From: Mobula hypostoma
Taxonomy: Eukaryota
Length of the DNA stretch: 64,000 bases
NCBI RefSeq assembly: GCF_963921235.1
Contig: NC_086098.1
Coordinates: forward strand, 100,812,001-100,876,000
Direction: 5' to 3'
In this document: positions 1-64,000 of the stretch, piece by piece
Position numbering within the stretch: the first letter of the stretch is position 1
How the letters are laid out: each line of letters opens with the position of its first letter
The notes under the pieces: model-generated
What the model was told of the DNA's origin: nothing
The model's database searches: none
Seen by the model: the letters and a program-made list of their open reading frames with translations, nothing else
Made by a program: the position numbers and the translations under genes

Positions 1-1006
1 TCCTGGAAGGTAGAAGAGAGAAGGGAATATCTAACCATTCTTGATGATAATATTGAGTTTTCTGATGCAATCTGCCATGAAGGTGGACTGGCTGGAAGGA
101 TGTGATAAGCCTGTAATGAACTGGGTCATGTTTACCACCTGCTGCAGGTTCGTTCAATCCAGAGCAAAGAAATTTCCACGTTAGTCTGAGATGTAACCTG
201 TCAGGACACTTTGTATAATGCATTGGCAGTTTTCTCATGTGATGGAAGACAAAGACTTCATGCTGCTCATTCTGCTTTGCAGTGATATCTGCAGACAGTG
301 CAAAATTTGTAACCATTGTGCTAGTGATAGTATTTGTGATCATTTGCTTTTATGTTAAAAAATCTTCCCTTCCTTATCATTCCTGACCCAATCTTACTAT
401 TGCCTATTTTTTCCCTTTGTGACTCCACAAAGGATGGCCAAGAAAGCATGTCGATTGTGGGAGCCTAAGTGCAGCCATACTAATAGTATACAAGTGTAGA
501 ATGATGGACTGAAGTTAATAAACAATGCTATTTATTCAAACATAAATTTTGAAGTTAGTTGAGCTGTACAGACTACATTAGATGTTAGAATATTATCCTT
601 GGCAACTACAAGGTTGAATGTCAGGTTGTCCCAGTTATAGATACAGCTACAAAAAAATCATTCATGTTAGGTCAACTGTAGCTGTTTGACATTTTATGTT
701 TGTTATCAAATATTTGCTAATCTAGTAACCTTTGTCGATACCTTTAATTTACAAATCTATTTTACATTATTTTTCATTTCCACCCACAATGCCTCCAATT
801 CTCCAGCTTGGATGATTTACAAAATCTCATTTGCCACAATATTTTTGCGAGCTTCATGTAAGGGGTCATTATGCTTCAAACTTAACAAAGATTAGACGTC
901 AGTTGCAGTATCATGTTTAATTCTGGGTGTCACATTATGGGAAGGATGTCGGTATGCTGGAGGGTGTGCAGAGGAGGTTTTCCAAGATGTTGCAGGGATT
1001 AGAGGA

Positions 1007-2274
1007 GAAACAAGAAAAAAACCTGCAGATGCTTGAAATCCAAGCATCACACACAAAATGCTGGAGGAACTCAGCAGGCCAGGCAGCATCAATGGAAAAA
1101 AAGTGCAATCGACAATTCAGGCCAAGACCCTTCAGCAGGACTGGAGAGAAAAAGATAAGGATTGGATTTGAAAGGTGGGTGAGGGGAGAATATAGAATAG
1201 TACAGCACAGTACAGGCCCTTTGGCCCACAATGTTGTGCCAACCCTCAAACCCTGCCTCCCATATAAGCCCCCCACCTTAAATTCCTCCATATACTTGTC
1301 TAGTAGTCTCTTAAACCTCAGTAGGGTATCTGCCTCCACCACTGACTCAGGAGAGAGAAACATAAGGTGATGTGTGAAACCGGGAGGGGGAAGGATGAAA
1401 TAAAGAGCTCGGAAGTTGATTGGCGAAAGAGATACAGGGCTAGAGAAGAGGGAGTCCAATAGGAGAGAACAGAAGGCCATGGGAGAAAGAAAAGGAGGGA
1501 GGAGCACCTGAGGGAGGTGATGGGCAGGTAAGGAGATAAGGTAGGAGAGGGTAAAGGGGATGGGGAATGGTGAAGGAGGGGGAAGGCCATTACCGGAAGT
1601 TCGAGAAATCGATGTTCATGCCATCAGATTGGAGGCCACCTAGAAGGAATATAAGGTGTTGTTCCTCCAACCTGAGTGTGACCTCATCACGACAGTAGAG
1701 GAAGCCATGGATTGACGTATAGGAATGGGAATGGAAAGTGGAATTAAAATGGTTGGCTATTGGGAGATCCCACTTCTTCTGGTGGATGGAGCGTAGGTGT
1801 TTGGTAAAATGGTCTCACAATCTACGTCGGGTCTCACTGATACACAGGAGGCCGCACCAGGAGCACCGGACACAGTATATGACCCCAGCAGGCTCACAGG
1901 TGAAGTAGGACTGTTTGGGACCCTGAATGAGAGTGAGGGAGAAGGTGTAGGGGTGGGAGTAGCACTTGTTCTGCTTGCAAGGATAGGTGCCTGGAGGGAG
2001 ATCAGTGGGGAGGGACAAATGAACAAGGGAGTCACATAGGGAGCGATCCCTGCAGAAAGCAAAAAGTGGAGTGGCGGGGGAATGCGCTTGGTGGTGGGAT
2101 CCTGTTGTACATGACGGAAGTTCCGGAGAATTCTGTGCTAGATGTGGAGGCTGGTGGGGTGGTAGGTGAGGACAAGAGGAGCCCTTTCCCTGGTAGAATG
2201 GTGGGAGGATAGGATAAGAGCAGATGTGCATGAAATGGAAGAGATGTGGTTGAGGGCAGCATTGATGGTGGAGG
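1007..2274 (-). mobile_element. Penelope-like element (Neptune type), 5'-truncated: GIY-YIG region plus pLTR
   Basis: Minus ORF 1815-2231 has PGTYPCKQNKCYS...GVIYCVRCSWCGLLCISETRRRL, homologous to the ORF at 17079. Terminus matches the other PLE ends. Possible short TSD AGAGGA (1001-1006 / 2275-2280). Confidence 0.9.
1187..1351 (-). mobile_element. CR1 3' end fragment nested in the PLE
   Basis: Minus frame ESVVEADTLLRFKRLLDKYME, then CR1 3' UTR 'gggccaaagggcctgtactgtgctgtactattctatattct'. Confidence 0.85.
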
Positions 2275-2949
2275 AGAGGACTTCAATTCTGAGGAGAAAC
2301 TGGATAGGCAGGGTTTGTTTTTCTTGAGCTAAGGAGACTGCAGTGTGACGGCAGGTATTCAAAATCATGAGAGGCGCAGATAAGACAAATAGCCAATCTT
2401 TTTATCCCATGGCAGAAGTATCAAAAACAAGAAGGCATAGGTTTAAGATGAGACGAAGAAAAGGGCTTTGAGAACAGCTTTTTTTAAAGAGAGTGGTTGA
2501 TATCTAAAACTTGCTTTCATCGGAAGAGGAGGAGGACTTATATAGAATCTTTATATGTAAGACATTTTGGCAGGCACTTACATGAGCAAGGCAGAGAGGG
2601 TATCGACCTAAATTGGGCAAAAAGTCCAGCATAGACATGGTGTATCATAAGGGCTCATTTCTGTTCTACACCTCAGCTCTAACTACCACATTTAACTTCT
2701 GACTTCCCTGTTCTGCTAACACTTGTGATTTTACACTTGAACAGGAAGAAATCAATTGGAGCAAATCACTTCCAGTTGAAGACTTATGTCTGCAAAAAAT
2801 TACCTTTGCTGCATGGTTGACTTGGTTAAGAAGCAGCTGCTTGTGATAATTCAACAATGTTGAGCTGAAAACATATTAAAGGTGAACAACTGCAATGAAA
2901 TAGTGATGAAACTTGTCATTGAGGAGACTACAACTTGGCCTAATTAGGG

Positions 2950-4790
2950 ACTGTCAGCAGGGTTTTGTGTGGCTGAGTTTTTCAAGAAGGTGACAAAGGT
3001 GACTGATGAATGTAGAGCTGTGAATGTTGTCTACATTGATTTTACTCGGGTGTTTGACAAGGTGCAACATGGTAGGCTCGTCTGGAAGATTAAGATGCAT
3101 GGTTTCCATGGTAATTTGGCTATTCGGATTCAGAATTGATTTGCCCATAGGACACAGAATTTAGAGATCAATGGGACTTATTCTGCCTGGAGGTTGATGA
3201 CCAGTGGAATCCATGGAAGTCAGTACTGGGATCTCTGCTGCATATGTTACGCATATATGACTTTGATGAAAACATGGATTACTTTGCACTGAGACAGAGC
3301 TTAGTGATGTTGTGGATAGTGTAGAAAATTGCCAAAGCATACAGCAGAATATAGATCAATGCATTTATGTGCAGAAAAATAGCAGATTGAGTTTAATCTG
3401 CCCAAGTCTGAGCTTTGTAATTTGGGAGATCTAAAGTAAAGTACAGTACATATTTTAATTCCACGTCCTATTCCCATTCCGATATGTCATTCCATGGCCT
3501 CCTCTACTGTCGAGATGAAGCCACACTCAGGTTGGAGGAACAACACCTTATATTCCGTCTGGGTAGCCTCCAACCTGATGGCATGAACATTGATTTCTCT
3601 AACTTCTGTTAATACTCCTCCTTCCCTTCTTACCCCATCCCTAATTTATTATTTTCTTTTCTTTCTCTCTCTCTCTCTCTCTTTCCCTCTCACAATAACT
3701 CCTTGCCTGTTCTCCATCATCCTCTGGTGCTCCCCTCCCCCCTTCTTCCTTCCAAAGCCTTCCGTCGTTTGATACTCCGCCTTCTCCAGCCTTGTATCCC
3801 TTTTGCCAATCAACTTCCCAGCTCTTGACTTCATCCCTCCCCCTCCTGTCTTTTCCTATCATTTCAGATCTCCCCCTCCCTCTCCCACTTTCAAATCTTT
3901 TACTATCTCTTTTTTCCGTTAGTTCTGACGAAGGGTCTCGATCCAAAACGTCGATTGTACTTCTTCCTATAGATGCTGTCTGGCCTGCTGCATTCCACCA
4001 GCATTTTGTGTGTTTTGCTTGAATTTCCAGCATCTGCAGATTTTCTCATCCTTACAGTACACTGGCAGAACCCTTAACAGTATTGATGTATAGAGTATTC
4101 CTGGAGTTCAAGTACGAAACTACCTGAATATGACTACAGAGGTTGATAGGGTGGTAATGAAGGTGTATGGCATGCTTGCTTTTTCTAATTGAGACCCTGA
4201 GTTCAAGAGTGATGAACTTACAGTAAATTGCAACTTTATAAACCTCTGGCTAGCCTGTATCTGGAGAACTGAATTCAGTTCTAGTTCCCCATTATGGGAA
4301 AGATGTTGAGGTTTTGGAAAGGATGCAGAAAGGTTTTACCAGAATACTGCCTGGATTAGAGAGCATGTGCTATAAGGAGAGCTTGGACAAACTTGGGTTG
4401 TTTTATCTGAAGTAGTGAAGGTTGACGAAAAACCTAACAGAGGTTTATACTACATGAGAAGCATGAATAGACAACTGATATCGTTTTTCCCCATAATGAA
4501 ATGTCTAAAACCAGATAGAGATGGCAAATTGAAAGGAGGTGTACAAGACAAGTTGTTCTTTTACACAGAGAGTAGTGGGTGCCAAGAATATGCTGCCTGG
4601 GCTGGTGTTGGAGAAAAATATGATAGAGATGTTTAAAATGACTTCGAATGTGCAGAATATTGAGGGATATAAGCATTATATGAGCAGAATAAATTAGTTC
4701 AGTTAGTCATGTAATTACTTACTTAATTAGCCTGGTGCAATATTGTGGGCTAAGGGATCTGTTCCTCTCCTGTATTGTTCATATTCCATA
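2950..4790 (+). mobile_element. Degenerate CR1 LINE (RT to 3' UTR), interrupted by a PLE at 3451-4052
   Basis: Decayed QQGF..., VYIDF..VFDKV, WIQN, KDVEVLERMQKRFTRILPGLE motifs and CR1 3' tail. Confidence 0.85.
3451..4052 (+). mobile_element. PLE 3' fragment (GIY-YIG C-terminus, pyrimidine-rich UTR, pLTR)
   Basis: FNSTSYSHSDMSFHGLLYCRDEATLRLEEQHLIFRLGSLQPDGMNIDFSNFC*. 9-bp TSD TACAGTACA at 3442-3450 and 4053-4061. Confidence 0.9.
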
Positions 4791-5179
4791 TCCTGATTCA
4801 ACAATATTGATTGAAGAATAGATTGGATTGTGCGGTAATTGTCCCTCCATTTGTACAAAATGGTACAATAAACGATCTTACATTCACCTTGGGCTTAATT
4901 GAAAGCCTCATCCAAAAGATAATATATTAATTACATTAATTAGTAGTCTGTGCTGAAGTGACAGGAACAGAAAACTGTGTCTACTTTTTGAAAAAAACAT
5001 TTGGTGAGGATTGAAATGAAGAGGCTCTTGATTGCTTGTTCTGCTTTTATTTGACTCTATCATTTCCTAAAATCATAGAAATGGCACAAAGATTTACTGG
5101 GATGATTGCAAGGATGAGAAAGTGAGACAATAAGGTTGATTTCCATGAAACAGTGGAGGTATTTAAAATAGACCACAAG

Positions 5180-5458
5180 CCCAGCTGCAACCATCTGGGA
5201 AACGGTAGCACAGCAAAAAAGCCAGGACCAACAGGCTCCGGAACAGCTTCTTCCACCAGGCTGTCAGACTGATTAATTCATGTTGATACAATTGCATTTC
5301 CATGCTGTATTGATTGTTCTGTTCTACATTCTATTTATTGCCAATTACTATATATTGCATTTTGCACATTTAGATGGAGACATAACGTAAAGATTTTTAC
5401 TCCTCATGAATATGAACGATGTAAGTAATAAGGTCAGTTCAATTCAAATCAATTCAAA
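5180..5458 (+). mobile_element. Rex1/Babar-type LINE 3' fragment
   Basis: PSGKR...KARTNRLRNSFFHQAVRLIN motif and short tandem tail (aattc)n. Confidence 0.7.
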
Positions 5459-5625
5459 TAGGTGAAGAATTAGGCCATTTGGCCCATCAAAATAAATTTC
5501 CTGCATTGCTTTCAGGATACAGAAAAGCTCCTTTCGGCTAGGTTGGCTGGAGCGGGCAAACATATAAGCAAACTCTGCTTTTCCACACATTGCACTCAGT
5601 AAAACTGGTACCTGTTTCTCACTGG

Positions 5626-5847
5626 TGAACGCAGCAGGCCAGGCAGCATCTATAGGAAGAGGTACAGTCGACGTTTTGGGCCGAGACCCTTCTTCAGGAC
5701 TCAATGACTCAATGAGACCTGACGAAGAGTCTCGGCCTGAAACGTCGACTGTACCTCTTCCTATAGATGCTGCCTGGCCTGCTGCGTTCACCAGCATTTT
5801 TTGTGTGTGTTGCTTGAATTTCCAGCATCTGCAGATTTCCTCGTGTT
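5626..5847. mobile_element. Short PLE-terminus element with internal inverted repeat (two hammerhead-like motifs back to back)
   Basis: Arms ~5622-5698 and ~5718-5794 are near-perfect reverse complements. Exact 17-bp TSD TACCTGTTTCTCACTGG at 5609-5625 and 5848-5864. Confidence 0.9.
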
Positions 5848-6183
5848 TACCTGTTTCTCACTGGCTATTCCATTTACTTCAAAAATAATGCTCAACATGT
5901 TCCATATATAGCAACCAGTTATCTATTGTGCAATCAAATGTGTTCTATCTTTCTGATGTAGCCAGCCATTTCTTCTTTTTTAAATTTATAATTTGTTATC
6001 ACCTGGTACTCATTGCTTATGAACCTGTGAATTTGTTTTCTGCCCTTTTTTGTACTCAAACATATTTCCTCTCTTCCGAAGAAGGAAAAAAGTACTGCAA
6101 TTCATTTTCTAACTCTAAAGTCTCACTGAGCTTCAACAGGTAGAAAGTTATCTCAGGTTCAAATAAAACTTACTCATTGCCAC

Positions 6184-6430
6184 CGTTATATGTTGTAACT
6201 CCAAACCTTGAACTAATTGGAAGAGAAACGCGGAGTGTCCAGAATGCGCGACTTAGTTTCATTTTTACTTTAAGCAGGGCAAGCACATATGACATAGTGG
6301 TGTGATGGTATTTGCCATGCACATACTATTACATATAACCCATAATAAATTACTTAAACAAAGAATGCTTAATCAAACAATGTATTTACAACATTTCTCA
6401 AATATTACTGAAATATTAAATACAATAAAG
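6184..6430 (-). mobile_element. Solo LTR of the Gypsy family at 30636
   Basis: Reverse complement 'tgtatttaatatttcagtaatatttgag...ggagttacaacatataac' aligns by eye with 30636-30882 and 50477-50717. Confidence 0.8.
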
Positions 6431-6542
6431 TTCAATGGAAACACTTCAAAGATAACATCAAAATTAGACTGAGGTAATTTAATATTGCATCAAGAACTAG
6501 AAGATAGTGTACTTAGTAGATACGCCAGTAAGAATTCTGTTC

Positions 6543-6770
6543 GGTGTGTCACACACAAAATGCTGGAGGAACTCGGCAAGTCAGGCAGCATTATTGGACA
6601 AGAGTAAACAGTCAATGTTTTGGACCAAGACCCTTCATCAGGACTTCTGCTGAAGGGTTTCAGCCCGAAATATTGTTTACCCTTTTCCACTGATGCTGCC
6701 TGACCTGCTGAGTTCCTTCAGCATTTTGTGTGTGTTGTTTGGATTTCCAGCATCCGCAGACTTTCCCATC
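6543..6770. mobile_element. Second short palindromic PLE-terminus element
   Basis: Inverted arms meet at ~6643-6646 (cccttcatcagga|cttctgctgaaggg). TSD TCTGTTC at 6536-6542 and 6771-6777. Confidence 0.85.
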
Positions 6771-8309
6771 TCTGTTCAGAGGGAGCTGCGCTACCTGTGA
6801 GCGACATCTACTATGCCACAGAGAACCAGTGGCAGCTGTGTAAGGAGACACTGAATAACAAAAGGACACAACCACGGCCACCACTTACTCTTGCCCACAC
6901 CGCACCAGAATACGTGGATCCAAGATCAGCCTCTACAGCCACCTGAGGACCAAGCATTAGGCAAACCCTTTAGGAGAACATCATGCTCAGCTCGAGTGAT
7001 CCCATTATAACTACAACTACTACTACTCTTTCTAGCAAAACATAACTGTGCAGTATAATTTGAGTGAATCAACGCAAACATCATCTCTCAAAACACTAAG
7101 ATGTTTGCAGTGAATTTGTAATGTGTTTCGGATATCTACAAACTTAGCACTTTAAAAGGCTGGCTTTATGTTGCTCTGCAGTACACTTCACACTCTATCA
7201 TTGAAATGCCCACTGCTTCATATTAGTTGGTTTCAAAGTCAGATTGAGGCCTGCACCCTGAATATTGTTGACATAATGGTATTGACGCACAGCCAAAAAT
7301 GCGTCATGTCCAAGATACTAATCAAATATAGTGATTTCGTGAATGACTGGGCACAAGCTGCTTTTCTGTGCTGAGTGAGGCAATGAAATTCACAAAATAT
7401 GCAAGGGAATAGAATGTAATTTTGAGAACATTTCACAGATAGCATAAGATCATGCTGATGTCCATTGAGGACATAACTGTTGATACCACTTACAGTGCTT
7501 TTCTAACACTGGCTGCCTGAGTGCTTTGACGTAACCTTTGTTGCCTATCTATATGTTGCAGCAGCCTGCTTCAATCAAATCATATTAGCTTTTAACAATA
7601 ACAAATGCTCACTCTTTAATTTTTTAAAATTAGCTTTGAGTTTAAGGGTTATACTCAAAGCAGGAGTGGTGGGAAATCTGGGCAAGACCTGAGGACTCTG
7701 AAATCTGACTTTCTTAAAAATAATCACACGATCAGCTACTCTGTTATTCATTCTGACGACTTCATTAGAATTTGATGAGTAAAACTAGAGCAACTTCAAT
7801 TTCCTGAGCTAAATGTAATCACTGGTTTCTTATTGTTGCTGTGCAAAGAATAATAAATTCAGGGAAGCAGTTTTGTTTTGCGAAACTGTAATTATAAGTG
7901 ATTAGGAGAAAGCCTTCCCTGATTCCTTTCCATACCAGTCAATAAGTAATTTTCCCAAGGAACTGATGTAAACCTTGTGATTTGCTTCATTGTCTTCCCA
8001 TTCTTATCGTTGTATTTCCAATCATTTTCCACATTATTTACTTTTAAATTCCTCATAGTATAGAAAGAGGTCATTCTGTCAATTATGTCAATGCAATAGC
8101 ATCAAAAACTTATTTCCCTGTGAACTATTCCCTCATGCATGTCCGTTAACAACTGCAGTTCTCCCTCCAGCTATTGAGAACAGTCACAATTTTATCTTGT
8201 CCAATCGATCGTATACTGTATATGAAGAATAATTATATGTTTTATTTCATGTACTAATAAACATTTTACCATTTCTACCATTTTCTTATTTATGAAATAG
8301 TTGACCATT

Positions 8310-8625
8310 CAGTCCATTGAGTCTATGCTAACCTCTTGGATCAATCCCATGAATCCAATCTCGCACTTATTTCTCTGTAGGCCCTTCACTCTCACACGCT
8401 CACATCCCACTCTCTTGTTCTCCCAGCAATCGCCTACCAATTTGCAGTAGCTAATTAAACTAACGAACAACAGTTATTTGGATGTGGAATGCACAAGGAC
8501 ATCAAAGTACCTGGGTGAAACCTAAGTAATCAGAGAAAATATATGCAAACTCTCAACAGAAAGTAAGAGGTCTGGATTGAACCTAGGTCATTGGAGCTGT
8601 GAGTAAGTTGTAGTAATCGCAATGC
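8310..8625 (-). mobile_element. Degenerate tRNA-derived SINE (V-SINE/HE1-like) with CR1-like tail
   Basis: Minus strand 'ctcacagctccaatgacctaggttcaatcc' B-box head. Body resembles 9370-9625 and 21460-21730. Confidence 0.6.
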
Positions 8626-8689
8626 TCTCCTGCTCCCCACAGAGAACGCTGGCACCTGTGGCCGGCACAGTAGCACTGCAATAACTACG

Positions 8690-9065
8690 AAGATGAGGTA
8701 TCCTTCTCCAAAGATCATCACCTTCTTGTGGTGGAGAGGCTCGTGAGTCCTGAGATCCTGAAAGTGATGCTGTCTGGAGCTTAGCCACTGGTAGAGTCAC
8801 TTACGGGAGGAATGTCAAGGGGGAGGTTCCAGGATAAGAGCGACCCAATGAAGAATTCAACAGTGGAGCTGGTGGAAGATGATGATGCATCAGAATGGCA
8901 GTGAAGGTGGAGGAAGGCTGCAGTAGTGAAAGATCCCCAGTTGTCTGGCACACCACGCCACTGGATGCTAACCCTGATCTGTTGAGAACTGTGTGGTGGC
9001 TGCCAGCACATCAGCCCTCCCAAGTTAAACAAATCCATGCACAGGCATTCTCAATTAAGGGAAGA
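8690..9065 (+). repeat. Interspersed repeat resembling an RTE/Expander-type 5' UTR or a SINE derived from it
   Basis: 'caccttcttgtggtggagaggctcgtgagtcctgagatcc...ggtagagtcac' resembles RTE-clade leader sequence from memory. Non-coding. Confidence 0.4.
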
Positions 9066-9367
9066 ACATCTGGGAAAACATCACTCTCATCTCAAATGAT
9101 CATACTACTAAGGTTACATTTAAGGCTTGCATTGTGAAGTGCAACTGATGTCATTTAGGAATCCATCTTTAAGTAAGAATTGAAATGAATAGTGAACTAA
9201 TGGGTAATAAATCCAAAGCTTGATTTTTTTGTCAAGTATATAAACAGAAAGCCATTTATTAGATTATTTCAGTAATTGATATCAGTCTAACACCAATAGT
9301 GTTAGATCTCTCTGTTCCAGCTGCACTGCAGGATTTCCTGAGTGAGGGGCCGGTCCAGACAAGAGAC

Positions 9368-9622
9368 AGGGTAGAATAGTAGTTAACACGATACTATTAC
9401 AACACAGGGTGTTCCAGAGCTCCCTGACGTCATTCTGTAAGAAGTTTGCATGTTCTCCCTGTGGTATGCATGGGTTTTCCTCAGGTGCCCCAGTTTCCTC
9501 CCACAGTGCAAAGATGTACCAGTTATAGGTTGGTTCGTCATTGTAAATTATCCCACAGTTAGATTAGTTTTGTTGGGGCATGGGCCAAAGGCCTTACTCC
9601 ACACTATATCGCTAAATAAAAT
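9368..9622 (+). mobile_element. tRNA-derived V-SINE/HE1-like SINE
   Basis: Core 'gtttgcatgttctccctgtg...gggttttcctcaggtgccccagtttcctcccacagtgcaaagatg' and CR1-like tail 'gggccaaaggcc'. Confidence 0.8.
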
Positions 9623-10329
9623 ATATGGTATCAAGCATAGCTCTGAGAATGACAGCTCGCCAATACTGTGGAACTTCAAAAGATCTCCTAAACCCCTGCT
9701 GTGATCAAGCACCAGTGCAAAGTCAGGGATTGCTGCATGTCTGATTATTGATATGGTCCTTTGCTACTGACCACAAATCCAAGAACATATTCTGGCTCTA
9801 AGCAAATTTTCGGAAGGTAGTCAGGCCTACTGACAATCCATTAATATAGGAGTGGTTAGCATCCTTAAGTGTTTCATCTCTATTTCTGTAACTTCCTCCA
9901 GCCCTAGAAGGTTCTGCAACATTTATGATCTTCCCAGTTTTACAATTATATATCTTTTGGCTTTAACATCTTGCATTAATAGCAGTGCCTTCAGCTTTCA
10001 GTCTCCTACACTCTGATCTGTCGATTTGAAAAGCTTTCTTGCTTTTTTTTGTTTCAAAGATACTCCAAAAGATTCACCAATATAACCAAGCAATCTTTTT
10101 CAGTCATCTATCTCTATCTGCCTTTTGAAGTTTATTGTAATTTTTCTTAAGTTTCCTTCCTAAAACTTCTTTGACATGTATCGGTTATCATGCCTCTTTA
10201 ATGAAATCAAATTGTATTTTCTGCCATTCCTTTTCAGTTTCAGCATTCTTTACCATGTTGAAACCGCTTATAAAATTCAAGTTATTGTTATTATTGCATT
10301 GAAATACTGACTGATCAGAAATGTGTCTA

Positions 10330-10880
10330 TATGTATAACTCTTGTGTTGTGTGCTCCCCTGATCTAATCCTTTACCTAATAAAGTAGTCATTGAGTTCAT
10401 GTTCATGATCTTCTGTTTCTGTAGCCCATCCACTTCAAGGTTCGATGTATTGTGCATTCACAATATTCTGCATTATCTGTCGTAACAGATGGTTATTTAA
10501 GTTGCTGTCACTTTCCTGTCAACTTGAACCAGTTTGTACATTCTCCTCTGACCTCTCTCATTAACAAGCCATTTTTGCTCACAGACTTTTCACTCACTGG
10601 AAGTTTTTTTGTATTTTACACCATACTCTGTAAACTCTAGAGACTGTTGTGTGCAAAAATCCCAGGAGATCATCAGTTTTTGAGATACTCAGACGACCCC
10701 ATATGGCACCAACAATTATTCCATGGTCAAAAGCATTTAGATGAGACATCTTCCCCATTCAGATGCTTGGTCTGAACAACAACTGAACTTTTTGTCTGTG
10801 TCTGTATGCTTTTATGCACTGAGTTGATAAGCTGATTTAATATTTGCATTAATGAACAAATATAGTGGCAACTGAGTATA
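10330..10880. mobile_element. Non-autonomous Tc1/mariner-derived element, degenerate
   Basis: Terminal-type motif at ~10374 (acctaataaagtagtcattgag) and ~10864 (agtggcaactgag-TATA). Internal 'tagcccatccacttcaaggttcga' is typical of fish Tc1 derivatives. Confidence 0.6.
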
Positions 10881-11319
10881 TATCTCATCTAAACAATAGT
10901 TGGAAAAGTACTGTCAAAGGATATGCCCAGCCCAAATCAGAACGTATCAAAAAACTTTGGTTGCACCCTTTAAAAGGGCACTGGAGTAGCAAACAATCAG
11001 GTATGCAAAAATGCACATAATCTACTCATGTACATTGGAATGTATGACATTTTTTCTGGTGCTAATTGTACGAAGTTTTCATGCATAAATATTGTGGAAG
11101 ACTGTGTGTGCATAAATGTGGTTAATATGTATTTTGCATTGGTATATAGTAGCTATAAGTAACTTCAGACGATCTGCACACCATCTAGCCATAACAAAAT
11201 ACACTTTCCCATCATCCTCCACCGTTAGTTCTTTAGAAAAAAATACACTGAAGATGACCAGACACTGCCTTCCCTTAATAAATCACAAGAGCCGAGTCCC
11301 TCAGTAAAAGTCTTCTTCC

Positions 11320-11615
11320 TCAGAATGGAGGAATCTAGAACTGGAGGATTTAAGTTCCTAAAGTGAGATTAGAAAAATTTTTAAAAAGACCAGAAGGGCA
11401 TTTTTTTTTCCACACAGAGGGTGTTGGACAAATGGAACGAGATGCCAGAGGAAGCTGTAGAGATGAGTACAAAAGATTTAGACAGATGTCTTGACAGAAA
11501 AGTTTTGTAGGGACATGAGCCAAAATCAGACAAATGGGATTAGCTGAAGTAGACAGCTCAGTCAGCACGGACAAATTGGGCTGAAATGGGTGCTTCTGGA
11601 GTGTATTGCTCTGAC
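11320..11615 (+). mobile_element. CR1 3' remnant
   Basis: Decayed SRTGG...FFFTQRV...WNEMPEEAVE and 'gggctgaaatgg' tail. Confidence 0.7.
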
Positions 11616-11984
11616 TTGATTGCCTCTGGTTAATCTGTGACTTTCTATAGTAAGGTTTATACTGTTCCATAGAATTGAGTCAAATAACTTACCCAGCACC
11701 AAGTTGAACCAAGGCTCATTTTTAAACAAGGTCCATTTTCGGCAGACTTTCAAACTTTTGGCACCACTTGCAAGGAAGAATGAACAATTGTAATTAGGGC
11801 CTTTAGAATTCACCATCAATTCTTTTAACAACTTAGGAGGCGTTTCATAAAGGCCTGATGATTTATCCATTTTCAAAGATGATAAACTACTTAATACTTA
11901 TATTTACTATGTTTCCTTGTCTGATATTTCATACTTACAGGTTTTAATTATGACATTAGCAATATTTTCCACACTCCACCCTTT

Positions 11985-13750
11985 AGTGAAAAGAATCAGA
12001 GTGGACAGCTATGTGCAGAGCCAAAAGAGATGGGGGGAGATTCTGAACAATTTCTTTTCTTCGGTATTCTCTAAGGAGAAGGATATTGAATTGTGTAAGG
12101 TAAGGGAAACAGGTAGGGAAGTTATGGAAACTATGATGATTAAAGAAGAGGAAGTACTGGCACGTTTAAGGAATATAAAAGTGGATACGTCTCCGGGTCC
12201 TGACAGGATATTCCCTAGGACCTTGAGGGAAGTTAGTGTGGAAATAGCAGGGGCTCTGACAGAAATATTTCAAATGTCATTAGAAATGTGGATGGTGCCG
12301 GAGGATTGGTGTATTGCTCATGTGGTTCCATTGTTTAAAAAGGGTTCTAAGAGTAAACCTAGCAATTATTGGCCTGTGAGTTTGACGTCAGTGGTGGGTA
12401 AATTGATGGAAAGTATTCTTAGAGATGGTATATATATTTATCTAGATAAACAGGGTCTGATTAGGAACAATCAACATGGATTTGTGCGTGGAAGGTCATG
12501 TTTGACAAATCTTATTGAACTTTTTGAAGAGGTTACTAGGAAAGTTGATGAGGATAAAGCGGTGGATGTTGTCTATTTGGACCAGTAACGCCCTTGACAA
12601 GGTTCCACACAGAAGGTTAATTAGGAAGATCCAATCATTAGGTATTAATATTGAAATAGTGAAATGGATTCAGCAGTGGCTGGATGGGAGACGCCTGAGA
12701 CTAGTGGTGGATAACTGTTTGTCAGATTGGAGGCCGGTGACTAGTGGTGTGCCTCAGGGATCTGTACTGGATCCAGTGTTGTTTGTCATATACATTAATG
12801 GTATGGATGATGGGGTTGTAAATTGGATTAGTAAGTATGCAGATGATACTAAGATAGGTAGAGTTGTGGATAATGAAGTAGGTTTTCAAAGCTTGCAGAG
12901 AGCTTTAGGCCAGTTAGAAGAGTGGGCTGAAAGATGGCAGATGGAGTGTAATGCTGATAAATGTGAGGTGCTACATTTTGGTAGGACTAATCAAAATAGG
13001 ACATACATGGTAAATGGTAGGGCATTGAAGAATGCAGTAGGACAGAGGGATCTAGGAATAATGGTGCATAGCTCCCTGAAGGTGGAATCTCATGTGGATA
13101 GGGTGGTGAAGAAAGCTTTTGGTATGCTGGCCTTTATAAATCAGAGGGTTGAGTATAAGAGTTGGGATGTAATATTGAAGTTGTACAAGGCACTGTTAAG
13201 ACCAAATGTGGAGTATTGTGTACAGTTCTGGTCACCAAATTATAAGAAAGATGTCAACAAAATAGAGAGAGTACTGAGAAGATTTACTAGAATGTTGCCT
13301 GGGTTTCATCACCTAAGTTACAGAGAAAAGTTGAACAAGTTGTGTCTTTATTCTTTGGAGCATAGAAGGTTGAGGGGGAACTTGATAGAGGTATTTAAAA
13401 TTATGAGGGGGATAGATAGAGTTGATGTGGATAGGCTTTTTCCATTGAGAGCAGCGGAGATTCAAACAAGAGGACATGAGTTGAGAGTTAAAGGGCAAAT
13501 GTTTAGGGGTAACATGAGGGGGAACTTTACTCAGAGGGTGGTAGCTGTGTGGAACGAGCTTCCAGCAGAAGTAGTTGAGGCAGGTTCAATGTTGTCATTT
13601 AAAGTTAAATTGGATAGATATATGGACAGGAAAGGAATGAAGGATTATGGGCTGAGTGCAGGTCGGTGGGACTAGGTGAGAGTAAGCGTTTGCCATGGAC
13701 TAGAAGGGCCGAGATGGCCTCTTTCCATGCTGTAATTGTTATATGGTTAT
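11985..13750 (+). mobile_element. Young 5'-truncated CR1 LINE; ORF2 RT nearly intact (frameshift near 12583)
   Basis: ORFs 11917-12588 and 12515-13675: SPGPDRIFPR, NYWPVSLTSVVGKLME, QHGFVRGRSCLTNL, GVPQGSVL, KYADD. Tail 'gctgtaattgttatatggttata'. Confidence 0.97.
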
Positions 13751-15491
13751 AATTGTAAAATGTCCTACCCACATTCTACACCTCCATTTATATTTTGACT
13801 TGTTGGTAATGATCAGGCCCTAATCTGCCCATCATTATGTGTGTTTGAGTTTGCTTTTATGTATTCTCTTTTGGTGACAAAGTGAAGGGTTATAACAGGT
13901 TTTGGACCTGAAAATTTAACTCTGATGCTTTGAGCATTTTAAAATGTGCTTTGCTCACGTTACTATTGGATTTTCTCCTAATTTTTCTATAAATATCCAA
14001 TCTTTTTCTTGTAATAAGTTCTCCGTTCCTTTGGAAAAAGCAATGTATGGAAGGACCCTTGGAAGCACTGAAGAATGAAGTACAAAGATCTTTTTAGGTT
14101 AGGTGCCAGGTCAACAAGGCAGACAAAAACGTAGATGGGATACTTGCTTTCAGTAACCAAGGGCAGCAAATAAGTGCAGTCAACTTAGGGTACAACATTA
14201 CAAAATATTAGTCAGCCCTTAGTTGACGTTCTGTGTACATTTCCAGTCATCACACAATGGGAAGGATGTGATCACACTGGACAGTGTGAAATAACCTCCT
14301 GTTGAATACCAAGGCTTCCTCACATTGTGAACGTGGTAATGATCTCAAACAATGCTATATTCACCAGTGAAGCATGACATATGCTGTCTACCATTTTCAA
14401 ATATCTTCACTTTCACAGTCAGGACTGCCACGGCACAAGTGCAAGGCTGCTACCTTATCCACAGAAGATGATAAATGTTTGAGCCAATTTTCTGGCCGTT
14501 CATAGCTGTGTGAATTGTACACAGACATATTTGATAAGGTGGGGCTGAAAGCTGATGGTATGATAATATGCAAACTTTAAAGTCTGTATGTGTTGATCAC
14601 AATAGTATAATCATATCCTTCACTATGTTACAGTGTACTCACTCTAATGGCAATGCTCATTTCTTTCACTGTGTTGCAGTATGTTGCTCTTTAAAAAATA
14701 ATTACAGAGAGCAAATCAATTTCTGGACCACAGATAGATGGATTGATTAATGCAGCAGGGCTTTGGAGAATATCTGAGGAAAGATCCTAAATTTAAAATC
14801 TGTTTAACCAGGTCTGGATATCTAATCATTTTAGTCATTTCCCATTTTGTACTCACTCTTTATATTTACTGCAATTGTTTGCAGAAGGAATTCCACCAGT
14901 TCTGTGGCAGTTTGTAAGTGTGTACCAGGGACCGAATAGAATCTTTGGCTGCAGAGGAGACTTTAGTATTCAGACGTTCTCCCCCATAACAAGCGTGCTC
15001 TGTGTTGTAAATGGGAAACAGAATCTGCTGCAGTGAGATGTGGAGAATGGCTTATCTAAATGTAGATGGAATTGTTAATTTAGCAATGAATAGAGGCTTT
15101 AAAACTCAAAAGGCATATATTGTGAAGGGCAATAAGAGTTAATTAGTTCCTTAAGAAGCCGTGTTACTTCTTGGCTTCTGCTGGGTCCTAAAAATCACCA
15201 TGTTTTGACAGCTTGAACAATTGCTGGTGTATTCCAAGCAAGTTCAGCTATCACCTATCACTGTCCCTTACACTTTACTAGACATATTTTATGGTTAAGC
15301 TAACGTGGTTGACACTGTTTAAGAATTCCATTAATGAGGTGAACTGTGTTTCCCAGAACTAACAGTATTTTTTAGAAAATCTTTAACATAAACTCTGCTT
15401 GCTCTTTAATACCACAACATATTACAGCAAAATTTTGATTACTCATTACATGATTGTTCAGGTATCCAAGTGATTCAGCATCTGGTTCTTT

Positions 15492-15833
15492 GAGGCTTCC
15501 TATCCCACTGTTCATTTAAACTCAATTCGGGCTTTTCCCCGCATGGCTTTTAAACTGATCCAGGCCCATTTCCCATGCTCCTTTTCAGTATCATAGGCCT
15601 CCGTCCTATGCTCCTTGTAAATTAACCATAGTCCTGATTACAATGTTCCTTTTAAACTCACCGGGACCCCATTTCCCCCAAGTGCTTTTAAACACAACAC
15701 AGCCCCTTCTCGGTGCTCCTTGAAACTTATGAGGCTTCATTTTTTTGTGCTTCTTTTAAACTCATGCATGCCCCTTTTGCAAAACTCCTGAACTTACCAG
15801 GTCATGGTTTCCATGCTCTTTTTACACTCATCA
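15492..15833. repeat. Degenerate minisatellite, ~10 units of ~33-37 bp
   Basis: Recurring 'ggccc.tttccc..tgctcctttt-aaactca' motif at regular spacing. Confidence 0.65.
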
Positions 15834-17128
15834 AACACATCAGAATACTTAATACACTGCTGTTATCATCTTTCAAAATATTGAATTAAAAGGGTGTTGC
15901 AATATTAACCAAGGTATCATCCAACTGTCTGGAATGTCTTCCTTTTGGACAATGCCAGAATCTGGAGGTTGAATGCTTTAAAATACTCCATTCAAAACAG
16001 GGCAGAAGATAACAACCTGAAGTAAAATCGAAAGTGCTGCATTTGCTTTGCAGACCATTGAATATTGTCAGTGGTGAATTGGATAGAATTTTGGCTCATA
16101 AGGGAGTTGAGGGCTTTAGAAATCAGCTGGGAAGTGAAAGGCAAAGTTGGATCAATAACAATCTTACAGAATGATGGTGCAGGCGGAAGTCCAGGACTGG
16201 GCCACTCCTCTTTGTTACCTGTGCTCTTTTGTCATAAAGAGGAATTGTCTTACTTACTGAGTTTTTCCAGCATTTTCAGTTTTTCATTGATACTAAGATT
16301 TATTTCTGAAGTGGCTGATGCAGTACCTTCAATCCTGTCCCAGTGGAAAAGAGGGGAGTAAAGAGTTTGATTAACTGATTGGATGACAGCAAGGCCATGG
16401 TTCTAGACTACTGACTGAGACAGAAAACCCCAAATGATAATATCATTTAAATAATAATAAGCAAATGATTTATTATTTTGTTTTCAGTGTGATTGGAATA
16501 GCAACAGAACTCAAGATATAACAACTGACTTATTACGTAGTCATTTATTCCAGGCAGCAGCTCACACATGACCAGGTTCAGTGAACTGAATCTCACAACT
16601 TGCCTTGGAGGGATTAAAATTTAATTTTGATGGAAAAGGAAAATATTCATTGTTTATAATGGATGGTGCACCACAATCAGTCGTTCAATGCCCCTGGTAG
16701 TCTCACAATTTCTGGATTGCTCCTGTAGTAATGTGAATGCTTTAATGCTATGTTACGTAGATTTCACGAGTTGTAGTTTCCTAATGTGACACATTGTGCA
16801 GTTCAGTCAGTGTCTCCATCACTTTCTGGTTTTGCTTCTGAGTTGTTGAGTTTAACTCAATGGACATTCTGTGTCGAGCTGATTAAATCAAGAAGTACAA
16901 ATATTCACATACATCACATTTAAATATTAATAGTTCAACTGAAATCAATGTCTCTATAAAATGTTGGACAGACCTCTGCTGGAATATAATAGTGTGCTCT
17001 CGTCCCAACAGATACCAGAGGGCACAGTTCTAAGGTGTTTGGAAGAAGGTACATGGGCGATGTCAGAGGTAAGTTTTTATGGAGGTGGGTACGATAAGGT
17101 CATTTAAGAGGCTCCTGGATAGTTACAT

Positions 17129-18827
17129 AAACACAAAATACACCTCCATTCCCCATCAAGAAGGCCTCAAAGCCCTCCACTACTTTCTGGATAATAGACC
17201 TCACCAGTTCCCCACCACCACTACCCTCCTCCAGTTGGCGAAACTGGTTCTCACACTCAATAACTTCTCTTTTGGCTCTTCCCACTTTCTTCAGACTAAG
17301 GGTGTAGACATGGGTACTCGCATCGGCCCTAGCTATGCCTGCCTCTTCGTTGGTTATGTGGAACAGTCTGTGCTCCAAACCTATTCTGGTACTGCTCCCC
17401 AATTTTTCCTTCGGTACATTGACGACTACATTGGTGCTGATTCCTGCGCCCATGCTGAGATCGTCAATTTCATCGACTTTACTTCTAACTTCCACCCAGC
17501 CCTCAAATTCACTTGGTCTATCTCTGACACTTCTCTCCCCTGTCTCGATCTCTTGGTCTCCATCTTTGGAGACAGACTGTCCACTGACATCTTCTACAAG
17601 CCCAGTGACTCTCATAACTACCTCAACTGTACCTCTTCCCACCCCGCCACACGCAAAAATGCCATTCCCTATTCCCAGATCCTCCTTCTCCGCCGCATCT
17701 GCTCCAAGGATGAGGTTTTCCGTTCCAGGACATCTCAAATGTCCTCTTTCTTTAAGGATTGTGGTTTCCTTTCTGCTGTCATCAATGATGCCCTCACCCG
17801 CATCTCCTCCATTTCCCGCACTTTGACTCTCACCCCATCCTCCCACTACCACAACAGGGACAGAGTTCCCCTTGTCCTCACCTACCACCCCACTAGCCTC
17901 TGGATCCAGCACATTATCCTCCGCAACTTCCGCCACATTCAACAGGACCCCACTACTAAGCACGTCTTTCCCTCTCCACCCCTCTCCACTTTCCGCGGGG
18001 ATCAGTCGCTCCGCGACTCCCTGATCCACACGACCCTCCCCATGGATCTCCCATCCGGCACTTATCCCTGTAAGCGCAAGTGCTACACCTGTCCCTACAC
18101 CTCCTCTCTTGCCACCATTCAGGGCCCCAAACAGTACTTCCAAGTGAGGCAACACTTCACTTGTGAGTCTGTTGGGGTCATCTATTGCATCCGGTGCTCC
18201 CGGTGCGGCCTCCTCTACATCAGTGAAACCCGACGCAGATTGGGGGACCGCTTCATCGAGCACATCCGTTCCATCCGCCACAACAGACAGGATCTCTCAG
18301 TAGCCACCACTTCAACTCTGCTTTCCACTCCCATTCAGATATGTCCATACATGGCCTCCTCTACTGCCATGATGAGGCTAAACTCAGGTTGGAGGAGCAA
18401 CACCTCATATACCATCTAGGTAGTCTCCAGCCCCTTGGTATGAACATAGAATTCTCCAGCTTCCGGTAACTCCCTCCCGCCCCCTTCTTCTATCCCTATG
18501 TCACTCTGCTCGCTCCCCCAGCTGCCTACCTCCTCCCTCATGGTTCCGCCTCCTTCTACTACCCATTGTGTTTTCCCCTATTCCTTCTTCACCTTTCCTA
18601 CCTATCACCTCCCTGCTTCCCCTTCCCCACCCCTTTATCTTTCCCCTTACTAGTTTTTCACCTGGAACCTACCAGCTTTCTCCTTCCCACCCTCCCCCCA
18701 CCTTCTTTGTAGGGCCTCTGCCCCTTCTGTCTTCAGTCCTGACGAAGGGTTCCAGCCCGAAATGTCGATCGATCTTTTCCACGGATGCTGCCTGACTTGC
18801 TGAATTCCTCCAGCGTGTTGTGAGTGT
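17129..18827 (+). mobile_element. Penelope-like retroelement (Neptune clade): RT, Cys linker, GIY-YIG endonuclease, pLTR; 5'-truncated
   Basis: ORF 17079-18419: YTSIP, QTKGVDMGTRIGPSYACLFV, FLRYIDD, PCKRKCYTC, VIYCIRCSRCGLLYISET. Frameshift near 18305. 13-bp TSD TGGATAGTTACAT at 17116-17128 and 18828-18840. Confidence 0.95.
18733..18772 (+). ncRNA. Minimal type I hammerhead ribozyme motif in the PLE pLTR
   Basis: tcagtc-CTGACGA-a-gggt(tcca)gccc-GAAA-t-GTC-gatcga: CUGANGA and GAAA core, stem II, GUC cleavage triplet, imperfect stem I. Confidence 0.75.
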
Positions 18828-19179
18828 TGGATAGTTACATGGAGCTTAGAAGAATAGAGGGCTATGTGTAACCCTGAGTAATTTCTAAAGTAAGTACATG
18901 TTTGGCACAGCATCATGGGCCAAAGGACCTGTATGGCACTGTAGGTTTTCTGTTTCTATGAAATTTGACATTGTGTACATACCATAAGAGTTCAAAGAAA
19001 TTATTGAATTTTTAATGCAAACATGAATCAAAATTGTTGCATGAGTTTAGTATAATTATTTCTTGGAACAAGGACCCTAATTAAAGTAATTTATATTCCT
19101 GCAATACTTCTCGACTTTGGAGGCCTTGAATGAGGTTACTTGTATTGCATCACCCCAAAATAGCTGAATGACTCTGAGA

Positions 19180-19660
19180 GGCCTTCTCCACCACTGAGTA
19201 CATTTAAATGAAGTGCTGCCACAAGAAAGCAGCAGCTATAAATCAAAGACATCCACCATACAGGTCATGCCCTCTTCTCGCTAATACCATTAGATAGGGG
19301 GTAAGAAGTTATTGGCCCCAAACCATCAGGTTCAGGAACAGTCCTTTCCTTTATGCATATACTCCTGAACAGGCTTAGAGAACTTCATTCACCACTATTC
19401 TGCGCTGATTCTATGATCTAGAGTATCACTTTCAAGAACTCTTTATAACTCATGTTCTCAGCATCATTTTTATATGCACAGTTCATCTTCCTTTTTCCAA
19501 TGCCAAATTGCACATTGGCGTTTGTCAGCCTTTGTTCTGTATAGCTTCTCGTAAAATCCTACCATATTTCATTTTTCCTGCAAATGCCTATAAGTAAATG
19601 AATTGAAAGGTCGTGTATGGTAATATATGTGTACTTTGATAAAAAATTGCTTTGGAATTT
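19180..19660 (+). mobile_element. Degenerate Rex1/Babar 3' fragment
   Basis: KKAAA..IKDIHHTGHALFSL.P..R....RFRNS motifs and tandem tail. Confidence 0.65.
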
Positions 19661-21459
19661 GAACTCTGAGAGATCTTTTCAACGTTAAATAAACTTGTTT
19701 CCTTGATTTTGCTTTCTGATTTTCTTAGTAACAGAATTCTATTTCCCTGTCACTCTCTTTATTTAATTTTTAAAAAATCAACTTATTTCCTTCTCCATCT
19801 TCATTCCACATTCTTCCTCTATCATCATAATTAATTGGCTCAGGACATAGAACATTTTGGCTTTGTCATTCACTAAACTGTCTCCAGGATATTAAAAGAA
19901 AGCACTTCTAGTAATTTATGATGATGTGCAAGAAAATCAAGATAAGAATGCGTGAAATAAGGTGCCAGAAACCAACTAGTTCATGTTTATTTTTTTGTCT
20001 GAGGTACTGTCCCTCACTTAGTTGTTCTCTCAATTCTGGCAGATCTGTCTCTGAGATCAGAAAAGCTTGTGGAAATTCATGTGCACATATCACACTGCAG
20101 CACCGTCACAATATCCCAACTAACAGGCAATAACTGGTGAAGCTCTGAATACCAATAAAAGGCCACAATATGATTGTGAAACAGAAAGAATTGGATTTAT
20201 TAAAATAAATTGGGGCTTAATTTGTTTAGCAGAATCAATTGAATTACCCTGAGGTATCTCTTTACATTTTTATTTGTCATGTTAATCCAATATTATTGAA
20301 CGAGTTCTAATGTAAGTGTTTAAACACGATAACAATCTTTAAGTGCAAATTTGAGTGATTGCACTTTAGTACAAACAAGATGGCATGTTACAAATGAAGG
20401 GTTGGATAACCTTCTTAAATCATTATCTTTCGAAGCCATAAATTATTGCTCTTATGGAGAAGTTGCAAGTATTTCAAGATTAATATAACACATTTGATAA
20501 TTCATTCTGAAACTGATGACTGTTCAAAGTGCCCAGGGTTCTGCCAGTGCACAGAGTTGTATTTACAATAACGGATGGACAGGATTCTCTCTGAGATGTT
20601 GTACAGTGCTCACCAGTTGATTCATTTTGCAATAAGAGAAGAAGATTTTGGAGTTCCAGAAGGAGTAGAAATATTCTACAGCACATGTTAAGATACAGAC
20701 ATCAATTAGTTATGATTTTAAATCAAAAACCCTCCTTTGGAATAGAAGTGAAGATGAATTATATGAATTGTGGTTGAGTACCATCATAACAGTTGGAGAT
20801 AGGATAGAAAGAATGTTGTTGACCTACTTCATTCCAGCTTTCATCCTGTCATAGTCTTTGGCTGACTTTGCCTTAATTTTACCTGTGCCATTCAGATCTG
20901 TGATTCACTTACCAATATCCTTTAATGTAAATCTTCTACCCTCATTCTTTCACTCAACCTTCCATACAATCTCCAGCTACGAGTATTCCATTTACTAGCC
21001 CTTTTGAGTGCTTTCCATGACTGGAAACAACTGGCTTCACCCAAAGTTAAAAGAAATGTTTAAAGTAAATTTATTGTCAAAGTGCATATCATTCTTTTGT
21101 TATATGCCATGTCATATGACATAGGCGATCATGGTCTTACCATGACCATAATTGGTCTGGGCAACTTTTTCTGCAGAAGAGGTTTGCCATTGACTTCCTC
21201 TGGGCAGTGTCTTTACAAGATGATTGACCCAATCATTATCAATACCTTTCAGAGATTGTCTCTCTGGTGTCCCCCTCAAATCTCCTTTTGTAACTCCATT
21301 AGCAACATTTTTCATCTCCCATTCTTACACAATGAACTCAGAATTCAGAATTGGAGTTCTCTTGAAGCTTTATAACCACAAAAACATATTGAAACCCTTT
21401 AAAATATTTCATAAAATAATTTACGTTGAAAGTGGAATGACAATTTATAAATTATATAT

Positions 21460-21730
21460 TGAGATACAGCATGGAGTAGCCCCTTCTGGTCTTCAAGCCT
21501 GAACATCCAGCAATCCCCCGATTTAACTGAGCCTAATTAGGGGACAATTTACAAGGACCAATTAACCTCCCAACTGGTATGTCTTTGGACTGTGGGAGAA
21601 AACCAGACCATGTGGAGGAAACCCACACAGTCACCGGAAGAACGTGCAAACTCCTTGCAGGCAGTGGTGGGATTTGAACCTTGGTCGCCTGTATGTAAAG
21701 TGCTGTGCTAACCACTACACTAGTGTACCA
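21460..21730 (-). mobile_element. V-SINE/HE1-like SINE
   Basis: Minus strand A/B boxes 'gtgtagtggttagc...ggttcaaatccc' and core 'ggagtttgcacgttcttccggtgactgtgtgggtttcctcc'. Confidence 0.8.
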
Positions 21731-23004
21731 CTATGTACAGCTAAGGTGACAAATGTTATTCAGGATATGCATTCAGTAAAATTGAAGCCCATTGGGTATA
21801 CAGTTCATTGGATGTATATCAGTACTGGATGAACAGCATATACCAGAGATGTTAAGTTTAGTGTATTATATAGAATTTGTAGCTGAGAGGACTAGAAAAG
21901 GAATAGATTTACTTGGTTAACTCTAACAAAGAATCTTAACTGTACAGCAAAGAGAAGAATGTTTGGTTGGTCTACTGACTGGGAAGAACTAGCTAAAGCA
22001 AAAGACAAGAAGACCTTGATTTCAAACTTCAACAACCAGGATAGCAACTGAACTCAAACCATGACAGTCTAATTTATTTCATTGTAATTTATTCCTCGCA
22101 CTGGCTTCTCACAAGACCAGGTTTATTAAAGTGAATTGCACAACTTTCTACAGTGAGATAAATTTAAGTTCAATTGAAAGAAGAGAATGCGTATTCATTA
22201 TTAATGATAATAAACTATAACAAACAAAAGAAAATTGCTGTAGTATATCTGAAACTTCAACTGATGCTGACAGCTGTACTCAAGCCTTTGGTTATCTTGC
22301 TTCGTCCCTATGAAGACAGCTTCTTTCAGTCTTTAGTGTAGTACTCCTGGACTTGCAAATATGATAACTAGAATTCTCAGAGGGTACATCCACTAACGGT
22401 GCATCAGCTATAATTGTCATTCGTTTAAGCATGGTCACAGGAAGTACAACATGACTAAAAGGGTCAAATTTCTGCAGAACCATTCAACATTACATTAGAC
22501 AGTTACTGACGTATGTCTTAAAAAATGAACTCTGCTTCTCTCTCTGCAGAAGCTATATGTGCTATTGAGTATATCCAGCATTGTCTGTTTGTGTTTTTGA
22601 TTTTTTTCTATCTGCTGTATTGTTACCTCAGTGAGAATGTGTGTACAAGTGAATAGTCAATCTACCAATCTTGGATCCAGAACTTGCCAGCCATTTACCC
22701 ATTGCCCTGAAATGGGTGCACTATAATGGGAAGGGAAGTGCAGAAGAGATCATTGTTAAGAGGGACAAAACTAGCTGGGAAATTAAAGTCAAAAAGTATT
22801 TTAATTTTTGTTCTGATTAAGTTAGGAAGGCAAGCATCATGACAGCTGAGACTTACATGGCCTGCACCTTATTCTGAGACCATGACTCCTGGTTCCAGTC
22901 TGCCAATTTCAGGAGAAAAATCAGCACTTATTCCAGAATTTTCTGAATTGGGAATCAGGTTTATTATCACAGAAATTTTGTAGGTTTCTGTGTAATTTCC
23001 TCTT

Positions 23005-23470
23005 GGAGTCATAGAGTTATAAAACACTACAGCATAGAAATAGGCTCTTCAACCCATCCAGTCCATGCTGAGCTGCCTAGTTCCATCGACCCACACCTGG
23101 AACATAGCCCTCCATACCCTCCCATCAAGGTACTTACCCACATTTCTCTTAAAAATTGAAATTTAACCCGCTTCCACTGTTACACATTTTCACCACGCTC
23201 TAAATGAAGAGTACCCCCTAAGGTTTCCCTTAAATATTTCACCTTTCACTCTCTTGTTCTTCTAAACCTCAGAAAATACAGGCCGAGTATATTCAACCTC
23301 TCCTTGTATAGTAATACTTGGAACCAGTGCAGTAATTCTTTGCTACAGTCCCTCCACTGTGCTCTAGGAAAGGAAATTAAAACGACACAATACTCCAGGT
23401 GCCATCACACCAATATCCTTTGTAATTCCAATGAGGTATCTTTACTCCTGTTCTCAGATCTTCTTGTATT
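23005..23470 (-). mobile_element. Degenerate CR1 3' fragment
   Basis: Reverse complement of CR1 3' UTR and ORF2 end. Confidence 0.65.
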
Positions 23471-23534
23471 GAAATCTTTCATGGTGTTCACCTTCCACAC
23501 TAGATCATAACAACTATTTAGTTATTTCTTAATT

Positions 23535-23785
23535 TTGGTTTCCTTAAGTGCTTGGCAGAGGGCGCTGATGCTATTTGCTGGTGGGGATGGGGAGGAGGTG
23601 GTCATTGCCTTGCTGCTGCTTGTGCGTGGGAGGGGGGAACGGGGAGGAATTGGGGTTCTAACATTTAACGGTCATTCATTCTTTGGCGCACTCCTCTGTT
23701 TGCGTGTATGTTTGTGAAGAAAAAGAATTTCAGGATGTATATTGTATACACTTCTCTGACATTAAATGTACCTATTGAAACCTAA
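23535..23785 (+). repeat. 3' part of an unclassified interspersed repeat (copies at 29955-30630 and 48085-48765)
   Basis: Shared end 'gaatttcaggatgtatattgtatacac/attctctgacattaaatgtacc'. Confidence 0.75.
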
Positions 23786-24459
23786 GTGGGAGGTTTACCC
23801 TTTTTAATAATCAAGAAAGACAGAGAAGAACTCCACCCCAGCTCCTGTATTTAAATGTTTAAATATATCTGACCAGCTAATGCTGAGATTTTCTATATAC
23901 ACCTTCGGCATTTAAAACCTGGCTTGATCTTATGTATTTTCCTAGGGGATGCTGGTCTTTTAGCTTCCAGTATAGCTGTCTGAAGGATTGAATCTGTAAA
24001 GCATGAAACCCAGAATGAAGCCAAATAAATGGAGTTCCAGGTGATTAAAGACACAGAAGTAGTAGAGAAGATGGTCCTTTAAGCCTGTTTCTACTCTTCA
24101 AGAAGACTGTAGTCAATTTGGTGCTTCCAAGCTGTCCAATCCCCTTTTCATCTTGACCTTGATTATACCCAATGACTGAGCATTCACTGCACTCTGTATG
24201 AAAGTTCTGTAAGCTACTGCAAAGCATTTTATTGTACAAATAACACACAATCTAGATTTCTCTGTTTCTTGTTTTAACTAAGTCATAAATCCATTATAAA
24301 ATAAATAGGTTACTGCCTGTGTTAAACACTGCACATTAAACATCTATAAAATAGCACCAGTGAGAGTGATTTCCATGTTGTAATCTTATTTCAGCTGCAG
24401 TTATTTCAAATAATTTTGACATGACTTATTTCAAAACAGGAACCTAAGGCTTTTAGTCA

Positions 24460-24885
24460 CAGTCGCTGAATCATAGATGTACAGTATAGAGTATGGAAAC
24501 AGACTCTTCAACTCTACACCTCTGAGTCATCCAAGCTGCCTAACTGAACTGGTCCCACTTGCAGGCATTTAGCCCATGTCTCTCTAGAGCATTACTGTAC
24601 TTGAATCTGTCCAAATACATTCCAAATGTCATAACTGTACCTCTTCTTCTCAATTCTTTGTCCTACATTATATGCATCACCTACAGTATGAAAAGGTTTT
24701 CCCTCAGTTTTGAACTCCTCTACTCTAAGGGAAGAAATTGTGGCCTGGCCAGCCTCATATTATAAACCAAATCGTCCAGTCCAATTACACCCTCTCCAAT
24801 GTAATGACATCATCCCTAGAGCAGGGCAACCAGAACTGCATGCAGTACCCGAAATGTGGCCTTATCAGTGCCTTGTATAGCTGTG
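24460..24885 (-). mobile_element. Degenerate CR1 3' fragment
   Basis: 'ggcaaccagaactgcatgcagtacccgaaatgtggccttatcagtgccttgtatagc' is the antisense of LYKALIRPHFGYCMQFW. Confidence 0.7.
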
Positions 24886-24889
24886 TTCC

Positions 24890-27800
24890 AATTTCAATAT
24901 CAGAATTAGGCTTATCGTCAATGACATTTGTTGTGAATTTTGTTGTTTTTGTAGCAGCAGTAGAGTGTAAGAGATAAAAAGTTACTATAAATTACAATAA
25001 AAAAATAGTGCAATAGAGGAATTGTGAGGCGGTGTCCATGGGTTCGTGGGCTATTCAGAAATCGGGTAGCAGAGATACGAAGCTGTTCCTAAAATGCTGA
25101 CTGTCAGTCTTCAGGCTCCTGTTCCTCCTCCCTGATGGTAGTATGAGAAGAGGGCATGTCATGAATAGTGAGGGTCTTTAATGATGTATGCCGTCTTCTT
25201 GAGACACTGCCTCTTGAAGCTACTGTTGATGGTGGGGAGGATTGTGCCAGTGATGGAGCTGGCCGAGCTTACAACCTTCTGCAGCCTCTTTCAGCCTTGT
25301 ACATTGGAGCCTCCATACCAGGTGTTGAAGTATCCAGTCAGAATGCTCTTCATTGTACATCTGCAGACATTTGCTGGAGTCTGTAGCGGAGTCTCAAATC
25401 TCTTCAACTCCAAGCATGGCTTCTTCATGATTGATTCAATATGTTGGGCCTCGGTGGATCATCAGAGATGCTGATGCCCAGGAACTTGAAGCTGCTCACT
25501 ATTTCCATTGCTGATCCCTCAATGGAGACTGGTGTGTTCTCCTGAATTTCCCTTTCTCAAGTTTACAAACAATTTATTGGTCTCGCTGATGTTGAGTACA
25601 GCTGGTCTGCCTCACTTCTTCATAGCTACTCATCACTAACTGAGATTCTGCTAACAACAGTAGTGTCCTTGGTGAATTTGTGATGGTGTTTGAGCTGTGC
25701 TTAGCCACACAGTATTAAGTGTAGAGAAAGTAAGCAGTGGGCAAAGCACCCATCCTTAAAGTGAACCTGTGTTGATTGTAAGTGAGGAGGAGATGTTATT
25801 ATTGATCTACACAGACTGTGGTTTCCTGTTGAGGAAGTCAAGAATCCAGTAGCAGAAAATGGTATTGAGCCTCAGGTTTTGAAGCTTGTTGATTAGTACT
25901 GAGGGGATGATGGTGCTGAATGCTGAACTGTGGTCAATAAACATCAGCCTGATGTAGGTATTGCTATTGTTCAGGTGGTTCAAAACCAAGTAGGGAGACA
26001 GTGAGATTGTGTCAGTTGTAGACCTGCTATGGACATGAACAAATTAAAATTGCAACGGGTCCAGATCTTTGCTCATCCTTAGGCCATCCTCTCAAAGCAC
26101 TTCATCACAACAGATGTAAGTGCTATCAGGTGATAGTCATTGAGAGGGTTCGCCCTGCTCTTCTTGGGCAGCAGTATGATTGATGCCCTTTTGAACCTTC
26201 AACTGCAGCATGACTATGGCTAGAATACTGCCCAACTTCACGCAGTATGCGAGCTGTACAACCAGAGGGGAGAAGACTCTGGATTTGATGTACGCTAATG
26301 TTAAGGATGCATACAGCTCCTCTCCCCTCCCCCCACTGGGAAGGTCAGATCACAACCTGGTGCATCTAAAACCCTGCTACGTGCATCTGGTGAAGAGTAA
26401 ACCTGCAACCTCGAGGACAGTGAGAAAATGGTCGGAGGAGGCTTATGAGGCACTCCAGGGTTGTTTTGAGGTGACAGAATGGCAGGCACTCTGTGAGCCA
26501 CATGGAGAGGATATTGATGGGCTCACAGAATGCATCACTGATTACATTAACTTCTGTGTGGACTGCAATGTTTCGACAAGAACTGAGCTTTGTTATTCAA
26601 ATAACAAGCCATGGGTGACAAAGGACATTAAGGACATCCTGAACACTAAAAAGAGGGCGTTTAAAGATGGAAATAGGGAGGAGCTGAGGGCAATACAAAC
26701 GGACCTAAAAGCCAGGATCAGGGAGGATAAAGACAGGTACAGGAGGAAGCTTGAGTGGAAACTCCAGCAGAACAACATGAGAGAGGTCTGGAGAGGGATG
26801 ACGACCATCACTGGGTTTCGGCAAACTAGCAACAGAGGAGCTGAAGGCAGTGTGGACAGGGCCAATGAACTTAACCTGTTCTTTAACAGATTTGACCTTG
26901 TGACCCCTGCCTATCCCCCACATGAGCCATCTGTTGTCGGCCCCCAACCACATATATTCTACTCTCCCCTCCTACCCCTCCTCACAGTCCCCCACCCTGC
27001 TCTCATGACTATACCGCTCCCCCATACGAAACCACCATGGTGGGCTTCATGGCTGAACAGGTGAGAAGACAGCTGAAACGTCTCAACCTAAGCAAGGCTG
27101 CAGGACCGGATGGTGTCAGAACCAGGGTGCTCAAAGCCTGTGCCCCTCAGCTATGTGGAGTACTTCGCCATGTATTCAACATGAGCCTGAGGCTCCAGAG
27201 GGTTCCTGTACTGTGGAAGACGTCCTGCCTCGTCCCTGTGCCGAAGACGCCATGCCCCAGCGGCCTCAGTGACTACAGACTGGTGGCATTGACCTCCCAC
27301 ATCATGAAGACCCTGGAGAGACTTGTTCTGGAGCTGCTCCGGCCTATGGTCAGGCCACACGTAGATCCCCTCCAGTTCACCTACCAGCCCCGAGTAGGAG
27401 ATGAGGATGCCATCATCTACCTGCTGAACCGTGTCTACGCCCACCTGGACAAGCCAGCGAGCACTGTGAGGGTCATGTTTTTTGACTTCTCCAGTGCGTT
27501 CAACACCATCCGCCCTGCTCTGCTGGGGGAGAAGCTGACGGCGATGCAGGTGGATGCTTCCCTGGTATCATGGATTCTTGATAACCTGACTGGCAGACCA
27601 CAGTACGTGTGCTTGCAACACTGTGTGTCTGACAGAGTGATCAACAGCACTGGGGCTCCACAGGGCACTGTCTTGTCTCCCTTTCTCTTCACCATTTACA
27701 CCTCGGACTTCAACTACTGCACAGAGTCTTGTCATCTTCAGAAGTTTTCTGATGACTCTGCCATAGTTGGATGCATCAGCAAGGGAGACGAGGTTGAGTA

Positions 27801-29080
27801 CAGGGCTACGGTAGGAAACTTTGTCACATGGTGTGAGCAGAATTATCTGCAGCTTAATGTGAAAAAGACTAAGGAGCTGGTGGTAGACCTGAGGTATCTG
27901 TGACCCCTGTTTCCATCCAGGGGGTCAGTGTGGACATGGTGGAGGATTACAAATACCTGGGGATACAAATTGATAATAAACTGGACTGGTCAAAGAACAC
28001 TGAGGCTGTCTACAAGAAGGGTCAGAGCCATCTCTATTTCCTGAGGAGACTGAGGTCCTTTAACATCTGCTGGACGATGCTGAGGATGTTCTACGAGTCT
28101 GTGATGGCCAGTGCTATCATGTTTGCTGTTGTGTGCTGGGGCAGCAGGCTGAGGGTAGCAGACACCAACAGAATCAACAAACTCATTCGTAAGGCCAGTG
28201 ATGTTGTGGGGATGGAACTGGACTCTCTCACGGTTGTGTCTGAAAAGAGGATGCTGTCTAAGTTGCATGCCATCTTGGTCAATATCTCCCATCCACTACA
28301 TAATGTACTGGGTGGACACAGGAGTACATTCAGTCAGAGACTCATTCCTCCAAGATGCAGCACAGAGCGTCATAGGAAGTCATTCCTGCCTGTGGCCATC
28401 AAACTTTACAACTCCTCCCTTGGAGGGTCAGACACCCTGAGCCGATAGGCTGGTCCTGGACTTACTTCATAATTTTCTGGCATAATTTACATATTGCTAT
28501 TTAACTATTTATTACTATTTTCTATTACTATTTATTATTTCTATGACTATTACTATTTACTAATAGTAATATTTCTATTACTATTTATTAATTATAGTGC
28601 AACTGTAACGAAAACCAATTTCTCCCGGGATCAATAAAGTATGACTATGACTATGAGAGCTTGAAGGTATCCTTGAACACTCCAGCCAGTTGATCAGCAC
28701 AGGTTTTCATGCTGCAGAAGATTGATGCCTTGTGAGGGTTCACCCTCTTGAAGGATACACTAATGTTGGCCTCCGAGACACAGATCAAAGGGTCACTAGA
28801 TGCCGTAAGGATTCGCACAGGTATAGTTTTATTCTCCCTTTCAAAACGTGCATAAGAGGTGGTAAGCTCATCAAGAGTGAAGCATCATAATCATTTATAC
28901 TGTTCAGTTTTGACTAATAGGAAATAATGGAATTTAAACCCTCCTACAGCTGTCATGCATATGATTGTGTTTCTAACTTTCCATGGAATTTCCTTTTCTT
29001 CTTTTAATGGCCTTCTATGGGACAGACTTCGTCTTCTTGTACATTTCTGGATCACAGATCCTGAATGTCACAGATCTCAG
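24890..29080 (-). mobile_element. Old Rex1/Babar LINE (pieces ~24890-26208 and ~28655-29080) split by a younger element
   Basis: Minus ORF 25807-25989 HLNNSNTYIRLMFIDHSSAFSTIIPSVLINKL...WILDFLNRKPQSV. Homology continues on both sides of the insertion. Confidence 0.85.
26209..28654 (+). mobile_element. Young Rex1/Babar LINE, 5'-truncated, two frameshifts
   Basis: ORFs 26210-27064 (APE end TRGEKTLDL..LGRSDH), 27037-27903 (KAAGPDG, FFDFSSAFNTI, GAPQGTVLSP, KFSDD) and 27900-28448 (YKYLG). AATAAA then (TATGAC)n tail. Confidence 0.95.
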
Positions 29081-29954
29081 CACTCTGAAACTCTTGGTAC
29101 ATCCATGGTTTCTAGTTTGGGACTGGCTCTGGTTCTGGTCTGGTTCATTCTAATGCATAACATTTTCAAAATGCTAATATATTCTGGTTACATTTGGCAA
29201 TCCCTAAGTGCCCAAGCATGATTTAACATGATATTTTTGAGTTAGTGGTCTTTCTTTCATTCACCACCTGATACAACTGAGTGGCAGCATTACAGACATC
29301 AAATCTCCGTTCATTAAAACTTTACTGATGCCAAATAATTCCCGAGACTGGAGGACTAAGCAATGTATTAGTTAAATGTAATCAGATATAGCTCTAGTAA
29401 TTGTCATTTACCCAAAATATTTGGGAAGTGGGAAGACTCAGTTAATACAAATAAATAAAAACCCTAAATAAGCCAAGCTGGTAGTGTGCTGGAAAATGAG
29501 GAAGAAGTTAGGACCATTAACAAAGCATTTGTAATTGAAAAAAATGAGACAATCAGGCAGAAAAACTCAGCAGGCAAGATATGTACATATACTGGAAGGA
29601 TACAGCTGAGTGGAACCAAACAGTATGAATGTGGCACTTCAGGGTTAATGAGATTGATGAGCTATGTCAGCCTCAATCAACGGCAACCATTTCATTTCTT
29701 TAATGTTTATCATAACAGCGGAGAGATTTAATTGTTTTTCCCAATGTAACTTTGCTCATGAGAATGGCAAAGAAAATATTGCACAGTTGTGGAGAAGTGG
29801 AAGCAAAGAGTAATCAGGGAAGGTCTCACAATTAACTGCGTTTCGCACAAGCAACATCAGTTCTAACAAAGTTTTCTGATACTGAAAGGAGAGCTATGAA
29901 CTTTTTCAAGGTTCTTTTGAAGACTCTGACTTCAGTTCTTTGTGGGAATGGAAC

Positions 29955-30630
29955 CTGTTCTCAGGGCCCCACGACGGCCAGTTTTTGATAGCCTAAGGAT
30001 GCGGCCTGGAAGACTAGTGTGCCTTCAGAGTGCCAGATTTTCTTGGCTCTGGAGACGGAATATTTCAAGACCAGTTCCACTGACTGAGGCATCGCAGGAG
30101 AACACAGAACATTGAGAGCAGTGGGCTGGGTGTCCAGAGACCTGAGCCCTGGGGCCAACTCTCTAAGTGCAGAGCTTGGAAAAAGTGACACAACAGACTT
30201 TTAATATTGTAAAGAAGTGAGTTATTTGTTATGTCTCCCTCTCACTGTGAAATGGGGACACCCCTTTTTCCCTTATTAAGGAGAGGGGGAGAGAGAGAGA
30301 GAGAGCGCGAGCCTGTGGTATGTAGAATTATCGGGTGAAGGGTAGTCTTTAGGGTACTGCAAGTCTGTGTCTTTATTGATGCTTTGCTGCACACTTGAGT
30401 GCTCGGTGGAGTGGGGGGCACCGATGCTTTTTTGCTGGTGGGGGAGGGGGGTCATTGCTTTGCTGCTGCTTGTGTATGGAAGGGGGAGCTGGCGTAGTTT
30501 TGGGGCTCTAACATTTAAATGTCATTCATTCTCTGAGGCATTCCTCTGTTTTTGTGGATGTTTGTAAAGACAAAGAATTTCAGGATGTATATTGTATACA
30601 ATTCTCTGATATTAAGTGAACCTTTTGATG
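29955..30630 (+). repeat. Unclassified interspersed repeat containing (GA)n; same family as 23535 and 48085
   Basis: Colinear similarity to the reverse complement of 48085-48765. Confidence 0.75.
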
Positions 30631-30635
30631 GTCAG

Positions 30636-30882
30636 TGTTGTGTATTCAGTATTTCGGTAATATTTGAGGAGTATTGTAAATATATTGTTGGATTAGATAT
30701 TCTTTGTTTTTACACAATGCATGTGGATTATATGTAAAAGTACATGAATGACATTCGTTATTGTGCCACCACATCATATGTGTACACTCCACTTAAAGTA
30801 AAAATAAAACTAAGGGTTGTTCTCCTGGGTTTCCATCTTTTTCCTTTCAATCAGCTTTATGGATTATTTACAAAACGTAACA
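30636..30882 (+). repeat. 5' LTR
   Basis: TGTTGTG...CGTAACA termini, AATAAA inside, homologous to 35715-35953 plus 36251-36261. Confidence 0.9.
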
Positions 30883-31123
30883 GTGGCAATAAGGAAGTTT
30901 TAAACAAAGCTGAGACAACAACCTACCTGTTGAAATGCAGAGAGATGTTCAATTAAAAAAAGTGCAGCAAGAAATGGTTGTATTAAAAAAATATAGCACA
31001 GCACATGCTGTTCAGAAAAAGGAGACAGACACAGTCGGGTTAACAAAATATGGCAAAAATAGGAAGAATTCACTGGTTCATAAACAGTAAATACTGGGTG
31101 ATAATAATTATAAAAAATCAGAA

Positions 31124-32335
31124 ATGGCTGGCTACATCAGAAAGATTGACATGTTTGATTATACAAAAGATGACTAGAATATGTATTGTACATGGATTGA
31201 GTGGTATTGTAAATAAATAGAAAAGACAATTATGTCAATTTTGAAAAGTGTCTTGGATTTAAATGCATACAGTTTGCTTAGAAATTTAATTGCTCTAACC
31301 AAACCAGCTGAAATGTGCTTTGCTGATATCATGTAAGCAAAGCAGGAACACTTAGAACTGAAACCTTTGTTGAATGCAGAATGCTTTAGGTTTCGTAGGT
31401 GGAATCAAAAGGAAAGGCAGACCACTTCAGCATACATAACTGAATTGAAAAGTTTGACTGAGCATTGCCAGTTCTGTAATGCACTTAATTATGCCTTGAG
31501 AGATGATTTAGTTTGTGGAATCTTACAAGAAAGCATTCAAAAGCAGCTCCTAACTGAAACACAACTTACATTTAAAAGAACAGTTGAAATAGCTTTATCA
31601 ATGGAAACAGCAAACAGAGATAATCAAGTTGCAGTCAGGAAGGAAAGTGAACTAGAATAAAATTGCAATTACTAACCAGAAACCAGCCTGGCTGAACAAA
31701 TTGTGCTACTATTGTGGTAGTGTGTCACATTCATCAGACCAACGCAGAATTGAAGATGGAAACTTGCAGAAAATGCAATAAAATAGGACACTTAAAAAGA
31801 GTAGACAAAAATAAATGGACTATGCAAGGAAAGGAAAAAGATAAGTCAAGTTGCATTTTTAAAAACAGCACAAATCTGCATGCTGTTGAAGAAAAATCTG
31901 ATAATGATAAGAGTAATGCAGTACTGAGTATTCTTGAGATACTAAAAATAGACAAGCAACATGGCTTGAACCAGAAGTGAACAACAAATGAATTAAAATG
32001 GAATTGGATGCTGGTTTAGCTGTTTCAGTCATTTTACAAAATGAGTTTAATCAGTATTTCAAAGATACTAAACTAAATCCTGCAGATATCCAATTGAAAA
32101 CTTATACTGAAGAACAGATAACTCCTATAGGAATGATATTCCTAACAGTGAAATACAACAATCAGTAAGCCTCATTGACCTTGTATGAGGTATCATAAAA
32201 ACAGGAGGGCTAGCATTATGGGATCATGATTGGCAGAGACAGCTACAACTTGATTGGAGATCCATCCTCTGCCACACCCTCTGCAAAAGAGTCAGCTGAA
32301 AGCGAATTAAGAAAGGTACTAGATGATGTCACAAC
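31124..32335 (+). pseudogene. Gypsy gag and aspartic protease remnants
   Basis: MAGYIRKIDMFD; ECFRFRRWNQKE...YITELKSLTEHCQF...LRDDLVCGI; CCHC-like CRKCNKIGHL; IKMELDAGLAVSVI (LD[T]G). Multiple stops and frameshifts. Confidence 0.9.
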
Positions 32336-33115
32336 TGTCTCCATACTCTGCACCAGGAACTGTTGCCCAACAGAGCGCAAACAGTTGTTGGAAAGCATAA
32401 TGGAGCAAGGAAGGACCATGCTGCTCAGAGGAATTGCAAAACTGACCAAAGTTGTGGTCTGACTACAACAGTTTTTGTAGACAACATACCTGAGAAAACT
32501 TCTGATATGTTAATCAGACAGTTTCTTGTGAAGTGTGGCTTGCTTTTAAGCTGGAAGAGAGTTCAAAGAGTTTCAGGATAGTTACAAGCATTTGGCTTTT
32601 GTGTATAAAGAACCAGAATCTATACTGTGCATATAAAGGTTCTTGCATGAACTTTAGATGGGAGATATAAAGTTACTTGTGAAAGTAGATAAAAAGTCCA
32701 AAGCTCAGTTGGATGAATGGAAGGCCAAAAAGAAAGGAGTTAATGAAGATATGATAAAAGAGGATTCATCAGATGCTGTTGTGAATAAGCAACCTAAGAG
32801 AACAGGTCAGATCATAAAGGGAGCAAAGAAGGTTTATTGAGAGAATACTCCAGTGAAGTAAATGCACCTTTTCAAGATCAACATACACTTCACAGAAAGA
32901 AGAAAAAGAAAAAGAAAGAAGAAACAGGAAAAGAAAGAGGATGACAAAAGCACTATGAAAATGGACCAGCATAAACAAGACCTAATTTCATGAGAAATTA
33001 GCAAATTCAATGATACTCACAAGAAACTAGAAGAAGAAAATGGAAAGCAAGAAAAAGAAAGACAAGAAGTTAGAAAGGACAGAAGTAGATCCAGAGAAAA
33101 AGGCTGGGAAAAGGA
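32335..33115 (+). pseudogene. RBM25: Intronless RBM25 retrocopy fragment (RRM to start of the Glu/Arg-rich region), disabled
   Basis: VGKHNGARKDH...CGLTTTVFVDNIPEKTSDMLIRQFLVKCGLLLSWKRVQRVSG*LQAFGFC, KEPES, KLLVKVDKKSKAQLDEWKAKKK, REYSSEVNAP, DLIS*EISKFNDTHKKLEEENGKQEKERQE. These match vertebrate RBM25 as recalled (GPTTTVFVGNISEKASDMLIRQLLAKCGLVLSWKRVQGASGKLQAFGFCEYKEPES...). Confidence 0.93.
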
Positions 33116-33199
33116 GAAGAAAGTTGTCCAAAGCTGTCAAAACCGCTACCTGCAGGCTCAGAGTCAACGTCTACAACTATCACAATGGATACTATATAT

Positions 33200-34590
33200 A
33201 TTATGTATCTTTTCTCACCCCTTATGGGCGGTGTGTATGTGTACTCTTCCCTCAATCTAGGATCCTCTACCAGAGATTTGGCAGCTTGAGAGTTCAGTGC
33301 AAAATCCTAGCTGTTCCTACTAGTGTGCTCTTCTGGACTGATATCTCAGATGTTGTTCCCAGGATTTGTTGGAATCACTCTCCCAATCCAAGAGTGATGG
33401 CTCCAAGTGCTCCTATCACCACTGGGCTTACTCTGGATTTAACTTTCTACATCCCTTCTATCTGCTTTTTCAAGCCCTGGTATTTCTCCAGCTTCTCAAA
33501 TTCTTTCTTCCAGATGTTACTGTCATTCGGGATCCTATGTCTGGTTGGTTGGCCAGTACCTGCTTGGAAATTCCACAAGTTCTTAGCTCCATCATTCTCC
33601 ACTACCTTCTCGGGGGAGTATATCCCATTTGGACTTGGAAGTGTCCAATCCATATTCAGCGCAGATTCCTGCAACTTGGTTGTGCTGTTTAGTGAATGTT
33701 GTCCTTGCCTGCATTTTGCATCCGATCACTATGTCCTGAATGGTTTCAGTGGATTCCTTGTACAGTCTGCATCTTGGGTCTTGTCTAATGTGACAGACAA
33801 CCTTTTCTATTGCTCTGTGCTCAGCACCTGTCCTTGTGTAGCCATGAGCAGTGCCTCTGCGCTGTTCCTCAGCCCTACCATTTCCAGCCACTGGTAGGAT
33901 TTTCTTATGTCAGCCACCCTGATATCTGACGATGGTACATCCCGTGCAGTGGCTTGTCCTGCCATGGCCTCTATTCTCTGGCTCTGCTTCACCCACTTCC
34001 ATTTCCATGCCCCCTGCCTGTTGTCTGAGGTATTCCTCTAGTAGGTCATCCTTGGGGGCCATCTTCCTGCCATACTTATGGATATTTCATATTTCTTCCA
34101 GGACTATGGCTTTGACACTTCCAGGTCCCTGTCCTCCTTTATTCCAGCAGGTGTACAGTGACTCAACATTGGACATTGAGTGGAGTCTTCCATATATTGT
34201 TGGTAGTTTATGGGTCTTGATGTCAGTGGCTTCCAGTTCATTCCTTCGCCAGTACACGATTGTGGCTCGGTACTGATGACTGGTAGGGCAAATGTTTTGA
34301 TGGCTCTCAAATTGTTCTTCCTATTCAGCTGGCTTTTTATGACTGCCTTACGCTTTGGAGGTACTTGGATGTTGCATCCTTCTTTGGGTCCTCAACAAGG
34401 CTTCCATGCACTTGCAGGATCCCCAGGTATTTGTAGCTGTCTGGTACATCTAGTGTGTGGCTGTTAGGTAACTCTACTCCATCAACCTTGATGAGTTTAC
34501 CTCCTTTTGTAACCATCTGGCTACACTTTTCCAGTCCAAGTGACATCCCGATGTCTCTGCTGTACACCTTTGTCAGGTGGATTAGTGATT
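33200..34590 (-). mobile_element. R4/Dong (Rex6-like) non-LTR retrotransposon fragment with restriction-like endonuclease
   Basis: DIGMSLGLEKC, SYKYLGILQ, AIKTFALPVI, DPRCRLYKESTETIQDIVIGC..HNQVAGI, KKEFEKLEKYQGLK, C-terminal GTARIL..TLKLPNLW*. Confidence 0.85.
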
Positions 34591-35663
34591 CTTTCTTTTT
34601 AAATCTTTTTATTAGTTTTTCAAAATTATAAACTCAATAACAAAGTTGGTACAAAGAGATTGGAAAAATGTTCATCAGCATATATAAAATGAATTTTAAG
34701 TAGCATAGAAATAAAAGATTTCCAAACTCATAATGAGATTAAACATTAACAAAGAAATAAAAAGAAAAAAATATATATAAACAAAAAAAAGCGCCAAAAG
34801 AAAAAAAGAAAAAAAACCCAAAAAAAGGTAAAACAGGGCTAGACCAACAACTTGTATCAGACACGATCAATAATGTCATTAACTCCGCTCCTCTCATCAT
34901 ATAATTTTAGAAAAAAGATTCGGAAAGGTCAGATTACATCATATGAAAATGTTGCATAAAAGGTTTCCAAGTATCTTCAAATTTAACCGAAGGGTCAAAA
35001 ATATCACTTCTAATTTTTTCTAAATTTAAACTTAATATGGTTTGAGAAAACAATTGGAATGCAGTTGGAGGATTAGTTTCCTTCCAGTTCAACAAAATAG
35101 ATCTTCTCGCCATTAAAATAACAAAAGCTATCATTCAAGAGGCTGAAGAAGACAAAGATTTATGTTCTACCATTGGCAATCCAAAGATTGCCGTAATAGG
35201 ATGGGGTTTTAAATCAAAGCATAGAACTGTTGAAATAATATCAAAAATGTCTTTCCAATATTTTTCCAAAAGAGGACAGGACCAAAACATATGAGCTAAA
35301 GAAGCCACTTCAGAGTGACATCTATCACAAGTAGGGTTTATATGGGAATAAAAACGAGCGAGTTTATCTTTGGACATATGAGCTCTGTGTACTACTTTAA
35401 GTTGTATTAAAGTATGTTTAGCACATATAGAAGAAGTACTAACTAATTGAAAAAAATTTCCCATTTCTCTATAGGTAGGGAAAGTTGAATTTCCCTTTCC
35501 CATTCATTTTTAATTTTATCAGATATATCTGGTGGTAATTTCATAATTATATCATAAATTATTGCTATTAATCCCTTCTGCAAAGGATTAAAACCTAAAA
35601 TTTTATCAAAAATGCCAGAAGGGTTTGAAGTAGGAAAGGTAGGCAACATAGTATTTAAATAAT
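34591..35663 (-). mobile_element. L1-clade LINE 3' fragment
   Basis: IQLKVVHRAHMSK..CDRCHSEVASLAHMFWSCPLLEKYW zinc knuckle, ARRSILLNWK, T-rich UTR with AATAAA and A-rich tail. TSD TTAGTGATT at ~34582 and ~35664. Confidence 0.88.
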
Positions 35664-35714
35664 TTAGTGATTAGTAATTCAATATATGTACTATATACAT
35701 TACGCAGGGAGGAG

Positions 35715-36261
35715 TGCTATGTATTTATTGTTTCAGTTATATTTGGGTAAATTGTAAATATATTGTTTAATTGAGCAATCTTTGTTGTTTACATAATCCA
35801 TTGTGGATAATATGTAAAAGTACATAAATGGCATACGTCATTACATCACCATGTCATGTGGCATGCCTCATTTAAAGTGAAACTGAAACTGAGATCCACT
35901 CTCCTGGGCTCCCATGGTTTTCCTTTAAATTAGCTTTATGTTTTAGTTACAACGGCTGAAATGGCTGTCACAAGAAGGCACAGGTTTAAGGTGCTGGGGA
36001 GCAGGTACAGAGGCAATGTCAGGGGTAGGTTTTTTACGCAGAGAGTGGTGAGTGCGTGGAATGGGTTGCCTGCAACAGCGGCAGAGGTGGATATGATAGG
36101 GTCTTTTAAGAGACTTCTGGATAGGTACATGGAGCTTAGAAAAATAGAGAGCTATGGGTAAGCCTAGTAATTCCTAAGGTAAGGACACGTTCGGCACAAC
36201 CTTGTGGGCCAAAGGGCCTGTATTGTGCTGTAGGTTTTCTATGTTTTTATAAAGCATAACA
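35715..36261 (+). repeat. 3' LTR, interrupted near its end by a CR1 fragment
   Basis: Follows the PPT; '...agttacaa' [CR1] 'aaagcataaca' then TSD. Confidence 0.85.
35954..36250 (+). mobile_element. CR1 3' fragment
   Basis: ORF 35961-36161 TRRHRFKV..GRFFTQRVVSAWNGLP..FKRLLDRYME and 3' tail. Confidence 0.92.
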
Positions 36262-36529
36262 GTCAGGTCTTTCAAGCTAGCTTGTGGCAGGCATGCAGGT
36301 CACAATCACTCTTTGTCTCCTCATTTCTTCCATCCAGTTCCCCTCATCAAACATAGAACATTTCCCTCACCATGAGCAAAGAAAAATGATCTAATATCTT
36401 TGACATGTTGTTAAACATTAAAAAGTTAAAATAGCTCATTGAGACCAACACATTATCACACATAAGGAGCATATTAAGAGCATGTCTTAAATTTTGAACT
36501 GTTTAGTTGTATCCTTTCTCTAGAACATT

Positions 36530-36745
36530 GTATCTCCGCCCTACTGCTACTTTATAGCCAAAATTTTAGCAGCTTGAGGACAGCCAGCAAGTGTTGCCAC
36601 ACACTCAATCGCTGAACAGCATACCCACAATGCTTGGCAGAACAGCACAGAACAATGCAACGCAATAACAGCAAAACAAATTTCATTCCTCCCAGGCTTC
36701 TTCCACCCACCACCACCCCCTCCCCCCAGCAATACACAGTCCTAT
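36530..36745 (-). repeat. Short interspersed repeat related to 60905-61225
   Basis: Shared 'tgttctgccaagcattgtgggtatgct...aatgtgtggcaacacttgc' core. Confidence 0.6.
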
Positions 36746-36904
36746 GTGGAATGTAAAAGAGGAGCGTTTCTTATCTACTTCTATTGGGTAATGGGACCAA
36801 CAAGGTCATTTATTCTGCACCAACATCGGGTTTTGCCTTTGATTTGCAAAAAGGATTCAGAGTCCCATACTGCTCAGTGGTGTAAGAGTATTATAGAGAT
36901 GCAA

Positions 36905-37705
36905 ACATTATTTCAGGACTCTTGAACTCAATCCCTAGCTAATGAAGGCCAACACACCATACGCTTTCTTAACCACTCAATCAACTTTCCACAACTTTGA
37001 AGGATCTATGTACTGTACATGAAACCCAGGATCCCTCTGTTACTCCACACTGTTAAGAATCTTCCCATTAGCCTGTATTTTGCTTTCAAGTTCATTCTGC
37101 AGACTTACTAACACATACTTCCATTTTCTCATCCAAGTCATTTGTAAAAATAAATCACAAAGAGCATAGGTTGCAGGGCAGAGCCCTGTGGAACACCACT
37201 GGTTACTATACTCCAAGCAGAATACAGTGTATCTAATATCACACTCAACCTTCTGTGGGTAAGCCAGTTCTGCATCCACATGGCCAAGTTTCCTTGGATT
37301 CCATGCCTCCTGAATTTTTTAATAGGCCTACAATGGGGAACCTTATTAAATACTTTACTAAAACCCATATACACCTCATCTGCTTCTCTATCTTCGTCAA
37401 TTTGATTTGTCTGATCTTTGAAATAATTGATCGGGCTTATAATGCCCTTCACAAAGCTATACAGACTTTCCCTAATCAGACTATGCTTCACCAAATACTC
37501 GTAAGCCTTGTCTCCAAGAATCCTCTGCAGTAATTTGCTCATCACTGGTGTAGGATTCACTGATCTATCATTCCCAGGATTATCCTTAATGCATTTCTTG
37601 AACAAAGCAAAACATTTCCCATCCTCCAATCTTCTGCTACTATCCCTGCACCCACTGAGGACACAAAGATCATCGCCAAAGACACATCAATCTCTTCCCT
37701 CACTT
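36905..37705 (-). mobile_element. Degenerate CR1 RT fragment
   Basis: ORF 37138-37629: DNPGNDRSV, VYMGFSKVFNKVPH, VTSGVPQGSAL. Confidence 0.88.
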
Positions 37706-37777
37706 CTTGTCCAGTCTTGAAGACTTACCTGTCCTATTTTGATTGCCTTCATTGCATTAACCCTTTTCCTTCCCAAA

Positions 37778-38365
37778 GGTGCATCACAATGGCATAGCTG
37801 TTCAAGCCAATACCTCACAACACCACTGTTCAAACCTGACTTTGGTTGCATCTTTTTCCTTGTTCTTCTTTTGCCCTGGTTTTCTCCCACATCCCAAAGA
37901 CGTGGGCCAATAGTTTGTTTTCATAGGCTGTGAATGAGTGGTAGGATCTAGGGAGCTGATGAGAATGTGGAAAGAATAAAGTGGGTTAGGGGAAGATTAG
38001 TCAAGTAGAATGGCACAGACTTGGTAGGCAAAATGGTCTGTTTCTTTGCTGTATTGCTCTTGGGCTCCAAAACCAGCTTACAACATTATCCTTTTTATTC
38101 AGATAATTTGTTTATTTGAGGATGGCACAGTAGCATAGCGGTTGGCATAATACTATTGCAGCACCAGTGACCCGGGTTCAATTCCTGTCACTCTCTGTAA
38201 GGTTACTGTACATTCTCCCCATGACTGTGTCTGTTTCTTTTGGGTGCTCTGGTTGCCATGCACATTCCAGACATGTGCGAGCTTGCAGGTTGATTGATCA
38301 GATGGGTGTTGTTAAGTGAAGCTGTCTTGTTGGGCAGGAAGTGCCTTTACTATATTGTATCTCTT
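37778..38365 (+). mobile_element. Two adjacent degenerate tRNA-derived SINEs (~37778-38060 and ~38122-38365)
   Basis: 'ggcacagtagcatagcggttggc...gacccgggttcaattcc' A/B boxes and V-SINE-like core. Confidence 0.7.
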
Positions 38366-39969
38366 TGCTTTTGTAGCCATGAATTGCAACAAGGATTCAG
38401 AGACCTATACTGCTCTGAATCCTAGATCAGCAATCAAGTTTGACTCCCATTTAGAAATTTCCATTTGATAGACTCTGAGCAGAAAACAGTTCTGCCTTAA
38501 AGAATAGTGAAAATGTATTGATAATCTTCCAATATTCATGAGCCCAGGAGATATTTGACTTGTTCCATCTTTGAAGAGTAACAATCAAAGCTTAAGTCAT
38601 CATTATAATAAACTATTGGGGTATTAGGTTTCTTTTGTTAAAGATACAGAAACAATGGAGTACAAAAAATATTGCTGTGGGGTCAGTCTTCTTGAATCTG
38701 AATCCATCTCCTCTGAAAGTACTACCTGAAATGATTCTTGGAATATGTTTTGTAGAGACTATGAACCATTCCATATTAAAAAGTTATGAAGGAGAACTAA
38801 AAACCTGTACTCATTGTGGTCTATCAAAGTCAAACTAAATTTATTATCAAAATATGTATATGTCTCCATATATCTACTTTTGAGTCTTTGGCGATGATCT
38901 TTGTGTCCTCAGTGGGCGCAGGAATAGTAGCAGAAGATTGGAGGATGGGAAATGTTTTCCTTTGTTCAAGAAATATACTTACGTGCTCTTCTTCCTGCAT
39001 TGTACTGTCTGGTGTGGTGCTCTTGGTAGTTATCATACATTTATATTGGAATGATCTTACTCTGGACTACCGAAAAGACATGTACAAAATCTAACCTGAA
39101 TCCATACAGCAGTATCCAACAAGGATGGCACTGTAATATCTCATTTGGAGTTACATCTTCCAACTGAGATTATACTGCCTTCCCAGTGAGATATCCGTAG
39201 TTTCTCAGGCAATTTCTCAATCAACAAAGCAATTTATCTGATGTTGTTTGTAGAAATTCATGTCTTATTACTATGTTTTCTAAAGAATAGCAATAGCTAC
39301 ATATCAATGTTGTGAATCTTTTACGCAAACTGCATCAACCTCTCCCTTCCTTGGTTTTACGGCTTCCAAAGTTCTCTTTTCTTGCTTGCAACATAGGGCA
39401 TATTAGTCTTTACATTCATTTCCCAATGTTTTTACCAAAGCTCATGATGGACCAATCTTTCTGTTTCACCAGCAAAGACTTTCCTTACTTTCAGATGCTA
39501 ACTTTGCCTTATGACTCAGCCCCTGCCATTCCAGTAAGCCTGACAGTGAAGCATCATAGAATGAAAAGGGAGCATCAGAATTGCTGGAGTCCATTTTACT
39601 ATACCAGGGTGAATATGATTCCAACTTCTTTGTAATCCCTAAAATTTTGATAGTATCTATCATCCAAAAGAAATGCCAGACATCTAAGCTGGAAATACTC
39701 AGCAACTCAGGCAGGATATGTGGAGAGAAAAATAGTTAATGCTCCAGATCCAAAATCCTTCCTCAGAACTCTCTTTATTCCAGATTCCACTATCTGTAAT
39801 TTTCTCTCAATCTCTGTTGTATTTGCTCTCCTCGGTAAATTGCTGTGGAATTATTATGAATTTCATATATTCTGTGTTGGTCAAATTAAATTATTTAACA
39901 GCTTCATTAATGCCGCGGAGAAAAGACATTCAGTTATATATTTGTGCACTGAAATTATCTTTTAAGCCA

Positions 39970-40145
39970 TATGACCATGAGTCTATAGGAGCTGAATCAA
40001 GGCATTTGGCCCACTGAGTTTGCCGTTCAGTCATGGCTGATCTATTTTCCCTCTCAACCTTATTCTTTTGCTTTCTCCCCGTAACCTTTGACGCTATTAC
40101 TAATCAAAAACCTATCAACTTCTGTTTTAAATATACCAAATAATG
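39970..40145 (-). mobile_element. CR1 3' end fragment
   Basis: Antisense CR1 tail, similar to 47265-47420. Confidence 0.65.
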
Positions 40146-41174
40146 TAAAGGTTAATGTACAGCAAAGCAGGATATTATGGCACAATATCTTCAAATTTTG
40201 ATTTAAGAACAAATTATACAGTTGTAAATATGTATACAGTACACCTGGACTATCATTGCTCTCATCTCATCTTGCAGAAGAAAACTCATTACACAGCCGT
40301 CCCTACAGTCAATGCCAGGACCCTCCAAACAAGAGGGAAAAAACATCTATGAACGAAATCCATTGGTAACTAATGTGAGTAATTATTTGGTTGCTATCTC
40401 CTAATTTATTAGCCATTAGTCATGGCTGGTCCCATAGCTTTTCATCAGTAAAGAAATGATTGGCTCATGGTACAGAAGTATGAATAGCTGAGAATGATTA
40501 ATGAGACTACAATTTACTCAGGAGGATTAAAATGACATCATAGACCATGAGTGATGAGCTCAAGCAGTTGATGAATCTCACATTAAACTAGCAATTATAG
40601 GGAAAATTCCATGTCCCTATGCTTCTGAAGAGGAGAGGTGGTACAGAGAATATTAATTGGTGAATATAGGTAAATTGTTAGACCTATCTCCAATCCATTT
40701 CAGATTTTACCCACTGCTTTCATGACTTGAGTCGTTCATGGGACTAATGTGATATTTTCATAGAAATTACCCTCCCAGTATTTCAAAACAGCAAATTTAA
40801 TGAAGCAATACATCATATGGCTCACACGTGATATAAAAATATAAACCATTGAAATTGAAAGCTACGGAAATCATTTATATGTAGAACATTTTGAAAACCT
40901 GCTGGACACTAATGCAGTTTTTTTTTGATATTTAATAATGACTGTACCTTACACTGATACAGTACCTCTAAAGCAGATATCCCTAATCAGATAAAAATAG
41001 ATGCCATGTAAACGAAAGTCAAACCATGAAGGAAAATTAGTATTCAAATATGGGCCAATTGGGCTTGGGTTTCAGAAACCTCAAAAACATGAAACATGAG
41101 CTAACTTGCTAACTTCTAAACTTTAGACAAAGATGAAAGCCAATTGTTAATTCATTTCCAGTGACTGGTCTTTA

Positions 41175-41740
41175 ATTCAAAATTCAAGATGCACGATGCA
41201 AGTTCCAAGATTCAAGATTGCTTATTGTAAAGGAGAACAAAATGATTTGTTACTCCAGATCTGATACAGCATAAAAACACAATAAATATAATTGTAAAAG
41301 TAATCCTATAAAACACCATGTATAAGTAACAGTTATATACATAGACTGATTGCATGTACATGAAGTGATGCTCGGTGATGTGCACCGTATGCAGTGGTGC
41401 TGGGGGATGGTAGGATGGGTTAATGAAGTGTCGATCAGCCTAACGGGTTGGGGGAAGTAATTGTTTTTGAGTCTAGTGGTCCTGGAGTGGATGCAGTGTA
41501 GCATCTTTCCTGATAGGAGTGGAATAAACAGTCCGTAAGCAGGGTGGGTCGGGTCTTTCCTGATATTGCTTTCCCAGCATCTTTCTGTATTTATGTCCTT
41601 GATGTTGTAGATCTGATGCCAGTGATGCTTTGGGCACTTTTAACTACGCATTGTAGAGTCCTCAGGTCCACTTCAGTTCAATTTCCTTTCTTCTACAGTG
41701 GTGCAGCATGTTAAGATGCTCTCAACTGTTCATCTGAGGA
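41175..41740 (-). mobile_element. Degenerate Rex1/Babar 3' fragment
   Basis: Minus frame IHSRTTRLKNNYFPQPVRLI and (tcttgaa)n tail. Confidence 0.7.
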
Positions 41741-41789
41741 AGGTTGGAATGTAAAAGTGTCAATGAGTCCGACAATTTGATTAAACCTA

Positions 41790-42480
41790 CTTTAACTGGA
41801 AAGTGGCTACTGTTGTTTCACTTTTTAAATAAGGTTAGGCAGAATAACCTAGGAAACCACAGGCTGGTTAGTCTGACACAAGTAGTGAAGAAGTAACTGG
41901 AGGGATTTCTGAGTGGAAGGATCTACAAGCATTTGGATATTCAGAGTCTGCTAAGAAGCAGTCAGCATGCTTTATGTATGGGAGGTCTTGCTTGATGAAA
42001 CATTTAGAGTTTTTTGAAGAAGTAACCAAAAAGGTAAGTGAGGGTGGGGCAGTGGATGTTGACTACTTGGACTTTAGCAAGGCTTTTAAAAAATGCCACA
42101 AGGTGGGCTGGTCTGGAAGTTAGGTCCCATGGAATTGATAGAGAGCTAATAAGGTGGATTCAAAATTGTCTCAAAGGTCAGAAGCAGAGAGTTGTGATCA
42201 ACAGTTGTTTCCTGGAATAGGGGTTGGTGACTAATGATGTGCTGAAGGGTTTGGTGTTGGGACCCTGGTTATTTATTATTCATATAAATGAATTGAGTGT
42301 GAATGCACAAGGCTTGATCAGTAACTTTGCAGATGACATAAAATTAGGAAGTGTTGTTGATAATGACAACGATTATCACAGATTACAAGGAAGATCAGGA
42401 TCAGTTAAGGAAGTGGACTGAGGAGTTGCAAATGGATTTCAATACAGATAAAAGTGATGTGAAAAGCTTAACCAGAGTTG
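41790..42480 (+). mobile_element. Degenerate CR1 RT fragment
   Basis: VDVDYLDFSKAF, WIQNCLKGQKQRV, GLVLGPWLF, SNFADD. Confidence 0.85.
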
Positions 42481-42675
42481 GACCTAACCTGCCCCATACT
42501 ACCGGAAATGATCCTAGCATCTTTCCTTCTGAATATGATGGTGCTGATCATCAGAGAAATAAATGATGGATATTATATGGAGGTGAATACTACACTCAGG
42601 AGTTGGAGATTAAACGTGAGTGAACAGATGGTAAGGATATGCAGTATTAAAGTGACATCACTCATACATTTACAA

Positions 42676-43927
42676 CAGGGGTCCCCAACCTTTTTTGCAC
42701 TGCGGACCAGTTTCATATTGAAAATATTCTTGCCGACTGGCCGACCCGGGGGGTGGGTAGGGTTGCCAACGGACAAGAGTAGCAGTCAAATACGTTGGGT
42801 TTACTCCGAGAAAGACTACAATGACCATGAAGCCTTGTGCGGGCACCAGTGCGCATGTGTGCACGTGCTGATTATTTTTCTACAAATCGTTTTTGGCGAT
42901 TCTGTTCGGGGGCGGGGGTGTTAATCACGACTGGAATGTCGGTGATAAGTGGCTAATACACTCAATTTCGTTTCTAAAAGGGTTTATCTAACAAATTTAA
43001 TATTAAACACACGGCGCATATTTTCCTCGCATGAATACAGTGATAAGTCAATTATCAGGGGAGGACAGGGGAGCTTGAAGTAAGTATTCAATGAACTTCC
43101 AGTAGAAGTGGTAGAAGCAGGTTCGATATGATAATTTAAAGAAAAATTGGATAGGTATATGGACAGGAAAGGAATGGAGGGTTATGGGCTGAGTGCAGGT
43201 CGGTGGGACGAGGTGAGAGTAGCGTTCGGCAAGGACTCGAAGGGCAGAAATGGCCTGTTTCCGTGCTGTAATTGTTATATGGTTATATAAGTCAATAGCA
43301 TCATAACATTCTAAGTAATGTTTGGATATTGAACACACAGCGCATATTTTCCCCGTATGAACATATAAAATCATTGCAATGCACCAATATTGCTGAATCA
43401 GTGGGAGCTCTGGGCTCAAGACGGTCCTATCGAGGGGTGATGGGAGACAGCAATACTCAAACGGGGTTCCTTATGTCCAGTCTATTCCACAATTTAGTTT
43501 TTGTTGTGTTCATCGCAGAGATACGTTGGAAATGGAAGCAACGTTTTCAGTGCTTTCGTGGCTATCTCAGGATACTTAGCCTTGACTTTGATCCAGAATG
43601 CCGGCAGAGATGTTATGTCAAACATACTTTTCAGCCCGCCGTCATTTGCAAGCTCGAGGAGTTGATCTCCTTCCCACGCTGACATGGACGTGTAATGACC
43701 TCGCGTGCATAATGGCTCAACAGTGGGCATGACAGAAAATGAGGAAAGGTGCAGCTGACTCCTATCACCAAATCATATTGTTTCCTCGTGGCCCGGCAGG
43801 GAATGAGGAAAGGTGCCACCCATGACAGGAAATGAGGAAAGGTGCAGCTGACTCATATTGCCAAATCATATCGTTTCCTCACGGCCCAGTAGCGCATGCT
43901 CTGCGGCCCGGTGGTTGGGGACTGCTG
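42676..43927 (-). mobile_element. hAT (Charlie/MER1-like) non-autonomous DNA transposon with transposase C-terminal remnant
   Basis: TIRs CAGGGGTCCCCAACC / GGTTGGGGACTGCTG. 8-bp TSD ATTTACAA / ATTTACAG. Minus ORF QLLELANDGGLKSMF..FWIKVKAKYPEIATKALKTLLPFPTYLC (hAT dimerisation domain). Confidence 0.93.
43090..43290 (+). mobile_element. CR1 3' fragment inside the hAT element; same subfamily as 11985-13750
   Basis: Highly similar to 13555-13750, including the tail 'gctgtaattgttatatggttata'. Confidence 0.9.
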
Positions 43928-45222
43928 ATTTACAGTATATAATTGAGATAATCTACTGATACTTTTCAAAACAGAAGAAACTGCCTCATATTAATTTTAA
44001 ATAAGGTAAAAGAAAATGGCTGCAATACTCAAGTGGTTAAAAGCTGGCATTCAGAATAAATGTATTAATAATTAATGTTTATTATTAATGTAAATATCTT
44101 TAATGCATGCAAATACAAATTAAGTTAAAACCACTTTCTATACTGCAGAATCAGATAGGCTGTGTATTGCCATAACTTCTGAATGCATTAAAAATAGATC
44201 TTCCTTTTCTTCCCCCTTGTTCATTCTGCTAAATTTTTAACTGTGTTCCTGACAATAGGAGATGCTTATTTACCTTATCTGAACCATTCATAATCTCATA
44301 AGAATAAAGAATCAAAATTTCCTTCTCAGTTCAAATGAGGTGTTTGGTGTCTGACCTGTAATAAATGCAGAGAATGGTTTGTAAAAGAAATGAAATTGAT
44401 GACGATTAATTCCTATTAAAATGCACAAAAAGAATGTTTCAAAGATGTGTTGACAATTATAAGAGTAAGGATAAACAGAGTTAATCACATATTATAGAGG
44501 ACATTTTGGATCTTGTACTCTTTCATTCAGGAAAGAACCATCTGGCAACAAAATAAATTGAAGTTTGAATTAATATTATGAAACTTTGTTTGATTGCCCT
44601 TTAGGATTGCAAAGAATATTTTTACCATCATTTATTTTCTTGGAGGTTTGCCTGTGAATAGTTCATCTACTTCATTATTTCAGTTTTCTTCAAATATTCC
44701 AAACTTCTTTTTCCTTCTGCCACTATCTTCAAAGATGCAACTAAGCCAATGATTAGTTAATATATTAAAGTATTCTATCAAAACCCATGTCATGGGAAAT
44801 GCCACATTTTTGTGCTACAGACATCTTTGATAACAGAAATAAGGCAGAAGTAGAAGCAGAATTTTACTACTGGAATCAAAGTAATGAAACTGCTGCCAAT
44901 TTGAGAAGCTATTTGATTAACATAGTGGTGCTCTATAAAATAAAAAGTAATATTTTGATAGATGAAGCTGTGTTAAGAGGGAACAAATATTTTGATAACA
45001 TTAACAGTAAATAACTAAAAGGATTACCTGTTTTGTTCCCCAATGACATGTTTATTTACAGAGACTCAAATGTGAAGATCGAAAATCAAATACCTTCATA
45101 GAATAAGATGCTTCTTTTCGGTGACTAAAGGTAGGCAGTTTGCTCCAAGATTTTTTTTCTCTTGAAAAATCACTGAGTTTTTTTAACTTTGGGGCAATTG
45201 GGAACCGGAGTCATAGACAAAG

Positions 45223-45274
45223 ATGAGTGATGGAATTATGACAAGACAGTGTCATAAGAGATATCCTTCAAAAT
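45223..45274 (+). CDS. Candidate first coding exon segment (MSDGIMTRQCHKRYPSK, phase 1); gene unidentified
   Basis: ATG at 45223, open to a GTAAGT donor at 45275, in non-repeat sequence. Phase is compatible with 57972-58061. Confidence 0.25.
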
Positions 45275-46149
45275 GTAAGTGCATGTCATTCAGTTTACTG
45301 TGGGACAGCTGCACCACCTTCATACTTCGAGCCCAGTAAAGTATTTCCAAGAGGTCACCATAGAAACAAGCTTTATGCTCTTGTCACCAAAGAAACAGAG
45401 GGAGCTGAATCATGTGTTAGTTTTGACTATTTGGAAAGCTGGATTATAAAATACATCAGACAATTGTGTGCAAGAGACCATATAAAATCATTCAAACATT
45501 TATTACTGAAGTGATTTAAAAAAACGCATCTCCTCAAAATGGATTGAAGTGGTACCCTGTACCTTTCCTTTGTTAAAAAGACAAATTCAGATAGAGTGAA
45601 GTGGGAGGGGAGAAGCACATTCTTCTGTCTATTTAAGAATCTTGTAGGTAACTGTTGTAAATTCTATTATTGATGTAATACCTAGTAATTACATTGCAAT
45701 TGTATAACTATGATTATAAATGATTGGTTCTTTGCACATAAAACACCTGATTTTTTTTTTCATTTATTTGTTTCTTTGTGTTGAGCACAAAATTGAAAGC
45801 AACATGCGTAATACTACATCCTGAGGAGGGTTCTGGCTAACTGTTATTTCCAGCGAAATTGGCCACTATACCAGAGTGGTTGCGTCTTGGGTTTGGTTTG
45901 AATCAATGAAGTGGGTGCACTTATTCAGTGGAGAAAGGAAAGTAGCTGTGATGTTTCTTGGAACAGTGAAGTTAATGAATGTTCTCAAGGTCAGGAAAAT
46001 ATTTTTGATATGAGTGAACAAGTACATAGAATAGAATAGACTAGAACTTTATTGTCATTGCTCAACAGGGAATTGGATGAGAAATCAGAAGGTATTGCTT
46101 GAAGGAAATTGGTAAAATGATATTTCTTTTAAGCAGAAGGCTATCTTGA

Positions 46150-46287
46150 CCCGTAAATGACGGGAGCAGACTCAACAGCAACCCGGCACGGATGGAAAGC
46201 GTACTCGGGAGCGGACCCAACTGGTTTCGAACCTGGGAACCTCTGCTCCTGGGTCCAGCACCGATGTTATTGCGCCACCAGCCGGCC
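46150..46287 (-). mobile_element. Short tRNA-derived SINE head
   Basis: Minus strand ggccggctggTGGCGCAATAA...caGGTTCGAAACC (A and B boxes), CpG-rich. Confidence 0.7.
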
Positions 46288-48084
46288 CACCTTGAAGATG
46301 TCAGGTTGGAAGGTAGGCTGCTCTGGATTAATAATATTGCATGACAATTTCTTTAAACCAAACTTTCTACATGAGCTCTGGGCCAATAAGAGTGAGAACA
46401 TTCCTTCTAAGACCTCTGTCATTGCCTCCACTGTGATCACTGGAAGCCCCCTGAGCCCTGTAATGCCTGAGTCTTCAACAACCCCAGCAAGCTTCAACCC
46501 CTGGGTTACTCCCTGATGATACTCAATGATACTTCCTAACCATTTGCTACTCACCTTGCCTCCCTTGGTTGCCTGTTGACTAATGAAAGTTACAGGAAAT
46601 ATTCAGGGCAAGTTGATGGTGAGGGTTAAAATCATCACTCTAATCCATACATTAAAATGAATGGAAAATATCCCATGTCATTTTATGAAAAACATCGATA
46701 CTGTCTCGTCGAGCAAGTAAATATTTTTCCCTTAACTGATTTGGCTGAAACAGACTTTCTGGTCATTTATCTTATTGCCCTCATTGGATCTCAACTCCTG
46801 GCAAGAAAAAATATAACTGGTCTATTTTAAAAGCTGAGCACACTTGCTTTCTGTGTGACTGATTTGTAGGTTAATGTTGGACGTCAATTTGGTTGTATTC
46901 TTATTACATTTTGACACAGCAGTTTAAAAGAACTCAGTGCTTTGTAGACCATTTCATAGAACATTGGGATTCAGCCATACTGTTGTGGGTAAGGAGACAC
47001 AAACAAGACAGATTGGAATAAAAAAAACTTGCTTTCCTAAAGGGATACTGGAGGACCATGATCTAGTAGGTTCATAATCATTATAAGTGAAGGGATTTTT
47101 TTAATCCGAAGGGTATTTAGTTGAATTTATATTTCACAATTTCCCTGGTGATGATGCAGGGACTTGAACCAAAACATTGGCTATTTCTTGCACAGGAGCT
47201 GCTCGATCTGATGATTGCAAATCAGTCGTCTGCTCCATCTATTAATCTCATTTAAGACCGTAAGATGAGACCATAAAACATAGGATTAGAATTACGCCAT
47301 TTCATCATAGCTGATCCAATTCTCCTCTCAGCCCCAATCTCCTGCCTTCTCCTCATATCCCTTCATTCCCTGACCAATCAAGTATCTATCAACCTCTGTC
47401 TTAAATATGCAAAAAGACTTGACCTCCACAGCTAACTGTGGCAAACAATTCCACAGATTCACCATCCTCTGGCTAAAGAAATTTCTCCTCGTCTCCATTC
47501 CAAAAGGATGCCCTTCTATTCTGAGGCTGTGTTCTCTAGTCTTACGCTCTCCCACCATAGGAAAAATCTTCTACACATCACTCTATCAAGGCCTTTCACC
47601 ATTTGATATGTTTCAAAGAGTCACCTCTTATTCTTCTGAATTCTAGTGAATACAGACCCGGAGCCATCAAACACTCTTCACATGACAAGCTATTCCATCC
47701 TAGAATATTTTGGCGAACCTCCTTTGAACCCTCTCCACATCTTTTCCAATATAAGGAATCCAAAACTGCTCACAATACTCTAAGTGCTTTATAAAGTTTC
47801 AACATTATATCCATGGTTTTATATTCTAGTTCTCTTGAAATTAATGCTAACATTGCATTTGGCTTCCTCACCACAGACTCAACCTACAAATTAACCTTTA
47901 GGGAATCCTGCACAAGGAGGACTTCCAAGTTCCTTTCAACCTCAGTTTTTTGTATTTTTTTCCATTTAGAAAATAGTCAACCCTTTCATTTCTTCTATCA
48001 AAGTACATGAGCATACATTTCACTACACTGTATTCCATTTGCCATTTCTCTGCCCATTCTCATTATCTGTCTGTCCTTCTGTAG

Positions 48085-48765
48085 TCAAAGGTCAAAGGTA
48101 CAATTTAATGTCAGAAAAATGTATACAATATACATCCTGAAATGCTTTTTCATTGCAACCATTCACGAAAACAGAGAAGTACCCCAAGAATGAACGATAG
48201 TTAAATGTTAGAACCCGAAAGTACCCCCCCCCCAGCTCCCCTCCCTCCCTTGCATAAGCGGCAGCGAGCAATAATACCCCTCCCTCCACCGGCAAAAGTA
48301 AAGAGCACCCGCCACCAGCACTCATTAATGAGCAAAGCAATAGCAAAGACACAGACTTGCAGTTACCCCAAAGACAACATTGTTCACCCGATAATTCGAC
48401 ACGCTGCAGGCTCTCTCTCTCCTAATAAGGGAGAAAGAGATGACTCCATTTTCCAATGAGCGGGGAGACATAACGAACAACTCACTAGTTTATGATTTTA
48501 AAAGTCCGTTACATTGCTTTTTCCGAGTTCTGTGCCTGAAGATCCTGGGTCCCCAGGCACACAGCAGATGTTCCGACTCTCCCAATGACACGTGGGTCTC
48601 CTGTGGCGACATCAACCCTTGATCCTCCTGTCTCCAGTTCCTTGAGATCCCAGGCTTCTGAATCTGAGCCGAAATCTTAGGCCAAGCCTTTGGCATGGTG
48701 AAAAGCGGCCGATTGTGGAACCCCGAAAGCAGGTCCCATTCCTGCAAAGAACCATAGTCAGCGTG
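48085..48765 (-). repeat. Unclassified interspersed repeat inserted in CR1; same family as 29955-30630
   Basis: Antisense of the shared 3' end with (tttgacc) tandem tail. CR1 sequence resumes at ~48766. Confidence 0.75.
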
Positions 48766-49223
48766 TCTCTCTACTTCCTCAACACCACTTTCCCCACCAC
48801 CTATCTTCATATCATCTGCAAACCTTGCTCCAAAGCCAACAGTTCCATCTTCCAAATCACATAATGCAAAAAGAATGGGTTGCAACAAAGACCCCTGTAG
48901 AATGGCAGCTAGTTAGAAAAGGCTGCCTTTATTCCAACCAGCCATTGCTTTATCCATGCTAGAATCTTTCCTGTACACTACGGGCTTGTAGCTTGTTTAG
49001 CAGCCTCGCGTATGGCACATTTTTAAAGGCCTTCTGAAAATCCAAATACATAACATCAACCAATTCTCCTTTGTCTATCCTCCTTGATATTCTTCAAAGA
49101 ACTCCGACAGATTTATCAGGCAAGATTTTCCCTTGAGGAAACAATGCCGACTATGCCCTATTTTATCATGTGCCTCCAAGTACCCTAGTGACTTCTGCAG
49201 TGAAGACTGATGCAAAATACTTT

Positions 49224-49410
49224 CAACACACACAAAATGCAGGAGGAACTCAGCAGGTCAGGCAGCATCAATGAAAAAGAGTACAGATGACGAAAGGTCT
49301 TGGCCTGAAACGTTGACTGTGCCCTTTTCGATGGATGTTGCCTTGTCTGCTGAGTTCCTCCAGCATTTGGTATGTGTTACCTGGATTTTCAGCATCTGCA
49401 GATTTGTTTG
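49224..49410. mobile_element. Third short palindromic PLE-terminus element
   Basis: Inverted arms meet at ~49285. 16-bp TSD TGATG(C/T)AAAATACTTT at 49208-49223 and 49411-49426. Confidence 0.88.
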
Positions 49411-50476
49411 TGATGTAAAATACTTTTTCAGTTCATCCTATATTGCATTACCATCTCATTACTACCTTTGCAGCATAATTTTCCAGTGATCCGATATTCA
49501 CTCTCACCTCTCTTTTACACTTTATATATCTAAAGAAACTTTTTGTATCCTCTTTAATATTATTTGCTAGCTTTCATATTCTATCCATACCTTCTTAATG
49601 ACTTAATGACTTATTTTAGTTGCCTTCTGTTAGTTTTTAAAAGCCTCTAACTTCCCATTATTTTTTACTCTATTATATCCCCTCTCTTTAGCTTTTATGT
49701 TGGCTTTGACTTCCCTTGTTAGCCATGGTTGTTTCATCATTCCCTTAGAATTCTTCTTCCTCTTTGAGATGTATATATCCCGTGCCTTCCAAATTGCTTC
49801 CAGAAATTCCAGCCATTGCTGCTCTGGCCTCACTTCTGCCGGGGTTCTTTTCCAATCAGTTTTGGCCAACTCCTCTCTTATGCCTCTGTAATTCCCTTTA
49901 CTCTGCTGTAATACTGATACATCTGAGTTTAGCTTCTACTTTTCAAATTTCAAAGTGAATTCAATTATATTATGATCACTTTCCCCTAAGGGTTTTTTTT
50001 ACCTTAAGGTCTCGAATCAGTTCTGGTTCATTGCACAACACCCAATCCAGAATAGCTGTGTGGGCTCAGCTACCAGCTGTTCTAAAAAGCCATCTCGTAA
50101 GCATTCTGGAAATTCAGCGCCAACCTGGTTTTCCCAATCTACCTGCATATCGAAGTCCCCCATGACTATTGTAACATTGCCCTCCATAAATTATTGCACC
50201 TTGCCCTCCATAAATTCTGCCAATTTTTATAGCACTCCAGCAATGATTACATTTTCTCCCTGTAGCAGCCAGAGAGTTGTCAAATATCCCAACAGGCAAT
50301 CGGGGGACATTCTGCTATAGAGAGAGAGAACTTGTGAGGTCTAACCCAGCTAGGTTCAACTACAGTAGGGAATGTTTAAAGATAAATTTAAATATATTAG
50401 TGATTTTTGGAAGTTGTAAAATTACACCAAAGTTGTGTAACAAAAAGCGACCTTGAAACAAAACTGTTAAATATTT

Positions 50477-50717
50477 TGTAGTGTATTTAATATTTCAGTA
50501 ACATTATAATAATATTGTAAATATATTGTTTGATTAAGTATTCTTTGTTTGTTTACATAATTCATTACGGGTTATATGTAAGAAGTAAGTGAATGGTATA
50601 GGTTATTATGCCATCACATCACATGCGTACATCTTACTCAAAGAAAAAGAAACAGCACACACAGCCTAGATCCTATGTTTTTCTTTTGATTAGTTTCTGG
50701 AGTTACAAAACATAACA
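50477..50717 (+). mobile_element. Solo LTR of the Gypsy family at 30636
   Basis: TGTAGTGTATTT...TTACAAAACATAACA, colinear with both LTRs. Confidence 0.85.
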
Positions 50718-53064
50718 TAAGTGTTAGTAAATAAATAAGTGAATCTTCCAGTTGTTTGAACTACCCATGATTAATAAAGCAGTATAGTTATTCAGCAAAG
50801 TCATTGTCAGGTGCATTTTATCATATACTGCATTTAATTAGTAACAGTTCCTTCAGTGGTAGAGTGTCCTAAGCAACTGAATGGTATTTAGTACATTTAA
50901 ACAATATTTTATTATTTTCCATTAGCTTACCTACCCCAGGTCTGAAGTTCAATTCTTCCCTCCCCTTGTTCCCTCATGCCTCTCCCAGCAGTGTTGGAAT
51001 GATTTGTCTGGAGTTGAGCAGAGGAGCATAATAAAATGTGATATTGTAATTGTGAATATATCAGTACAGGAGGATATTAATTGATTTTAAATGACTTCCT
51101 GGGAGGCAATCTATAAACTGAATAACAAAGTGATGCATTGGGTAGTGGTACTACTAAATAGCTCCAGAAACCTGGATTCCTGATTTCCATCACAGTTTAT
51201 GTGCAGTTTTCATCTTCTCCTTATGACAGTGTGGGTTTCTATTACTCAGTTCCCTGCATATTTCAAATAGTCAAATAAGTGTTTGTAGCTTAGATGGTCA
51301 CTGTAACTTACCCCTAATGTAGCTGAGTGATGAAAGAATGAATTACCAAGGTGGGGAGATGGGTGGTGGTGTTGGGGAAAGTGTCTGATAGAATTGTTCT
51401 GAGAGCTATGGGTACACTGGCTATACAGCTTCTTTCTATGCAACAGAGAAATATGTAAAATAATAATATAAAGTTTTGAAGATGGAGGCAGGGAAAGGGC
51501 AAGTGGTTAAAATATGTGAAAGGCATATACCCTGTCATCTTGCTATCTTCCCAGTAAAGAGTGTAATCCTAACATGTACTTTGAATTGAATGTATAATGG
51601 CATTAATGAAACAACTTTTTGATCACGCCAAAACTATCAGGAGAGGGACTGAGGGTTAGGATAGGGTTGATAAGGTAAAATTTCATTTTATTTTCAAGCT
51701 CCCTCAAAAGCCAAGAGTAGAATAGTTAACTTCTATTCCCTTCTTTCATCCATCTTATGTCCGGACTCAGACTGATCTATAATGAAATTTACAATTGTAA
51801 AGTTTGGACAATAGGACAGGTCATGGAATTCCTGCTCCCATTTTTTCTGGTGTGCACTCATTGTATCCTCCTCCCCATAAAATCCAGTAACCTATATCAC
51901 TGCAGGAATATCAAGGTAGGAAAAAAGTAATGAACACCAAAATGTCGGTGATAAAAATCTGCGGAGTCCCAGCATGGATGAAATCTATTAAAAGGATGAA
52001 ATCTATTAAAAGGATAAAAAGCATTTGAAATTTCACTTGATATGTGAAGAATATCAGAATGAAAATGTAAGTGAACAATGGAGATTTAAAATTGTGTAAA
52101 ACAAATTAACATTTCCATTTCTTATTGCTTGTTTCTCTGGACTGTCAGACAGGTGTCGTCGTGAGTTTCTAGATTAACTATCAATACTTGTGGACAGGGA
52201 TAGACAGTGCAGTCTTCCAAGACAACTTTAATAACTGTCCCATACTCCCATTTCAGTTTTTAGAACATCACATCGACTTAAGGTTGAATGTTAATTGAAC
52301 ACGTTAATCAAATACATCAGTAGTCAATGAAATCAGCCTCAGAGCTATGCAATCCTGTGGGTTAATATTCAAATTGTGTTTGAAAAATGTTACTGGAATA
52401 GCAATGGAAGGTGTAATTAGAACATAGGTAAGGCAACTACTTAACTGTTTTGTAATAGTCGCTGATCTAATGAATATAATTTTCAATGTATTTTATATTT
52501 TGACAGTCTGTGCTAATTTGTGTTACAAATATTAAAATGAATAACCCAATATCCTCAAAGTTCCCTAAAACATAATTTTCACTAATAAGAAAGTGTTTCT
52601 GGCTTTTTTTAATTACGCTGAAATTATATCAGATTTCATAGAAAGGAAATTTGTCTATTCAAAGTATGTCACTGAACTTATCTTGGTCATTGATAGCCAG
52701 ATAAAAATTCATATAAATATTAACAGCAGCATCTTTTGGAAATCAGGTAACACAATTTTGCAGTCCTCAGTGAAGCAATGGTGGTCGCCACTGACCATAT
52801 AGAAATATCCTCACACATAGTTAGCAATGTCGATGGAGCGAGTTTCACTTTCACCAATATCCTTTTTTTGTCAAGGAAATTCCTGATGGCTAATGAAAGT
52901 GCTATCAGTCAATTGAATAAGCAGCCCATCACAAAGAGAGACTCTAACAGGCAACAAGCAGAAAAGTTCTCCCATCTTCTCACATAACAGCTCGGATTTT
53001 CAGATTCACCATGTGATTCTTGTTGAACTGTCACTTGGGTGACTTCATGATTAATGAGGGTCAT

Positions 53065-55950
53065 AAATTCAAGTGAACCTGAAGGGAACCAATATTCTCG
53101 CGGGCAGATTTGTTAGAGCTGTTGGGGAGGGTGTAAACTAACTTGGCAGGGGAGTGAGAACCGGAGTGAAGGGACTCAGGATAGGACGGATAGTAAAAAA
53201 GCAAAGATAGTGTATAGTCTGACTGTCAGGAAGGGCAGGCAGATGATAAAGCAGAACTGCAGCCAGCAGGGTGAGCGTTAGTGCATTAGGGATGCAGAAT
53301 CAAAACTGGCAGCAAATACAGTAATTAAAGTGTGATATCTCAATGTACAGTGTATAAGAAATAAGGTGGATGATCTTGTTGCTCTATTACAGGTTGTCAA
53401 GTATGATGTTGTGGCCATCACTGCATCATGGCTGAAGGATGATTGTAGTTGGGAGCTGAATGTCCAAGGTTACACGTTGTATCAAAGGATAGGAAGGCAG
53501 GCAGAGGGGGTGGTGTGCCTCTACTGGTAAAGAATGGCATCAAATCAGCAGAAAGATGTGACATAGGAATGGAAGATGATGAATCCTTGTGGGTTGAGTT
53601 AGAAACTGCAAGGGTAAAAGGAGCCTGATGGCAGTCATATACATACCTACTAACATTAGATAGAATGTGGAGCACAGATTACAACAGGAAATAGAAAAAA
53701 GCATGTTAAAAGTGCAATGTTATGAAAGGCTTGGGAGAGTCAACATGCAGGTCGATTGGGAAAATTAAGTTGGTAATGGATCTCAAGAGAGTGAGTTTGT
53801 TGAATATCTCCAAGATGCCTTTTTAAAGCAGTTCGTCGTGGAGGCCTGTACATAACTGCCATCAGGGTCCTTTTACCCTATTAGGGAACCAGCTACAAGA
53901 GAAAATTTGCAGATTCTGGAAATCAGAACAACACACACAAAATGCTGGAGGAACTCAGCAGGCCAGGTGGCATCTATGGAAAAGAGTACAGTCAATGTTT
54001 TGGGCCGAAACCCTTTTTCAGGACTGGATTAGGTGTTATGTAATGAACCAGATGTGATTAGGGAGCTTAAGGTAAAGGAAACCTTAGGAGGCAGTGATCA
54101 CAGTATAATAGAGTTCAATATGAAAATTGGTAGGGAGAAAGTAAAGCCCAGTGTACCAGTAGTTCAGTGGAGTAAAGGAAATTACAGTGGTATGAGAGAG
54201 TTGGCCAAAGTAAATTAGAAGACGATGCTGGAAGGGATGAGAGCAGAGCAGCAATGGCATGAGTTTCTGGGAAAAAAATGAGGAAGGTGCCGGATAGATA
54301 TATTCCACAGACAAAGAAGTACTCAAATGGCAAAATAGTACAGCTGTGGCAGACCAGGGAAGTCAAAGCTAATGTAAAAGCAAAAGGTAGGGCATACAAC
54401 AAAGCCAAAATTAGTGGGAAGACAGAGAATTGGGAAGCTTTTAAAACCCTACAGAGAGCAACCAAAAGAATTGTTCGGAGGGTGTGAGTGCAGTTACTAT
54501 TACAAGGGAGTAGGTGCTCAAAAAGCTGAAAGACCTATGGGTACATAAGTCACTCAATCTAGCTAAACTGCACCCTAGGATTCTGAAGTGGCAGTAGAGA
54601 TTGTGGAGGCAATAGTAATGATCTTTCAGAAATCATTGGACTCTGGCATGGTGCCAGAGGACTGGAAAATTACAAATGTCACTCCACTCTTTAAGAAGGG
54701 AGGAGGGTAGAAAATAGAAAGTTGTAGACCAGTTAGCCTGACCTCAGTGGTTGAGAAGATGTTGGGGTAAATTATTAAGGATGAGATTATGGAGTACTTA
54801 GTGACACAGGACAAGATAGGACAAAGTCAACATGGTTTCCTTAAGAGAAAATCTTGCCTGACAAATCTGTTGGAATTCTTTGAGGAGATTAAAAATTGGA
54901 TAGATAAAGAGGATGCAGTGGATGTTGTATATGTAGACTTTCAGAAGGCCTTTGACAATATGCCACACATAAGGCTGCTTACCAAGTTAAGCGCCCATGG
55001 TATTACAGAAAAGTTACTGGCACGGTTAACGCATTGGCTGATTGATAGGAGGCAGCAAGTGGAAATAAAAGGATCCTTTTTTGGTTGGCTGCCAGTGACT
55101 AGTGGTGTTCTGTTAGGACAAGAGAATGGCAAATGATGTACGATGTTGGCAAATGGCAAATATATGGTCATGCACAATGGTAGCAGAAATAAATGTGCAG
55201 AATATTTTCTAAATGGGAAGAAAATTCAAAAATTTTGGATGCAAAGGGACTTGGGGGTCCCTGTGCAAAGCACCCTAAGGGTTACCTTGCAGGTAGAATT
55301 GGTGGTGAGGAAGGCAAATGCAGTTGAAGAGCACTAGAATTCAAGAGCAGGGATGTGATTCTGAAGCTTTATAATGCTCGGTGAGGCCTAACCTTGAGTA
55401 TTGTGAACAGTTTTGGGCTCCTCATTTAAGAAATGATGTGCTGGCATTGGAGAGGGTTCAGAGGAAGTTCACAAGGATGATTCCAGGAATGAAAGGGTTA
55501 TCAGTGGAGGAAAGTTTGATGACTCTGGGTCTGTACTCGCTGGAATTTAGAAGGATGAGGGGGGATCTCATTGAAATCTTTCAAATGTTTAAAGGCCTAG
55601 ATAGAGTAGATGTGGAAAGGATGTTTCCCATGGTGGGGGAGTCTAGGATAGGAAGGCACAGCCTCAGGATAGAGGGGCGACAATTTAAAACAGAGATGCA
55701 GAGAAATTTCTTTAGCCAGAGGGTGGTGGATTTGTGGAATTTATTGCCACATGCAGCTGTGGAGGCCAGTTCGTTAGGTGTATTTAAGGTAGAGCTTGAT
55801 AGGTCCTTGATTGGACATGGCATCAATGGTTATGGGGAGAAGGCCAGAGAGTGGGGCTGAGGAGGGGAAAATCAGCCATGATTCCATGGCAGAGCACACT
55901 CAATGGACCAAATAGCCTGATACTGCTCCCATATCATTTGGTCTTATGGT
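53065..55950 (+). mobile_element. Long CR1 LINE (ORF1 end, APE endonuclease, RT, 3' UTR) with internal deletions
   Basis: GTNILAGRFVRAVGEG (ORF1 esterase end); YLNVQCIRNKVDDL..YDVVAITASWL; LGGSDH; QHGFLKRKSCLTNLLEFF; ORF 55381-55860. Confidence 0.92.
53895..54025 (-). mobile_element. PLE terminus fragment inserted in CR1, ending at the hammerhead motif
   Basis: Same 'acacacacaaaatgctggaggaactcagcagg...gggccgaaaccctttttcagg' sequence as the other PLE termini. Confidence 0.85.
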
Positions 55951-56389
55951 CAAAATTACAAGGCATATGCTTGCTACAGAATTGTAAAATTTGACCTTGA
56001 TTTCTTCTGATTTGTATGATAAAGATTTGGCTGTATTGTCTGCCTTTTGTGTATATTAGTGCTCTGAAATGATGCACAGATCTATCTTAAACTTATGCAA
56101 TAGGTATATCAGAACACTAAGATCTCTGCTACTAATCCTTAATCTAATCTTCAATTAGTGTTTAATTAAAATAGGTTCAGTGCCATTCCTAAATGAGAAA
56201 TAAAAATTATATTTTCCATTATTTAACTTTGTATTTAATATTGACCATAGTGAATATTGTTCTGACTGTTCTGCTTATATCCTCATTTCAGAGCTCAAAG
56301 TAAATTTATTATCAAAATACACACACGTCACCATAGTGCATCCATGCATACCTTCATTTCTTCTCATAGACTCTCCACCTCAATAGTTA

Positions 56390-57560
56390 ACATGGTCCTT
56401 CAGCTGTCTCCAGTGCACTGACCACATCTTTGCTTACATTCCTTCTATCTATCTTCACCCTACCAAACTTTGCATCCAATAAGTCATTGTCAATCATTTT
56501 AGATATCTCCAATATAATGTCAATACCAGACACATTTTCCATTCTCTCTCTTCAGCTTTCTGAATGGACCAGATTCTCAATCAGTACCTGCCCTCCATCC
56601 CAAAGCATTTCCCGTGCAATCTAAAGGAATGTAACACTTGCTCTTTCATTTCTTCTCTTCCTACATAAATGCTGGGAAGTTCAGCAGGTCAAGCAGCATC
56701 TATGGAGAGGAATAAAGCTGACATTTCAAGCCAAGACCTTTCACCTGGACCTTCATCATCTTGCATCTATTGCCTCAGACATTCAGTCTGTAAAACTGTC
56801 TCTGTACCTCCAGCCCATCAATTTGATTATCCACCTCACTTCCATGATGACCCCTCTGCAGTTCACAGGTCTACTGAAGATAAAGACATTTGTCATTATC
56901 TTCCAACTACGCACATCACAGCCTCCCCTACTCATGTTCTGTTCAGATCACCAGTGTTTCCTTTGTCTTTAATTCAATACTTACCATCTATTCTACAGTC
57001 CATTTTCAAAGCCAAAGTCAAGTTTACTGTTACACAAACAGAAACATGTATGTACAGGTGCAATGAAAAACTTATTTGTAGCACCGAACAGTCACAAAAC
57101 ATCATATAAGCATCATTCACAAGAAAAACAGGAATTAAATATAAATTAAACACAATTTTTACAAGAAAGAACACAATTAGAACAACACAAAGAAAATCCC
57201 TTTGAGTGCAAAGTGGTCACAGTGTTGCTAAATAGTGTTGTTTCCAGTTGGTTCAAGAATTGAATGGTTAAACAGACATAGCCGTTCTTAAACCTGCTAG
57301 TGTGGAGTTTCAGGCTTCTGTACTTCGTGCCTGATGATAACTGCAGAACAATGGCATGCCTCAGATGAGGAATATCTTTCCTGATAGATGCTGGTTTCTT
57401 GAGGCTGGGCCTTATATAGATACTATCCATAGTGGAGAGGGGTATGCCTCTTAGTTTTGATAAAATCTTAATCCAAGATGTTAAATTTATTTCCATCTCC
57501 ACAGAAGCTGTTTGGTCTGCTGAGTAGTCTAGCATTTCCTGTTTTTATTGCAGATTTTTC
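56390..57560. mobile_element. Old PLE remnants (~56390-56750, ~57455-57560) with a nested minus-strand Rex1/Babar 3' fragment (~57000-57445)
   Basis: Decayed PLE termini at 56665-56750 and 57455-57555. Minus ORF KKPASIRKDIPHLRHAI..LSSGTKYRSLKLHTSRFKN. Confidence 0.55.
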
Positions 57561-57971
57561 TTTTTTCTTTCATTTAACACCTCAACTGTTTCCTTGGAAC
57601 TAATTCTTCCTGTAAGTTTGATTTTATCAGTTAATATATATTAGTTTGTTCTGAGATACTGAATGCAAGAAAATTAGAAGCAATAATGCTTCAGAATTAA
57701 TCAGAATCATGACACCTTTTATTATCACTATGTAACCAATTTATTACTGATTTCTTGAGTTATTATGTCTGAAATACTCATCAATTTGACTTTAATGATC
57801 ATTCACAAAGTACTTCATCAAATACATTTCAATATTCAGTTTGGCCATCTTGCTGTTTTCTGATAATTTCTTTAGGATATCAGTCCTTCAGAAGATCCAA
57901 TAATACTGGTTAGCTGAATATCTTCCTTTGTAATCTGTTACTGAATTGTATGTTTTTGCTTGACAATGCAG

Positions 57972-58061
57972 GTCTTCTGATGTCCTCTGCTCGAGATCAT
58001 GAGCAACTGGCACATGCCCAGCTAAATCTTAAATGCAGTACTCTTGAGGAAAAAGGCAGAA
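57972..58061 (+). CDS. Candidate internal exon, 90 bp, phase 1-1 (xLLMSSARDHEQLAHAQLNLKCSTLEEKGR); gene unidentified
   Basis: Acceptor 'tgtttttgcttgacaatgcag', donor GTAAGT at 58062, length divisible by 3, one open frame, non-repeat context. Confidence 0.45.
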
Positions 58062-58717
58062 GTAAGTAGATCACTGAATGATGGGCAATTCAGCATCAAT
58101 TCTAGACTCTGAGAACGTATTTTTTTCTCTAAAAAAACAGACAAATATCCTGAAAGAAATTGAGTTTGAGATCTTTAAGCCTGGAAATTCTTCCTCACTT
58201 TTTGTTGCACTAAACTCTCAGTCAATTCAAGTTTAATTGTCATTGAACTATACATGAATACCTAAGAAGAGAGCCAAACAAAACAGTGTTCCTCCGGGGA
58301 CCAAGATGCAAATCACAGTACCAGTTGTCATACACAGCACAAAGTACATATAGCACATGTAATTATAATAGCAATTATTATTGTTATTATTCTGACTGTG
58401 TGTTTACCACGATAGCAGTAAACACAGAGGAACAAAAAATAATAATACAGCCCAAGACCCTGAGTGTCATGTCCTGTAGATTGGTTGTCAGCAAGATCAA
58501 GCCCACAGCAGTCTGATTATAACATGCTCGTGCAGCCACAGACAAATGCAATCCAGCTTGTCTTCCACCAAAGGATCACTGGAGGGCAGCGCCAATGGGA
58601 GGGGCTAGCCCGCAACCCAGCATTGACGTCCACCATGCCACACTGCCTCCGACATCTCCTCCCCTGGATGACTGCTACAGCTTGCTGCACCCGAGGCGGC
58701 CCTGCGGCTAAGGCTTA

Positions 58718-59325
58718 AGGCCAATTTATACTTCTGCCGAAATTTATTCCCTACGCTGTACCCTACGCTGTAGCCTGATGCACACCTCCCCAAAAATGTA
58801 ACTACACGTCGCGGCGACGCAGACCGCAACAACTGTGATTGATGCGCTTGGTAGTATCGCATTTCCGGTTGCTTCTGAACGATTAATCAAATCATCAAAT
58901 CTACCTGCCGACAACCGAAAATATTTGAAATGCATTTCCTCGTCCATGCCTCTCAGTGGCTGGACAAGCACAGAAAATTCACCCTCCTTCTGCCTCAATC
59001 CGTTCAATGGTCGCACACACCATCTCCTCAGATGTCTCCTCTCTTTTCTGTGTTGCAGTAAATTCAATAAAAGTAACTCTTGTTCAACATTTATTAGCTC
59101 AACTCCAACATGATGTGCTCAGTTTTGTCGCCATTATTTAAAGTACACAGAGACTCAACACAGTGGCATAGAAACCCCAACGCCAACTAGCGTTTTGGCG
59201 GTGAATTGCAGAGCAACGCAGACACACCAACGCACAAGTATAAACGTTCACAACGGCGTAGGCCACTTACGTAGGCTACAGCATAGGGTAGGGCGTAGAG
59301 CCTACGCAGAAGTATAAATCAGCCT
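58718..59325 (-). mobile_element. PIF/Harbinger non-autonomous deletion derivative
   Basis: TIRs AGGCCAATTTATACTTCTGC / GCAGAAGTATAAATCAGCCT; TTA TSD at 58715-58717 and 59326-59328. Minus frame RRWCVRPLN..R..EGEF..LV..LR.MDEEMHFKYFRLSAGRFDDL (Harbinger transposase N-terminus). Confidence 0.92.
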
Positions 59326-60904
59326 TTAATCCTCACCATAAACAAGGCAACACAGCTCCCCTGCTGTTGGTCTCACCAATGAATGAGCAAACTGGACTTT
59401 CAGTATTCTCTATTACCAATGTCCAACAAGGTGTTGCAATGATGAGAAAAAAAGTCCAAGACAATCACCTGCACCATTTGTTGAACTGCATGCCATTTCC
59501 ACTTGCTTTATGTAGTAGACGAATCTAAAGAAGAGCCCTTGAAAATATTTGATTTATTAGCTAAAATCACATTCTAAACATTGGCAAAATGATTTGTATA
59601 AAGAATCATATTAAAATGGGGATCTGTGGGAATGGGGATTAAAATGGAAATCTATTGGGAATTTCATGATAGTCTCTTATCTAGCAGATCATTATTGACC
59701 CTGAGAAAGACATCTGATAAAGAATTTTCACCATCCAAAATGAGTATTCAGTGTAGATTCTGGGTTGCATGCCAACATCCAAGTTATGCCAGCAATCAAG
59801 CAAATGTAGTGTGTGACTTTTAATGTCATTCAATGTGTGACTGATGCCTTGAAAATGTCCTCCATCTGAAGGTGAATTGAGCAGAAAAATGTCAAACCAA
59901 TGAGTATGTTTTCACTTAGAAGTAACCCTTAGTTCAGTCTGACCCAGCTAAATCTATTTATTTGCATGATTTGCATAGAGGCATTAAAAAATCCAATTCC
60001 TAGACACCTCTTCCTTTACTAGAATGTCTACATCCCACTAATGACCCTAAAATAGAGTTAGAATGATTTTGTAAATTTTGAAAGAGTAGATTCACAAAAA
60101 TTGTTTTTATTGAAAACAAAAAGGCCAAAATGAATGCAATGTTCTAAGAGACTCTGGGAATGTTCCCTTCTAAACAAGGCAGTGGTCCAGGATGTGAGTG
60201 CCAATGACGCATCAGAAGCATTTGTAAAAGCTTTCACTCTAAAGTGGATGACTCATCTGAAGCTCCTCCAGAAGCCCTCACTGAAACCATTCTTCGGTTA
60301 TTTCAATTTATTCCATGTAATACCAAGAAGGGGCTGGATGCAGCAATGGCTGCAGCTGCATTGTTGAAGATATGTTCTAGAACAAGCCATACCTAGTCCT
60401 TATACTGTTGAGTTAACATATACCCAGCAATGAGAAGATTTCCCAGGCATGTGCTGACCACAAAATGAAAGGCGATCACATCTGCCCAACAACCAGAATA
60501 CTGCAGTCGCACACATAGCAGAGTCATTACCTAACAATCGTGCTCTGCTGTTTGCATGTTCTCCCTATGAGCACATGGCTTTCCTCAAGGTGCTTCAGTT
60601 CCTGTCAAATCCGAAAGATGGCTGCTTTATTGTCCACTAAATGGTAAATCGTAGAATCCAGGGGATTTGATGAGAATGTGGGATTACGTAAGAATTAGCA
60701 TATGTGGATGGTTGATCGTTGTCTTGGATTTGGTGTTATAAAGGGCCTATTTGCATGCTGTAACTCTCAATGACTATCATTTCAGTCATCAGCAAAGTGA
60801 TCAAAGGCATCCTAAATCACTCACCAATCACCAATTCTACCTATCGATTCTTATTTTCATTTTTTCCAGGATTACTCATGTCCAAATGACATCATGACCT
60901 AGCT

Positions 60905-61225
60905 GAAGACCCGATGTCTGTGTGCCCGAGCGTGAATCCACGACTGCACATTGGGGTTAGAGGATGGAGTATGAGCATGGGTGGGATGGAAGAATGGGGT
61001 TTGTTTTGTTGTTGCTATTTTGTTGTTCCTTTTGTTCTGTTTTATTGTGTTCTGTGTTATGTTCTGTGCCGTTCTGCCAAGAATATTGAGTATGCTGGAA
61101 TGTGTGGTGACATTTACATGCTCGCCCTGCACACCCTCAGGTATGTTGGTTGTAAATGCAAATGAGACATTTTACTGTATGTTTTGATGTACACATGATA
61201 AATAAACTTGAATCTTAAATCTTGA
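60905..61225 (+). repeat. Short interspersed repeat with AATAAA and (cttgaat)n tail
   Basis: Related to 36530-36745; LINE-type tandem tail. Confidence 0.6.
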
Positions 61226-62312
61226 ACCTTTCTCCAACCGACAGCATTGTGGGAATGCCCTTAACAAATGTGTTGTAGCTGTTACAGAAAACAGATCTTA
61301 CTCGGTATCTCAAGGTAACTAAGGATGGTCAACATAATCTAGCCTTGTTCACAACTAATAAGAAGGGAAAGAAACACAAGTGGCTGCAATGTTATTGTAT
61401 TTTAAAAAGAATATGCAGACAGCAAATATGCGTGACTTTAGGAAGGCTTTTAATAATAATAAAGATTAATGGAGTGACATAAAACATCATCTGAAATAGC
61501 AACACGAATTTCAGAGAAGTATCTTTTCTAAAATCATCTTAATGTTTTCTTTTATTTCCATCTTGCCTTCATGGCATTATAGAACAAGACAGGCAACTTG
61601 AAGATTAATTGATATTAAATCACGAGCAGTTTTATGATGTGCAGCATGAATCTTCCAATGAAATTTTGCAAACTCGTTTGGCTGAGGACCCCTGAAGTAA
61701 TTGCAGATAAGTCATGTGTTTTGTTAAACTGGGATACAGTAGTTTGCAATTCAGATGAAAGAGGTAAAATCAATCAGCGTATCCTGTGGCCCAGTTTCTA
61801 AAATCCATATAATTTTTCAATCTGAGACTTTTAGGTTATTTCATGAGTATATTTAACCACTCTATTATCCACAGCCGAAAGAAGGTAACTTCCCTTGGAA
61901 ATAAAGGAACAAAGACACAACAATTCAATGGAGCCTACTTAAATTTCAACAGCATCAAGAATTGCTTTCATTCCAACTAACTTAATGCAATTGAAATCTA
62001 CACTCTAAGGGGAAATAATAGTTCTTGCAACCCGTCCAACTTTCAAGTATAAAGTTGTTTAAAAAAAACACAAATATTATGGGAAGAAAACAAACTCATA
62101 TTTTGATTTTTTTTAAATTCTTGTTCAGTAATTTAAGTGAGCTATTGAACTATTACCCATCAACTATTGTAACTAGCATTCTTCTCCTGTAGAATACTTC
62201 AAAATGCCAATCCAGAGCAGCATATTAACGAGGAAATATGGTACAATGCTATAAATTAGATTCAATCAGCCTTTAAGTTTTCTGGATACAAAAATTAGTT
62301 AGTGTAACTTAA

Positions 62313-62618
62313 GGCATCCATTAGTCTTTCGAGACCATGGATCTGTACCTGTAAAGTCTTCACTCTCCAGGGCGCAGGCCTGGGCAAGGTTGTATGGAAG
62401 ACCGGCAGATGCCCATGCTACAAGTATCCCCTCTCCACGACACTGATGTTGTCCAAGGGAAGGGCAAGGGCCAATACAGCTTAGCACCAGTGTCATTGCA
62501 GAGCTCTGTTTGGTTAAGTGCCTTGCTCAAGGACACAACACGCTGCCTTGGCTGGGACTCGAACTCACGACCTTCAGATCACTAGTCAAATGCCTTAACC
62601 ACTTGGCCACGTGCCCAC
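62313..62618 (-). mobile_element. Full-length tRNA-derived SINE with RTE-like 3' tail
   Basis: A box TGGCCAAGTGG and B box GAGTTCGAGTCC on the minus strand. 12-bp TSD AGTGTAACTTAA at 62301-62312 and 62619-62630. Confidence 0.88.
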
Positions 62619-63234
62619 AGTGTAACTTAATGCTTTAAAATTTGGTGTTTTTATTCGATATCAATATGGCTGATATATATTTTTCTAAATGTAGCATTAC
62701 TTGATTGTTTGAATTATCCAAAAGACTCCAAGGAACCAAATATAGCTATCAAGTGACAAGGATTAAGAAACTTGGACAGTTTGGCAGAGTAAAAGCAAAC
62801 AGTTCATCTAAGCTACATGCATCTCATTTTTTGTTGCATTTAGTGGCTATTTTGTTGTAGAAAAATTAATCATTGCAGGCAAGGAATTGTAGAAAATAAT
62901 TAGAAATCTGCAGCATGGAAAGAAGCCATGCAACTGATTGTATCCATGTCTATGAACGTGAGATTTGGGTCACTGCTATTTCTTTAACTTTGCCCCGCAG
63001 GTTTCAGCTCTTCAAGTACTCGTCCACTTGACGGTGTAGCTTTTGCCACAATCATCCTTTCATGAGCGCAATGCAAAACTTCACCAATCATTGACTGGAA
63101 TATTACTTTCCAACTTCCTTCCAATCATTTCATCAGTTAACTTAATTCTGTGTCTTTAATTACCATTTGTTTGAATGAGGGGAATAGATGCTTTCCTATT
63201 TACTCTGTTTGGGTCCCATAATTTCATGTATCTC

Positions 63235-63440
63235 TACTGGGCAGCGCAGTGGGCAGCTAGTATAGCTGCAGCCTCACAGTTCCAGAGACCTCGGTTCAAT
63301 CTTGATCTCCAATGCTACCTGTGTAAATTTGCATGCTCTCTTTTTGATCACATGGGTATCATTCAAGACCTCTGGCATCCCCTCACATCTGAAACTTGTC
63401 TGAACTGATAAGTTATTTGGCTACTGTAACTTGTTCTAAG
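63235..63440 (+). mobile_element. Degenerate V-SINE/HE1-like SINE
   Basis: 'gggcagcgcagtgg...gcctcacagttccagagacctcggttcaatc' head. Confidence 0.65.
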
Positions 63441-63669
63441 GTATAACCTAGGTTAATTAAACCCAATGATGTAATGTTAGAAAGCTCCACTTGTGGAGGG
63501 ATGAAAACGAGATTTACCAAATTAAAAAAAGAACTTGAGAAAAAAAGCTATGCAAGAATGAGGTGCGGCTGATGTAGCGCGGGAAAGCGAGAGAAACGCA
63601 ACAAACTATTAGATAAAGATATAAACTGTTAATAGTGGAATTAGTAGTAAGTGTCTCTACCCTACTTAC

Positions 63670-63869
63670 TTGAAAACCTCAGGTTGAAACCCCTGGAGGA
63701 GAGACGATAGTGATAAAAGATCTACTGTTGCTATGGCTATAACAAGAAAATATCGGCCGAGACAAATGTCCAGGATCGCTACCGTGTAACTGGGAATTTG
63801 TTCTGTTAAATCATACCAAGGGATTTTATAGGTGTTTTTTTGTACAAGTATTGTCAATTGACTTTCCAT
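63670..63869 (-). CDS. Candidate first coding exon of an unidentified minus-strand gene (66 codons, phase 2)
   Basis: Strong Kozak context accATGG, open frame MESQLTILVQKN...LLQGFQPEVF, then AA|GTAAGT donor. Locally CpG-enriched, non-repeat DNA. Confidence 0.45.
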
Positions 63870-64000
63870 GGTTGATCAACTATTTCATCGAATGAAACAA
63901 GAGACAAGATCGCGAGCCACCGGAGATGAACCAGTGCAAGAACAAAATGTTTCATGACGTAGAGGATTTAATACGGTTGGATGCATAAGTTTATTTTCAT

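Follow-up and report, generated by a model that had tools for sequence, protein, structure and literature searches.

The interval 30636–36261 of the window, by which we mean the whole 64-kb stretch of DNA that was analysed, is an old, dead Ty3/Gypsy LTR element in which a piece of host RBM25 stands in place of the pol core. We consider it likely that this arrangement arose through LTR-mediated retroposition, in which RT would have switched template onto a co-packaged, spliced RBM25 mRNA. The ends of the element, its priming sites and its target-site duplication (TSD) are as follows:

30631–30635, plus strand: left TSD, GTCAG, exact match to 36262–36266
30636–30882, plus strand: 5′ LTR of 247 bp, TG...CA, its ends set by aligning it with the window's three other copies
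30884–30895, plus strand: PBS-like motif, 1 nt past the 5′ LTR; another family member has a motif like it after its LTR (6184, minus strand)
35706–35714, plus strand: PPT, directly before the TG of the 3′ LTR
35715–35952, plus strand: main part of the 3′ LTR, 76% identical to the 5′ LTR
36253–36261, plus strand: final 9 bp of the 3′ LTR, matching the 5′ LTR end at 7 of 9 positions and the solo LTR end at 8 of 9
36262–36266, plus strand: right TSD, GTCAG, directly outside the 3′ LTR

Two related TG...CA LTRs with a TSD, together with a PBS-like site and a PPT at the correct positions, agree with a Ty3/Gypsy element. The window holds two further LTRs of the same family, a solo copy at 50477–50717 and a minus-strand copy at 6430–6184 that carries a PBS and the start of gag, and because these other copies align to the same ends, the ends of the LTRs were fixed independently of the TSD. 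The matching 5-bp TSD noted in the preliminary description is indeed present, with GTCAG exact at both ends of the element; this 5-mer occurs at 53 of 63,996 positions in the window, and the chance of an exact 5-bp TSD is ∼0.0008. A repeat to the left of the element ends at ∼30628, short of the TSD, and Rfam gave no match anywhere in the 64-kb window.

The interior, up to the first of the later insertions, reads on one strand from gag to a short tail:

31124–31950, plus strand: decayed gag with a CCHC zinc knuckle, 53% identical to P0032 aa 1–169; zf-CCHC E 0.006, below the curated cut-off
31951–32339, plus strand: decayed aspartic protease and linker, stopping just before RT; best match E 1e-19, 61% identity, alignment ending at P0032 aa 416
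32340–32380, plus strand: 5′ junction zone of 41 nt, assignable to neither Gypsy nor RBM25; none of 9 frame/reference comparisons was significantly better than shuffles
32381–33023, plus strand: intronless RBM25 fragment including the RRM, corresponding to deer RBM25 aa 59–289; 4 stops, 3 frameshifts, 18–19 aa missing from aa 244
33024–33110, plus strand: K/E/R-rich stretch that probably continues RBM25 as far as the 3′ junction; its frame is continuous with the verified part and we take its identity to be RBM25
33111–33189, plus strand: presumed C-terminal tail of Gypsy pol, P/S/T/E-rich, by a resemblance that we assume

In a frameshift-aware alignment, gag and protease (31124–32339, 403 codons) were 50% identical to P0032, a fish relative known from a Metynnis gene model, with 6 stops and 5 frameshifts. 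When the protease frame was searched against 1.84 billion representatives, 872 proteins matched at E ≤0.001 and the best was again P0032; 4 of 5 long matches that were scanned carry RT, RNaseH and integrase, and gag and protease of the present element are thus homologous to elements with the order PR-RT-RH-IN. A separate search for gag homologues scored none of 248 candidates. The run from LTR through PBS and gag to protease had been described as ending at ∼32330; the run is there, but its Gypsy homology goes on for ∼4 codons, to 32339. No RT, RNaseH or integrase was detected in the element by tblastn with the RT-IN parts of six relatives (best E 0.08), whereas 4 of 4 gag and protease queries used as controls matched it with best E values from 4e-40 to 1e-13, which bears out the earlier remark that these domains are absent between the LTRs. 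The pol core is absent and not split, since nothing of the region from RT to integrase follows the RBM25 insert, and the element therefore lacks the three domains that define an autonomous Gypsy element; measured on P0157, a full-length relative, the lost stretch comes to ∼2460 nt, or ∼2.5 kb of pol. P0032 is also without RT-IN, and the Atlas has a 73-member chordate cluster with the zinc knuckle only. We considered a vector that was already pol-less before the capture and do not rely on it, P0032 being a predicted gene model that keeps the RT start and parts of integrase.

The RBM25 insert lies on the same strand as gag and protease, and it is colinear with the deer protein P0007 and free of introns over 643 verified nucleotides, with 129 of 215 residues identical. 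The frame at 32375–32602 returned 31 proteins among 35 candidates, those with names being mammalian and Trichinella records of RBM25 or RRM; PDB gave no useful RBM25 match. Of the ∼780 bp of intronless, same-orientation RBM25 sequence that had been proposed, the part at 32381–33023 stands by comparison, and the remainder, 33024 to ∼33110, probably belongs to it as well. Two mammalian RBM25 gene models show breaks at aa 181/182, 243/244 and 289/290; the yak model lacks exactly aa 182–243, and both models leave RBM25 sequence after ∼aa 289. We infer that these breaks are exon boundaries, assuming that intron positions are conserved among vertebrates. The insert passes 181/182 and 243/244 without an intron, and its frame continues beyond aa 289. 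Moreover, its single large gap, of 18–19 aa, starts at 243/244 and looks like what an exon skip would leave. The piece hence looks spliced and mRNA-derived, and the proposal that it spans several exon junctions agrees with the breaks in mammalian gene models, which here stand in for the host gene. A single genomic exon as the source was rejected, because the inferred exon boundaries are crossed, and a functional RBM25 retrogene was rejected on account of the stops and frameshifts. The block has no flanking duplication at any of five settings and no A-run longer than 5 nt at its 3′ end, as had been stated in the preliminary description, and no second RBM25 copy was found within the 64-kb window.

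At the junctions the assignment is coarser. In the present sequence the gag-protease and RBM25 frames differ by one base, with the 41 junction nucleotides between them. Downstream of RBM25, a short Gypsy 3′ stretch had been claimed; 33111–33189 showed no significant match to the tails of five relatives, with 56–867 of 1000 shuffles scoring equally well in 5 of 5 comparisons. What follows is largely the product of later insertions:

33190–33203, plus strand: 14-bp TSD of the outer LINE, left copy, paired with the right one at 35689–35702; 13 of 14 positions match, reached in 6 of 2000 resamples
33204–35688, minus strand: outer insertion, a 5′-truncated non-LTR retrotransposon interrupted by an L1-like piece; weak zf-RVT, E 0.039; presumably R4/Rex6-like
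34592–35668, minus strand: inner insertion, L1/Tx1-like 3′ fragment; zf-RVT E 1e-7
34580–34591 and 35669–35680: 12-bp TSD of the inner L1-like fragment; 11 of 12 positions match, 16 of 2000 resamples
35953–36252, plus strand: 300-bp CR1-like 3′ fragment splitting the 3′ LTR, which we take to be CR1; blastn matched it at 9 other places in the window, in several cases at an end of a long LINE ORF

The search windows for the two LINE TSDs were picked after the repeats had been spotted, so that the chance figures from resampling are optimistic. For the outer LINE, the nearest clusters are unnamed at 0.95–0.97, and an RT-domain cluster is at 0.92. The two nested minus-strand LINEs (∼2.5 kb) and the 300-bp CR1-like fragment make up 2799 of 5626 bp and leave an element of 2827 bp, in which RBM25 and the PPT lie ∼100 bp apart. 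The succession of PPT and 3′ LTR after RBM25 given in the preliminary description therefore holds once the later insertions are taken out; in the sequence as it stands, ∼2.5 kb of LINEs intervene and the 3′ LTR is split, which that description had omitted.

The two LTRs are 76% identical (K2P 0.30, CI 0.22–0.39), compared with 68–73% for the other five LTR pairs, and the dating from LTR divergence that had been called for gives half this distance, 0.15 substitutions per site. A reading in which each LTR stems from its own insertion and ectopic recombination or a deletion brought them together, so that the locus never integrated as one unit, draws on how near 76% is to the values of the other pairs, and on the raw quartet sites, of which 11 pair the 5′ LTR with the solo copy and 9 support the element's own pair. 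Possible CpG decay, however, affects 7 of the 11 conflicting sites and 2 of the 9 supporting ones, and once possible CpG sites are masked, by a mask chosen after the conflict had been seen, the element's own pair leads by 7 to 4 to 1, with 1489 of 2000 bootstrap replicates. This weakly suggests that the two LTRs are closer to each other than to the other copies. The quartet counts are weak alone, and it is the exact TSD, with the low chance given above, that carries the argument for a single insertion and makes the two-insertion reading scarcely credible.

The decay of the insert was compared with this age. The RRM core (aa 84–178) has 71 of 95 residues identical to deer and contains 3 stops. 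Simulated neutral decay reaches 74% identity when 0.15 substitutions per site have accumulated; the core falls within the 95% range for 0.10–0.20. Lesion density is also alike, with the 11 stops and frameshifts in gag-protease noted above against 4 stops and 3 frameshifts in 215 RBM25 codons. This match would fit an arrival of RBM25 and the LTRs as one unit, provided that the RRM core of the parent was the same as the mammalian core. Because the insert is more divergent outside the core, the parent may be an RBM25 paralogue.

In the reading that we favour, a Gypsy particle would have enclosed a spliced RBM25 mRNA along with the element RNA. While making the minus strand, RT would have jumped from the element RNA, close to the end of pol, to the mRNA, copied ∼0.7–0.8 kb of it and returned to the element RNA just upstream of the RT region, so that ∼2.5 kb encoding RT, RNaseH and integrase was replaced. 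Enzymes supplied in trans by an intact element would then have integrated the chimera as one unit with its 5-bp TSD, after which it would have decayed neutrally and gathered three LINE fragments. This reading is supported because the TSD is exact, pol is missing, the insert looks spliced, L1 hallmarks are absent and the decay matches the age of the LTRs; the same evidence favours the earlier proposal that the chimera integrated as a single unit, while co-packaging, template switching and microsimilarity are the parts of the mechanism that we infer. Against capture stand the 41 nt at the 5′ junction that match neither source and the 3′ tail without significant Gypsy match, and an element hit by three later LINE insertions is a plausible target for a fourth. 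Such a fourth event would be a LINE-made RBM25 retrocopy that entered the integrated Gypsy element just before RT, followed by one deletion that removed the 3′ part of the retrocopy, its poly(A) and TSD and the region from RT to integrase. The other LINE-driven insertions in the same element speak for it, as does the finding that vertebrate retrocopy numbers track non-LTR elements (bioRxiv 10.64898/2026.06.26.734816), and the missing hallmarks would be equally expected after the deletion. But it requires two events, with a multi-kilobase deletion that spared the PPT; the insert has decayed to the extent of half the LTR distance, whereas the TSDs of the LINEs have a single mismatch each, in 14 and in 12 positions; and the insert sits on the sense strand of the element. 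We therefore regard it as rather unlikely.

Read-through capture, as in retroviral oncogene transduction, would lead to the same final layout: a transcript of an element in or near RBM25 would have been spliced, by way of a cryptic donor ahead of RT, to an exon of RBM25, leaving template switching to account for the 3′ junction alone. The uncertainty of the 5′ junction within 41 nt leaves room for this, but microsimilarity at 25 of 29 fly junctions, as described in PMC5131818, favours switching at both ends; we hold read-through to be very improbable. Capture by template switching, if it took place, could also have been followed by amplification: a non-autonomous Gypsy family would then have borne the RRM of RBM25, perhaps starting out as a gag-protease-RRM fusion whose RNA-binding domain aided packaging, and this locus would be one old copy among many. 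We think this quite unlikely, and the family spreading an RRM-coding fragment that had been suggested in the preliminary description finds no support in the single copy within 64 kb or in a fragment with 4 stops and 3 frameshifts.

The locus adds an old vertebrate case of Gypsy-driven mRNA capture in which both LTRs and the TSD can still be read, and it preserves the trace of an RBM25 transcript that seems to have skipped an exon. Were the host a cartilaginous fish, as its repeat content may suggest, some retrocopies in that group would be LTR-derived, whereas the recent survey in bioRxiv 10.64898/2026.06.26.734816 ties vertebrate numbers to LINEs. The structure fits a known route of mRNA capture and reveals no new mechanism and no working gene; its importance would be greater only if many copies have the same junctions. 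In the literature on RBM25 retrocopies and pseudogenes, on elasmobranchs and on LTR capture in sharks, in a search confined mostly to papers outside subscription journals, no report of the locus was found.

Fish K02A2.6-like Ty3/Gypsy elements (P0032 from Metynnis, P0182 from Conger), which we take to be of the Mag lineage, share gag, CCHC knuckle and protease with the present element, but the long relatives keep the RT, RNaseH and integrase that are missing here. Table 1 of PMC3286476 lists a 5-bp TSD for 20 of its 21 Mag rows, and the TSD of the present element agrees with this; its RT being absent, it has no clade placement in an RT tree. L1-mediated processed pseudogenes are likewise intronless copies of a housekeeping mRNA, whereas the present insert is 3′-truncated and has neither poly(A) nor TSD. 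For cartilaginous fishes, 14,081 retrocopies with numbers linked to non-LTR elements are given in the main text of bioRxiv 10.64898/2026.06.26.734816, which does not mention RBM25. The HERV-K:FAM8A1, maize Bs1 and yeast Ty-mRNA chimeras, as summarized in PMC5131818, likewise hold pieces of host mRNA inside LTR elements; they differ in element clade and host, and Bs1 has pieces of three genes. The closest parallel is with the LTR-mediated retrocopies that Tan et al. (2016, PMC5131818) describe in six species (fly and mosquito, zebrafish and chicken, and also mouse and human), among which there is no cartilaginous fish; of the retrocopies whose features could be read, 5 of 7 in zebrafish and 4 of 10 in chicken are reported there to have an LTR-mediated structure, and two of the fly chimeras lie at more than one site. 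Judged by the features used in that work, the present element is discontinuous across the insert (gap >20 bp; ∼2.5 kb of pol missing), LTRs of the same family stand on both sides and the L1 hallmarks, poly(A) and TSD, are absent. Those cases are young, with measurable microsimilarity, and the present copy is old (LTR K2P 0.30), dead and overlaid by LINEs; as in them, part of the ORF inside the LTR pair has given way to a partial mRNA that is truncated at both ends and has neither poly(A) nor inner TSD.

In the RBM25 fragment, the intronless insert in the decayed Ty3/Gypsy element, a block of 18–19 aa is missing at 32924–32940, and the start of this block falls on a presumed exon boundary, placed from breaks in two mammalian gene models. 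Either the captured mRNA was an isoform with a skipped exon, or the exon is absent from the host gene. Further downstream, 33024–33110 presumably corresponds to the RE/RD-repeat region, which is long in mammalian RBM25 and appears much shortened here; this shortening could have arisen by slippage of RT within purine-rich repeats, or could be a trait of a paralogue.

No host exon was recognised among the 64 frames of at least 95 aa in the window, and the longer remnants and the paired repeat located there were as follows:

11851–13750, long LINE ORF remnant
26195–28448, long LINE ORF remnant
54771–55860, long LINE ORF remnant
37593–37686 and 38881–38974, inverted repeat of 94 nt, arms 96% complementary and 1194 nt apart

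We take the three LINE remnants to be CR1-like and Rex1/Babar-like, and the inverted repeat pair is probably a young non-autonomous DNA transposon. An open frame of 448 aa at 17073–18419 (+), with fragments at 1350–2330 and 3450–4050, appears to us to be of the Penelope type, with an RT and a GIY-YIG end. The window contains many copies of the short terminal repeat that belongs to this frame; the repeat is similar to a minimal hammerhead, though Rfam at gathering scores returned no match.

The element's own family is also present elsewhere in the window. A solo LTR lies at 50477–50717 (+), with 70–73% identity to the element's LTRs and 5-bp flanks that agree at three of five positions. A truncated second copy at 6430–5498 (−) comprises the LTR, PBS and the start of gag, and its gag holds an insert of ∼250 bp containing a near-perfect inverted repeat of 86 nt (5622–5794).

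The closest relative of the element, the Metynnis gene model P0032, likewise lacks most of RT-RNaseH-integrase, and a chordate cluster of 73 members in the Atlas carries a zinc knuckle only. Pol-less derivatives of this group may exist in fishes, or P0032 and the cluster may be artefacts of gene modelling.
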